Shown here: one piece after another, positions 1-31,959 of the stretch
How the letters are laid out: every line of letters starts with the position of its first letter
Numbering within the stretch: the stretch's first letter is position 1
Assembly: GCA_013698285.1 (NCBI GenBank)
Contig: JACCVE010000325.1
Span: 1-31,959, forward strand
Direction of reading: 5' to 3'
DNA length: 31,959 nt
Origin: Chloroflexia bacterium
Lineage (GTDB): Bacteria; Chloroflexota; Chloroflexia; Thermomicrobiales; UBA6265
Translations under genes and position numbers: made by a program
Notes under the pieces: generated by a model
Seen by the model: the letters and a program-made list of their open reading frames with translations, nothing else
What the model was told of the DNA's origin: nothing
The model's database searches: none

Positions 1-194
1 TCGGGAACGATCGAGCGAACGGTCCGAAAGGGACAACGTGGCCAGGCCGCCGCGAACCCGGTCCCCTGATCGCCGGTACCAGCCCTCAGGCACTCCGTTC
101 GCCGGATCGCCGTTCGACTTGGTCGCCCGTGGCCGAGACAGCGGCGGGCGCGGTCCCGTGTAGCCGCGACACGTGGCGGGACATATTCGACGGT

Positions 195-357
195 CAGGGC
201 TGTGTCAAAGTCGTGATTCTGCCGCGGGTGGTGAGTGTATCGCGCCGATGGGTGTCCGTTTCCTGCACTCCGAGGGATGGTCGTGATCGCATTCGGCCGA
301 GACGGTCGTGTCGGAACAGTCACGCGTATGGCACGGCCGGACTTTGACACAGCCCTG
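195..357. mobile_element. MITE (163 bp, non-autonomous IS derivative), 18-bp terminal inverted repeats, 10-bp target-site duplication
   Basis: Left end CAGGGCTGTGTCAAAGTC (195-212) is the exact reverse complement of right end GACTTTGACACAGCCCTG (340-357). The direct repeat ATTCGACGGT flanks both sides (185-194 and 358-367). The element is too short to encode a transposase. Confidence 0.9.
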
Positions 358-527
358 ATTCGACGGTACGCGACGGATGTCCAGACGCCCGATTCCGCCT
401 ACAATGGCGACATGCGTGTCTCCGAAGCGCCAGCCGCCACGGTCGACCCCACATCCCGATCCCCTACGGTGCATCGGACCCACGACATCCCCGCGGTCGT
501 TCTTCGGTGCGGAGAGGTAGGCACGGC

Positions 528-2465
528 GTGCTAGGGCAGGTCATCGACGTCCGGCTCGTCTCCGACGGCGCGCTCGAACGCATCACGCGGATCGGCGCCC
601 GGGCCTCGGGGGGGACACTGGCCGTGCTCCTGCGCGACGGGAACGGTCCCGACGTTTTCCACGGCGCGGGCCAGGCGGCCGCCGAGCGGGCCGAACACGA
701 TGGTGACGACGACTCGCGGCCAGTTGCCCGCGTGCTCTGCGAGATGATCGTGGACTCCGGCGTGCCGATCACCATCGCCGACCTGCACGCCCACCCGTTG
801 CCGGAGGTATCCCGCCTCGCCGTGGCTGACCCCACGCGGGCCGTCCTCGGCACGCCTCTCCTCGACGGGGCCGGTCGGGTGGCCGGGGCGATGTGCCTCA
901 CCTGGACCCGGCCACGGACCTGGACGGTCGACGATTCGCTAGTGCTCTCTGACGTCCGTGGCCTGGTCGAAGCGCACCTTGGGCTCGTCGCCTCGGAGGA
1001 CGCGGTCCGGGAGGCGCTAGACAACGACAGGGCCGCGTTCCGCCTGGTCGTCGATGCCAGCGGCGATGGGGTGCTGACCGGCACCGCGGACGGTACGATC
1101 ACCTTCGCGAACGATGCCTTCTTGCGGATCATCAGGCGGCGGCGCGACGAGATCGACGATGGGTCGTTACGGTGGACCGACCTGACCCCGCCCGAGTGGG
1201 ACGGGGCGGACCGCCTGGCGATCACCCGGGTCGAGGGCGGTCTCCCGAACGATCCCTACCAGAAGGAATTGCTGCTGCCGGATGGGACGCGCGTGCCGGT
1301 GATGATCACCGTGTCGAAGCTGGGGCGCGGCGATCTGATCGGCACGGTGATCGACATGACCGAGCAGATGAGGACGCGCCGGGCGCTGCGGGAGACCGAG
1401 GAGCGGATGTGGCTCGGGATGCGGGCCGGTCGGATGCGGACCTGGGACCTCGACGTCACCACGGGCCAGATCAACTGGCTGAACCCGGGCGGCCTCGTCG
1501 ATGGGCCAGAACCGGGCGACTGGGCCGCGTTCCAAGCGGCGATCCACCCGGACGATGTCTCGGCCGCCCGCGAGGTGATCGAGGGTGCGTTGGCCTCGGG
1601 ATCGTCGTTCCAGTTGGAGTTTCGCTGGGCAGATGACCACACGGGGGGCCGGTGGTCCTTTTGTTCGGGCAACGTCATGGGTGCCGAATCGGGACCGACG
1701 GCGCGGATCGTCGGGACCGACATCGACATCACGGCCCGAAAACGTCTCGAAGGGGAGCGACGAGCGTTCATCGATACCCTGGCCCATGATCTCAAGAACC
1801 CGATCGCGGGACTGCAGATGCAGGTGCAGCTCCTGCGGCGGCGCGGTGCAAGCGTGGCGGACATGGCGCGGGACGAGCTGCTGGAACGGCTGGGTGTGAT
1901 CGACGAGAGCATCCGCCGGGTATCGCGACGCATCGACGAGCTGACGGAGTTCTCTCGCTTGGAGATCGGTTTGCCGGTCACGCTGCAGATCGCGAGCGGA
2001 GACCTCGTGGCCCCCGTGCTCCGGGCGCTCGAGGAGACCCAGGCGACCACGGTGCAGCACACGATCACCCTACCGACTCCGGTCCAACCGGTGGTCGGTC
2101 TCTGGGACAGTGAACGCCTGGAGCGGGTCTTCGTGAACTTGTTCGCCAACGCGGTCAAGTACAGCCCCGGCGGTGGCAACATCCAGGTCCAGATCGCCGT
2201 GACCGGTGACGAGGTGAAGGTCCAGGTCACCGACCAGGGGATCGGGATCCCCGCCGGAGACATCGCGAGCCTCTTCGACACCGGCCGCCGCGGCACGAAC
2301 GTGGGAGCGATCCGTGGGTCGGGGATCGGACTCGCCGGGTCGGCCGCATTGATCCAGCTGCATGGCGGCACCATTGGGGTCGAGAGCGAGGTCGGCCGGG
2401 GATCGACGTTCACCGTCAGTCTGCCCATCCGCACGCCCGGAGGCGCCTCACCCCCACCGGCCTAG
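528..2465 (+). CDS. Cytoplasmic sensor histidine kinase (GAF-like, PAS, PAS, HisKA, HATPase_c)
   Basis: H-box LAHDLKNP, N-box VFVNLFANAVKYSPGG, G1 DQGIGI, G2 GSGIGLA, C-terminal VESEVGRGSTFTVSLP. PAS-like segments (ITFANDAF..., WDLDVTTGQINW...IHPDD). Start placed at GTG 528 after SD-like GGAGAGG (511-517); the ORF is open from 507. Confidence 0.9.
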   Translation: MLGQVIDVRLVSDGALERITRIGARASGGTLAVLLRDGNGPDVFHGAGQAAAERAEHDGDDDSRPVARVLCEMIVDSGVPITIADLHAHPLPEVSRLAVADPTRAVLGTPLLDGAGRVAGAMCLTWTRPRTWTVDDSLVLSDVRGLVEAHLGLVASEDAVREALDNDRAAFRLVVDASGDGVLTGTADGTITFANDAFLRIIRRRRDEIDDGSLRWTDLTPPEWDGADRLAITRVEGGLPNDPYQKELLLPDGTRVPVMITVSKLGRGDLIGTVIDMTEQMRTRRALRETEERMWLGMRAGRMRTWDLDVTTGQINWLNPGGLVDGPEPGDWAAFQAAIHPDDVSAAREVIEGALASGSSFQLEFRWADDHTGGRWSFCSGNVMGAESGPTARIVGTDIDITARKRLEGERRAFIDTLAHDLKNPIAGLQMQVQLLRRRGASVADMARDELLERLGVIDESIRRVSRRIDELTEFSRLEIGLPVTLQIASGDLVAPVLRALEETQATTVQHTITLPTPVQPVVGLWDSERLERVFVNLFANAVKYSPGGGNIQVQIAVTGDEVKVQVTDQGIGIPAGDIASLFDTGRRGTNVGAIRGSGIGLAGSAALIQLHGGTIGVESEVGRGSTFTVSLPIRTPGGASPPPA

Positions 2466-2512
2466 ACGGCCCTATCCACCGGCCGGAACGGCCGCGTCCG
2501 GCGCCAGACCGC

Positions 2513-3694
2513 TCAGGTCGGACAAGCCAAATCGCCGGTCAGCGTCGCGATCGGTGGCACGGTGTGGGGTCCGATGATGCCGTCAGACGGGGCGAGCCGG
2601 ATTACCCACCCCTCTCCCGTATCGGAGCCGAAGGCGGGGCCGCTGACGTAGAGGCTGTCGTCGGGGGCGAACCGCATCCGTGAGGGGAGCTCGAGCCCGG
2701 TCGCGATCACGGTCGTGGCGCCGTCGCCGCCCCGGCGAAGGATACGGCCTGTCCCGGGCCGGATCGCGCCCGGGTCATCCCCGTGCCCGGTGGCCATCTC
2801 CAGCGCCCAGAGCGCCCCGTCGGGACCGACGGCGAGGTCGATCAGGAGAGACAGGCCGGTCCAGGCGTCGGCGGTCGACCCGTCCGGAAGGACCCGGACG
2901 ACCCGGGCGCTGCCCTCGGCATACGGGGCGGCGGTGAAGTAGGCGACCAGGGGCGCCCCGTCACCGTCCAGGGCCAGGCCGGTCGGGATGGGGTGGCCCG
3001 CCGAGAGGTCGGCGACGCGCTCGACCGACCCATCACCCAGCGACACGCGGAGGAGCTGGTTACTGTTGCCCTCGGTGACGAGGAAGCCGTCCCCGGACTG
3101 GTCGGGTAGCATCGCGTGAGGCTGTCCGTCGGTATCGTAGTCGCCGGGGATCTCGGCGACCGGGTTGTCGCGGATGAAGGTGCTGATGTCCGAGGTGAGG
3201 GTCGCCGAGCCGTCGTCGCTCACCTCGTAGACGCCGTTCGGCGGCGCGTCGCCGTCGATGTTGCCGCCCGCCAACAGCAGGTACGTCCGCCCGTCGAGGA
3301 CCGCCACGTCGGCCACCCCGACCACCGCCCGGAAGGCGACCCGCGCAGTGGGCAACCCTCCTGCCAGGACGCGCGGGCAGCCATCTGAGACCTCGACCAG
3401 CGCCGCGTTGGGGCCGGGGTTGCCGCCGGTGGCGACGAGCAGCGTCCCGTCGGGCCGGAAGGCCATCCCACGCGGGTTGTTCAGCCCGGCCACGACGAGT
3501 GACGTCGGGGACGGGTCCGTCCCCGGGGATGCGGCGGGAGACGCGACGGGAGAAGAGGCCGGAGACGCGCCGGGCGTCCCGGTCGAAGCCAATTGGTCCG
3601 CGACGGCCGGGCGCCCGGCAGGAGTCATCAGGACACCCCCGGCGAGGGCGGTGACCAAGGTTCGGCGTGTCAATCGGTTCGCGAAGGCGGACAT
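2513..3694 (-). CDS. ScyD/ScyE-family beta-propeller protein, probably exported (RR-containing N-terminal signal)
   Basis: N-terminal RRTLVTALAGGVL signal-like stretch and SPASSPVASPAASP linker, then repeated propeller blades (GLNNPRGMAFRPDGTLLVA, HPIPTGLALDGDG, LAVGPDGALWALE, GLELPSRMRFAPDDSLYVS). Confidence 0.7.
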   Translation of the reverse strand: MSAFANRLTRRTLVTALAGGVLMTPAGRPAVADQLASTGTPGASPASSPVASPAASPGTDPSPTSLVVAGLNNPRGMAFRPDGTLLVATGGNPGPNAALVEVSDGCPRVLAGGLPTARVAFRAVVGVADVAVLDGRTYLLLAGGNIDGDAPPNGVYEVSDDGSATLTSDISTFIRDNPVAEIPGDYDTDGQPHAMLPDQSGDGFLVTEGNSNQLLRVSLGDGSVERVADLSAGHPIPTGLALDGDGAPLVAYFTAAPYAEGSARVVRVLPDGSTADAWTGLSLLIDLAVGPDGALWALEMATGHGDDPGAIRPGTGRILRRGGDGATTVIATGLELPSRMRFAPDDSLYVSGPAFGSDTGEGWVIRLAPSDGIIGPHTVPPIATLTGDLACPT

Positions 3695-3735
3695 CGTGGT
3701 CCCTCACTCTCGCTCGCGCGGGTTGGTCCGGTCGG

Positions 3736-4242
3736 TCAGTCGCGGCGAAGTGCCTCGTAGAGCGGCCCGACGCAGAGGCCATAGACGACGTGCGGCGGGA
3801 CCGATTCGGCAAATGACGGCCACGACCAATACGACTGGAGCTGGCCGTCGCGGACCGCGGGATGGTAGCGGTCCAACGCCATGACTGGATAGAGCGCGAG
3901 GTTCTCCAGGTTGAGGAAGATGGCGCCCCGGACCCAGGCCGGCCCCGGCAGCGCGTGGTGACCGAACGCCGCGTAGGCGAGGGCCAGCGATGTCCCATTC
4001 GCCAGGTGGACGACCGCGCCGACGCGGCGAGCCAGGTCGGGGCGGCGCGGCACGAACGGCCGACCGACCAGGATCAGGTCATCGACCCTGCTCCCGGTCA
4101 GCTTCCGATCCACCTCCATCACCAGGGCGTAGGCGACCGAGGAGACGAGCCCCGCGATGACCGCGGCCCGCGGATCGACCCGACCGACCCGTCCCTTGAT
4201 CTGCCCGATGACCGGCGCCAATCGCACTCGTGCCGCCTCCAT
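3736..4242 (-). CDS. Small hypothetical integral membrane protein
   Basis: 168-aa ORF with ATG start and several hydrophobic helices (AAVIAGLVSSVAYALVM, VGAVVHLANGTSLALAYAAF, HVVYGLCVGPLY). It fills the gap between lpdA and the propeller gene on the same strand. Confidence 0.7.
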   Translation of the reverse strand: MEAARVRLAPVIGQIKGRVGRVDPRAAVIAGLVSSVAYALVMEVDRKLTGSRVDDLILVGRPFVPRRPDLARRVGAVVHLANGTSLALAYAAFGHHALPGPAWVRGAIFLNLENLALYPVMALDRYHPAVRDGQLQSYWSWPSFAESVPPHVVYGLCVGPLYEALRRD

Positions 4243-4312
4243 GGCTTGGCGAGACGGGAACTACGGTTGGGCTTCGTCCCGTCCGCGTCCTGTCTCGCCG
4301 GGACCAGCGTGA

Positions 4313-5752
4313 CTAGATATGGATCGCGTGGCCGAGGAGGTCGAGGGCCGCCTCTCCCATGACCTCGGAGACGGTCGGGTGGGGGTGGACCGCCATCGCG
4401 ATCTCGGAGACGCTGGTCTGGAGGAGGCGACCCAACCCGGCCTCCGCGATCAGCTCGGTCGCGTGGGGACCGATGATGTGGACCCCGAGGAGGTCGTCCG
4501 TCTCGGCATCGGCGACCATCTTCGTGAATCCGTCGGCGTGGCCCTCGATCAGGGCCTTGGCATTTGGGCGCATCGGGAAGCGGCCCACCTTGACCTCGTA
4601 GCCGAGGTCTCGCGCTTGCCGCTCCGTCAGGCCGACGCTGCCGATCTCCGGCTCGCAATAGGTGCAGCAAGGGGAGTTGAGGATGTCGAGCGGGTAGGGG
4701 TCCAAATCGCAGATGTGCTCGACGGCGATCATGCCCATGTGCATCGCGGTGTGGGCGAGGAGTTGCTGGCCGTTCACGTCGCCGATCGCGTAGATGTTCG
4801 GCACGTTGGTGCGCAGCATCGGGTCGACCGGGATGTACCCCTTCTCGGTCGTGATCCCGACCGTTTCCAGGCCGATGTCCTCGATATTGCCCTGGCGGCC
4901 GATGGCGACCAGCAAGACCTCGGCGTCGATCACCCGCTCCTTGCCCTTGGCGTCGGTCACCCGCATCGAGACCCCGTCGGCCTTGACGTCGATGTCGTCC
5001 GCGGTCGGCCTGGCATCGACCACCAGGTCCATCTTCTGGCGCTGGAAGGACTTGGTCAGGTGGTCGCTGACCTCCTTGTCCTCGGAGGGCACGATCCGGC
5101 CGACCAAGCTGACCTTGGAGCCGTACCGGTGGTAGATCGAGGCCCATTCGACGCCGGTCGCGCCGCCGCCGCGGATGATGAAGCTCTTCGGCAAGTGGTC
5201 GAGGACCACCGCGTGGTCGGAGTTGATGACCCGGACGCCATCGTAGGGGACGCCCTCGATCGGCCGGGGCCGGGAGCCGGTGTTGATGATGATGTCGGTG
5301 GCGGTCAGCGTGAACGGCGAGCCGCCGTCATTCGGGGTCACACCGACGGAGTGCGGGTCGAGTAGCTTCCCCCGGCCCATGAAGACGGGGATCTTGTGCT
5401 TGCGGTCGAAGAGGTACATGAGACCCTTGTACTGGGTCTCGACGACCTTCAACGAGCGACCCAGGGCCGTGCCGTAGTCAAAGGTGATCTCCCCGCCGAC
5501 GTTAACGCCGAATTCGGCCGCCGACTTCACGTCGTCGAAGATACTGGCCGACTTCAGCATGGCCTTGGTGGGGATGCAGCCGCGGTGGAGACAGGTGCCC
5601 CCCAGCTTGATCTCCTCGACCACCGCGACGTTGAGCCCGAGCTGCTTGGCGCGGATGGCGGCGACGTAGCCGCCCGTGCCGCCTCCCAGCACCACGAGGT
5701 CGAACGTCCTGCCACCGGCGTCGCCGTGTCCGCCCGTCGTGTTCTCCGCCAT
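4313..5752 (-). CDS. lpdA: Dihydrolipoyl dehydrogenase (E3) family flavoprotein
   Basis: FAD-binding DLVVLGGGTGGYVAAIRA, redox-active GGTCLHRGCIPTK, IYAIGDV and C-terminal HPHPTVSE (His/Glu pair). SD-like GGGAG upstream. Confidence 0.93.
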   Translation of the reverse strand: MAENTTGGHGDAGGRTFDLVVLGGGTGGYVAAIRAKQLGLNVAVVEEIKLGGTCLHRGCIPTKAMLKSASIFDDVKSAAEFGVNVGGEITFDYGTALGRSLKVVETQYKGLMYLFDRKHKIPVFMGRGKLLDPHSVGVTPNDGGSPFTLTATDIIINTGSRPRPIEGVPYDGVRVINSDHAVVLDHLPKSFIIRGGGATGVEWASIYHRYGSKVSLVGRIVPSEDKEVSDHLTKSFQRQKMDLVVDARPTADDIDVKADGVSMRVTDAKGKERVIDAEVLLVAIGRQGNIEDIGLETVGITTEKGYIPVDPMLRTNVPNIYAIGDVNGQQLLAHTAMHMGMIAVEHICDLDPYPLDILNSPCCTYCEPEIGSVGLTERQARDLGYEVKVGRFPMRPNAKALIEGHADGFTKMVADAETDDLLGVHIIGPHATELIAEAGLGRLLQTSVSEIAMAVHPHPTVSEVMGEAALDLLGHAIHI

Positions 5753-6024
5753 GATCTCGTCAGTTCTCCCTTACGCCCCGCGCGGGGGCATTCATCAGCT
5801 TGACATATCCTGCCGACGAGCCGGGCGTCGTGGACACGCCGGGCGCCGGACCGATCACGGGGAAGTATACCGCCGCCGGACCGCATCACTCGCGCCGCGG
5901 CAACGGTTCGAGACGGACCTCGTTGATCGGGACGCGTGGTCCGGCACCTCGCGGTCCCATCCCTGCGACGGTTTCGAGGCGGGCGATTGCCCACCACCGT
6001 CGGGCGAACGAGGAGGAGAGTCAG

Positions 6025-6381
6025 GTGAAGCGATTCACGATCGACCGGGACCGGGCCGCGTCCGATGACGGGCCGATGTTCATCGGCTCGGTGGTCCGGC
6101 AAGAGCTGGTCACCCAGGACCACGCGGCGACCCAGAGAGTGACGGCGGTGACGTTCTTGGCCGGGGCCCGGAACCGCTGGCACCGCCACACCACCGAACA
6201 AGTCCTGGTGATGACGAGCGGGCACGGCATCGTGGCGACCGATGAGCAAGAATTGGAGGTCGAGACGGGCGATGTCGTCCTGATCGAGCCGGGAGAGCGC
6301 CACTGGCACGGTGCCCGCCCGGGCCACGACATGACGCACCTGTCCATCCTGTTGCCGGGCGAGATCACGATCGACGAGTAG
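6025..6381 (+). CDS. Cupin-domain protein
   Basis: Cupin motifs WHRHTTEQVLVMTSGHG and GDVVLIEPGERHWHGA. Strong SD AGGAGG before GTG 6025, so the 5800 start in the ORF track is probably an overextension. Confidence 0.88.
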   Translation: MKRFTIDRDRAASDDGPMFIGSVVRQELVTQDHAATQRVTAVTFLAGARNRWHRHTTEQVLVMTSGHGIVATDEQELEVETGDVVLIEPGERHWHGARPGHDMTHLSILLPGEITIDE

Positions 6382-6383
6382 GC

Positions 6384-6418
6384 CGTGAGGCGTGAGGCGT
6401 GAGACGGAAGGCGTAAGG
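6384..6418 (+). repeat. Heptanucleotide tandem repeat, five degenerate units
   Basis: CGTGAGG CGTGAGG CGTGAGA CGGAAGG CGTAAGG, in 7-bp phase starting just after the cupin stop codon. Confidence 0.7.
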
Positions 6419-6549
6419 TAGAAGTCGTGACGGGCCGGGGGACCGTGACAATCTGGCCGTTGTCAGGGGCGAGGGGGGCATGCCAGAATGGGGGCACCCC
6501 CGCGTTGGAATAGGACCGGCCGCCGGCGAGAACCGGCGTGGGGATGGGT

Positions 6550-7599
6550 ATGTCCGAGGGAGTTCGCTCCGACGAGAGGGGCTTGGGCGACGTACAGGCC
6601 GCTGGGATACTGGATGTCGCGTCCCCGGCATGGGAGCCGGTCCATCTGCCGTTCCGACCACGGCTCCGGACCGCCGATGAGGCCTTTGCCCACCCGTTCG
6701 AGGCAGCGTTCGCGCGCTTGCTGACCGCCCACCGCGTGCGGTGGTCCTATGAGCCGACCTCCTTCCCGATCCGCTGGGACGACGCCCACCGGCCCGTGGC
6801 ATTCGTGACCCCGGATTTCTATCTACCCGACCATCGTCTCTACGTCGAATTGACCACCGTGCGGCAGCGGCTCGTGACCAGGAAGCACCGCAAGATCCGC
6901 CTCCTGCGGGATCTCTACCCGAATATCAAGATCAAGATCCTGTACCGGCGCGATTATCAGCGACTGATCCTCACCGGCGAGGCGACGCGCACCGGGAACG
7001 ACGGTGAACCGGGCCGGTTGGTCCTTGATCGGGAGGCGATCGTCGCTCGCCTGGGGGAGTTGGCGCTCCAGATCGCGCGGGACCTCGGTGGCCCAGGCGC
7101 CGACTCGCCCCTCCTGCTGGCTTGCGGGCCCGGTGGTCGGCGGGTGCTGGCCGATCTCACGCCGCCGCTCCGCGCGGCCGGGCTCGTCTTCGACACTGAC
7201 GCGATCAGGGTCAGGCACGTCGAGGGCACCGGGGCTGGTCCGGGCGGGGTCGTCACCATCCGACGCGGCCCCCTCCACGACCCGGCCGGGCGCCGCGTCC
7301 TAATCATCCACGGGATCGTCAGTTCGGGACTCACCGCCGCCCATGCCGTCCGCTGGCTATGGCGGCAGGGGGCGCGTGACGTCAGCACGCTCGCCTGTCT
7401 TGACCGCCGCTGTGCCCGGCTCGTCGATGTCGAGCTTCACTACGCCGGCTTCGATGTCCCGGCGGATCTCCTCGTGGGGTACGGGCTCGACGCGCGCCGG
7501 ACCTTCCGCGACGCCCCCTTCGTCGCGACATTCCGGCCGTTCGACCGGCCCGGCGCCGAACTCACGCCGGAGCTCGACCCGTCGTCTCGACCCGATTAG
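6550..7599 (+). CDS. Fusion of an N-terminal PD-(D/E)xK (T7 endonuclease I-like) domain and a C-terminal degenerate hypoxanthine phosphoribosyltransferase-like domain
   Basis: N-terminal WSYEP...VTPDFYLPDHRLYVELTT pattern. The C-terminal part aligns by eye to Hpt along its length (AIVARLGELALQIARDL, RRVLII..IVSSGLT, YAGFDVP..LLVGYGLD). The start could also be 6538 or 6544. Confidence 0.8.
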   Translation: MSEGVRSDERGLGDVQAAGILDVASPAWEPVHLPFRPRLRTADEAFAHPFEAAFARLLTAHRVRWSYEPTSFPIRWDDAHRPVAFVTPDFYLPDHRLYVELTTVRQRLVTRKHRKIRLLRDLYPNIKIKILYRRDYQRLILTGEATRTGNDGEPGRLVLDREAIVARLGELALQIARDLGGPGADSPLLLACGPGGRRVLADLTPPLRAAGLVFDTDAIRVRHVEGTGAGPGGVVTIRRGPLHDPAGRRVLIIHGIVSSGLTAAHAVRWLWRQGARDVSTLACLDRRCARLVDVELHYAGFDVPADLLVGYGLDARRTFRDAPFVATFRPFDRPGAELTPELDPSSRPD

Positions 7600-9914
7600 C
7601 CGGCGACGGGCGACTCCCTCCGGGTGAACCCGTCCGCGTTGCTGGCGAGCCAGGCCTGGACGTCGAACGGCTCCTCCCCCTCGGCGGGGACGACCCGCTC
7701 CCAATGCCCGTTTGGCTTCAGGGTCCTGGCGTTCACCGTATCGCGCAGGTACGCCGGCAAGACCTCGTCGGTCACGTAGGCGCAGAGGGTCGGATCCTCC
7801 AGGGGAAAGATCGCTTCCACCCGCCGGTCGAGGTTGCGCTCCATCAGGTCGGCACTGCCGAGGTAGACGCGCCGGTCGGTCCCGGGGCCGCCGAAGACGT
7901 AGACCCGACTGTGCTCCAGGTATCGCCCAACGAGACTGCGGACCCGGATCGTCTCGCTCCACCCGGGCACCCCGGGCCGGAGGCTACAGATGCCCCGGAT
8001 GATCAGGTCGATCTTGACGCCCTCGCGGGAGGCGGCATAGAGGGCCCGGATGATCGCCTGGTCGACGAGCTGGTTCATCTTGAAGGCGAGGTATCCCCGG
8101 CCCGTCGCCCGGTGCGACTCCACCTCCCTGGCGATCGCTTCCAAGAACCGGTCCCGGAGGTGGGCCGGGGCGACCCACAGCTTGGCGTAGTGCTGCCGCT
8201 GGGCGAAACCGGTCAGGGCGTTGAACAGTTCCGACACGTCGCGGCCCAGATCGTCACGCGACGACAACAGGCCGAGGTCCTCGTAGCTACGGGCGGTCGA
8301 GGCGTTGTAATTGCCGGTCCCCAGGTGGACGTAGCGGCGGAGGCCCTCCGGCTCGCGGCGGACGACCAGGGTGGCCTTGCAGTGCGTCTTGAGGCCAGCC
8401 AGTCCGAAGGCGACGTGGACGCCGCGTCGCTCCAGGGTCTCGGCCCAGGTGATGTTGTTCTCCTCATCGAAGCGGGCCCGCAGCTCGACCAGGACGGCGA
8501 CCTGGGTATCGTCGTCCCGGGCCTCGATCAGGGCCGGCAAGAGCGGGGAATCCCGCCCGATCCGGTACAGCGTCTGTTTGATCGCGACCACGTCCGGGTC
8601 GGTGGCGGCGGCCCGCAGAAAATCGACAACCGTATCGAAGGACTGGTACGGGTGGTGGAGCAGAACATCCCGCTGTCGTAGGATCGCGAAGATGTCGGGC
8701 CCGGCGCCCGCGGCATCGAGGTCGTCGAGGTCGCCGGGCGGGGTGGGCGTGATCGCGGCGATCGGGTGGTAGGGGGGGTCCTTCAGGTCGGGCAAATCGA
8801 GCCGCAGCAGCTCCATCAGGTCCTCGGTCGCCAGTGGTCCATCGACCACGTAGAGATCCCGCTCCGAGGCGTGGAGCTGGTCGACCAGCCAATCCCGCAC
8901 GTCTTCCGGCAGGGAGGCGTCGACCATCAACCGGACCACCGGCCCGAACGTGCGCTGCGACAGCGACTCCCGCATCTGGAGGAGCAGGTCGATCGATGGG
9001 TCGTCCTCCTCCTCGGGGTCGATGTCGGCGTCCCGGACGACGTGGAACGGGTACGAGGCGGCGATCTCGTTGCCCGGGAACAGGCGGTCGAGATGGGCGG
9101 CGACGAGGGCTTCCAGCCAGATGAATCGGGTCCCCGCGGTGTCCGCGCCCCGCTTCTTGGCCTTGCCCGCGCCATCGACCCGGACCAGGCGAGGGAGGGT
9201 GGCGGGGATCTTGACCCGGGCGAAGCGGGCCCCGGCCGGCGATCGCAACTCGACCATCAGGTTGAGGCTGCCGTTGGAGATGTGGGGGAATCGGCGGCCC
9301 CGGTCGATCGCCTGGGGCGTCAGGATCGGATAAATATCTTCCTCGAACGCCGTCGTCAGCCGTTCCCGTTCCCGGTCGGAGAGGTCGTCGTAGGTGACGA
9401 TGGCGACGCCCAGCTCGCGCAACTCCGGCAACAGCCCGGTCCGGACGAGGGTCGCCTGTTCATCGAGGAGGGCCTGCACCGCGCGGCGGATGGCGGCGAA
9501 CTGGGCGGTGGGGGTGCGTCCGTCGGGACCGGGATCGGTGATCCCGGCCGCCAGCTTCCGCTTCAGTCCCGCCAGGCGGATCATGAACCAGCCGTCGAAG
9601 TTGTCGCTGAAGATCGCGGCGAACTTGACCCGCTCCAGGAGGGGATTCGAGCGCTCGGCGGCCTCTTCGAGGACCCGCCGGTTAAAATCGATCCAGCTCA
9701 ACTCGCGGTTGATGTACAGGTCGGGGTCCAACGGTGGCAGGTCCAAGGTGAACCCGCCGGGCAACCGCACCCGGTCCGCCTCGACCCGGACGGTGGACGA
9801 TCCGTTCTCGTCCGTGGGGGCGCGTTTCGCCGGGCCCGCCTTCGGTCGTTTGTCCGGGCGCACCTTCCCGGTCGCCGGAACGGCCCCATCCGTCTTTCGC
9901 TTCTTCGTCGGCAC
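7596..9914 (-). CDS. ppk1: Polyphosphate kinase 1
   Basis: YINRELSWIDFNRRVLEEA, phospho-His motif LLHHPYQSF, IKQTLYR, ELRARFDEENNI, KTHCK, YVHLGTGNYN, SLVGRYLEHSRVY, GSADLMERNLDRRVE. Confidence 0.96.
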   Translation of the reverse strand: MPTKKRKTDGAVPATGKVRPDKRPKAGPAKRAPTDENGSSTVRVEADRVRLPGGFTLDLPPLDPDLYINRELSWIDFNRRVLEEAAERSNPLLERVKFAAIFSDNFDGWFMIRLAGLKRKLAAGITDPGPDGRTPTAQFAAIRRAVQALLDEQATLVRTGLLPELRELGVAIVTYDDLSDRERERLTTAFEEDIYPILTPQAIDRGRRFPHISNGSLNLMVELRSPAGARFARVKIPATLPRLVRVDGAGKAKKRGADTAGTRFIWLEALVAAHLDRLFPGNEIAASYPFHVVRDADIDPEEEDDPSIDLLLQMRESLSQRTFGPVVRLMVDASLPEDVRDWLVDQLHASERDLYVVDGPLATEDLMELLRLDLPDLKDPPYHPIAAITPTPPGDLDDLDAAGAGPDIFAILRQRDVLLHHPYQSFDTVVDFLRAAATDPDVVAIKQTLYRIGRDSPLLPALIEARDDDTQVAVLVELRARFDEENNITWAETLERRGVHVAFGLAGLKTHCKATLVVRREPEGLRRYVHLGTGNYNASTARSYEDLGLLSSRDDLGRDVSELFNALTGFAQRQHYAKLWVAPAHLRDRFLEAIAREVESHRATGRGYLAFKMNQLVDQAIIRALYAASREGVKIDLIIRGICSLRPGVPGWSETIRVRSLVGRYLEHSRVYVFGGPGTDRRVYLGSADLMERNLDRRVEAIFPLEDPTLCAYVTDEVLPAYLRDTVNARTLKPNGHWERVVPAEGEEPFDVQAWLASNADGFTRRESPVAG

Positions 9915-10117
9915 CGACGCCCCTATCTATCTGATAGTCGATCTCAGATCTCACGGCGCTCCCGGGCGCCATGCGGCATTGGTACCACGCGCCCGGCGAG
10001 CTTCGCTAGAGATCGGCGGCACCTTAACAACGAGGTCCGCTTTCGCGCACCGCTGGCCGGCCACCCGCGCCGTTTGGCACCGCGGTCTGGTGACCGTCAC
10101 GGGGAGCACGTCCGGCC

Positions 10118-11794
10118 CTAGCGGACGACCGCCCGGACGCGGTGCAATCCCGTGTCACCTTCGCGCGGGAAGGACGCCCGGCGCCGCGTCTCTTGGGGCC
10201 CCCCGAGCCCGTCGACCGCCCGCACCGCCAGGGGGAACTCGCCCGCGGCGGCTGGAGTCCACTGGAATGACCAGAAGACCCAGGCGATCGGCGTGGTCTG
10301 GTAGTCGATCTCGGCCCGTGTCCACGTCGCCTCGCCGTCGGTCGAGACCTCGACCCGCTCGATGCCCCGGTCGCCGGCGTACGCCCGGCCCCGCAGTGTG
10401 ACGGCCCGTCCGCGGCGGAACTCGTCCGCGAAGACGAATCCACCCCTGTTGGTGACGCCGGGCGAGAAGAAATCCGAGCGGGTCGGGACCACGAAGTCTG
10501 GACCCCAGCCCTGCTCCTCATAGAACCCTTCGACATCATGGTCGACGACCTCGATCCCGGTCAGCCACTTCACCTGCTTCTCGCCATAGAGGCCGGGCAC
10601 GATCGCCCGGACCGGGTCACCGTTGACCCGGGGCAACGCTTCCCCGTTCATCAGCCAGACCACCATCGTCGTCGGTTCGAGCGCCTTTGCCATCGGGATG
10701 GTGTCGGTGTAACCGTCCGCCCCGCGCAGGACGACCTCGTACCCGTCGCGGTCGGCCCCGGCGTCGTCCAGGAGGCGGGTGAGGGGGACGCCGGTCCAGA
10801 CGGCATTGCTCATCAGCCCGGAACTGATCCGGTTGCTGATGCACATGATCGTCGTCTCTTGCTCGGTCCCGCCCATGGCGACGAGGTCGTCGTAGGTCAA
10901 CCGGAGGGACCGGTCGACCATCCCGTCGACCGCGAGCCGGTAGACGCCGCGGTTCACGTCCGGGTCGACGAGGTTCTTGGTCACCGAGTAGAAGGAGCCG
11001 TTCGGCGTGATCGGCTGGATGCCCGAGCCGCTGTAGCGCCGCCCGTCGTAGCTGAAGGTGGCCCGGTCCTCGAACCAGCGCAGCAGGGAGAGGGCCGGCC
11101 AGGTGGCCACGGCCCCGAGCGCGGCCACGGCGACCGTGCGGCGCTTGATGACCCGGTCTCCCGACCCGAGGGCCGGTTGGGATATCGCTCCTGCCGGTCC
11201 GGGGACGACCCCGGCGACCGGGCGAACGACCACGTCGTAGAGACCCACCACCAAGAGGGCGAAGACCGCGTAGGCGACGGCATAGCCGACCGCCGTCGCG
11301 GCTTCCGCCCACTGGGGCGGTAGACCCTTGAAGTTCGTGTCGAGGGTCGGCCACAGCGCCAGCATCGACAGCACCCACATCGTCAGGCCGGCCAGGGCGA
11401 TGAAGCGGATCCCCCGTCGCCGGCCGATGGCATAGCTGCCGCCGGTCCCGCGTCGCCATCCGGTGACCCCCCCGTAGAGCCCGCCGACCACGGTCCCGGC
11501 GACCAGCACGCCCGTCAGTCCGCTCTGGATGCCGAAGCGCTTGGCCTGGTTATAGCCACCGAAGCGGCGCAGGGTGTCCAGGAAGCGGTCGATTCCGATG
11601 GTGGGGGCGAGGCGGTCCGGGATCATCTCCTGGGGCGGTGAGATGCCGAGCCAGCGCCGCATCGCGAGCTGGAGGAGGGTGAGGATGATGGCCGCGGTGA
11701 GACCGGCTAACAGGCCGACCAGCAGCCGGCCAGCCAACGGGCACCAGGCCCGTCTCGCCGGTGCCGCATCGGGGGCGACGGTGTCGATCGCCAT
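10118..11794 (-). CDS. Membrane-anchored molybdopterin-dependent oxidoreductase, sulfite oxidase family
   Basis: ITPNGSFYSV, Mo-ligand Cys in TIMCISN, NAVWTGVPL, GADGY, PVRAIVPGLYGEKQVKWL and a C-terminal Ig-like dimerisation domain (GRAYAGDRGIERVEVSTD...W...AVRAVD). N-terminal TM helices. Start ATG 11794 chosen from SD AGGAG. Confidence 0.88.
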   Translation of the reverse strand: MAIDTVAPDAAPARRAWCPLAGRLLVGLLAGLTAAIILTLLQLAMRRWLGISPPQEMIPDRLAPTIGIDRFLDTLRRFGGYNQAKRFGIQSGLTGVLVAGTVVGGLYGGVTGWRRGTGGSYAIGRRRGIRFIALAGLTMWVLSMLALWPTLDTNFKGLPPQWAEAATAVGYAVAYAVFALLVVGLYDVVVRPVAGVVPGPAGAISQPALGSGDRVIKRRTVAVAALGAVATWPALSLLRWFEDRATFSYDGRRYSGSGIQPITPNGSFYSVTKNLVDPDVNRGVYRLAVDGMVDRSLRLTYDDLVAMGGTEQETTIMCISNRISSGLMSNAVWTGVPLTRLLDDAGADRDGYEVVLRGADGYTDTIPMAKALEPTTMVVWLMNGEALPRVNGDPVRAIVPGLYGEKQVKWLTGIEVVDHDVEGFYEEQGWGPDFVVPTRSDFFSPGVTNRGGFVFADEFRRGRAVTLRGRAYAGDRGIERVEVSTDGEATWTRAEIDYQTTPIAWVFWSFQWTPAAAGEFPLAVRAVDGLGGPQETRRRASFPREGDTGLHRVRAVVR

Positions 11795-11898
11795 GGAGAG
11801 GTGCTCCTGTCGTCCGGTGGGGACGGTCACTGGGCGGGCGACCAATCAGGTGCCCGTGGGTCGCGTCTCTCGTGAGTGCCCGTCGCGAGGAAAACGTT

Positions 11899-11937
11899 AC
11901 GAGGCGCCTCCCCGGTTGAACCGGGACGGCGCCTCGT
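11899..11937 (-). terminator. Probable intrinsic terminator or stem-loop downstream of ftsH
   Basis: ACGAGGCGCC (11899-11908) pairs with GGCGCCTCGT (11928-11937), enclosing CCCGGTT/AACCGGG. On the minus strand it is followed by AACGTTTT. Confidence 0.5.
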
Positions 11938-12000
11938 TCGTTCGTCGTCGGGAATGTTCTCGGCGAAAGCGGGCCACGGGTCGAATGTGCCCAACTCGGT

Positions 12001-14046
12001 TCAATCGGCTCCCGCCAGCGACTGCTGGACGGTGATCGGCTGCCTGGGCACCATGCCCACCTCGGGATCGTCACCCTTGGTCGGGGGACCGAGGACGGCC
12101 GAGACTTCCTTGCCGTCGAGCGTCTCCCGCTCCAGCAGCGCCGCGACCAGGTCGTCGAGCGGCTTGCGGAACCGCTGGTTGATCGCCAGGGCGCGGTCGA
12201 GACCACCCTCGATGATATCGCGCACGGCACCGTCGAGTCGCTGTGCCGTGGCGTCGGAGTAGGCCTTGTCTTGGGTGATCTCGCGGCCGAGGAAGACGTG
12301 CTCCTCGCCGGTGCCGAGGTAGATCGGCCCAACATCGAGGCTCATTCCCCACAGGCCGACCATCCGACGGGCCAGCGAGGTGGCCTCCTTCAGATCGTTC
12401 TCGGCACCCGTGGTGACCTCGTCGTAGACCACCATCTCGGCGGCCCGGCCCCCGAGCATCATCGCCAGGCGACCCAGCAGGTAGGTCCTGCTGTAGTTGT
12501 GGCGGTCCTCCTCCGGCATCTGGACCGTGACGCCCAGGGCCCGGCCCCGGGGCACGATGCTGACCTTGCGCAGCGGGTCAGCCCCCGGTGTGAAGTGAGC
12601 CACGATGGCGTGACCTGCCTCGTGGTAGGCGACGACCTCACGCTCTTTGGCGTTCATCAAGCCGGACTTGGCGGTGCCGAGGAGGATCTTGTCCAGGGCT
12701 TCCTCGAAGTCCTCCGGCAGGATCTCCTTGCGGTTGCGGCGGGCGGCGGTCAGGGCCGCCTCGTTGACCAGGTTCGCGAGGTCGGCGCCGGAGAACCCGG
12801 TCGTGCCCCGGGCGATGGACAGCAGATCGACCGAGCGGGCCAGCGGGATACCGCGCGAGTGGATCGTCAGGATCGCTTCGCGGCCGATGCGGTCCGGCAG
12901 ACCGACGACGACCTGGCGGTCGAAGCGGCCGGGACGCAGTAAGGCGGGGTCGAGGACATCCGGCCGGTTGGTGGCGGCCATCACGATGACCTCGTGACTG
13001 GTCTCGAAACCGTCCATCTCGACTAGCAGCTGATTGAGTGTCTGCTCCCGCTCGTCGTTGGACCCGCCGAGACCGGCGAACCGCTGCCGGCCGACGGCAT
13101 CGAGCTCGTCAACGAAGATGATCGCCGGGCTGGCGGTCTTGGCCTTCTCGAACAGGTCCCGGACCCGGCTGGCGCCGACGCCGACGAACATCTCCACGAA
13201 CTCCGAAGCGGAGACGCTGAAGAACGGCACTCCCGCCTCGCCGGCGACCGCCCGGGCGGTCAGGGTCTTCCCCGTGCCCGGAGGACCGACCAGCAGCACG
13301 CCGCGGGGCAGGCGGGCGCCGAGGGAGTGGTACTTGGCGGGGTTGCGGAGGAAGTCGACCACCTCCATCAACTCGGTCTTCGCCTCGTCCTCGCCCGCGA
13401 CGTCGGCGAAGGTGACCTGCGGGCGCTCCGGATCGTGCTGGCGGGCCTTCGAGCGGCCGAAGCCGAACACGTTCTGCTGGCCCCGGGACATCTGGCGCCC
13501 CATGAAGACGATCAGGGCCACGAACAGCAGCAACGGCGCGAAGCTGAACAGGATCCCGGTCCAAATCGAGTTGTTGTCCGGTTCCCCCGAGAACTCGACC
13601 CCGTTCTGCTCGAGCAGCAAGATCAGGGATTGGTCTTCCCCGGGGATCAACTCTGCCCGGACACGGGTGGTCCCCGTCGTCGAGCCGGCGGTGTTCGGGG
13701 GCACGATCTGGCCGTCATCGTTGACGAGGACCGACTGGGTGAGGTCGGCGTCGATCGAATCGACCCCGACCGACGCGCGTTCCACGTTGCCGGCCGTGAT
13801 CTGGGACCGGATCGCGGAGTAGGGGACCGTGTTCCGTTCCACGGTCCCGGTGTCTCCGAAGATGTTGTAGGCGTACCAGCCGATCAGGCCGATCAGGATG
13901 ACGCCGAACAGCCATGGCGGGATGCGGGATGTCCGCTTCGGCGGTTCGGTGCCCGGTCCGGTCCCGCGGGGGCCCGTCCCGCCCGGACCTGGCTTCTTTG
14001 GCTTCGGAGAGTTGTCACGCTGCTGCATGGACGATCCCATTTCCAC
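12001..14046 (-). CDS. ftsH: ATP-dependent zinc metalloprotease FtsH
   Basis: Two N-terminal TM helices, Walker A GPPGTGKT, pore loop FVEMFVGVG, Walker [32 protein letters not shown], zinc motif HEAGH. The start may instead be ATG 14040 or 14028. Confidence 0.97.
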
Positions 14047-14188
14047 GAATGTCGAGAGCGGTTGCCGCGGGTGGTGATGCGCGGGTGGTCCCGGCCGGGC
14101 CGGGGACTACCTGGGCATCGTCGCCCACGCCGGGAAGTGTACTTGGGGGGGCATCATACCGTCGCGACAGACATTACCAAAACGTTAC

Positions 14189-14527
14189 TCAGCGCTCGCC
14201 AACCAATCGCCACCATGCCGGGACCGCGTAGGCGTCGGCCACGTCGTGGGCGAACCCGAGCCATTCGACGTTCGTGGCGGCACGGAGGATCGCCGGGAAG
14301 ACCTGGCCGTGGAGGACCATCTTGGCGGCGTGCTCGCTCTCCCCCCAGCGCCGGATCGCCTCGTCGTAGGCGGCGGCGGCGTCCGGGTCGGTCAGCAGGA
14401 CACCGATGAACTCGGGGGTCGAGAACTCCGAACCATCGAGCCGGTCGAGGACCGACAGGGTCGGTCCCCGGAGGAGATCGACCAGAGTCGCGATGCGGTC
14501 TGGGGTCGGTACGTCGCCGTTCGGCAT
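14189..14527 (-). CDS. Hypothetical protein (112 aa)
   Basis: ATG start with AAGGA upstream, globular-looking composition, fills the gap between ggt and ftsH on the same strand. No family recognised. Confidence 0.65.
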   Translation of the reverse strand: MPNGDVPTPDRIATLVDLLRGPTLSVLDRLDGSEFSTPEFIGVLLTDPDAAAAYDEAIRRWGESEHAAKMVLHGQVFPAILRAATNVEWLGFAHDVADAYAVPAWWRLVGER

Positions 14528-14638
14528 CGGGTCGTCCTTCCGCGTCGCGGGAGCGGCTGACGGGGCCTCGTCGGCCCCCCGTTGATCATACCCCCGCGCG
14601 TAGGTGCGATCGTCGCTCGCAACCTGGCGGGCCTGGCC

Positions 14639-16237
14639 TCAGTACCCGAGCGCCAGGCCGTCGGCACGGGCGTCGGCCGCTCCGAGCAGGACCCCGGCCG
14701 GATCGCGGAGGATGAGCTGGGCGTGTCCCGTGGACGACGACCAGGCCGGGATGGCCTTGGTCCGGTGCCCCCGGGTCGTCAGGGCGGACACCGTCCCCGG
14801 CGGGAAGCGGTCTTCCAGCACCACAAGGGAGTGGCCGTCGCCCTCGCCGGCGGTGGCAAGCCAGCGGGGAGCGTCGATCGCGGCTACCGGAGAGCCGAGC
14901 ATGTCGAAGTCGAACAGGCCGGTGATGATCTGGAGTTGGATCTGGGCCTGGGCATCTCCCCCCTGCGTCGCCAGGGGACCGAGCAGGGCGCCGCCCCGGA
15001 AGAGCATCGAGGGCATCAGAGTGTGGAGGGGACGCTTCTCCGGGGCGATGACGTTGGGGTGGTCCGGGTCGAGCGAGAACGACGCGCCCCGGTTCTGGAG
15101 GACGATGCCCGTGTCGGCGGCAATCACGCCGGACCCGAAGCCCTGGAAGATGCTCTGGATCATGGACACCGCGTTGCCGTCCCGGTCGACGACGCAGATC
15201 GCGACCGTGTCCCCGGTTCGTGCGACCGTGCCGGGCAGCGCGGCGGCCGGGTCGTATCGGGACCACGCCGCGCGGGCGGCGTCGGCGGAGAGGAGTGCCG
15301 CGGTGTCGATGGGCACGAAGCGCGGGTCCGTCACCGTCCGGTCGCGGGTGGCATAGGCGAGTCTCGTCGCTTCGATCAGGGGATGGAGATGCTCGGCGGT
15401 GCCCCAGTCCTGGCCCAAATCGACATCCCGGAGCATGTTGAGGGCGAGGAGCGTCGTGATGCCCTGGCCGTTGGGGGGCATCGTGGCGACCGTCGCGTCC
15501 CGGTAGGTCGTGCTCAGTGGGGCGACCCATTCGCCCCGGTGGCCGACGAGGTCGAGCATCGAGAGACGGCCCCCGAGTCCCGCGGCGGTGGCCGCGATCC
15601 GCTCGGCGATCGAGCCGGAGTAGAACGCGGCCCGCCCTTCCCCGGTGATCAGCCGCAGCGACCGGGCCAGGGCAGGCAACCGGAGCACCGTTCCCGCCGC
15701 GGGCGGTTCCCCACCCGGCAGGTAGGGCACCCCGCCCTCCCCGGCCGCCCGCAGGAGTGGCGCGGCCCCCGCGATGCCACCGGCCAGCCGCCGGGACACC
15801 GGGAACCCGTCCTCGGCGTAGCCGATGGCGGCGGCCAAGAGGTGGTCCATCGGCAGCCGGCCGAACCGGGCGTGGCCGGCGTACCAGGCATCGACCGTCC
15901 CCGGCACCGTTACGGCGTGGATGCCGCGGCGAGGCATCGTCCCCCCGTCCAGCGCCCGCATTTCGTCGAGATCGACGGCGATCGGGGCCCGGCCGGAGCC
16001 GTTATAACCGGTCAAGGTGCCCGGTCCGGCCTGGTAGGACAGGAAGAAGCAGTCGCCGCCGATGGCGGTCTGGTCGGGGTAGACCACCGTCAGGACCGCG
16101 TTGGCGGCCACGGCGGCATCGAAGGCGCTGCCCCCGTTCCGCAACGTGGCCATTCCCGCTCCGGTCGCGAGCGGGTGAGGGGTGGCGACCATGCCGTTGG
16201 TCGCCATGGCGGGGGAGTGCGGTCGAGCATCCGTCAT
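14639..16237 (-). CDS. ggt: Gamma-glutamyltransferase family (Ntn-hydrolase) protein
   Basis: GMVATPHPLA, GGSAFDAAVA, AVTVPG, autocleavage Thr nucleophile in GDTVAICVVDRDGNAVSMIQS, GIVLQNRG, KRPLHTLMP, TQGGDAQ, GAADAR. No signal peptide, so a cytoplasmic type. Confidence 0.92.
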   Translation of the reverse strand: MTDARPHSPAMATNGMVATPHPLATGAGMATLRNGGSAFDAAVAANAVLTVVYPDQTAIGGDCFFLSYQAGPGTLTGYNGSGRAPIAVDLDEMRALDGGTMPRRGIHAVTVPGTVDAWYAGHARFGRLPMDHLLAAAIGYAEDGFPVSRRLAGGIAGAAPLLRAAGEGGVPYLPGGEPPAAGTVLRLPALARSLRLITGEGRAAFYSGSIAERIAATAAGLGGRLSMLDLVGHRGEWVAPLSTTYRDATVATMPPNGQGITTLLALNMLRDVDLGQDWGTAEHLHPLIEATRLAYATRDRTVTDPRFVPIDTAALLSADAARAAWSRYDPAAALPGTVARTGDTVAICVVDRDGNAVSMIQSIFQGFGSGVIAADTGIVLQNRGASFSLDPDHPNVIAPEKRPLHTLMPSMLFRGGALLGPLATQGGDAQAQIQLQIITGLFDFDMLGSPVAAIDAPRWLATAGEGDGHSLVVLEDRFPPGTVSALTTRGHRTKAIPAWSSSTGHAQLILRDPAGVLLGAADARADGLALGY

Positions 16238-16274
16238 CGGTGGCCCTCGTGGTAGGTCTCGTGGTCGTCCGGAA

Positions 16275-17468
16275 TCAGGAGACGATGATCAACTCCCGCT
16301 GGGGTGGGACGAGGAACTCGACTCCCCGGTCCGTGACCAGGACATCTTCTTCCAACCCGATCGGACCGACGCACGGCTCCAGGGTGAACACCATCCCGGC
16401 CTCGACGGTCCCCCGCGACCGGTCCCGGTAGCGGGCGTTGTCCGGCCCGAGGACCATGCCGCCGTCGTGGCAGAGGCGACCGAGTTGGTGGCCCAGGGCA
16501 TGGGTGAAGGTGAAGCCCCGTTCGGCGAGCAGGGACCGCACGGGGCTATCGACCTCGACCCCGGACATGCCGGGCGCGAGCAGTTCGGCGGCCAGGGCGA
16601 TCCCGTCCCGGACCGCCTCGAACGGCCGGGCGATCGCCGCCGGCGGCCGGGGATCGGTGGCCGACGGGAAGTACCAGGTCCGCTGCAGGTCCGAGCAGTA
16701 CCCCTCGTGACGAACGCCGAAGTCGACCCGCAGGGCATCGCCCGGCTCGATCGCCACGAGGCCCGGGGCCGTGTGACCGCCCACGCCGCGCGAGGTGGTG
16801 ACGGACGGGCAGTAGCTCGCCTCCCATGCCGGTCCGACCTCGTGGGCTTGCATCCGCTCGACCAAGATCGCGTGGACATCGGTCTCGGTCAGGCCGGGCC
16901 GCAGCATCCCGGTCAGGTCATCGAAGATCCGGACGGTAATGTCGCACGACCGCCTGATCCGCTCGACTTCGGCGGGCGTCTTCAGGGCCCGGACGCGTCC
17001 CGCGACCTCTTCGGCCGAGACGAGGCGGTCGGTCATCCCGAGCGGTTCGAGGGCATCGCGCAGCAGCAGCCAGAGGCCGTGCGTCAGGCCGTCGATGCCG
17101 TGGTCGTCCCGGGACGTGTTGATCGCGATCCGCCCCGGTGCCCGGTCGGTGAGCACGTCGCGAAACGGTTCACGCCAGTCGAGACCATAGGCGTGGACCA
17201 GGTCGAACACCCCATCGACTTGGCCACGGTCATAGTCGGCGACGATCGCCACGCTGGGCCCGTCGGCGAAGATCATCAGGGCGGACGTGCCGACCAGGTA
17301 CTCGGCGCCCGTCACGAACGGGAGCAGCGGGTCGCTGCCCTCCCGGGTGAAGGTCAGCCAGCAGTCGAGGTCGAAACGCCGCAGCAGCTCGCGGGCCTGG
17401 GCGTGCTTCTCGGCCACCAGGGCGATCCGGGCCCGTTCGTCGTCGTTCTGCGCTTGGGGAATGGTCAA
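16275..17468 (-). CDS. M24 family metallopeptidase (Xaa-Pro peptidase-like)
   Basis: Pita-bread fold ligands present: RVDFG, YCSDLQRT, HALGH, FTLEP, GLEEDV. Start uncertain: TTG 17468 after GAGGAG; the ORF is open to 17522. Confidence 0.88.
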   Translation of the reverse strand: MTIPQAQNDDERARIALVAEKHAQARELLRRFDLDCWLTFTREGSDPLLPFVTGAEYLVGTSALMIFADGPSVAIVADYDRGQVDGVFDLVHAYGLDWREPFRDVLTDRAPGRIAINTSRDDHGIDGLTHGLWLLLRDALEPLGMTDRLVSAEEVAGRVRALKTPAEVERIRRSCDITVRIFDDLTGMLRPGLTETDVHAILVERMQAHEVGPAWEASYCPSVTTSRGVGGHTAPGLVAIEPGDALRVDFGVRHEGYCSDLQRTWYFPSATDPRPPAAIARPFEAVRDGIALAAELLAPGMSGVEVDSPVRSLLAERGFTFTHALGHQLGRLCHDGGMVLGPDNARYRDRSRGTVEAGMVFTLEPCVGPIGLEEDVLVTDRGVEFLVPPQRELIIVS

Positions 17469-17687
17469 GGACGTGCTCGCTCCTCGGGGAAGTGGTCGCG
17501 CGGGGTGTTCCTCGCACGGCATCGACGTTCGGCCAGGGTACCCCGGGCGACGGCATCATTCTAGGCCAGAGGGGCAGACCTCGCTCCATCGCACGCGGGG
17601 AACAGGGTATGGCCAGACCCTGTCCCTGCCGCGCTGATGCGCGGACTGGGACCGATCGGGACCGATCGGCCCTTGGGGAGGGGAGCG

Positions 17688-18323
17688 TCAGTCGATCCGG
17701 CGGGGCGCCGTGCCGGCGCCGGTGATCTCGAAGGAGAGCGCGCCCAGCAGGGTCTCCCCGACGTAGACCGTGACGGCGTAGGTGTCGGGTCCCCGTGCCC
17801 CGGTGAGGTCGAGAGGAAGGGCTACCCATTCCGGCGACCCCTCAACCGTCACCTCCGAGGTGCCGAACACCTCGATGTCCTCCGGCTTCTCCTCGATCGT
17901 CTGCCAGGAGGCAAACAGGGTCTGACCGTCCTGGAGGTCGGCGGCCCGGACGGCGAGGTAGATCCGACCCGCGTCGGCGGGGACGGCGCCGTAGATCCCG
18001 TCCGGCGCGCCCGACCCGCTGACACCCGTGGTCAACCCGATCGCGCGGAGGACGGCTCTGGGCGTCGGCGTGCCCGGCGGGGTCGGGCTGGCGCCAAAAT
18101 ATTCGCTGGCGATAAACGTCGCCTGGACGCCGGGGACGGTCGCGGCCTTCGTCTCCTCGATGCCCTGGGCGACTCCCGCGTCCCGCGCGTTGCCGGTCGA
18201 GCACCCGCTCAGGATCAGCAGAAGGAGCACCGCGACGATCGCCACGGATCGGGCGGGTGGGCGGGCGACAGGGTCGTCAGGCCGATTCGCGGCGGTCCGG
18301 GGGAGCGTACGGGCCAAAGGCAT
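17688..18323 (-). CDS. Putative lipoprotein of unknown function
   Basis: Hydrophobic signal ending in a lipobox (VAVLLLLILSG-C), a Pro/Thr linker (PTPPGTPTP), then a beta-rich domain. Start ATG 18323 is inferred. Confidence 0.7.
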   Translation of the reverse strand: MPLARTLPRTAANRPDDPVARPPARSVAIVAVLLLLILSGCSTGNARDAGVAQGIEETKAATVPGVQATFIASEYFGASPTPPGTPTPRAVLRAIGLTTGVSGSGAPDGIYGAVPADAGRIYLAVRAADLQDGQTLFASWQTIEEKPEDIEVFGTSEVTVEGSPEWVALPLDLTGARGPDTYAVTVYVGETLLGALSFEITGAGTAPRRID

Positions 18324-19413
18324 CCTGGTATTCCTCGGCGACGTCCCGGGCGGACTTATGGACATAGATCCGGGTCGTCTGGGGAGAAGCATGCCCCAAG
18401 ATGGTCTGGACCGTCGACTCCCGGACCCGGCGCCGGACCAGTTCGGTCGCCAGGCCGTGCCGGAAGGAGTGCGGCGTCACGTCGCTCTCGACGCCGGCGG
18501 TCGCCGCCAACTGGCCGATCATGTTCTCGACCGTCCGGGGGCTGATGGCGGAGCCGGGGTCGTTGTGTCTGTCCCGGCCGCTGAAGGCGGGGAGGGCGCC
18601 GGTCCCGCGCGGCGGGTCGCCCCGCCCCGACCAATAGGCGGACAGCGCGGCCGCCGTCTCGTTGTCGAAGTGCACGGTCCGGCTCTTGCCGCCCTTGGCC
18701 CGGTAGATGTGGGCCGTCCCCTCCGCGAGGTCGATGTCCCGCCGTCGCAGGGCGCACAACTCCGAGAGCCGGACCCCGCTGCGGAACAGGAACAGCACGA
18801 TGGCCAGCACCTTGAGGCGGCGCAGCTCCCGCTCGGGCTTCTCCAGGGGTTCCCCGCCCCGGGCGACCGCCACCATCCGCTCCAGGTCGGCCAGTTTGAC
18901 GTCGGGGGGCGGGGGCGTGAAGCGCGGCATCATCGCCGCGACCCGGACCTTGATCCGGTCATTGGCCAGATTTGGGTGCAGGTCATAGGCGGCGATGTAG
19001 GCGCAGAACTTCCGGATCGCCGAGAGGTTGTTCTGGGCCGTCCGCATCCGGGCGACCTCCTCCGGGCTGCGGATGTCATCGGGCACGATCATGGAGGCGT
19101 AGGAGGTGACGTGCTCGGGCAGCAACGTGGTGATCGGGGCGGTGTCGGGGTCGATCCCCTCGTGGGCGGAAAGGTGACGGACGAACTTGTTGATCCCGAT
19201 CCGATAGGTCTTCTTGGATCGGGGCGCCAGGCGGAGATCGCCGAAGAAGATCTCCACCGCCCCGGTGATGGTCACCGCGCCGTCGACCAGGTGCCGGCCG
19301 GGCGCCTCGACCGTGGTGCCTGGCGATCGCTCGCCGGCCACCGGCTGGTCGCGGTCGTGGGAGCTGGCGGGAGATTTCGATCGTTCGGGTTCTGACCCGG
19401 TGCCCATGACCAT
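18277..19413 (-). CDS. Tyrosine recombinase (XerC/XerD-like)
   Basis: Full catalytic set: SGVRLSEL (R), AKGGKSR (K), TPHSFRH (HxxR), ILGH (H), TTRIY (Y), plus an N-terminal core-binding/SAM-like region. The start may be ATG 19407. Confidence 0.93.
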   Translation of the reverse strand: MVMGTGSEPERSKSPASSHDRDQPVAGERSPGTTVEAPGRHLVDGAVTITGAVEIFFGDLRLAPRSKKTYRIGINKFVRHLSAHEGIDPDTAPITTLLPEHVTSYASMIVPDDIRSPEEVARMRTAQNNLSAIRKFCAYIAAYDLHPNLANDRIKVRVAAMMPRFTPPPPDVKLADLERMVAVARGGEPLEKPERELRRLKVLAIVLFLFRSGVRLSELCALRRRDIDLAEGTAHIYRAKGGKSRTVHFDNETAAALSAYWSGRGDPPRGTGALPAFSGRDRHNDPGSAISPRTVENMIGQLAATAGVESDVTPHSFRHGLATELVRRRVRESTVQTILGHASPQTTRIYVHKSARDVAEEYQDAFGPYAPPDRRESA

Positions 19414-19625
19414 TCCCCAGCCGGAACGCCCGCGAAGCGTTCGCGACCAGGCGTCCGATAGTGTACGTACATCAATGATGACGAGGATAGCGGAAGAATT
19501 GTGCGCTGTCCACCCCTCCGCGGTGGCGGGCTGGAAGGAGCGCTCGGCGAACGACGGTCCCAGTCCGCCGTCGCTGACCCGTTACCCCGGGGTCGGGCGT
19601 CGCCCCGAAGAGACCCGGGACGTGT

Positions 19626-20051
19626 TCAGGCACGGTGGGATTGGTCGTCCTCTGGGATGGGAGGGGTGCCTGGCTCGACCGGAGAATCCAGATCACGGTC
19701 GAGCGCATACCGGTCGATGGTACCCAGGGTGTCGGCGTGGAAGGTCCCGTTGGAGACGACGCGGGCGACTCCGGCCGCCTTGGCGGCCTGGAACGCGGCG
19801 ACATCCCGATGGGGTCCGAAGGCGAGGAGGGGTGCGATCCCAGGCACGTCCCTGATCGCCGTCTCGATCGTGGCCCAATCATCGACGGCCCGCATATCGA
19901 TCAGACCAAGTCGTATCCCTGTATTGGCGGCCGCGAGCCGGCGGGCGAACGCGGTGGCCGTCGAAACCATCTCGACCCGATCGCCGCGGGCCCGGAGCGC
20001 GTTGGCGACCCGGACACCGACGAAGAGGTCCCGGTTGAGGAAGAGGATCAT
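19626..20051 (-). CDS. Stand-alone atypical receiver (CheY-like) domain protein
   Basis: Alternating beta/alpha pattern MILFLNRDLF / VEMVS / LGLIDM / LLAFGPH / AKAAGVARVV typical of a REC fold. No output domain. Confidence 0.65.
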   Translation of the reverse strand: MILFLNRDLFVGVRVANALRARGDRVEMVSTATAFARRLAAANTGIRLGLIDMRAVDDWATIETAIRDVPGIAPLLAFGPHRDVAAFQAAKAAGVARVVSNGTFHADTLGTIDRYALDRDLDSPVEPGTPPIPEDDQSHRA

Positions 20052-20217
20052 GACCGGGCTTTACCTCCGCGAGCTGATGGGGTCCCGATCTGGCACCAAC
20101 CGGCACCACGGACCGGATCCCCCCATGACAGGGTAGCGCCAATCGACCGATGCCACGTCTCGAGAAAAGGCGGTAGCCGACCCTCGTCATGCTGCCGAAC
20201 GATGTTTGGCAGACCTA

Positions 20218-20246
20218 TTGACAATCGGCCGAGGTGGGCGTATGCT
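20218..20246 (+). promoter_or_regulatory. Sigma70-type promoter of the MMPL gene
   Basis: TTGACA (20218-20223), 17-bp spacer, TATGCT (20241-20246), about 57 bp upstream of the ATG. Confidence 0.8.
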
Positions 20247-20303
20247 CACAGTGTTCACGTGACGGAACGGTGTTCGGAAATGATTGATTGAGGAGTGAAG
20301 CAG

Positions 20304-22586
20304 ATGACGTCTCGACTCTCGACGCGGGGATTGGCCCGGTTCAGCTCCCGACGACCATGGCTCGTCATCGCGGCCTGGCTGGTCGCGCTGGTCATCTCCG
20401 GGGTGGTCGCCGCCACGTCGCTCGGCGGGGTCCTGACATCGGACATCACGCTCACCAACGATCCCGAGTCGCTCCAGGGATTCGACCTGCTCGACGAGCG
20501 GATGGAAGGCGCCACGGCGCTGTCGGAGACGGTCATCATCCGGTCCGACGCGGCGACCGTCGATGATCCGGCCTTCCGGACCGAGGTCGACCGGGTCGCC
20601 GCCGGATTACGAGCGCTGCCGGAGGTCGTGGCCGGACTGGTGACCTACTACGAGATCAACGCGTCGGCGCCCGACCAGGCCGGGGGGCTGGTGTCCGAGG
20701 ACCGTCACGCCACCCTGATCCCGGTCACGTTGACGGGGACGTTCGATGAGGCGACCGAGCGGTTCGACCAGTTCGAGGGTGCCCTCCACGGCGGGGCGGC
20801 GACCGGATACCAAGTCCTCTCGATCGGCGACGTGAGCGTCGACGAGACGTTCAACTCGACGTCCGAGAGCGACCTGCAGACCGCCGAGCTGTTCGGCCTG
20901 CCTATCGCCCTGGTGATCCTGGTCATCTTCTTCGGAGCACTGGTGGCCGCGGGGATCCCGGTCCTGCTGTCGCTGATCTCGATCGGCGTCGCCGTCGGCT
21001 TGACGGCGGTGGTCGGCCAGGTGTTCGAACTGTCGTTCTTCGTGGTCAACATGATCACGACCATCGGCCTGGCGGTCGGGATCGACTACGCCCTGTTCAC
21101 CGTCGAGCGCTACCGGGAAGAGCGCCGGCGTGGCCTCGACAAGTTGGCCGCGATCGAAATGGCCGGTGCCACCTCGAGCAAGGCCGTCTTCTTCTCGGGA
21201 TTGACCGTCGTCCTGGCCCTGCTCGGGATGTACCTGATCCCCTCCTCGATCTTCTTCTCCCTGGGGACCGGCGCCATCCTCGTCGCGATCGTGGCCGTCG
21301 TGGCCACCCTCACTTTGGTCCCGGCCGTGCTCGGGCTCCTGGGCGACCGGATCGACTGGCCGCGCCGCCGGAACTATGACGCCGCGACCGCCGTCCGGCA
21401 GGACGCCCTCGACCACGAGGCCATCCACCGCGGGTTCTGGGGCCGGATCACCCGGATCGTGATGGGCAGGCCGGTCGTCGCGATCGTCCTCGGCGTCGGC
21501 CTCCTGCTCGCCCTGGCCACCCCCCTGATCAACATCGAACGTGGCGCGGCCGGCGCCTCGTCCCTGCCGCCGAGCGACGTCAGGAGTGCCTACACGATCC
21601 TCGAGCGCGACTTCTCGGCGGGGCGCCTGGCGCCCGTCAGGATCGTCATCGACGGTGCCCGCACCGACCCCGACGTGACCGGGGGAATCGATCGCCTGTT
21701 GACCACGCTCTCGTCCGACGCCTCCGTGGTTCCCGGCTCGACGGAGACGATCTGGAACGCGGCCGGAGACCTGGCCGAAGTCCAACTGCTCCTGACCGTG
21801 GACGGCGCGAGTGACGCCGCCTACGCCCAGATCGACCGGTTCCGCGACACCATCGTGCCAGCGGCCTTCGGGGGCACCGGCATCGAGGCCTACGTCTCCG
21901 GCGAGAGCGCGTTCAATGCCGACTTCCTCTCGGCGGTGGACGCCTGGAGCCCGGCGGTCTTCGTCTTCGTGCTCGGCCTGAGCTTCATCCTCCTCATGCT
22001 GGTGTTCCGCTCGGTCGTCATCCCGGCCAAGGCGATCGTGCTGAACCTCCTCTCGGTCGGCGCTGCCTACGGCCTACTGGTCCTGGTCTTCCAGGAAGGC
22101 GTCGGGGCGAGCCTGCTCGGGTTCCAGCAGACGCCGGCGATCGAATCCTGGGTGCCGATCTTCCTCTTCTGTGTCCTGTTCGGCCTCAGCATGGATTACC
22201 ATGTCTTCCTCCTCAGCCGGATCAAGGAGCGGTTCGACGAGACCGGCAACAACCAGGAGTCGGTCGCCTATGGCCTGCAGGCGACGGCCAGGATCATCAC
22301 CGGCGCCGCTTTGATCATGGTGGTCGTCTTCGGCGGGTTCGCGATGGGCGACTTGGTGGCCTTCCAGCAGATGGGCTTCGGCCTGGCGATCGCGATCGCC
22401 CTCGATGCCACGATCGTCCGCTCGGTGCTGGTCCCGGCCGGGATGGCCCTGCTCGGGAAGTGGAACTGGTACCTGCCGAGCTGGCTGCAGTGGCTGCCGG
22501 AGATCGGGATCGAGGGCCCGCCGCGGCGGTTGTCGTCCCAGACCCCATCGCCGGGATCGCTTGCCGGTGAGCCAGCGGGCGACTGA
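20304..22586 (+). CDS. MMPL family (RND superfamily) transporter
   Basis: Two MMPL repeats with conserved GLAVGIDYALF..ERYREE and FGLSMDYHVFLLSRIKE, TARIITGAALIM, LDATIVRSVLVPA. About 12 TM helices. SD GAGGAG 8 nt before ATG 20304. Confidence 0.95.
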   Translation: MTSRLSTRGLARFSSRRPWLVIAAWLVALVISGVVAATSLGGVLTSDITLTNDPESLQGFDLLDERMEGATALSETVIIRSDAATVDDPAFRTEVDRVAAGLRALPEVVAGLVTYYEINASAPDQAGGLVSEDRHATLIPVTLTGTFDEATERFDQFEGALHGGAATGYQVLSIGDVSVDETFNSTSESDLQTAELFGLPIALVILVIFFGALVAAGIPVLLSLISIGVAVGLTAVVGQVFELSFFVVNMITTIGLAVGIDYALFTVERYREERRRGLDKLAAIEMAGATSSKAVFFSGLTVVLALLGMYLIPSSIFFSLGTGAILVAIVAVVATLTLVPAVLGLLGDRIDWPRRRNYDAATAVRQDALDHEAIHRGFWGRITRIVMGRPVVAIVLGVGLLLALATPLINIERGAAGASSLPPSDVRSAYTILERDFSAGRLAPVRIVIDGARTDPDVTGGIDRLLTTLSSDASVVPGSTETIWNAAGDLAEVQLLLTVDGASDAAYAQIDRFRDTIVPAAFGGTGIEAYVSGESAFNADFLSAVDAWSPAVFVFVLGLSFILLMLVFRSVVIPAKAIVLNLLSVGAAYGLLVLVFQEGVGASLLGFQQTPAIESWVPIFLFCVLFGLSMDYHVFLLSRIKERFDETGNNQESVAYGLQATARIITGAALIMVVVFGGFAMGDLVAFQQMGFGLAIAIALDATIVRSVLVPAGMALLGKWNWYLPSWLQWLPEIGIEGPPRRLSSQTPSPGSLAGEPAGD

Positions 22587-22615
22587 GCACCCTCGCCGTC
22601 ACTGGAACAAGGGCA

Positions 22616-22658
22616 CGACAGAGCGGCCGCCGGGCATGTCCCGGCGGCCGCTCTGTCG
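22616..22658. repeat. Perfect 19-bp GC-rich inverted repeat (stem-loop)
   Basis: CGACAGAGCGGCCGCCGGG, loop CATGT, CCCGGCGGCCGCTCTGTCG. No U-tract on either side. Confidence 0.85.
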
Positions 22659-22759
22659 CGCTCGCCGGGTGCCCGTGTCATGGCACCCGTTGCCATGCGA
22701 CCATGGCGCTCTCTCGACCCGATGGGGTCATGGCGACAGAGCAGGGGAGGACTACACCG

Positions 22760-23656
22760 ATGGAGACACGAGCGACGGCCGGCGGCCCGCTGCTATTCGG
22801 CATCCAGACCGTCCAGAGCGATCCCTGGCCAGAGCTGGTGCGGCGGTGGCGCTGGTTCGAGGAGCTGGGATTCGACAGCCTCTGGCTGCCCGACCACCTG
22901 GTCAAGCCGTTCACGCCCCACGTGCCGCTGTTCGAGGCTTGGACCACCCTGGCCGGAATGGCGATGGCGACGGGACGGGTCAGGATCGGGGTGCTGGTCA
23001 GTAGCAACACGTTCCGTCACCCGGGCGTGCTGGCGAAGCAGGCGGTCACCATCGACCACATGTCCGGTGGGAGGCTGGAACTGGGGTTGGGGGCGGGCTG
23101 GTTCGTCGCGGAGCACGAGCAATACGGGCTCGACTTTCCCGAACCGGTCGAGTTGGTGGACCGGTTCCGGGAGGCCGTCGAGGTGGTCGATCGCCTCCTG
23201 CGCCACGAGGTCAGCGACTTCGAGGGGACGCACTACGGGCTGCGTGGGGCGTTCTTCTCGCCCCGGCCGGTCCAACTGCCGAGACCCCCGCTGACCCTCG
23301 GCGCACACAAGCCAAAGATGTTGGAGATCGTCGCCCGATACGCCGACCGGTGGAACTCGATCGGCACCCCGGCCGAGATCGCGGGACGCAACGCGGCCCT
23401 CGACGCGGCCTGCGGACGGGCTGGCCGCGAACCCGCCTCGGTCCTCCGCTCGCTGCTCTACGTCCCGGCCCAGTACCCGGACGATGATCCCTGGCAGTCG
23501 GTCGATGCCTTCGCCGACTTCGTCGGCCGGTACCGCGAGGCCGGGATGCGGGAATTTCTGTTTCAACCGCCGGGGAACGACCGGGCCGAGGTCGTCGAGC
23601 GGATCGTGGCCGAGGTCATCACCCCGTCGCGGTTGGCCGGAGTGGCAGGCGAGTAG
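22760..23656 (+). CDS. LLM-class (luciferase-like) flavin/F420-dependent oxidoreductase
   Basis: EELGFDSLWLPDH, FEAWTTLAGMA..T.RVRIGVLV, FRHPGVLAKQAVTIDHMSGGRLELGLGAGW. SD GGGGAGG 9 nt before ATG 22760. Confidence 0.9.
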   Translation: METRATAGGPLLFGIQTVQSDPWPELVRRWRWFEELGFDSLWLPDHLVKPFTPHVPLFEAWTTLAGMAMATGRVRIGVLVSSNTFRHPGVLAKQAVTIDHMSGGRLELGLGAGWFVAEHEQYGLDFPEPVELVDRFREAVEVVDRLLRHEVSDFEGTHYGLRGAFFSPRPVQLPRPPLTLGAHKPKMLEIVARYADRWNSIGTPAEIAGRNAALDAACGRAGREPASVLRSLLYVPAQYPDDDPWQSVDAFADFVGRYREAGMREFLFQPPGNDRAEVVERIVAEVITPSRLAGVAGE

Positions 23657-23737
23657 CCGGGCAGCTTCACCGCCAGCCCGGGCATCGGTGTCCGGACCGC
23701 CACGGCGCGCGCATCGTCCAAGACCGCGGCGAGACGG

Positions 23738-24136
23738 TCAGCCCTGCGCCGTCCAGCGATCAACCCGGATCGTGATCTTGTATCGGTGTTCGCCGTCGGC
23801 CCCGTGGGCGAAATCGGCGCCGGTGTACTTGCGGGCGAGGTGGTTCACCCAGGAAAGGTCCTTGAAGAGCTCGAAGGTGACCACTGACCCCCGGATCTCG
23901 AGGTAGCGATCGGGCCGCGCCGGATCAGAGATCGACATGGCCACGTCGGGATTGCCACGCAGGTTCCGGTACTTGGTGGTCTCGGGCTTGACGCTCAGGA
24001 GGACGTGTTCCCCGTCCCAAAAGAACCAGACCGGATTCACCTGGGGCGAACCGTTCCCATCGACCGTGGCCAGATGCCCGAGCACTCTGCTCTGGAGGAG
24101 ATCGCGGTAGCGTTCGGGGACCGGCCCTGCTGGCAT
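23738..24136 (-). CDS. PPOX-class (pyridoxamine 5'-phosphate oxidase-like) probable F420-dependent oxidoreductase
   Basis: GHLATVDGNGSPQVNPVWF, KYRNLRGNPDVAMSI, RYLEIRG, LARKYTG. SD GGGAG before ATG 24136. Confidence 0.88.
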   Translation of the reverse strand: MPAGPVPERYRDLLQSRVLGHLATVDGNGSPQVNPVWFFWDGEHVLLSVKPETTKYRNLRGNPDVAMSISDPARPDRYLEIRGSVVTFELFKDLSWVNHLARKYTGADFAHGADGEHRYKITIRVDRWTAQG

Positions 24137-24282
24137 ATGGTACTCCCGTTCTGGCCCGGGCCAGACTCGACGGTCGAACGAGCATTCGTTGACGTAGAGC
24201 GGGTCCAAACATCCCGCCACGTGCTGGCCATGGTACGTGACGGCCACTGGACGAGGTCGCATGGCATGATGCCCGGACCCGA

Positions 24283-25686
24283 TCAGGTCGATGTCACCGC
24301 CGTCGGATCGGGCCGGGGCGCCGTCCGGCTCCCGCCCGGTAGGCTCCTGACCTTGGTCGAGAAGGCGGCGGCGATCGCGCCGGTCGCCAGCGCGCTGGTC
24401 ACCAGGGCGACGCCGTACCCCGCCCCGTCGACGAGCTGGCCGAAGAGGACCGCACCGGTTGACTGGCCGAGGAAGAGGCAGAAGGCGAACAGGGCCACCG
24501 CCGTGCCGCGGGCCGTCGGGGCCAGTTCGGTCGCCTTGGTCTGCAGGGTGCTGTGGAACATGTAGAACCCGATCCCGGCCAGGAACACCAGGGGCGGGAG
24601 GAGTCGCCAGTCCGGCGAGACGGCAACCGCCACGTAGGCGACGGTGACGACCGAGCCGCCCAACCGGACCAGGCCCCGCTCGCCGAAGCGGGGCAACAGA
24701 CGGCCGACGAGCCGGGAGTAGACGAGCCCGCCGAGCCCGAAGCAGGCCAGGATCACCCCGATCGCGGCGTAGGCCAAGTTGAACCGGTCGCGCAGCGCGG
24801 CCCCCACGTACACGAAGCCGCCGAAGAAGCAGAGTCCCTCCAACAGCACGGTCGCCAGGACCACCTTGGCCGCGCGCTCGCGGACCACGGCCCGGTAGGG
24901 CGACGTCAGCGATGACAGGGTCAGGGGCTGACGGGCCGCCCGGGCCATGGACACGACGCGCGGCTGCCGTCGAACTGATCGGGAGAAGATCAGGCCCATC
25001 ACCAGGGCCGCCAGGCCGTAGACCAAGAAGATGACTCGCCAGCTCAGGAAGTCGGCCACGCTGGCCCCCAGGCTGGCGCCCAGGATCTGGCCCATCGCCA
25101 GCGCCGACAGGTACTGGCCCAGGGCGGCCTGGCGCCCGGCGTAGGGGACCGTGTCGCCGATGTGGGCCAGGGTGAGCGGGATCAGGGCGGCGGCGGCGAC
25201 GCCGGTGGCGAAGCGGAGGATGACCAGGACCGGCAAGGTCCCCGCCGCCGCGCAGGCCGCCGTACCCAGGGCGAAGCAGAGGATCGCCACCGCCATCACC
25301 CTCAGCTTGCCGACCCGGTCCCCGAGGGGGCCGTAGACGAGCTGGAACAGGCCGTAGGGCAGGGTATAGGCCGAGACGGTCAGGCCGGCCGCCGCGATGC
25401 TCGTCCCGAAGCGGTCGGCGATCACCGGCAGCAGCGGGTCGATCACCCGGGCGTCGGCGACGACCAAGAAGCCGAGGGCACCGAGGAGCCCGATCGAGAT
25501 CGGGTTGGTGCCCGGTCCCATGGTCTCGGCCGGAGGTGGCACGTCGGTTTCGACGGTGGACGACGGGCCCATCCCATGGTCGCCGGTTACCAACGCGGCC
25601 CCCGCTCCGAACGGTGAGGAGGGCCGCGTTGCGGTGGTAGTGCGGTCGTCGTCGTCCATCGCGAGGGTCCCGTTTCCGTCGTGCAC
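24283..25686 (-). CDS. Major facilitator superfamily transporter (drug/metabolite efflux-like)
   Basis: About 12 hydrophobic segments, MFS motif A GPLGDRVGKLRV, LLPVIADRFG, RGTAVALF. Start uncertain (25686 or ATG 25659); 25686 lies 8 bp after the serA stop. Confidence 0.88.
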   Translation of the reverse strand: MHDGNGTLAMDDDDRTTTATRPSSPFGAGAALVTGDHGMGPSSTVETDVPPPAETMGPGTNPISIGLLGALGFLVVADARVIDPLLPVIADRFGTSIAAAGLTVSAYTLPYGLFQLVYGPLGDRVGKLRVMAVAILCFALGTAACAAAGTLPVLVILRFATGVAAAALIPLTLAHIGDTVPYAGRQAALGQYLSALAMGQILGASLGASVADFLSWRVIFLVYGLAALVMGLIFSRSVRRQPRVVSMARAARQPLTLSSLTSPYRAVVRERAAKVVLATVLLEGLCFFGGFVYVGAALRDRFNLAYAAIGVILACFGLGGLVYSRLVGRLLPRFGERGLVRLGGSVVTVAYVAVAVSPDWRLLPPLVFLAGIGFYMFHSTLQTKATELAPTARGTAVALFAFCLFLGQSTGAVLFGQLVDGAGYGVALVTSALATGAIAAAFSTKVRSLPGGSRTAPRPDPTAVTST

Positions 25687-25693
25687 GCGCTCG

Positions 25694-27970
25694 TCAGGTG
25701 GCGAGAGCCGCCAGGTCGGGCGTCAGCACGGTGCGCGGGTCGGCCGGGGGCAGGGAGACGACGAAGGCGGTCGTCACGCCGGGCACGGTCAAAATGTCGC
25801 GCAGGGCGTCGACCGGGATCGGGTCATCGACGTTGGTGACCATGATGGCCTCGCCCCCCCGGGCGTGGCGACCGACCTGCATCCCAGCGATGTTCACGCC
25901 GTGGCGGCCCAGGATGGTGCCGAGGTACCCGATCACCCCCGGCTGGTCGACGTGGTGGGTGATCAGCACATCGCCGGCCAGGGCCCGCTCCAGCGAGAAG
26001 CGGTCGACCTCGGTGATCCCGGCCACGGACCGGTCCCAGGCCACGGTGACGCGGTGGGCCGGGTCGCCCTCTGTCTCCAGGGTGAAGGTGGGCACCCGGT
26101 CGGGATCGGCGTCGCCCTGGATGGTCGCGACGCGTACGTCGCACTCGGCTGCCACCAGAGCGGCATTGACCGGCGTCACCCTCCGGTCCGTCCAGCGGTG
26201 GAGCGCCTCGCTGAGGGCCGCGGCGAGGACGTGGTGGGCGACGTCCTCCGGCACCTGGCCGTCGATGACGAGCCGCACCCGGGCGGGGAGGACCGGTTCG
26301 AGGACGGCGAGCAGCTTGCCGGCCGCCCCGGCGATGGTGGTCAGCCGGCGTAGCGCCGGGGCTTCCAGCGACGCGGGCGGCAGGTTGACGGCATTGGGGA
26401 CGGCCTCCCCCCGCAGCGCGGCCAGCGTCGTGGTGCTGATAACCTGGCCGACCGCCGCGAGGGCCTCGGCGCTGGAGCCCCCGGTGTGCGGGGTGAGGAC
26501 CACGTTGGGCAGCCCGAACAGCGGGCTCGCCACGCAGGGCTCATGGGGGTAGACGTCGACCCCGGCCCCGGCCAGGCGGCCGTCGCGGAGGGCGTCGGCC
26601 AAGGCATTCTGGTCCACCACCTCGCCGCGGGCGCAGTTGAGGACGAAGGCGGTCGGCCGCATGGTGGCGATCGCCGCCGCGTCGAGCATGTGGGTGGTCT
26701 CGGCCGTCTGCGGGACGTGGAAGGTCACCACGTCGGAGCGGGCGAGGAGTTCCCCATAGCCGACGGGGGTGACACCGAGGTCGCGGAACCGGGCCGCGTC
26801 GATGTAGGGGTCGTGGCCGATCAGGTCCATCTCGAAGGCCCGCAGCCGGCGGGCGACGACCGTGCCGACGCGACCCAGGCCGACGATCCCGACCGTCCGG
26901 CCGCGCAGGTCGACCGCGGAAACCTTCTTCCGGGCCCATGCGCCGGCGTGGGTGGTGGCGTTGGCGAACGGGATCTGCCGGGTCAGGGCCAGCAGCAGGG
27001 AGATCGTGTGCTCGCCAGCCGAGACGGCGTTGGCTCCGGGAGCGTTGAGGACCAGCAGGCCCCGTGCCGTCGCCGCCGGGAGGTCGATATTATCGACGCC
27101 GACCCCGGCCCGGGTAATCACGCGCAAGTTCGACCCCGCGTCCATCACCTCCGGTGTGACTTGGGTCTCGGAGCGGACGACCAGCGCGTCGGCACGGGCC
27201 AGGACCGCGAGCAGGGCGGGCAGGTCGGTGCCATCGACGGTGATCAGGTCGGCCCCGGCAGCGAGCGTCGCGTGCGCAGTCGGGTCGATCGCGTCGCTGA
27301 TCACGATCGTCGGCCGGCGGTCCATTGGGTGGTCGCGATAGCCATTGGTCGCGACGGGTTCGAACGCGGCGGACATGGTACCGGTGGCAACCATTCTGGC
27401 CGCGGGGTCTGTCTCGGCTGCCAAGAGAGTATCGATCTCCTGGAGGGACCGCACGGGGCGGATGTTCTCCCCGTGCGGCCCATCGCCCGCTGCCAAGAGG
27501 AAGCAGGGGATCCCGGCGGCGGCGTAGGCCCGGGCATGGCGGGGACTGTCCTCGATGGCCCACCGGCAGCCGTGGGCCTGGGCCACGTTGACCTTGTCCT
27601 CGGTGAAGAAGACATTCACCGGGGGGAACCCGTGCTCGTGAAGCCAGGAGAGGGTCGGCTCGATCGATGCCGGGGGCCGGGCGGTGATGATCAGCACATT
27701 GTCGGGACCTGCTCGTTCGACGACCGAGCGGAGGAACTCGACGGCCCAATCGGCCTTGCGGAGCCGGCGGGCCGGACCACCCTCACCATAGACCCATTCC
27801 CGGACATCTTCGGAAACGTTGAGCCCGGCGCTGTCCACGAAGGCGCGCTCCGGCAGGTCGAGGCCGAAGTGGGCCGAGGCGGCGGTGGCCAGCGCGGCCG
27901 GGTACTCGGTGAGGACGCCATCGAGATCGACGGCGATCCTGCCCAGCGCGGAGAGGGGTGACGACGCCAC
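25694..27970 (-). CDS. serA: D-3-phosphoglycerate dehydrogenase (with ASB and ACT domains) fused to an N-terminal HAD/NT5C-like phosphatase domain
   Basis: PGDH motifs ITRAGVGVDNID, NAPGAN, GIVGLGRVG, NCARG (Arg), DVYPHEP (Glu), TPHTGG (His); ACT domain DQPGVIG..GTILG.HGVNIAGMQVGR. N-terminal DLDGVL...ITAR...EDK...IEDS. Start GTG 27970 (or ATG 27991/27994). Confidence 0.88.
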   Translation of the reverse strand: MASSPLSALGRIAVDLDGVLTEYPAALATAASAHFGLDLPERAFVDSAGLNVSEDVREWVYGEGGPARRLRKADWAVEFLRSVVERAGPDNVLIITARPPASIEPTLSWLHEHGFPPVNVFFTEDKVNVAQAHGCRWAIEDSPRHARAYAAAGIPCFLLAAGDGPHGENIRPVRSLQEIDTLLAAETDPAARMVATGTMSAAFEPVATNGYRDHPMDRRPTIVISDAIDPTAHATLAAGADLITVDGTDLPALLAVLARADALVVRSETQVTPEVMDAGSNLRVITRAGVGVDNIDLPAATARGLLVLNAPGANAVSAGEHTISLLLALTRQIPFANATTHAGAWARKKVSAVDLRGRTVGIVGLGRVGTVVARRLRAFEMDLIGHDPYIDAARFRDLGVTPVGYGELLARSDVVTFHVPQTAETTHMLDAAAIATMRPTAFVLNCARGEVVDQNALADALRDGRLAGAGVDVYPHEPCVASPLFGLPNVVLTPHTGGSSAEALAAVGQVISTTTLAALRGEAVPNAVNLPPASLEAPALRRLTTIAGAAGKLLAVLEPVLPARVRLVIDGQVPEDVAHHVLAAALSEALHRWTDRRVTPVNAALVAAECDVRVATIQGDADPDRVPTFTLETEGDPAHRVTVAWDRSVAGITEVDRFSLERALAGDVLITHHVDQPGVIGYLGTILGRHGVNIAGMQVGRHARGGEAIMVTNVDDPIPVDALRDILTVPGVTTAFVVSLPPADPRTVLTPDLAALAT

Positions 27971-28103
27971 GTGTGAACCCTTCGTAACCATCATCCGGCG
28001 CGAGGCCGGGTGACGGGGGTGAGCGACGTCATCGTCGGGACTGGGCCGCGGGTCGATCCGCCGCCGCCATGCCGCTTGGGGATGCCTTGACGGCGTTTGC
28101 TTG

Positions 28104-28133
28104 AGGGTAGCACCGCCTCCGGTCCGGTCGCAA
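28104..28133 (-). promoter_or_regulatory. Putative sigma70 promoter for serA
   Basis: Minus strand TTGCGA (28133-28128), 18 bp, TACCCT (28109-28104), with the extended -10 TGn present. Confidence 0.5.
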
Positions 28134-28198
28134 CGCGGCGGGGCCACCGGACGCCGACGGACTCCCAGAGTTCGCGCACAAACGGGCGCCGGGGAGGC

Positions 28199-29248
28199 TC
28201 AATACAGCGAGGTCATGTCCAGACGTGGCGCCATGTCGCCGGGCTGGTCGGCCAGGAAGTGGGCCATGTTGGCGATGAACCGGTCGGCCAGCAGCCCGTT
28301 CTCTGACGAGACCGTCGAGGCCGAGTGGGGGCTGATCAGGACGTTCGGCAGTGTCCACAGCGGGGAGTCGGGAGGCAGGGGTTCGACCGCGGTCACGTCG
28401 AGGGCGGCGAACCCGACTTGGCCTGAGCGGAGCGCCGCGACGAGGGCGGGCTCGTCGATCACCGCACCCCGGGCGATGTTGACCAGCACCGCGCCGGGCC
28501 GCATCGTCGCCAACTCCGCGGCGCCGATCATCCCGTCCGTCTCGTCGGTGTGGGGCATTGCCAGGACCAGGGCGTCGCAGCCGGCGAGCATGTCCCGAAG
28601 CCTGTCTGGCGGGAACACCCGGTCCACACCGAGTTCGGCCGCCCGTCCCGGCGCGTCGTGGCGGGCCACCGCGTGGACCCGCATCGAAAACGCGCGACCG
28701 AGGCGGGCGACCTCTCGTCCGATCCGGCCCGGCCCGACGATGCCGAGCGTCATCCCAGCCAGCGAGGCGCCGCAATGTCGTTCCCACCTGCGGGCGCGTT
28801 GTTCCTCGTCCAGGTGGCGAAATCGCTTGACGTGGGACAGGAGGGCGGCGAATGTCCATTCGGCGAGGGGAACCGCGTGGATTCCACTAGCGGTGGTGAC
28901 GATCACGCCGGTCTGGTCGAGGCCGAGGGTGCGGACGCGCCGGCCGACCCCGGCCGAGGTGGTCTGTACCCAGCGCAGGCCCGGGGAGAGGTCCAGCGGC
29001 CCCTCATCGCCGAGCGTCGCCAAGTCCAACGTCACCACCGCCGACCGCAGCAGGTCGCGCCAGCGCCGCTCCTGGTCCGGCGTGCGGCGCCACGCCGGGT
29101 CGCCGGTGTGGTCGGCGGTGAACCGGGGCGCCGGCACGAGGTCCGGGTCGTGCCGGATCTCGATGTCGCTGGGGAATGCTGCCGCGATGCGTTCGATGAG
29201 GTTCGCTTCCAGCGGGGAGGCGATCGCGACGCGGATCGGGTCGGGCAT
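28199..29248 (-). CDS. D-2-hydroxyacid dehydrogenase family protein
   Basis: WVQTTSAGV, GIVGPGRIG (NAD binding), LVNIARGAVID, LDVTAVEPLP, ISPHSAS. ATG 29248 after SD GAGG. Confidence 0.92.
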   Translation of the reverse strand: MPDPIRVAIASPLEANLIERIAAAFPSDIEIRHDPDLVPAPRFTADHTGDPAWRRTPDQERRWRDLLRSAVVTLDLATLGDEGPLDLSPGLRWVQTTSAGVGRRVRTLGLDQTGVIVTTASGIHAVPLAEWTFAALLSHVKRFRHLDEEQRARRWERHCGASLAGMTLGIVGPGRIGREVARLGRAFSMRVHAVARHDAPGRAAELGVDRVFPPDRLRDMLAGCDALVLAMPHTDETDGMIGAAELATMRPGAVLVNIARGAVIDEPALVAALRSGQVGFAALDVTAVEPLPPDSPLWTLPNVLISPHSASTVSSENGLLADRFIANMAHFLADQPGDMAPRLDMTSLY

Positions 29249-29328
29249 GGGCACCTCGTCGGTAGGTCGCGTGGGAACGTCCCCGGGCTCCGTCCGCCGG
29301 TCGCCGGGCAGGGCGCGGGAGTCGGCGG

Positions 29329-29337
29329 TGCTAGAAT
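29329..29337 (+). promoter_or_regulatory. Putative extended -10 promoter for the peptidase-DinB-oxidoreductase run
   Basis: TGcTAGAAT matches TGnTAnnnT about 100 bp upstream of the M24 start. No clear -35. Confidence 0.55.
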
Positions 29338-29436
29338 CACCGGGATTGGCCCGGGTGGCAAGTGTGACCCGGCGAGGCGACCCCGATCCGCCGGACCCTG
29401 CCGGTGGTTCGCGGACATTGGCGATGGGAGGCGGCG

Positions 29437-30552
29437 ATGGCGATGGCCAGCGGCACCGTGGAGCTGGCGACGTTCGAGCGCCGGTTGGGACGGGTCCAAG
29501 CGGATCTCCGGGCGGCGGGTGTCAGCGCGATGCTCGTTGGCCCGTCGTCCGACTTCTTCTACCTGACCGGTCACGACGCGCACGCCAGCGAGCGGCTGAC
29601 ACTGCTCGTGGTCCCGGCGGACGAGAAACCCTTCGCCGTGGTGCCCCGCTTCGAGGCGGTCCTGCTCGGGGAGCGAGCCGACCTCCTCGATGTCCACGCC
29701 TGGCAAGAGACGGACGACCCGATCGCCATCGTCGCCGGGATGCTCGGGATGGGGCCAGGGAGCTTCGCGGTCAGCCAGCAATTATGGAGCACGTTCCTCA
29801 TCGGGGTGCAGGCCGCGATCCCCGGGCGGGACTGGCGGGACGCGACCCCGCTGTTACGGCCGCTCCGGATGGTGAAGGACGATGCCGAGGTGGCCCTGCT
29901 CCGCGAGGCGGGACGGAGGACCGATGTCGCTTGGGAAGCCTTCATCCGGGAGCCCATCTCCGGCCAGACCGAGCGTGAGGCGCTGGCCCGCCTGACGCGT
30001 TTGACGACCGACCAGGGGTTGAAAGTCAACTGGGGTATCTGCGCCAGTGGTCCGAATGCCGCGTCTCCTCACCACCATACCGGGGAGCGGGTCATCGGCG
30101 AGGGCGACGCGGTCGTCTTCGATTGGGGCGGCACCCTGGGGGGCTACAACTCCGACGTGACCCGCACGATCCACGTTGGCGAGCCCGGTGGGGAGTTCCG
30201 GCGGGTCTACGATGTCGTCCGGCGCGCCAACCAGGCGACCCTCGACGCCGTCCGGCCCGGCGCGAGTTGCGCCTCGCTCGACGCCACCGCCCGGGACCTG
30301 ATCACCGCCGAGGGGTACGGCGACGCCTTCTTGCATCGGGTCGGGCACGGTCTCGGACTGGATGTGCACGAGGAGCCGTACCTGGTGGCGGGCAACGACC
30401 TGCCGCTCGAGGCGGGGATGGTGTTCAGTGACGAGCCGGGCATCTATCTCGACGGCCGCTTCGGCGTCCGGATCGAGGACGCGGTGGTCTGTACCGCGAC
30501 GGGCGGCGAGCGGCTCAACGAGGCGACGCGCGACCTAGTGGTCCTGGATTGA
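29437..30552 (+). CDS. M24 family Xaa-Pro dipeptidase/aminopeptidase P-like
   Basis: Creatinase-like N-domain (SSDFFYLTG), PHHHTG, VVFDWG, YNSDVTRT, HRVGHGLGLDVHEEP, FSDEPGIY, GVRIEDAV. SD GGGAGG before ATG 29437. Confidence 0.92.
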   Translation: MAMASGTVELATFERRLGRVQADLRAAGVSAMLVGPSSDFFYLTGHDAHASERLTLLVVPADEKPFAVVPRFEAVLLGERADLLDVHAWQETDDPIAIVAGMLGMGPGSFAVSQQLWSTFLIGVQAAIPGRDWRDATPLLRPLRMVKDDAEVALLREAGRRTDVAWEAFIREPISGQTEREALARLTRLTTDQGLKVNWGICASGPNAASPHHHTGERVIGEGDAVVFDWGGTLGGYNSDVTRTIHVGEPGGEFRRVYDVVRRANQATLDAVRPGASCASLDATARDLITAEGYGDAFLHRVGHGLGLDVHEEPYLVAGNDLPLEAGMVFSDEPGIYLDGRFGVRIEDAVVCTATGGERLNEATRDLVVLD

Positions 30553-30614
30553 CGATTCGCCGGGTACGGCTCTGGTCGCGACGAGGGTCGCGGCCACGAT
30601 GAGAGGGAGACGGG

Positions 30615-31187
30615 ATGCGGGACGTGACACCGGTCCTCGCGGGCCATATGACGATCGAGGATTATGCCGAGGGAATCACGACCGGGGACCTACCCGCGAT
30701 CTCCGGCGAGGTCTACGACTTCTTGACCGAGATCGCGGGACGAGCGGGCGCGGCCGAGATCGCATTCTTGCCGGCGGACGAGGCAGCTTCGGACGGGTCG
30801 GAGACGGGCTGGCGACTGGCCCACGTGATCTGCCACGTCACGGCGGGCCTGGAAGAGGGCGCGGCACTCGCCAGCACGCTCGCCCGGGGCGCGGAGGTGA
30901 CGGGTCGCTCCCGGTTTGAAACCCCATGGGCCTCGGTCCGGACGCCGGACCAACTCCGGCAACGGGTGGCCGAGAGTCGCCGGATGTCGGACGCGTTCCT
31001 CCAGACCTGGCCCGACCAGCCGGACCTCGAGACGACCGACACGCCGGTTCCCCGCTTCGGCCCCCTGAACGCGATCCACCGGCACCTCCTCGGCATCATC
31101 CACGCCGAATCGCACCGGGCCCAGTTGGCGGGCATCCTCGACCAGGCCGCGGCCGCGTCTGTCTCTGGCGCTCGGGCGCGGTCATGA
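30615..31187 (+). CDS. DinB/YfiT-like helical-bundle protein
   Basis: W.LAHVICHV and C-terminal IIHAESHRAQL His pattern typical of the DinB superfamily metal site. SD GGGAG upstream. Confidence 0.72.
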   Translation: MRDVTPVLAGHMTIEDYAEGITTGDLPAISGEVYDFLTEIAGRAGAAEIAFLPADEAASDGSETGWRLAHVICHVTAGLEEGAALASTLARGAEVTGRSRFETPWASVRTPDQLRQRVAESRRMSDAFLQTWPDQPDLETTDTPVPRFGPLNAIHRHLLGIIHAESHRAQLAGILDQAAAASVSGARARS

Positions 31188-31959
31188 CGGCCACGGCCGA
31201 GGTCGTCATCGTCGGGGCCGGGATCATGGGCTGCGCGATCGCCTACTCATTGGCCGAACGCGGCCTATCGGACATCGTGGTCATCGAGCGGGACGCGATC
31301 GCCCGGGGCGCGACGGCCGACGCCGCCGGGGGCATCCGGCAACAGTTTTCGACCGAGACGAATATCCACCTGGCGACGGCCAGTGTCCGCGTCTGGGAGA
31401 CCTTTGCGGAACGGTTCGACGCCGAGATCGGCCTCCGCCAGCAGGGTTACCTCTTCCTGCTCGACGACGAGGCCGAGGCTGACACATTCCGGTCCAACGT
31501 CGCCCTCCAACGGACGTTAGGCGTCCCCTCCCGGTGGGTCGAGCCGGACGAGATCGCCACGCTTAACCCCTACGTTCGCCTCGACGATGTCGTCGGCGGG
31601 ACGTACTGCCCTGAAGATGGCTGGGTCGACACCTACCAGGCGACGATGGGCTATGCCCGGGCCGCCCGTCGCCTCGGGGTCACGTTCCGGGAGGACACCG
31701 CGGTCACCGGGATCACGGTCGAGGACGGCCGGGTGACCGGGGTCGGCACGCCGGGAGGTCCCATCTCCTCGCCGCTGGTGATCCTCTGCGCCGGGCCCTA
31801 CACGCGCCAGGTCGCCGCGATGGCGGGCATCGACCTGCCGATCTCCCCCTCCCGGCGGATGAGTTTCGTCACCGAGCCGTTCGACGGCCTCCCGCCGACG
31901 CTGCCGATGACGATCGAGTTCTCGACCGGGCTCTACTTCCACCCCGAGAGCGGCGGGTT
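31184..31959 (+). CDS. FAD-dependent oxidoreductase, DAO/sarcosine oxidase beta-subunit family (3'-truncated by the window end)
   Basis: My translation from ATG 31184 (ATGA overlap with the DinB stop): MTATAEVVIVGAGIMGCAIAYSLAERGLSDIVVIERDAIARGATADAAGGIRQQFS...QQGYLFL...DGWVD. Open to the window end, so absent from the ORF track. Confidence 0.9.
   Translation, partial: MTATAEVVIVGAGIMGCAIAYSLAERGLSDIVVIERDAIARGATADAAGGIRQQFSTETNIHLATASVRVWETFAERFDAEIGLRQQGYLFLLDDEAEADTFRSNVALQRTLGVPSRWVEPDEIATLNPYVRLDDVVGGTYCPEDGWVDTYQATMGYARAARRLGVTFREDTAVTGITVEDGRVTGVGTPGGPISSPLVILCAGPYTRQVAAMAGIDLPISPSRRMSFVTEPFDGLPPTLPMTIEFSTGLYFHPESGG

Follow-up and report, generated by a model that had tools for sequence, protein, structure and literature searches.

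Near the start of the window, by which we mean the whole stretch of 31,959 nucleotides analysed here (contig C492 of MAG G000, an assembly of 632 contigs that is 82% complete), a non-coding segment of 163 bp with perfect inverted repeats lies between a small conserved gene and the gene of a sensor histidine kinase. The question raised by this locus is what the segment is, which transposase would move it, how recently it arrived and whether it matters to the kinase. It is highly probable in our judgement that positions 195-357 are a MITE of the ISAs1 family, mobilised in trans, recently inserted and still polymorphic, which would leave the kinase largely unaffected.

Anatomy of the Element

The features of the locus are the following.

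1-69, + strand: 3′ end of a small conserved hypothetical gene, stop TGA at 67-69 (tblastx match of 1-42 to G001)
185-194: left target-site duplication ATTCGACGGT, 10 bp, occurring once where the X1 allele is empty
195-357, no strand given: MITE body, 163 bp, non-coding, long-hairpin fold, with copies elsewhere
195-212, + strand: left terminal inverted repeat (TIR) CAGGGCTGTGTCAAAGTC, the same as the ends of L040:950-2190 and L151:2-1269
340-357, - strand: right TIR, complement of CAGGGCTGTGTCAAAGTC, including an outward-facing TTGACA at 344-349
358-367: right target-site duplication ATTCGACGGT, 10 bp
399-433, + strand: conserved block CTACAAT...GTCTCCGAAGCGCCAG, compared with G001 L030:1147-1186
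528-2465, + strand: sensor histidine kinase, with the Pfam architecture GAF-PAS-PAS-HisKA-HATPase

The original prediction described perfect 18-bp TIRs, an element of 163 bp and an exact 10-bp repeat at both ends, and all of these were re-derived from the sequence. The arms at 195-212 and 340-357 are complementary at 18 of 18 nt, or over 19 nt when T194 and A358 are included, and both copies of ATTCGACGGT are exact and abut the ends of the element. We chose CAGGG...CCCTG ends with a 10-bp duplication over 19-nt arms with 8 bp because other copies fix the boundaries. By chance, perfect 18-nt inverted pairs at most 400 nt apart are expected at about 0.002 per window at 69.5% GC, and at about 1e-8 when the abutting 10-bp direct repeat is included. 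A segment of 163 bp leaves no room for a transposase gene, and none is present; the element is below the size of about 300 bp usual for MITEs, its TIRs are perfect, and its description as an intact MITE without transposase stands.

The element is predicted to form an RNA hairpin of -79.6 kcal/mol (z = -4.1), and paired double changes were seen among the copies at three base pairs of it. Taken together with the 5′ intergenic position and the constant length of the copies, these observations would fit a structured regulatory element of the host, or a REP-like palindrome, that is kept in place and is not mobile. A hairpin is nevertheless what TIRs yield by construction, and the Rfam scan of window positions 1-700 (E ≤ 1) gave no match for the element. 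The position and flanks of the copies, which bear further on this reading, are described below.

Copies of the Element

In G000 the element occupies at least four loci: the window itself, C387 with a different right flank, C290 and C456. The copy at C387:195-357 is 97% identical to that of the window; the copy at C290:4715-4877 is 87% identical and has its own perfect duplication CGAGACGCTG, and the one at C456:1-93 is truncated where the contig begins. Two copies are present in the sister species G001, one in C339 with a duplication matching at 9 of 10 positions (GCTCGCGACT/GCTCGCGTCT, that is, a near-perfect GCTCGCG(A/T)CT), and one in C365 interrupted by the contig end. The copy search found none in 59 further genomes of the same family and order. 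The Chloroflexota MAG G192 (L152), a genome flagged as unpublished, is the source of one further complete copy, whose duplication GGTGCTCGGG is perfect and whose flanks are dissimilar to G000; the evidence for both copy and duplication depends on this genome. In the soil metagenome Ga0136611 the element is on four contigs, of which L226 is the window locus itself with an identical duplication, and L229 is a locus not met elsewhere, where the duplication GCTACGACC has 9 bp.

Every complete copy has exactly 163 bp, and the copies are 82-98% identical. Most copies, that of the window among them, have a duplication of 10 bp; two have one of 8-9 bp. It was expected that further copies would have duplications of their own, and this was borne out at unrelated loci, with perfect repeats at C492 (ATTCGACGGT), C290 (CGAGACGCTG) and L152 (GGTGCTCGGG), the 9-bp repeat at L229 and the near-perfect one at C339; the copy in C387 has no duplication. 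Metagenomes were also scanned for a longer parent element, using 21 nt of the interior as the pattern; the scan recovered the four genuine MITE contigs and, within coding sequence, five matches due to chance, and no parent was found. Further flanks abut the element ends in the public run X1, where one pair implies a duplication TTTCAACTAG.

One contig of X1 (depth 30.5) has the MITE end (357) joined to the MITE start (195) through the 10 letters GGCCTTTGGC. Two element ends thus face each other over a gap as long as one duplication. Tandem or adjacent insertions at one target could account for this joint, and a circle junction is less likely at that depth. The element ends being identical, either orientation would fit.

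Empty Sites and Recency of the Insertion

The spacer between the two genes measures 458 nt in the window, which is the sum of 285 nt and the 173 nt of the element plus one copy of the duplication, and the orthologous spacer of G001 measures 271 nt and is without the element. When the element and one duplication copy were removed, the two spacers were collinear over the insertion point (CGACGGTAC in the window versus CGACGTAC in G001), with an alignment score of 36 as compared with -24 ± 13 for shuffles. At the C290 locus the element is likewise absent from the orthologue G001:C346.

We also compared window positions 1-1200 with the Logan contigs of four public runs (X1, X2, X3, and X5). In X1, a terrestrial metagenome, a filled contig of 249 nt spans positions 165-413 at depth 41, and a contig of 76 nt at depth 22.7 joins 184 to 358 through 10 ambiguous letters and skips exactly 173 nt. 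The two contigs give the pattern of a filled/empty bubble, the empty allele being one short unitig whose left side covers 20 nt (30 nt with the duplication). The contigs of X2, X3, and X5 contain no empty-site joint, which is no evidence of absence in these contig-level data. The element is thus polymorphic in presence, at the orthologous loci of G001 and in the X1 contig, and the empty site that the original prediction proposed to look for in relatives or raw reads was found in G001 and in the contigs of X1, which shows a recent insertion. On sequence comparison, the best explanation is that the element inserted here once the lineage had separated from that of the sister species. According to the single short unitig of X1, filled and empty alleles persist in at least one environmental population.

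Parts of window positions 1-900 were present in twelve public runs from 11 studies, recorded as terrestrial, sand, soil, and outdoor metagenomes of 2017-2025; four of the runs were compared as above, and the habitat should be read with care.

These empty sites, in the sister species and as an allele in X1, weigh against an element of the host that is kept in place. So do the differing flanks of the copies, each with its own direct duplication, and the identity of the ends with those of transposase-bearing elements (see Family Assignment); conserved placement beside orthologous genes across species was not seen. We consider it very improbable that the segment is a host structure of that kind, and retain the reading of an ISAs1-family MITE.

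Assembly Branch and the C290 Locus

The assembly graph branches at this locus. C492 and C387 share their first 357 nt and each overlaps the end of C45 by 127 nt, the divergence beginning with a SNP at position 128. Against window positions 1-357, C387 (G000:C387:1-2290, L002) has one SNP in the flank and five in the MITE; to the right of the element it continues into an unrelated flank (GCCCGACCGG...), without a duplication. X5 likewise contains the junction at which the element's right end meets the C387 right flank, and in X3 SNPs of the C387 type accompany a junction from that end to the kinase flank. Two origins may be considered for C387, namely recombination between two MITE copies in a strain that co-exists, or a chimeric contig joined at the repeat.

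Considering the branch and the missing duplication of C387, the repeat structure of this locus could itself be thought an artefact, produced when contigs of a fragmented MAG were joined chimerically at a repeat. The same order of flank, element, and flank, with the duplication, is nevertheless found in the independent contig L226, the arrangement is also present in unitigs of X1-X3, and both flanks are contiguous in the sister species. An artefact is for these reasons extremely improbable, and the inserted MITE is the reading that we follow below.

At C290:2891-5379 (L003/L212), deletion of the element and one duplication copy turns two open frames into one frame of 772 codons, which runs to the contig end, and similarity to G001:C346 ends exactly at the insertion point. 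A Pfam search of the two halves of this frame gave no match for either, and the opposite strand is also open, for which reasons gene disruption at C290 is not claimed.

Family Assignment

The element had been attributed to the IS4 family (ISH8-like group), an attribution that is not supported. An 18-mer scan over one genome per species led to two full-length elements with these ends, one of 1241 bp in G016 (L040:950-2190, equivalent to G016:C18:400950-402190) and one of 1268 bp in G072 (L151:2-1269, from G072:C214), with about 75% DNA identity between them. In both, the two 18-nt ends are identical to those of the MITE, and both genomes belong to the same GTDB family as the window, in other genera; the ends are in this way common to the MITE and to autonomous elements in genomes of that family. 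Many 18-mer matches of a C/G variant inside genes of unrelated phyla were set aside as chance.

The transposase tested against the family models was that of the 1241-bp element. Its 394-aa ORF, which is bounded by these ends, scored 184 bits with the ISAs1 model NF033564 (cut-off 70), over positions 2-311 of 314, and 19.3 bits with the IS4 model NF033592, below the cut-off of 115. It also matched PF13808 and PF01609, and the N-terminal domain DDE_Tnp_1_assoc is present, which we take to be typical of ISAs1 transposases.

The idea that an IS4-type transposase moves an IS4-family (ISH8-like) MITE draws on the CAG...CTG ends and the duplication of about 10 bp, on the DDE_Tnp_1 fold (PF01609) common to ISAs1 and IS4 transposases and on the five DDE_Tnp_1 loci of the MAG. 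The DDE chemistry and the duplication length of the ISH8 group are indeed alike, and the difference lies in the 19 bits that the transposase owning these ends obtains with the IS4 model. ISH8-group ends begin with CAT, unlike the CAGGG found here. The search for the TIR at the flanks of the G000 transposases, which had been proposed as a check, gave no match on the contig of any of the five loci at up to 4 mismatches in 18. Taking into account the ends, the score of the G016 transposase, and the published signature, according to which ISAs1 elements have inverted repeats of 14-22 bp beginning with CAGGG and a 10-bp direct repeat (PMC11946415), we assign the element to the ISAs1 type and not to IS4/ISH8; CAGGGCTGTGTCAAAGTC has 18 nt and this beginning, and the window and other copies have duplications of about 10 bp (8-10). 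An IS4 origin appears to us most improbable.

The likeness to known ISAs1-family insertion sequences (ISAs1 of Aeromonas salmonicida, the H-repeat/ISEc1 of E. coli, Francci3_2330/2941 of Frankia) consists of the CAGGG ends and the 10-bp duplication. In contrast to them, the MITE has 163 bp, no transposase, and an interior unrelated to the full-length elements found, and its host is a Chloroflexota (Thermomicrobiales-type) MAG. With the G016 and G072 elements it shares both 18-nt ends and 3-9 nt more at one end, the common sequence being limited to the terminal 18-27 nt: MITE positions 1-21 match the right end of the L040 element, and positions 138-163 match the right end of L151 at 93%. Since nothing beyond these termini is common, the MITE is not demonstrable as an internal-deletion derivative of either, and no copy of the G016 or G072 type was found in the MITE-bearing G000 and G001. 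Among the ISAs1 loci that score highest in relatives (L157-L186), only L173 has related ends (CAGGGCTTATTCAAAGTC); those of the others differ.

The full-length element L040:950-2190 is without a flanking duplication (ccgcgtgcgg / ctttgacccg) despite its perfect ends, which suggests later rearrangement or recombination between copies.

Among better known elements, the Correia elements of Neisseria and the RUP/BOX elements of Streptococcus are, like this MITE, short, TIR-bounded, non-coding, multi-copy, mostly intergenic, hairpin-forming, and trans-mobilised; they belong to other IS families, with other ends and duplication lengths.

The Transposase Partner

The original prediction placed an active autonomous partner elsewhere in the genome. 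No ISAs1 transposase was detected in G000 by HMM or by tblastn (E ≤ 1) in this 82%-complete MAG, and none was found by the search of G001, whose assembly is also incomplete; repeats assemble poorly in both. ISAs1 transposases are present in 45 of 101 related genomes, including the unpublished G011, G048, and G088, and G192 has two ISAs1-type genes, both without these ends. Because no ISAs1 transposase was found in G000 or G001, the partner is taken to be unassembled, lost, or external.

Other Short Elements with the Same Ends

Several Chloroflexota genomes contain many further short elements, 100-281 bp long, that have these 18-nt ends and unrelated interiors; one Ardenticatenaceae MAG has ten or more of them. 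Their duplications are mostly 10 bp, perfect or matching at 9 of 10 positions, and a few have 9 bp. Examples are listed below.

L059:5911-6162, short element with the same ends
L072:6889-7067, short element with the same ends
L103:4331-4507, short element with the same ends
L196:1375-1518, short element with the same ends
L201:1419-1518, short element with the same ends
L067:2061-2184, short element with the same ends

Judged by their ends, these elements seem to form a MITE superfamily that belongs with a single ISAs1 subgroup. A search of the available literature for ISAs1-derived MITEs returned nothing relevant, and the set could be the first of this kind to be described. A wider proposal, which we put forward tentatively and regard as rather doubtful, is that the CAGGGCTGTGTCAAAGTC end defines a large and currently active ISAs1-driven MITE superfamily across Chloroflexota, which would be mobilised across lineages, possibly by non-resident transposases, and would give rise to rearrangements at the strain level, of which the C387 junction would be one.

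Neighbouring Genes and the Kinase Promoter

The small upstream ORF is complete in L226:962-1264, where it is 88% identical to G001 L030:729-1001, and a Pfam search of it gave no match. The kinase is 64% identical to its G001 orthologue, the alignment beginning at GTG 528. This in-frame codon is preceded by GGAGAGG at 511-517, and the frame is open from GTG 507; the kinase start is likely GTG 528, 170 nt from the element. The distances given in the original prediction, namely about 40 bp from the element to TACAAT (400-405) and 170 nt to the kinase start, agree with this codon and with the GGAGAGG motif.

The block CTACAAT...GTCTCCGAA(G/A)CGCCAG is conserved in G001 at an equal distance from the gene, and the rest of the spacer has diverged. 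Positions 399-433 are probably the native kinase promoter (a putative -10) with its leader, judging by this conservation, and more broadly they are a candidate for a promoter with a leader or an operator. The block is untouched by the insertion, which is 41 nt upstream of CTACAAT. As it is upstream of this conserved block, the core promoter and leader would be intact. A sigma-70 promoter and terminator scan of window positions 1-700 found nothing. The outward TTGACA of the right TIR (344-349) has no usable -10 at a spacing of 16-18 nt (TACGCG, 367-372), and the same was seen in the other copies read. Most probably, kinase expression is largely unchanged by the insertion. The predicted hairpin of the element could impede read-through from the upstream gene.

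Proposed Sequence of Events and Its Meaning

From these data the following sequence of events may be proposed. An ISAs1-type DDE transposase supplied in trans would recognise both CAGGGCTGTGTCAAAGTC ends, and the 163-bp element would insert at a staggered cut whose repair would leave a duplication of 10 bp and occasionally of 8-9 bp. The target would have been the 285-nt spacer between the small conserved gene and the GAF-PAS kinase gene, after the split of the sister species. The effect on the kinase would be near-neutral, with the element placed upstream of the conserved promoter-like CTACAAT block; at most, the insertion would add a strong hairpin that could block read-through from the upstream gene.

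A MITE is an ordinary kind of element, and what is added here is a new example of the ISAs1 type. For annotation, the result is a correction of the family from IS4 to ISAs1. The repeat is also flagged as one that breaks, and possibly mis-joins, contigs of this MAG (C492, C387, and C45). The filled/empty polymorphism is a natural example of recent MITE activity in an uncultured soil Chloroflexota, and the element, being small and having defined 18-nt ends and known autonomous relatives, would be a convenient substrate for work on ISAs1 transposition, which has been studied little.

Follow-up and report, generated by a model that had tools for sequence, protein, structure and literature searches.

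The window analysed here, a whole stretch of 31,959 nucleotides from a Chloroflexia bacterium, carries on its plus strand a single open frame (6538/6550-7599) for a two-domain protein (6550..7599): translation from the ATG at 6550 gives 349 amino acids, 100% identical to a database twin with the same start, and a GTG lies in frame at 6538. As judged by sequence comparison, the product consists of a variable tail, a domain of about 100 amino acids of the T7 endonuclease I family (EndoI-like domain) and a domain with the fold of hypoxanthine phosphoribosyltransferase (HPRT). The tail (6550..6684, plus strand) is probably disordered, pLDDT being below 50 for residues 1-36, and 33 homologs compared pairwise are on average 21% identical over it.

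Genomic context and upstream region

The gene is present in single copy, with lpd, a cupin gene and ppk1 as neighbours; its stop codon overlaps that of the convergent ppk1 (7596-9914, minus strand), and the synteny with the cupin gene and lpd is kept in relatives. Upstream of it, a consensus scan identified a promoter-like block (6459..6503, plus strand), composed of GTTGTC, 18 nt, TGCCAGAAT and then CCCCCGC, with a -35/-10 pair at 6460-6489. A block of the form GTTG-N17-18-TGCCAGAAT-N7-9-CCCCGC precedes about 30 of 52 related loci of the degenerate type, those in which the HPRT half has lost catalytic residues, and probably acts as a promoter. Single copy, kept synteny and a conserved promoter of its own, together with the lack of any defence-system protein match in a PADLOC search, indicate a housekeeping character, and the gene does look like a housekeeping one. 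An anti-phage defence system was rejected on the PADLOC result, the identity of the neighbours and the conserved synteny. Likewise, a riboswitch or other known RNA was ruled out by empty Rfam scans, both in the window and upstream of related operons, where nothing matched even at E<=1; no RNA structure was found for the leader of the degenerate clade.

The nuclease-like N-terminal domain

The EndoI-like domain (6685..6981, plus strand; residues 50-148) was recognized by sequence profiles and fold comparisons. A family profile of the domain matched PDB 3cae with E=7e-5, and 2pfj and 1m0d at about 0.02; PHROG 9019, annotated as Holliday junction resolvase, matched it with E=1.1e-6. Pfam PF05367 scored 17 bits (E=0.0047) on the window protein, below the gathering score of 29.1, and reached E-values down to 6.8e-7 on its relatives. 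Homology to T7 endonuclease I, as a divergent branch, is credible on these profile matches, and Dehalococcoides and Thermomicrobium sequences had already been placed in this family by Steczkiewicz et al. 2012 (PMC3424549). Almost all best VIA-align matches of the domain model are PD-(D/E)xK proteins (RAP, Z 8.7; Bax1, 7.5; I-Bth0305I, 7.2; Vsr, 6.8), and an Atlas phage endonuclease I cluster superimposes with a TM of 0.78. Foldseek searches against PDB gave weak matches, with a best E of 0.05, and did not recover T7 endonuclease I, a failure plausibly explained by its domain-swapped crystal form; the fold call is thus based on VIA-align, AFDB/Atlas and the sequence profiles, and not on Foldseek against PDB. 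According to the predicted model, the domain has a PD-(D/E)xK (restriction-endonuclease-like) fold, as the original prediction had proposed.

In the HMMER alignment, E55, P92-D93, E104 and T106 of the window protein pair with E20, P54-D55, E65 and K67 of T7 endonuclease I. Glu55 (6700..6702, plus strand), counterpart of the catalytic Glu20, does not vary among 33 homologs and is kept in at least 90% of 148 representatives; the PD...ExT motif (6811..6855, plus strand) has its P, D, E and T invariant in all 148. The catalytic set Glu20/Asp55/Glu65/Lys67 is therefore incomplete, Lys67 being replaced by Thr106. This replacement had been noticed from the sequence alone, as a feature of the fusion; it is indeed present, but belongs to the whole family. 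The basic patch described after the motif was also found as such: it corresponds to a helix, RQRLVTRKHRKIRLLR (6862..6909, plus strand; TRKHRKIR), which aligns with the RKKHLLIRE helix of T7 endonuclease I and has Q110, K116, K119, R121 and R124 invariant in the 33 homologs.

Mutation of Lys67 lowers cleavage by T7 endonuclease I at least 100-fold (PMC11833611), and the crystal of the junction-bound enzyme (PDB 2pfj) has Ala at this position; cleavage by the EndoI-like domain is, for both reasons, uncertain. It would be unusual, on the other hand, for a pure binder to keep three acidic residues so strictly.

The likeness to T7 endonuclease I (gp3; PF05367; PDB 1m0d, 2pfj, 3cae) thus covers homologous sequence, PD-(D/E)xK fold, the Glu20, Pro54-Asp55 and Glu65 equivalents and the basic helix behind them. 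The differences are the Thr at the Lys67 position in all members examined; the cellular, single-copy and vertically conserved nature of the gene, as opposed to a phage one; and the partnership with HPRT or another nucleotide-binding module, the other partners including Cytidylate_kin2, in 17 of the 148 representatives, and GAF. Moreover, T7 endonuclease I is a domain-swapped homodimer resolving four-way junctions, an activity not known from the EndoI-like domain, and the window protein is modelled as a monomer.

The HPRT-fold C-terminal domain

The C-terminal domain (7003..7545, plus strand; residues 156-336) follows the type I phosphoribosyltransferase (PRT) fold throughout, hood and purine pocket included, in agreement with the original prediction: it matches PDB 4pfq with E=3e-21, and its model, with pLDDT above 90 across most of the domain, matches HPRT structures in Foldseek at E about 1e-16 and TM 0.77-0.93 (bacterial Hpt: TIGR01203; PDB 4pfq, 6d9q-6d9s, 1r3u). 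Only HPRT-type models were matched in Pfam and NCBIfam scans, with no PurR or PyrR model among them. The TIGR01203 score is, however, 65.3 bits, well short of the curated equivalog cut-off of 150 bits, and alignment with bacterial Hpt shows where the two part. Loop I (7123..7137, plus strand) reads CGPGG in place of the canonical xLKGx, with Pro for the Lys, which is kept by 1 of 33 clade members and by none of the 54 degenerate species representatives. The PRPP loop (7297..7335, plus strand) is VLIIHGIVSSGLT in place of VLIVEDIIDSGLT, or H-G-I-V-S-S-G in place of E-D-x-x-D-(S/T)-G: the Glu-Asp pair has become His-Gly, and the catalytic Asp has become Ser (roles as in PMC6783271). In loop II the replacement is real, the canonical SS-Y aligning with RH-vE in HMMER, although the counterpart of the Tyr is Glu and not, as first read, His. 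The Lys which in Hpt reads the purine O6 is an Arg here, and the Asp193-equivalent is lost or variable in degenerate forms.

Other parts of the site are kept: the SSGLT 5'-phosphate loop, Arg290, and the purine-pocket segment AGFDVPADLLVGYGLDARRT (7444..7503, plus strand) with Phe305 and VGYGL(D), followed by Arg320 in FRD; the YRNLP-like segment also retains an Arg. On sequence grounds the domain is a pseudo-enzyme, as had been suggested from the replaced PRPP and LKG loops and the retained SGLT and GYGLD motifs. A canonical hpt, looked for as a check on this view, was found on another contig of the same genome (G000:C180; TIGR01203, 192.6 bits), and purine salvage is the job of this separate gene; canonical hpt genes are also found elsewhere in 4 of 5 other genomes of the degenerate type. 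That the domain still acts as an HPRT, or catalyses some other phosphoribosyl transfer by unusual residues, is most improbable: the entire type I fold and the intact 5'-phosphate loop speak for activity, but have to be set against the low profile score, the loss or variation of the loop-I Lys, of the acids contacting Mg and ribose, of the catalytic Asp and of the Asp193-equivalent, the canonical hpt elsewhere in the genome, and the very long branch (about 1.6 changes per site) in the tree.

The substitutions are shared among relatives. The catalytic Asp is Ser in 32 of 33 homologs, and the form with Ser and no loop-I Lys is found in 54 of 80 species-level representative loci; being conserved, the changes are not due to chance, and from these alignments are not a strain-specific decay, an outcome which the earlier reading would not have survived. 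Change has been much faster in the PRT half than in the EndoI-like domain (mean pairwise identity within the clade 46% and 71%, respectively; 33 homologs), and the latter is found in some genomes with no PRT nearby, as would be expected if the HPRT half were a functionless relic heading for deletion and the N-terminal domain alone mattered. This is nevertheless very unlikely, since the full-length fold stays open and confidently modelled in at least 54 species, and the PRT half has invariant residues of its own (R171, G199, W273, R290, R294, F305, G314, G316 and L317 in the 33 homologs).

The original prediction of ligand sensing fared differently for the window protein and for its clade. In HPRT, the side chains of Glu99 and Asp100 hold the ribose and the 5'-phosphates of PRPP and ppGpp, and mutation of side-chain contacts greatly weakens pppGpp binding (PMC6783271); since both PRPP-loop acids are gone in the window protein, sensing is doubtful there. 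In the greater part of the degenerate clade, sensing is plausible from the residues retained: 49 of 54 relatives have Asp or Glu at the second position of the PRPP loop, and in all 54 the phosphate loop and Phe305 are present, as is an Arg equivalent to Lys131.

The EndoI-like/HPRT partnership and its possible functions

The window protein belongs to a wider group. The EndoI-like domain gives matches across the phylum at E about 1e-40, and in 64 of the 76 Chloroflexota genomes carrying it, it is either fused to HPRT (30 genomes) or followed directly by an hpt on the same strand (34); at the remaining 12 loci no PRT lies within 2.5 kb. The partner HPRT is usually intact in Chloroflexota and often the sole one of the genome, and in the adjacent type the downstream hpt is the only one. 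At one locus (L084) the EndoI-like gene and hpt form an isolated two-gene operon, and a tilS-hpt-ftsH context for the partnership was discarded on this basis and because the long frames upstream of high-GC loci are rich in Arg, Pro and Gly and look like non-coding read-through. The partnership, found in Chloroflexota and in other phyla, is widespread and undescribed in literature: no functional study of the fusion or of these Chloroflexi sequences was found.

The PRPP loops of these proteins form a graded series, from the intact EDIxDTG, through EDIxNTG with LKG kept and xDVVSTG, to HG; the two genomes sampled from the same order (family f2) carry the Asn type, and the window sequence stands at the extreme end. 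Compared with the two-gene operon, the fusions of Asp or Asn type and the GAF-EndoI-like-HPRT fusions, the window protein has the same EndoI-like domain and the same order of modules; those relatives have an intact or almost intact HPRT, in many cases their only one, whereas the window protein and most sampled relatives labelled as Thermomicrobiales feature a pseudo-enzyme beside a second, canonical hpt. By sequence, no other member of this old partnership is as far decayed as the window protein. Long branches and odd composition make the tree position of the degenerate clade unreliable, and no intact source lineage is claimed for it. Catalysis is lost from the fused copy in genomes with a second hpt, which argues for a retained, non-catalytic role of the fold.

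In the original prediction the pseudo-HPRT was a sensor of IMP/GMP, PRPP or (p)ppGpp, gating an active nuclease, a picture that suggests a defence-like module. The metal-binding acids of the EndoI-like domain, all three invariant or nearly so, fit this view, as do the retained SSGLT loop, Phe305, VGYGL, Arg290 and Arg320, the acid kept at the ribose-binding position in most of the degenerate clade, and the nucleotide- or ligand-binding nature of the other partners of the domain. The catalytic Lys, however, is missing family-wide; the window protein lacks the Glu99- and Asp100-equivalents, where weakened pppGpp binding would be expected from HPRT mutants; and the surroundings are those of a housekeeping gene, with no defence-system match. 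In most lineages, furthermore, the partner is the only, fully intact HPRT of the cell, and it is not obvious why a housekeeping enzyme should gate a nuclease. A metabolite-gated nuclease is, on balance, unlikely, and the suggested defence-like module gives way to a single-copy, vertically conserved companion of a housekeeping HPRT.

The nuclease fold might alternatively serve only to bind DNA or RNA, for instance at its own promoter or leader or at purine genes, with the PRT fold tuning binding by purine status, and catalysis passed, in the degenerate clade, to the second hpt. A precedent exists in the B. subtilis PurR repressor, whose non-catalytic PRT-fold domain senses PRPP and (p)ppGpp (PMC8789054), and PyrR, at once a UPRTase and an RNA-binding attenuator, similarly joins a PRT fold to the nucleic-acid-binding function which is putative here. 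The standalone EndoI-like gene immediately precedes hpt, an arrangement known from many autoregulators; three clades show unusual conservation of the promoter region, for example as an 18-bp palindrome (family f39) or as the GTTG...CCCCGC block described above (degenerate clade); and the lost Lys suits a binder that does not cleave. On the other side, the promoter motif occurs in the window's own genome only once, at its own site, so that no regulon is visible, and no operator was found; purine genes do not adjoin the two-domain gene in the degenerate clade; and an invariant Glu/Asp/Glu triad is unexpected in a pure binder. Unlike PurR, the window protein has no winged helix, the PD-(D/E)xK domain being the candidate for nucleic-acid binding, and lacks the acidic pair, whereas PurR retains its contacts to PRPP and ppGpp. 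A regulator of this kind thus has a rather small chance of being the right answer.

The reading we prefer, with a probability of about 0.45 and hence tentatively, is that of a housekeeping protein in which a nucleic-acid-binding EndoI-like domain is combined with a non-catalytic HPRT scaffold. The EndoI-like domain, apparently the part under strongest selection, would be a module that binds nucleic acids with the aid of divalent metal, perhaps in a structure-specific manner, and might still cleave by a Lys-independent route. The HPRT fold would be kept for a non-catalytic job, most likely as a dimer or tetramer scaffold positioning the nuclease-like domains; the protein, although predicted as a monomer, would probably work as an oligomer. 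Residual, secondary purine-nucleotide binding may persist in most of the clade and probably not in the His-Gly lineage. It should be said that the acids retained at the PRPP loop, the phosphate loop, Phe305 and the Arg would suit a ligand sensor no less than a scaffold; ligand gating in the window protein itself is doubtful. The function may be a housekeeping one, somehow tied to purine salvage, rather than defence.

It is also conceivable, but quite unlikely, that the EndoI-like domain and HPRT make up a new housekeeping machine, coupling nucleic-acid recognition to the purine pocket of HPRT; in one version, a nucleotide or nucleic-acid end bearing guanine or hypoxanthine would be read or processed. 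Were this true, the pseudo-HPRT forms of Thermomicrobiales would be fully specialised in the second, non-salvage function.

HPRT is among the best-studied salvage enzymes, and no paper describing a partner of this enzyme turned up in the literature searches. In several bacterial phyla it has a companion under very strong conservation, derived from a phage junction-resolving nuclease and encoded just upstream or fused. Database entries of relatives just carry the HPRT label, as had been guessed, and for the degenerate clade the label "hypoxanthine phosphoribosyltransferase" is wrong. The Thermomicrobiales forms can be seen as a natural separation-of-function experiment: catalysis is lost stepwise, from Asp to Asn to Ser with loss of the Lys and of the acidic pair, while selection continues to act on the fold and on the nuclease-like domain, which implies that the two together have a function in addition to salvage. 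Pseudo-HPRT proteins would thus be good starting points for finding this function, free from the interference of enzyme activity.

T7-endonuclease-I-like and HPRT-fold domains in one protein

The two-domain ORF is read on the plus strand in one uninterrupted frame, from GTG 6538 or ATG 6550 to 7599; a 349-aa database entry identical to the window protein begins at ATG 6550, and residues are numbered here from the GTG. The AlphaFold model (33 homologs as input; mean pLDDT 79, pTM 0.78; all models are monomers) features a disordered tail (residues 1-36), a compact alpha/beta domain (~50-148) and a Rossmann-like domain (156-336).

Among solved structures, a profile built from residues 44-150 of the 33 homologs matched T7 endonuclease I (3cae, E=7e-5; 2pfj and 1m0d, about 0.02). 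Pfam PF05367 matches the window protein at E=0.0047, under its gathering score, and is reached by family members at E as low as 6.8e-7; PHROGs matches are annotated 'Holliday junction resolvase' (1.1e-6) and 'endonuclease' (6.6e-6). In a search of 48,161 PDB representatives, structural matches were nearly all of the PD-(D/E)xK type (RAP, Z 8.7; Bax1, 7.5; I-Bth0305I, 7.2; Vsr, 6.8), and TM with an ESM Atlas phage endonuclease I cluster is 0.78. Dehalococcoides and Thermomicrobium sequences had been assigned to the T7 endonuclease I family by Steczkiewicz et al. 2012 (PMC3424549).

The HMMER alignment pairs Glu55, Pro92-Asp93 and Glu104 with Glu20, Pro54-Asp55 and Glu65 of T7 endonuclease I, the basic helix RKHRKIRLLR with RKKHLLIRE, and Thr106 with Lys67, bearing out the original prediction of a T7-endonuclease-I-like domain with Thr for Lys. 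The substitution is not local to this protein, since the best 148 of 2,293 cluster representatives of the domain share the Pro, Asp, Glu and Thr without exception (148/148). A passage in a review (PMC11833611) reports that mutation of Glu20, Pro54, Asp55, Glu65 or Lys67 lowers cleavage by T7 endonuclease I at least 100-fold; the profile alignment reads Ala at position 67 of entry 2pfj. A ligand-gated nuclease, one role envisaged originally, would have to act with Thr106 where T7 endonuclease I has Lys67; we consider it unlikely.

The C-terminal domain has an HPRT fold. It is matched by PF00156 above cut-off and by HPRT structures (PDB 4pfq, E=3e-21; TM 0.77-0.93), and scores 65.3 bits with TIGR01203 against a cut-off of 150. 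Its functional residues were read against B. anthracis Hpt-1, where ribose and 5'-phosphates are held by loop III, EDIIDSGLT (Glu99/Asp100 side chains, Asp103-Thr107 backbone), the remaining phosphates by loop I, Arg165 and Mg, Ile101, Phe152 and Leu158 make up the purine cleft, and O6 is read by Lys131 (PMC6783271). In the window protein, loop III is HGIVSSGLT (7297-7335, plus strand), loop I reads CGPGG instead of LKG, and Arg290 replaces Lys131; Phe305, VGYGL and Arg320 are HPRT features still present. PDB entries 1i0i, 1i0l, 1i13 and 1i14 name an 'invariant aspartic acid in HPRTs' in their titles; this is, we take it, the third loop III acid, the catalytic Asp (human Asp137). The window protein has Ser there. 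With functional residues of loops I and III replaced, HPRT enzyme activity is very unlikely for this domain, judging from its residues. A PurR/PyrR-like regulator is another reading that we consider unlikely.

The decayed HPRT form is conserved

More than 300 database proteins share this architecture. Among the 33 aligned homologs, mean pairwise identity is 71% in the nuclease-like domain, 46% in the PRT domain and 21% in the tail; the catalytic Asp is Ser in 32, and the loop-I Lys is found in only one. R171, G199, W273, R290, R294, F305, G314, G316 and L317 are invariant in the PRT domain.

A scan of species-representative genomes yielded 80 loci, mainly from Thermomicrobiales, Sphaerobacter and Chloroflexia, with a few from Actinomycetota, Acidobacteriota, Dormibacteraeota, Sericytochromatia and Limnochordales. 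Thirteen are intact and 13 of the Asn type, with LKG and Glu-Asp unaltered and Asp changed to Asn. The other 54 are degenerate: all are devoid of the loop-I Lys and carry Arg at the O6-reading position, the catalytic position being Ser in 51 and Asn in 3, and the second loop III acid is Asp or Glu in 49. The form is thus conserved, and random strain-specific decay does not account for it. The His-Gly form, common to the window protein, locus L087 and the nearest database homologs, is the extreme within the degenerate set.

A separate, canonical hpt, sought in the window's own genome, was found on contig C180 (2299-2802, minus strand; TIGR01203, 192.6 bits). Its loop I reads Leu-Thr-Gly, not Leu-Lys-Gly, the remaining active site being orthodox. 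A canonical hpt (202-209 bits) is likewise present in four of five further degenerate-type genomes, making 5 of the 6 checked.

Genomic partnership and upstream regions

We looked for the nuclease-like domain in 301 Chloroflexota genomes, a sample of the phylum, several loci coming from fragmented metagenome-assembled genomes. One strong match each (E below 1e-30) was found in 76. In 30 of these loci the domain is fused to a PRT domain: 16 have an N-terminal GAF and a wholly intact EDIxDTG loop, 4 are of the Asp type, 9 of the Asn type, and one, in the window's genome, is degenerate. In 34 a small gene encodes the domain alone, and a canonical hpt follows immediately downstream in the same direction, often overlapping it (L084, a gene-called example, is an isolated two-gene operon); the remaining 12 have no PRT within 2.5 kb, some sitting at contig ends. 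The downstream hpt is the sole TIGR01203 match in adjacent-type genomes, and most fusion-type genomes have a second, standalone hpt. A library-wide domain profile returned 2,293 cluster representatives (316 at E<=1e-30), the best 148 including Pribosyltran in 30, N-terminal Cytidylate_kin2 in 17 and GAF in 2. Each architecture forms its own group in the PRT-domain tree, where the degenerate clade lies on a very long branch (window protein, about 1.6 changes per site), and the tree therefore does not fix its exact origin; the two sampled genomes of the window's order are of the Asn type. The linkage of the two modules is ancient.

One genome (G211) carries an extra, partial copy of the domain about 1.2 kb away from the complete copy (L036, G211:C56:36407-42816, partly masked), with a duplicated 160-aa frame next to each, which looks like a local tandem duplication. 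In family f54 (L027 and L038, genomes G185 and G251), a standalone EndoI-like gene without adjoining hpt follows, by eye only, obg- and nadD-like frames, roughly where rsfS often lies in other bacteria.

The fusion gene is flanked by a cupin gene (plus strand, ending at 6381), lpd, for dihydrolipoyl dehydrogenase (4313-5752, minus), and the convergent ppk1, for polyphosphate kinase 1 (7596-9914, minus); cupin and lpd recur in relatives, and downstream genes differ. The fusion and ppk1 stop codons share four bases (7596-7599), and no terminator-like hairpin was found between the stops. A promoter-like block, GTTGTC-N18-TGCCAGAAT-N8-CCCCCGC (6459-6503, plus strand), is common to about 30 of 52 degenerate-type loci and occurs once in the window's genome. 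GGCGTGA-like heptamer repeats (gtgaggcgtgaggcgtgagacgg...) lie immediately 3' of the cupin stop codon (6383-6420), and a 6-bp inverted repeat, TGACAA-N8-TTGTCA, noted along with them, overlaps the -35. Searches of Rfam and PADLOC gave no match, and no consensus leader structure was found.

Upstream of the standalone EndoI-like and hpt operon of Chloroflexota family f16, about 260 nt show strong conservation of the DNA sequence itself (L020:2509-2769 and its 12 sister loci, L023, L049, L055, L056, L058, L065, L067, L069, L072, L075, L076 and L079). RNAalifold gives 38 predicted pairs, 9 with compensatory changes, and an inverted DnaA-box-like pair, TTATCCAC and GTGGATAA about 25 nt apart, lies just 5' of TATACT; Rfam gave no match to this region even at E<=1. 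It is a possible leader RNA or operator. In 7 of 14 loci of family f39 (L025, L059, L061, L071, L073, L077 and L081), an 18-bp near-palindrome, consensus ATACTCCCnnGGGAGTAT and exact in some, precedes by about 60-100 nt the TAGACT -10-like hexamer of the EndoI-like and hpt operon, and resembles the operator of a dimeric regulator.

A probable non-catalytic role for the HPRT fold

Our literature search found no papers dealing with the link to HPRT or with the pseudo-enzyme. New for the window are the residue-level grading of HPRT decay across species, the extreme standing of the His-Gly form, the finding of a canonical hpt in 5 of the 6 degenerate-type genomes checked, and a conserved, private promoter-like block.

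The nuclease-like domain would be the most constrained part of the protein; since its predicted metal-binding triad and DNA-contacting basic helix are kept, divalent-metal-dependent binding of nucleic acid is its most likely activity. HPRTs form dimers or tetramers (PMC6783271), and T7 endonuclease I exists as an obligate domain-swapped dimer (PMC3424549); by this analogy, the simplest reading for the His-Gly lineage is that its pseudo-HPRT would serve as a scaffold. Taken as one claim, scaffold and nucleic-acid module together, we put this tentatively at a little under even odds (about 0.45). Residual sensing of purine nucleotides is plausible in the many relatives where Asp/Glu persists along with phosphate loop and purine cleft. 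Fused copies are repeatedly without catalytic residues where a second hpt exists, and the fold is kept; we therefore infer that the HPRT fold serves the partnership in some way other than catalysis.

Follow-up and report, generated by a model that had tools for sequence, protein, structure and literature searches.

The window, the whole stretch of 31,959 nucleotides that was analysed, comes from a Thermomicrobiales MAG of 632 contigs that is 81.7% complete. It carries on its minus strand a gene in which a HAD-superfamily phosphatase domain is joined to a type I phosphoglycerate dehydrogenase (PGDH), SerA. The frame is uninterrupted, open from 28147 down to the stop at 25694. Its features are given below, with residues numbered in the protein P0001, which is counted from the ATG at 27994.

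25694..27970, minus strand: whole gene, a HAD-linker-SerA fusion of 758 aa, with GTG start at 27970 and stop at 25694-25696 (ORF, homologue alignment, upstream GAAGGG, strain indel at 27986)
27978..27983, minus strand: putative Shine-Dalgarno-like GAAGGG, read from the sequence 7 nt upstream of the GTG start
27419..27940, minus strand: NT5C-type HAD phosphatase domain, P0001 residues 19-192 (PF06941, AF2 model, fold and profile matches)
27908..27928, minus strand: HAD motif I, D23-L-D25-G-V-L-T29, with nucleophile Asp and general acid/base Asp (conservation)
27755..27907, minus strand: cap, inserted between motif I and motif II, residues 30-80 (signature that is invariant in fused proteins and particular to them)
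27677..27685, minus strand: HAD motif II, T104-A-R106 (100% conserved)
27593..27595, minus strand: HAD motif III, K134 (100% conserved)
27545..27553, minus strand: HAD motif IV, E148-D149-S150, Mg2+ ligands (100% conserved)
27314..27418, minus strand: inter-domain linker, residues 193-227, flexible and of low complexity (low pLDDT, variable length)
26360..27313, minus strand: PGDH substrate-binding and NAD-binding domains, residues 228-545 (PF00389, PF02826, TIGR01327, M. tuberculosis alignment)
25985..26359, minus strand: intervening (ASB) domain, about residues 546-670, boundaries approximate (TIGR01327, 1ygy/3ddn alignment)
25751..25984, minus strand: C-terminal ACT regulatory domain, about residues 671-748 (PF01842, M. 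tuberculosis PGDH alignment)

GTG 27970, the start already chosen in a first-pass annotation of this DNA, is the best start codon. A Met is aligned at its position in 55% of 117 homologues, almost none of which has an upstream extension. In contigs from three other runs, the upstream ATGs are out of frame because of a 1-nt deletion at position 27986. The same annotation had described one frame joining a HAD domain to SerA, a description that the ORF and the Pfam and NCBIfam matches uphold.

Over their whole length, the last 540 aa align with the type I PGDH of M. tuberculosis (E 2e-95), and the catalytic Arg, Glu and His are present in ARG, HEP and TPH motifs that match those of the M. tuberculosis enzyme. 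The Pfam families 2-Hacid_dh, 2-Hacid_dh_C and ACT each score above cut-off, ACT (PF01842) with 36.8 bits against 27. PGDH_inter is sub-threshold (17.2 bits against 27); the ASB region nonetheless aligns to 1ygy/3ddn. The PGDH equivalog model TIGR01327 is matched over positions 2-525 with 475.6 bits against a cut-off of 454 (477.1 in the genome scan). TIGR01327, PF01842 and the M. tuberculosis alignment thus confirm what had been read from the letters earlier, a type I PGDH that has both its ASB and its ACT domain and is complete. Because the equivalog cut-off is passed and the architecture is that of type I, we argue that the substrate of the dehydrogenase is 3-phosphoglycerate and not glycerate. 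The ACT domain is a serine-sensing fold in other type I SerA proteins. The fused gene is the sole PGDH above cut-off in the source genome, and its relatives as a rule have one each.

The linker, about 30 aa long here and first described as Ala/Thr-rich, is more fully Ala/Gly/Pro/Thr/Ser-rich; it varies from 16 to 35 aa across 70 homologues and is disordered in the full-length AF2 model (pLDDT <50). That model has a pTM of 0.53 and predicts no fixed interface between the HAD and PGDH parts. A complex prediction that placed the HAD domain on the PGDH core scored 0.00, which is no answer, neither for nor against an interface.

An assembly or annotation artefact, in which neighbouring genes were joined by a sequencing error or the PGDH is made from an internal start, would accord with the fragmentation of the source MAG and with the frameshifted or split copies found in some relatives (G027, G065, G085 and G120). 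Against this, more than 100 genomes have the same unbroken frame, among them G003, G033, G034 and G041, whose assemblies of 1-2 contigs are closed or nearly so. Contigs from other studies also cross the linker without an indel (X1 record 8 spans 26778-28200, X3 record 20 spans 27228-27587), which answers the call of the first-pass annotation for reads across this region. That annotation had also considered a PGDH start at the internal Met, M224 (near 27325), a case disfavoured by the homologue alignment, in which this Met is not conserved and Ala is the commonest residue (20%). Together, the more than 100 genomes, the linker-spanning contigs and the unconserved Met effectively refute an artefact or internal start, which we regard as scarcely credible. 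We are almost certain that the bifunctional gene is real and anciently fused.

The HAD domain was found in 118 of 151 Thermomicrobiales genomes and in 77 of the 83 high-quality ones, nearly always in frames of about 750-800 aa. By family, it is present in 59/66 genomes of f1 (the family of the source genome), 18/20 of f3 and 40/45 of f4, and the full-length type I SerA of these three families is of the fused form almost without exception. In total, 276 protein clusters (90% identity) combine the HAD domain with PGDH and ACT. Divergence of the HAD and PGDH parts is correlated (r = 0.82), and mean identities of 59% (HAD) and 66% (PGDH) indicate similar constraint. The fusion is vertically inherited through three Thermomicrobiales families. 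A sole natural fission was identified, in genome G052, where the two genes are adjacent with a 4-nt stop/start overlap; we read this arrangement as selection for linkage. Within these searches, no other NT5C protein has its NT5C domain fused to SerA. Full-text literature searches, which included the main texts of GapMind 2020 and 2026, returned no description of the fusion.

All four HAD motifs that had been named in the N-terminal domain were found (DLDGVL 23-28, IITAR 102-106, EDK 132-134 and IEDS 147-150 of P0001). These motifs, together with a Rossmannoid core bearing a cap in the AF2 model (pLDDT 92.7), place the domain in the HAD superfamily. D23, D25, G26, V27 and T29 are at 100% in the 117 fused homologues, and the catalytic D23, D25, T104, K134, E148 and D149 show no variation among them; the T and R of motif II are also present in unfused NT5C relatives. 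Judged by its residues, the domain is catalytically intact and of the NT5C type. It could in principle be a pseudo-phosphatase, a non-catalytic regulatory or oligomerization module whose binding of a phospho-ligand modulates PGDH: allosteric regulation is extensive among SerA enzymes, type I PGDH has the anion/substrate-binding ASB domain, and NT5C proteins are dimers. However, pseudo-enzymes usually lose catalytic residues, and here the nucleophile, acid/base Asp, Thr, Lys and Mg2+ ligands are invariant in 117 sequences with a mean identity of about 59%. AF2 also predicts no inter-domain interface, and we consider this role very unlikely.

By sequence, fold and language-model features, the NT5C nucleotidases are closest to the HAD domain. 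The Pfam NT5C family (PF06941) matches residues 20-191 marginally, with 25.1 bits against a cut-off of 24.8. A fold search gave 59 PDB matches at E<=1e-3, of which the best 50 listed are all HAD-fold, and the top matches in PDB and Swiss-Prot are 3bwv, YqfW-type nucleotidases and mdN/cdN. A profile of the fused clade and its relatives matches 3bwv in the PDB with E 2e-14 and cdN/mdN with about 1e-9 to 1e-11. Scanned against NCBIfam, residues 1-215 matched no family, TIGR00338 included, at E<=0.1, and no phosphoserine phosphatase (PSP) is among the best 50 PDB or best 30 Swiss-Prot fold matches. As there is no TIGR00338 match and SerB is not among the top fold matches, the domain belongs to another HAD subfamily than SerB. 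The Pfam, fold and profile matches hence bear out the earlier view that the fold is NT5C/YqfW-like and not SerB-like.

These matches also argue for a rival reading, namely that the N-terminal domain has remained a 5'(3')-nucleotidase and that the fusion reflects co-regulation, for example of nucleotide-pool turnover with serine and one-carbon supply, or historical accident rather than a shared pathway. Consistent with it, the unfused relatives that are 30-37% identical to the domain are NT5C genes of phages or fusions of NT5C with dUTPase; the nearest adjoin terminase, portal or dGTP-diphosphohydrolase genes or carry the dUTPase fusion. The two nearest, P0143 and P0148, both lie in phage genomes and are uninformative as a clue to serine metabolism. 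The base-stacking aromatics of the mdN cap, which we take to be F49, F75, W76, W96 and F102, are paired by a low-confidence profile alignment of the cap with H/Y31, R50, F52, Y69 and A75. In this alignment, two or three of the aromatics are kept in the fused clade, with F52 and Y69 at the W76 and W96 positions, and two are replaced, by R50 and A75.

Other features of the cap argue against a retained nucleotidase. About 20 cap residues do not vary among the fused proteins but do so among NT5C relatives that lack the fusion, a signature that includes F43, P48, F52, D54, S55, G57, L58, V60, R65, W67, V68, Y69, G73, P74 and A75, and motif IV is extended as EDSxRH in the fused clade. N59, R152 and H153 are likewise invariant. 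R50, A75 and the cap residues particular to this clade suggest a shift in sequence away from the nucleotidases, and identity to NT5C members that are solved or reviewed is just 14-22%. The fusion has moreover been kept across three families, with the lone fission still coupled, and we know of no metabolic reason for tying a nucleotidase to SerA. On balance, we consider a nucleotidase unlikely.

The serine pathway of these bacteria appears to lack its phosphatase. SerB (TIGR00338) scores above cut-off in none of the 151 Thermomicrobiales genomes. It does so in only 2 of 201 genomes across the phylum, so that a lack of SerB does not single out the genomes with the fusion. Families f2 and f5 have neither SerB nor the fusion; there is therefore no clean complementary pattern, and the joint distribution of SerB and the fusion is uninformative. 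The PspA equivalog was found in 0/97 genomes, under a model cut-off so strict that no control genome passed it. Among the 45 high-quality f1 genomes, DUF1015/SerBK occurs in 10 and a PspA-like match at E<=1e-25 in 7, with no overlap, leaving 28 that lack SerB, DUF1015/SerBK and a strong PspA-like match. The first-pass annotation had proposed a check of the source genome for serB or alternatives; SerB, DUF1015/SerBK and PspA were all not found in this 81.7% complete assembly. A histidine-phosphatase-family protein in it was rejected as a PspA-type PSP, having its best match to CobC and 73 bits against the PspA cut-off of 350. An IMPase-type PSP may be present in these genomes. In f4, 29 of 31 genomes carry the fusion together with DUF1015, and the HAD domain would be superfluous in that family if DUF1015 performs the phosphatase step. 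Such gaps are recognized more widely: GapMind 2026 still finds no serB for 8% of prototrophs and also reports that unrelated phosphatase families take over the serB step (PMC13759103).

For the intermediate step of the pathway, no canonical SerC (TIGR01364, TIGR01366) scores above cut-off in five genomes, and the sole SerC-like find is a class V aminotransferase, SGAT/AGXT-like and encoded on contig C103 in the source genome, which fits phosphoserine and hydroxypyruvate routes alike. When six-frame ORFs from 64 related loci were clustered, neither serC nor another serine gene was a conserved neighbour, and the commonest shared neighbour cluster occurred at no more than 16 of the 64 loci. The only recurrent local neighbours are an M24 peptidase and, in the source genus, a 2-hydroxyacid dehydrogenase paralogue.

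An active phosphatase could also act on some other phospho-metabolite, such as 3-phosphoglycerate (in a glycerate/hydroxypyruvate route), a damaged or side-product metabolite (as a repair enzyme), PLP or a sugar phosphate. The invariant catalytic residues would suit any of these, the substrate specificity of HAD enzymes is notoriously plastic and, because the cap is clade-specific, the substrate has probably changed from that of the ancestor. The SGAT/AGXT-type aminotransferase in place of canonical SerC points the same way, as enzymes of this type often act on hydroxypyruvate. However, the dehydrogenase passes the PGDH equivalog cut-off and keeps its type I architecture, and no data point to any particular alternative; we consider such a substrate rather improbable.

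We give about an even chance to the reading that the HAD domain is a serine-pathway phosphatase, acting on phosphoserine or, less likely, on 3-phosphohydroxypyruvate. Somewhat more tentatively, and a little short of even, we propose that the NT5C-like domain represents an unrecognized class of PSP, or a 3-phosphohydroxypyruvate phosphatase in a hybrid serine route, derived from a possibly phage-derived nucleotidase. In the proposed mechanism, a phosphatase domain would have been recruited out of a nucleotidase lineage and then re-specialized, as its own invariant cap signature hints. The domain would most likely hydrolyse O-phospho-L-serine, standing in for SerB; less likely, it would hydrolyse 3-phosphohydroxypyruvate and feed the SGAT/AGXT-type class V aminotransferase. 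The fusion would hold irreversible phosphate removal at 1:1 stoichiometry, co-regulated with the thermodynamically unfavourable first step. Circumstantial evidence counts for a role in the pathway: the ancient, order-wide fusion, its partner as the sole type I SerA, the invariant catalytic residues, the cap signature and the SerB gap. Counting against it are the NT5C relatives, the phylum-wide loss of SerB, the overlap with DUF1015 in f4, the incompleteness of the source genome, the lack of a serC neighbour, the lack of a canonical SerC and the lack of a predicted HAD-PGDH interface. The suggestion in the first-pass annotation of a non-canonical PSP is thus plausible on the fusion, the invariant residues, the cap and the absence of SerB, and stands as a candidate role for a domain whose nearest unfused relatives are phage nucleotidases.

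PSP is among the steps most often missing from genome-based reconstructions of amino-acid metabolism, and such gaps inflate the predicted auxotrophy of uncultured bacteria. The Thermomicrobiales, which abound in soils and deserts and in hot environments, have no canonical SerB yet retain a complete, ACT-bearing SerA. No genomic context is stronger as evidence than a covalent fusion, and the gene is therefore a concrete candidate. If the domain is a serine-pathway phosphatase, the Thermomicrobiales would own a bifunctional enzyme for the first step plus the phosphatase step, which fills the place of the missing SerB and naturally couples an unfavourable dehydrogenase reaction to an irreversible one. 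It would be a fourth or fifth independent origin of PSP activity and a nucleotidase scaffold repurposed in amino-acid metabolism, and it would improve the annotation of several hundred proteins labelled only 'phosphoglycerate dehydrogenase'. If the domain is a nucleotidase, the fusion is a curiosity.

Among known systems, the NT5C family (human mdN/cdN, Bacillus YqfW-type, S. epidermidis 3bwv and phage proteins) has in common with the domain a Rossmannoid HAD core, a helical cap directly after motif I, motif I as DxDGVL, the Thr of motif II, the Lys of motif III and an acidic motif IV. The fused clade differs in being barely above the Pfam threshold, in its own cap signature and EDSxRH, and in the fusion to SerA. 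Canonical SerB (HAD-IB, TIGR00338; E. coli, M. jannaschii PSP and M. tuberculosis SerB2 with ACT) shares the superfamily, the Asp nucleophile, Mg2+ and a helical cap, and performs the reaction that we propose for the HAD domain, in the same pathway as the fused SerA. It belongs to another HAD subfamily, and if the HAD domain is a PSP, it would have arisen by convergence (non-orthologous displacement). M. tuberculosis SerA1 (1ygy/3ddn; TIGR01327) shares the substrate-binding, NAD-binding, ASB and ACT domains, and is without the additional N-terminal domain (about 190 aa) and linker. On TIGR01327, fused SerA proteins score 475-537 bits, compared with 586-619 bits for the unfused SerA of the sister family f2.

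The recently proposed replacements of SerB follow the same logic, in which an unrelated phosphate-handling family fills the gap. Two of these, the DUF1015 'SerBK' and an IMPase-like PSP, have been proposed with genetic or biochemical support (PMC13759103). These and PspA (PDB 4ij5, H. thermophilus) have unrelated folds and are tied to serA by operon, whereas the Thermomicrobiales domain is tied by fusion; genetic or biochemical support exists for all of them, whereas the fusion domain is a candidate proposed from genome sequences. Covalent joining of SerA to an enzyme of the same pathway is also known from the oomycete SerA-SerC bifunctional protein (PMC2705460), in which the partner is an aminotransferase rather than a phosphatase and the host belongs to another kingdom.

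The gene at 25694–27970 on the minus strand encodes, in a single frame, a HAD-superfamily phosphatase domain of the NT5C type, a linker and a complete type I phosphoglycerate dehydrogenase (PGDH, SerA) with intervening (ASB) and ACT domains. The first-pass annotation had read this architecture from the sequence, and the Pfam, TIGR01327 and PDB comparisons bear it out in every detail; all four HAD motifs that it quoted are present. Residue numbers refer to P0001, the 766-residue translation counted from the ATG at 27994.

28147 to 25694, minus strand: open frame, with its stop at 25694
Residues 20–191: NT5C (Pfam), 25.1 bits against a threshold of 24.8
Residues 23–28, 102–106, 132–134 and 147–150: the four HAD motifs
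Residues 230–748: PGDH equivalog TIGR01327 (NCBIfam), 475.6 bits against a cut-off of 454, model positions 2–525
Same protein: both 2-hydroxyacid dehydrogenase domains and ACT (Pfam)

The C-terminal 540 amino acids align end to end with the type I PGDH of M. tuberculosis (1ygy/3ddn; E 2e-95), with the ARG, HEP and TPH catalytic motifs present and the ASB and ACT domains within the alignment. GTG 27970, the start chosen in the first-pass annotation, is almost certainly the true one. When 117 full-length homologues are aligned, over 93% of them have gaps at residues 1–8 and 55% have methionine at position 9; the GTG is preceded, at a distance of 7 nt, by GAAGGG. At 27986, between the ATGs and the GTG, contigs of three further sequencing runs (X1, X3 and X4) lack 1 nt that the window has, which puts both upstream ATGs out of frame and leaves the GTG frame intact. 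This difference between strains helps to locate the real start codon. With this start, the fusion protein is therefore 758 amino acids long.

The MAG that holds the window is fragmented (632 contigs) and 81.7% complete, so the join was checked for artefact. Contigs from other studies span the linker of the window's own sequence without an indel (X1 record 8, 26778–28200; X3 record 20, 27228–27587), and there is no stop or frameshift in it. The internal methionine that could start a separate PGDH (M224, ~27325; placed near 27335 in the first-pass annotation) is not conserved among the 117 homologues. With the N-terminal 215 residues as sole query, and target lengths set to suit the entire protein, a search matched 276 clusters (90% identity), almost all 740–790 amino acids long and with PGDH and ACT; the named ones are ‘phosphoglycerate dehydrogenase [Thermomicrobiales bacterium]’. 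The HAD domain occurs in 118 of 151 sampled genomes of the order (77 of the 83 high-quality ones), almost always within frames of 750–800 amino acids; some of these assemblies have no more than two contigs (G003, G033, G034 and G041). The indel-free contigs, the same frame across the order and the non-conserved M224 effectively rule out both an assembly artefact and an internal PGDH start. The HAD–SerA architecture is certain and ancient.

By family, the HAD domain is present in 59 of 66 genomes of f1 (the family of the window), 18 of 20 of f3 and 40 of 45 of f4, and was not found in f2 (0 of 7) or f5 (0 of 12) in the order-wide scan. When the same genomes were scanned with the PGDH model, full-length type I SerA in f1, f3 and f4 was almost always fused and normally single-copy; that of f2 is unfused and higher-scoring (586–619 bits, frames of 552–727 amino acids), and the 12 f5 genomes yielded no type I PGDH. 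Two f1 genomes without a HAD match (G079 and G117) also lack any PGDH match, so the whole gene is missing from those assemblies. Pairwise divergence of the two halves co-varies (r = 0.82) under similar constraint (mean identity 59% for HAD and 66% for PGDH), and the linker, rich in A, G, P, T and S, varies in length. The simplest history is one ancient fusion followed by vertical descent. In one genome (G052; L025, G052:C10, 5167–7313, minus strand) the fusion is split into a 178-amino-acid HAD gene and a 537-amino-acid serA, which overlap by 4 nt at the GTG start of serA. Such a stop/start overlap is the classical arrangement for translational coupling, which it suggests here; the halves can therefore function as separate polypeptides, yet remain together. 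Frameshift-broken copies in two or three frames (L026 at G027:C24, 4977–7207; G065:C22; G085:C7; G120:C14) could be sequencing errors or pseudogenes. Two unpublished genomes were counted, G095 in the HAD-domain, PGDH and DUF1015 scans and G035 in the 151-genome SerB scan; each shifts a tally by at most one, and no conclusion rests on either.

All residues of HAD catalysis (D23, D25, G26, T29, T104, R106, K134, E148 and D149) are invariant in the 117 homologues, which argues strongly for an active enzyme and makes a non-catalytic role highly improbable; very probably, the domain has phosphatase activity. Its AF2 model (pLDDT 92.7) best matches deoxyribonucleotidase-like 3bwv and human mdN/cdN of the NT5C family in the PDB and YqfW-type ‘putative nucleotidases’ in Swiss-Prot. 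The best ESM Atlas matches are NT5C clusters, a profile search of PDB sequences returned 3bwv (E 2e-14), and the domain on its own matched no NCBIfam family, not even SerB, at E ≤ 0.1. The cap is thus closer to 5'(3')-nucleotidases than to SerB, as originally proposed.

Among 1.84 billion representative proteins searched exhaustively, only 12 matched the HAD domain below 1e-30, most of them fragments of fusions; past a gap come unfused NT5C proteins of ~190 amino acids at 30–37% identity, some fused to dUTPase_2. The closest unfused relatives, P0143 and P0148 (loci L161–L168), are phage genes that adjoin terminase, portal, ClpP-type protease and dGTP-diphosphohydrolase genes. These relatives hint at a phage or nucleotidase origin. 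About 20 residues, mostly in the cap, are invariant in the fused proteins and variable in the unfused ones: T29, P32, F43, P48, F52, D54, S55, G57, L58, V60, R65, W67, V68, Y69, G73, P74 and A75, and, after motif IV, S150, R152 and H153. Judged from these alignments, the fused clade has diverged in its predicted substrate-selecting part. The positions that we take to stack on the base in mdN (F49, F75, W76, W96 and F102), whose identities and numbering agree with the mdN sequence in our profile alignment, correspond, in a cap alignment of low confidence, to H/Y31, R50, F52, Y69 and A75; aromatic character partly kept and partly lost suggests a changed substrate. Retention of nucleotidase activity, to which the fold matches point, seems unlikely; action on some other phospho-metabolite seems about equally so.

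No canonical SerC scored over cut-off in five genomes. What the analysis did find conserved is a class V aminotransferase of the SGAT/AGXT/‘serine aminotransferase’ type (contig C103 of the window's own genome; best PDB match 2dr1). Depending on the organism, enzymes of this type can use either phosphohydroxypyruvate or hydroxypyruvate as the amino acceptor, so two routes from 3-phosphoglycerate through phosphohydroxypyruvate are compatible. In one, phosphoserine would be formed and the HAD domain would be the phosphoserine phosphatase. In the other, the domain would act directly on the PGDH product to give hydroxypyruvate and then serine, which would unite two successive steps and draw the unfavourable equilibrium of the dehydrogenase forward. 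We rate the phosphoserine route above the hydroxypyruvate route; it needs no unprecedented reaction. The neighbourhood in 64 related loci includes no conserved serine gene, and no fixed HAD–PGDH interface is predicted (full-length model pTM 0.53, linker pLDDT <50). The fusion gene has these neighbours:

28199–29254, minus strand: second D-2-hydroxyacid dehydrogenase paralogue, 351 amino acids, directly upstream; 2-Hacid_dh_C match only, nearest model NF041369 (D-2-hydroxyacid dehydrogenase) below cut-off
24283–25686, minus strand: MFS transporter ORF, starting at most 8 nt past the serA stop
23738–24262, minus strand: PNPOx-family protein, after the transporter

Adjacency of the paralogue to the fusion is confined to the closest relatives (L010 and L014) and is not a feature of the order. 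The transporter and PNPOx-family genes may be co-transcribed in the window; the transporter gene had no match in 15 related loci compared.

Canonical SerB (TIGR00338) scored over cut-off in none of the 151 genomes of the order, and the window's own genome gave no match. Phylum-wide SerB passed its cut-off in 2 of 201 genomes, and because this near-absence includes families without the fusion, it is not discriminating alone. GapMind 2026 describes two further SerB replacements, DUF1015 ‘SerBK’ and an IMPase-like enzyme, and records serB as still missing in 8% of prototrophs (PMC13759103). DUF1015 was found neither in the window's own genome nor in G034, a relative assembled in two contigs; in genomes at least 90% complete it occurs in 29 of 31 of f4, 10 of 45 of f1 and 3 of 12 of f3. 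In genus g13 (G127:C7, G089:C1 and G109:C28) it lies ~6 kb upstream of HAD–SerA on the opposite strand; elsewhere the two are unlinked. The PspA equivalog scored over cut-off in none of 97 genomes, with PspA-like histidine phosphatases at E ≤ 1e-25 in 7 of 45 (f1), 6 of 31 (f4) and all 5 (f5) high-quality genomes searched; the best histidine-phosphatase-family protein of the window's own genome resembles CobC. Combining these scans, 28 of 45 high-quality f1 genomes lack SerB, DUF1015 and a strong PspA-like protein, and nearly all carry the fusion, which is real, if circumstantial, support for a serine-pathway role. That f4 nearly always has DUF1015 as well as the fusion argues against such a role, unless DUF1015 serves serine catabolism there, a possibility raised by the GapMind authors (PMC13759103).

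Taken together, we consider the chances evenly balanced that the HAD domain is a serine-pathway phosphatase. Phosphoserine is a tentative choice of substrate and phosphohydroxypyruvate an improbable one. The fusion proteins are already public, plainly named ‘phosphoglycerate dehydrogenase’, and our literature search found no paper noting or testing the fusion. We regard HAD–SerA as a new fusion of domains, and its HAD part as a candidate for a phosphoserine phosphatase not orthologous to SerB.
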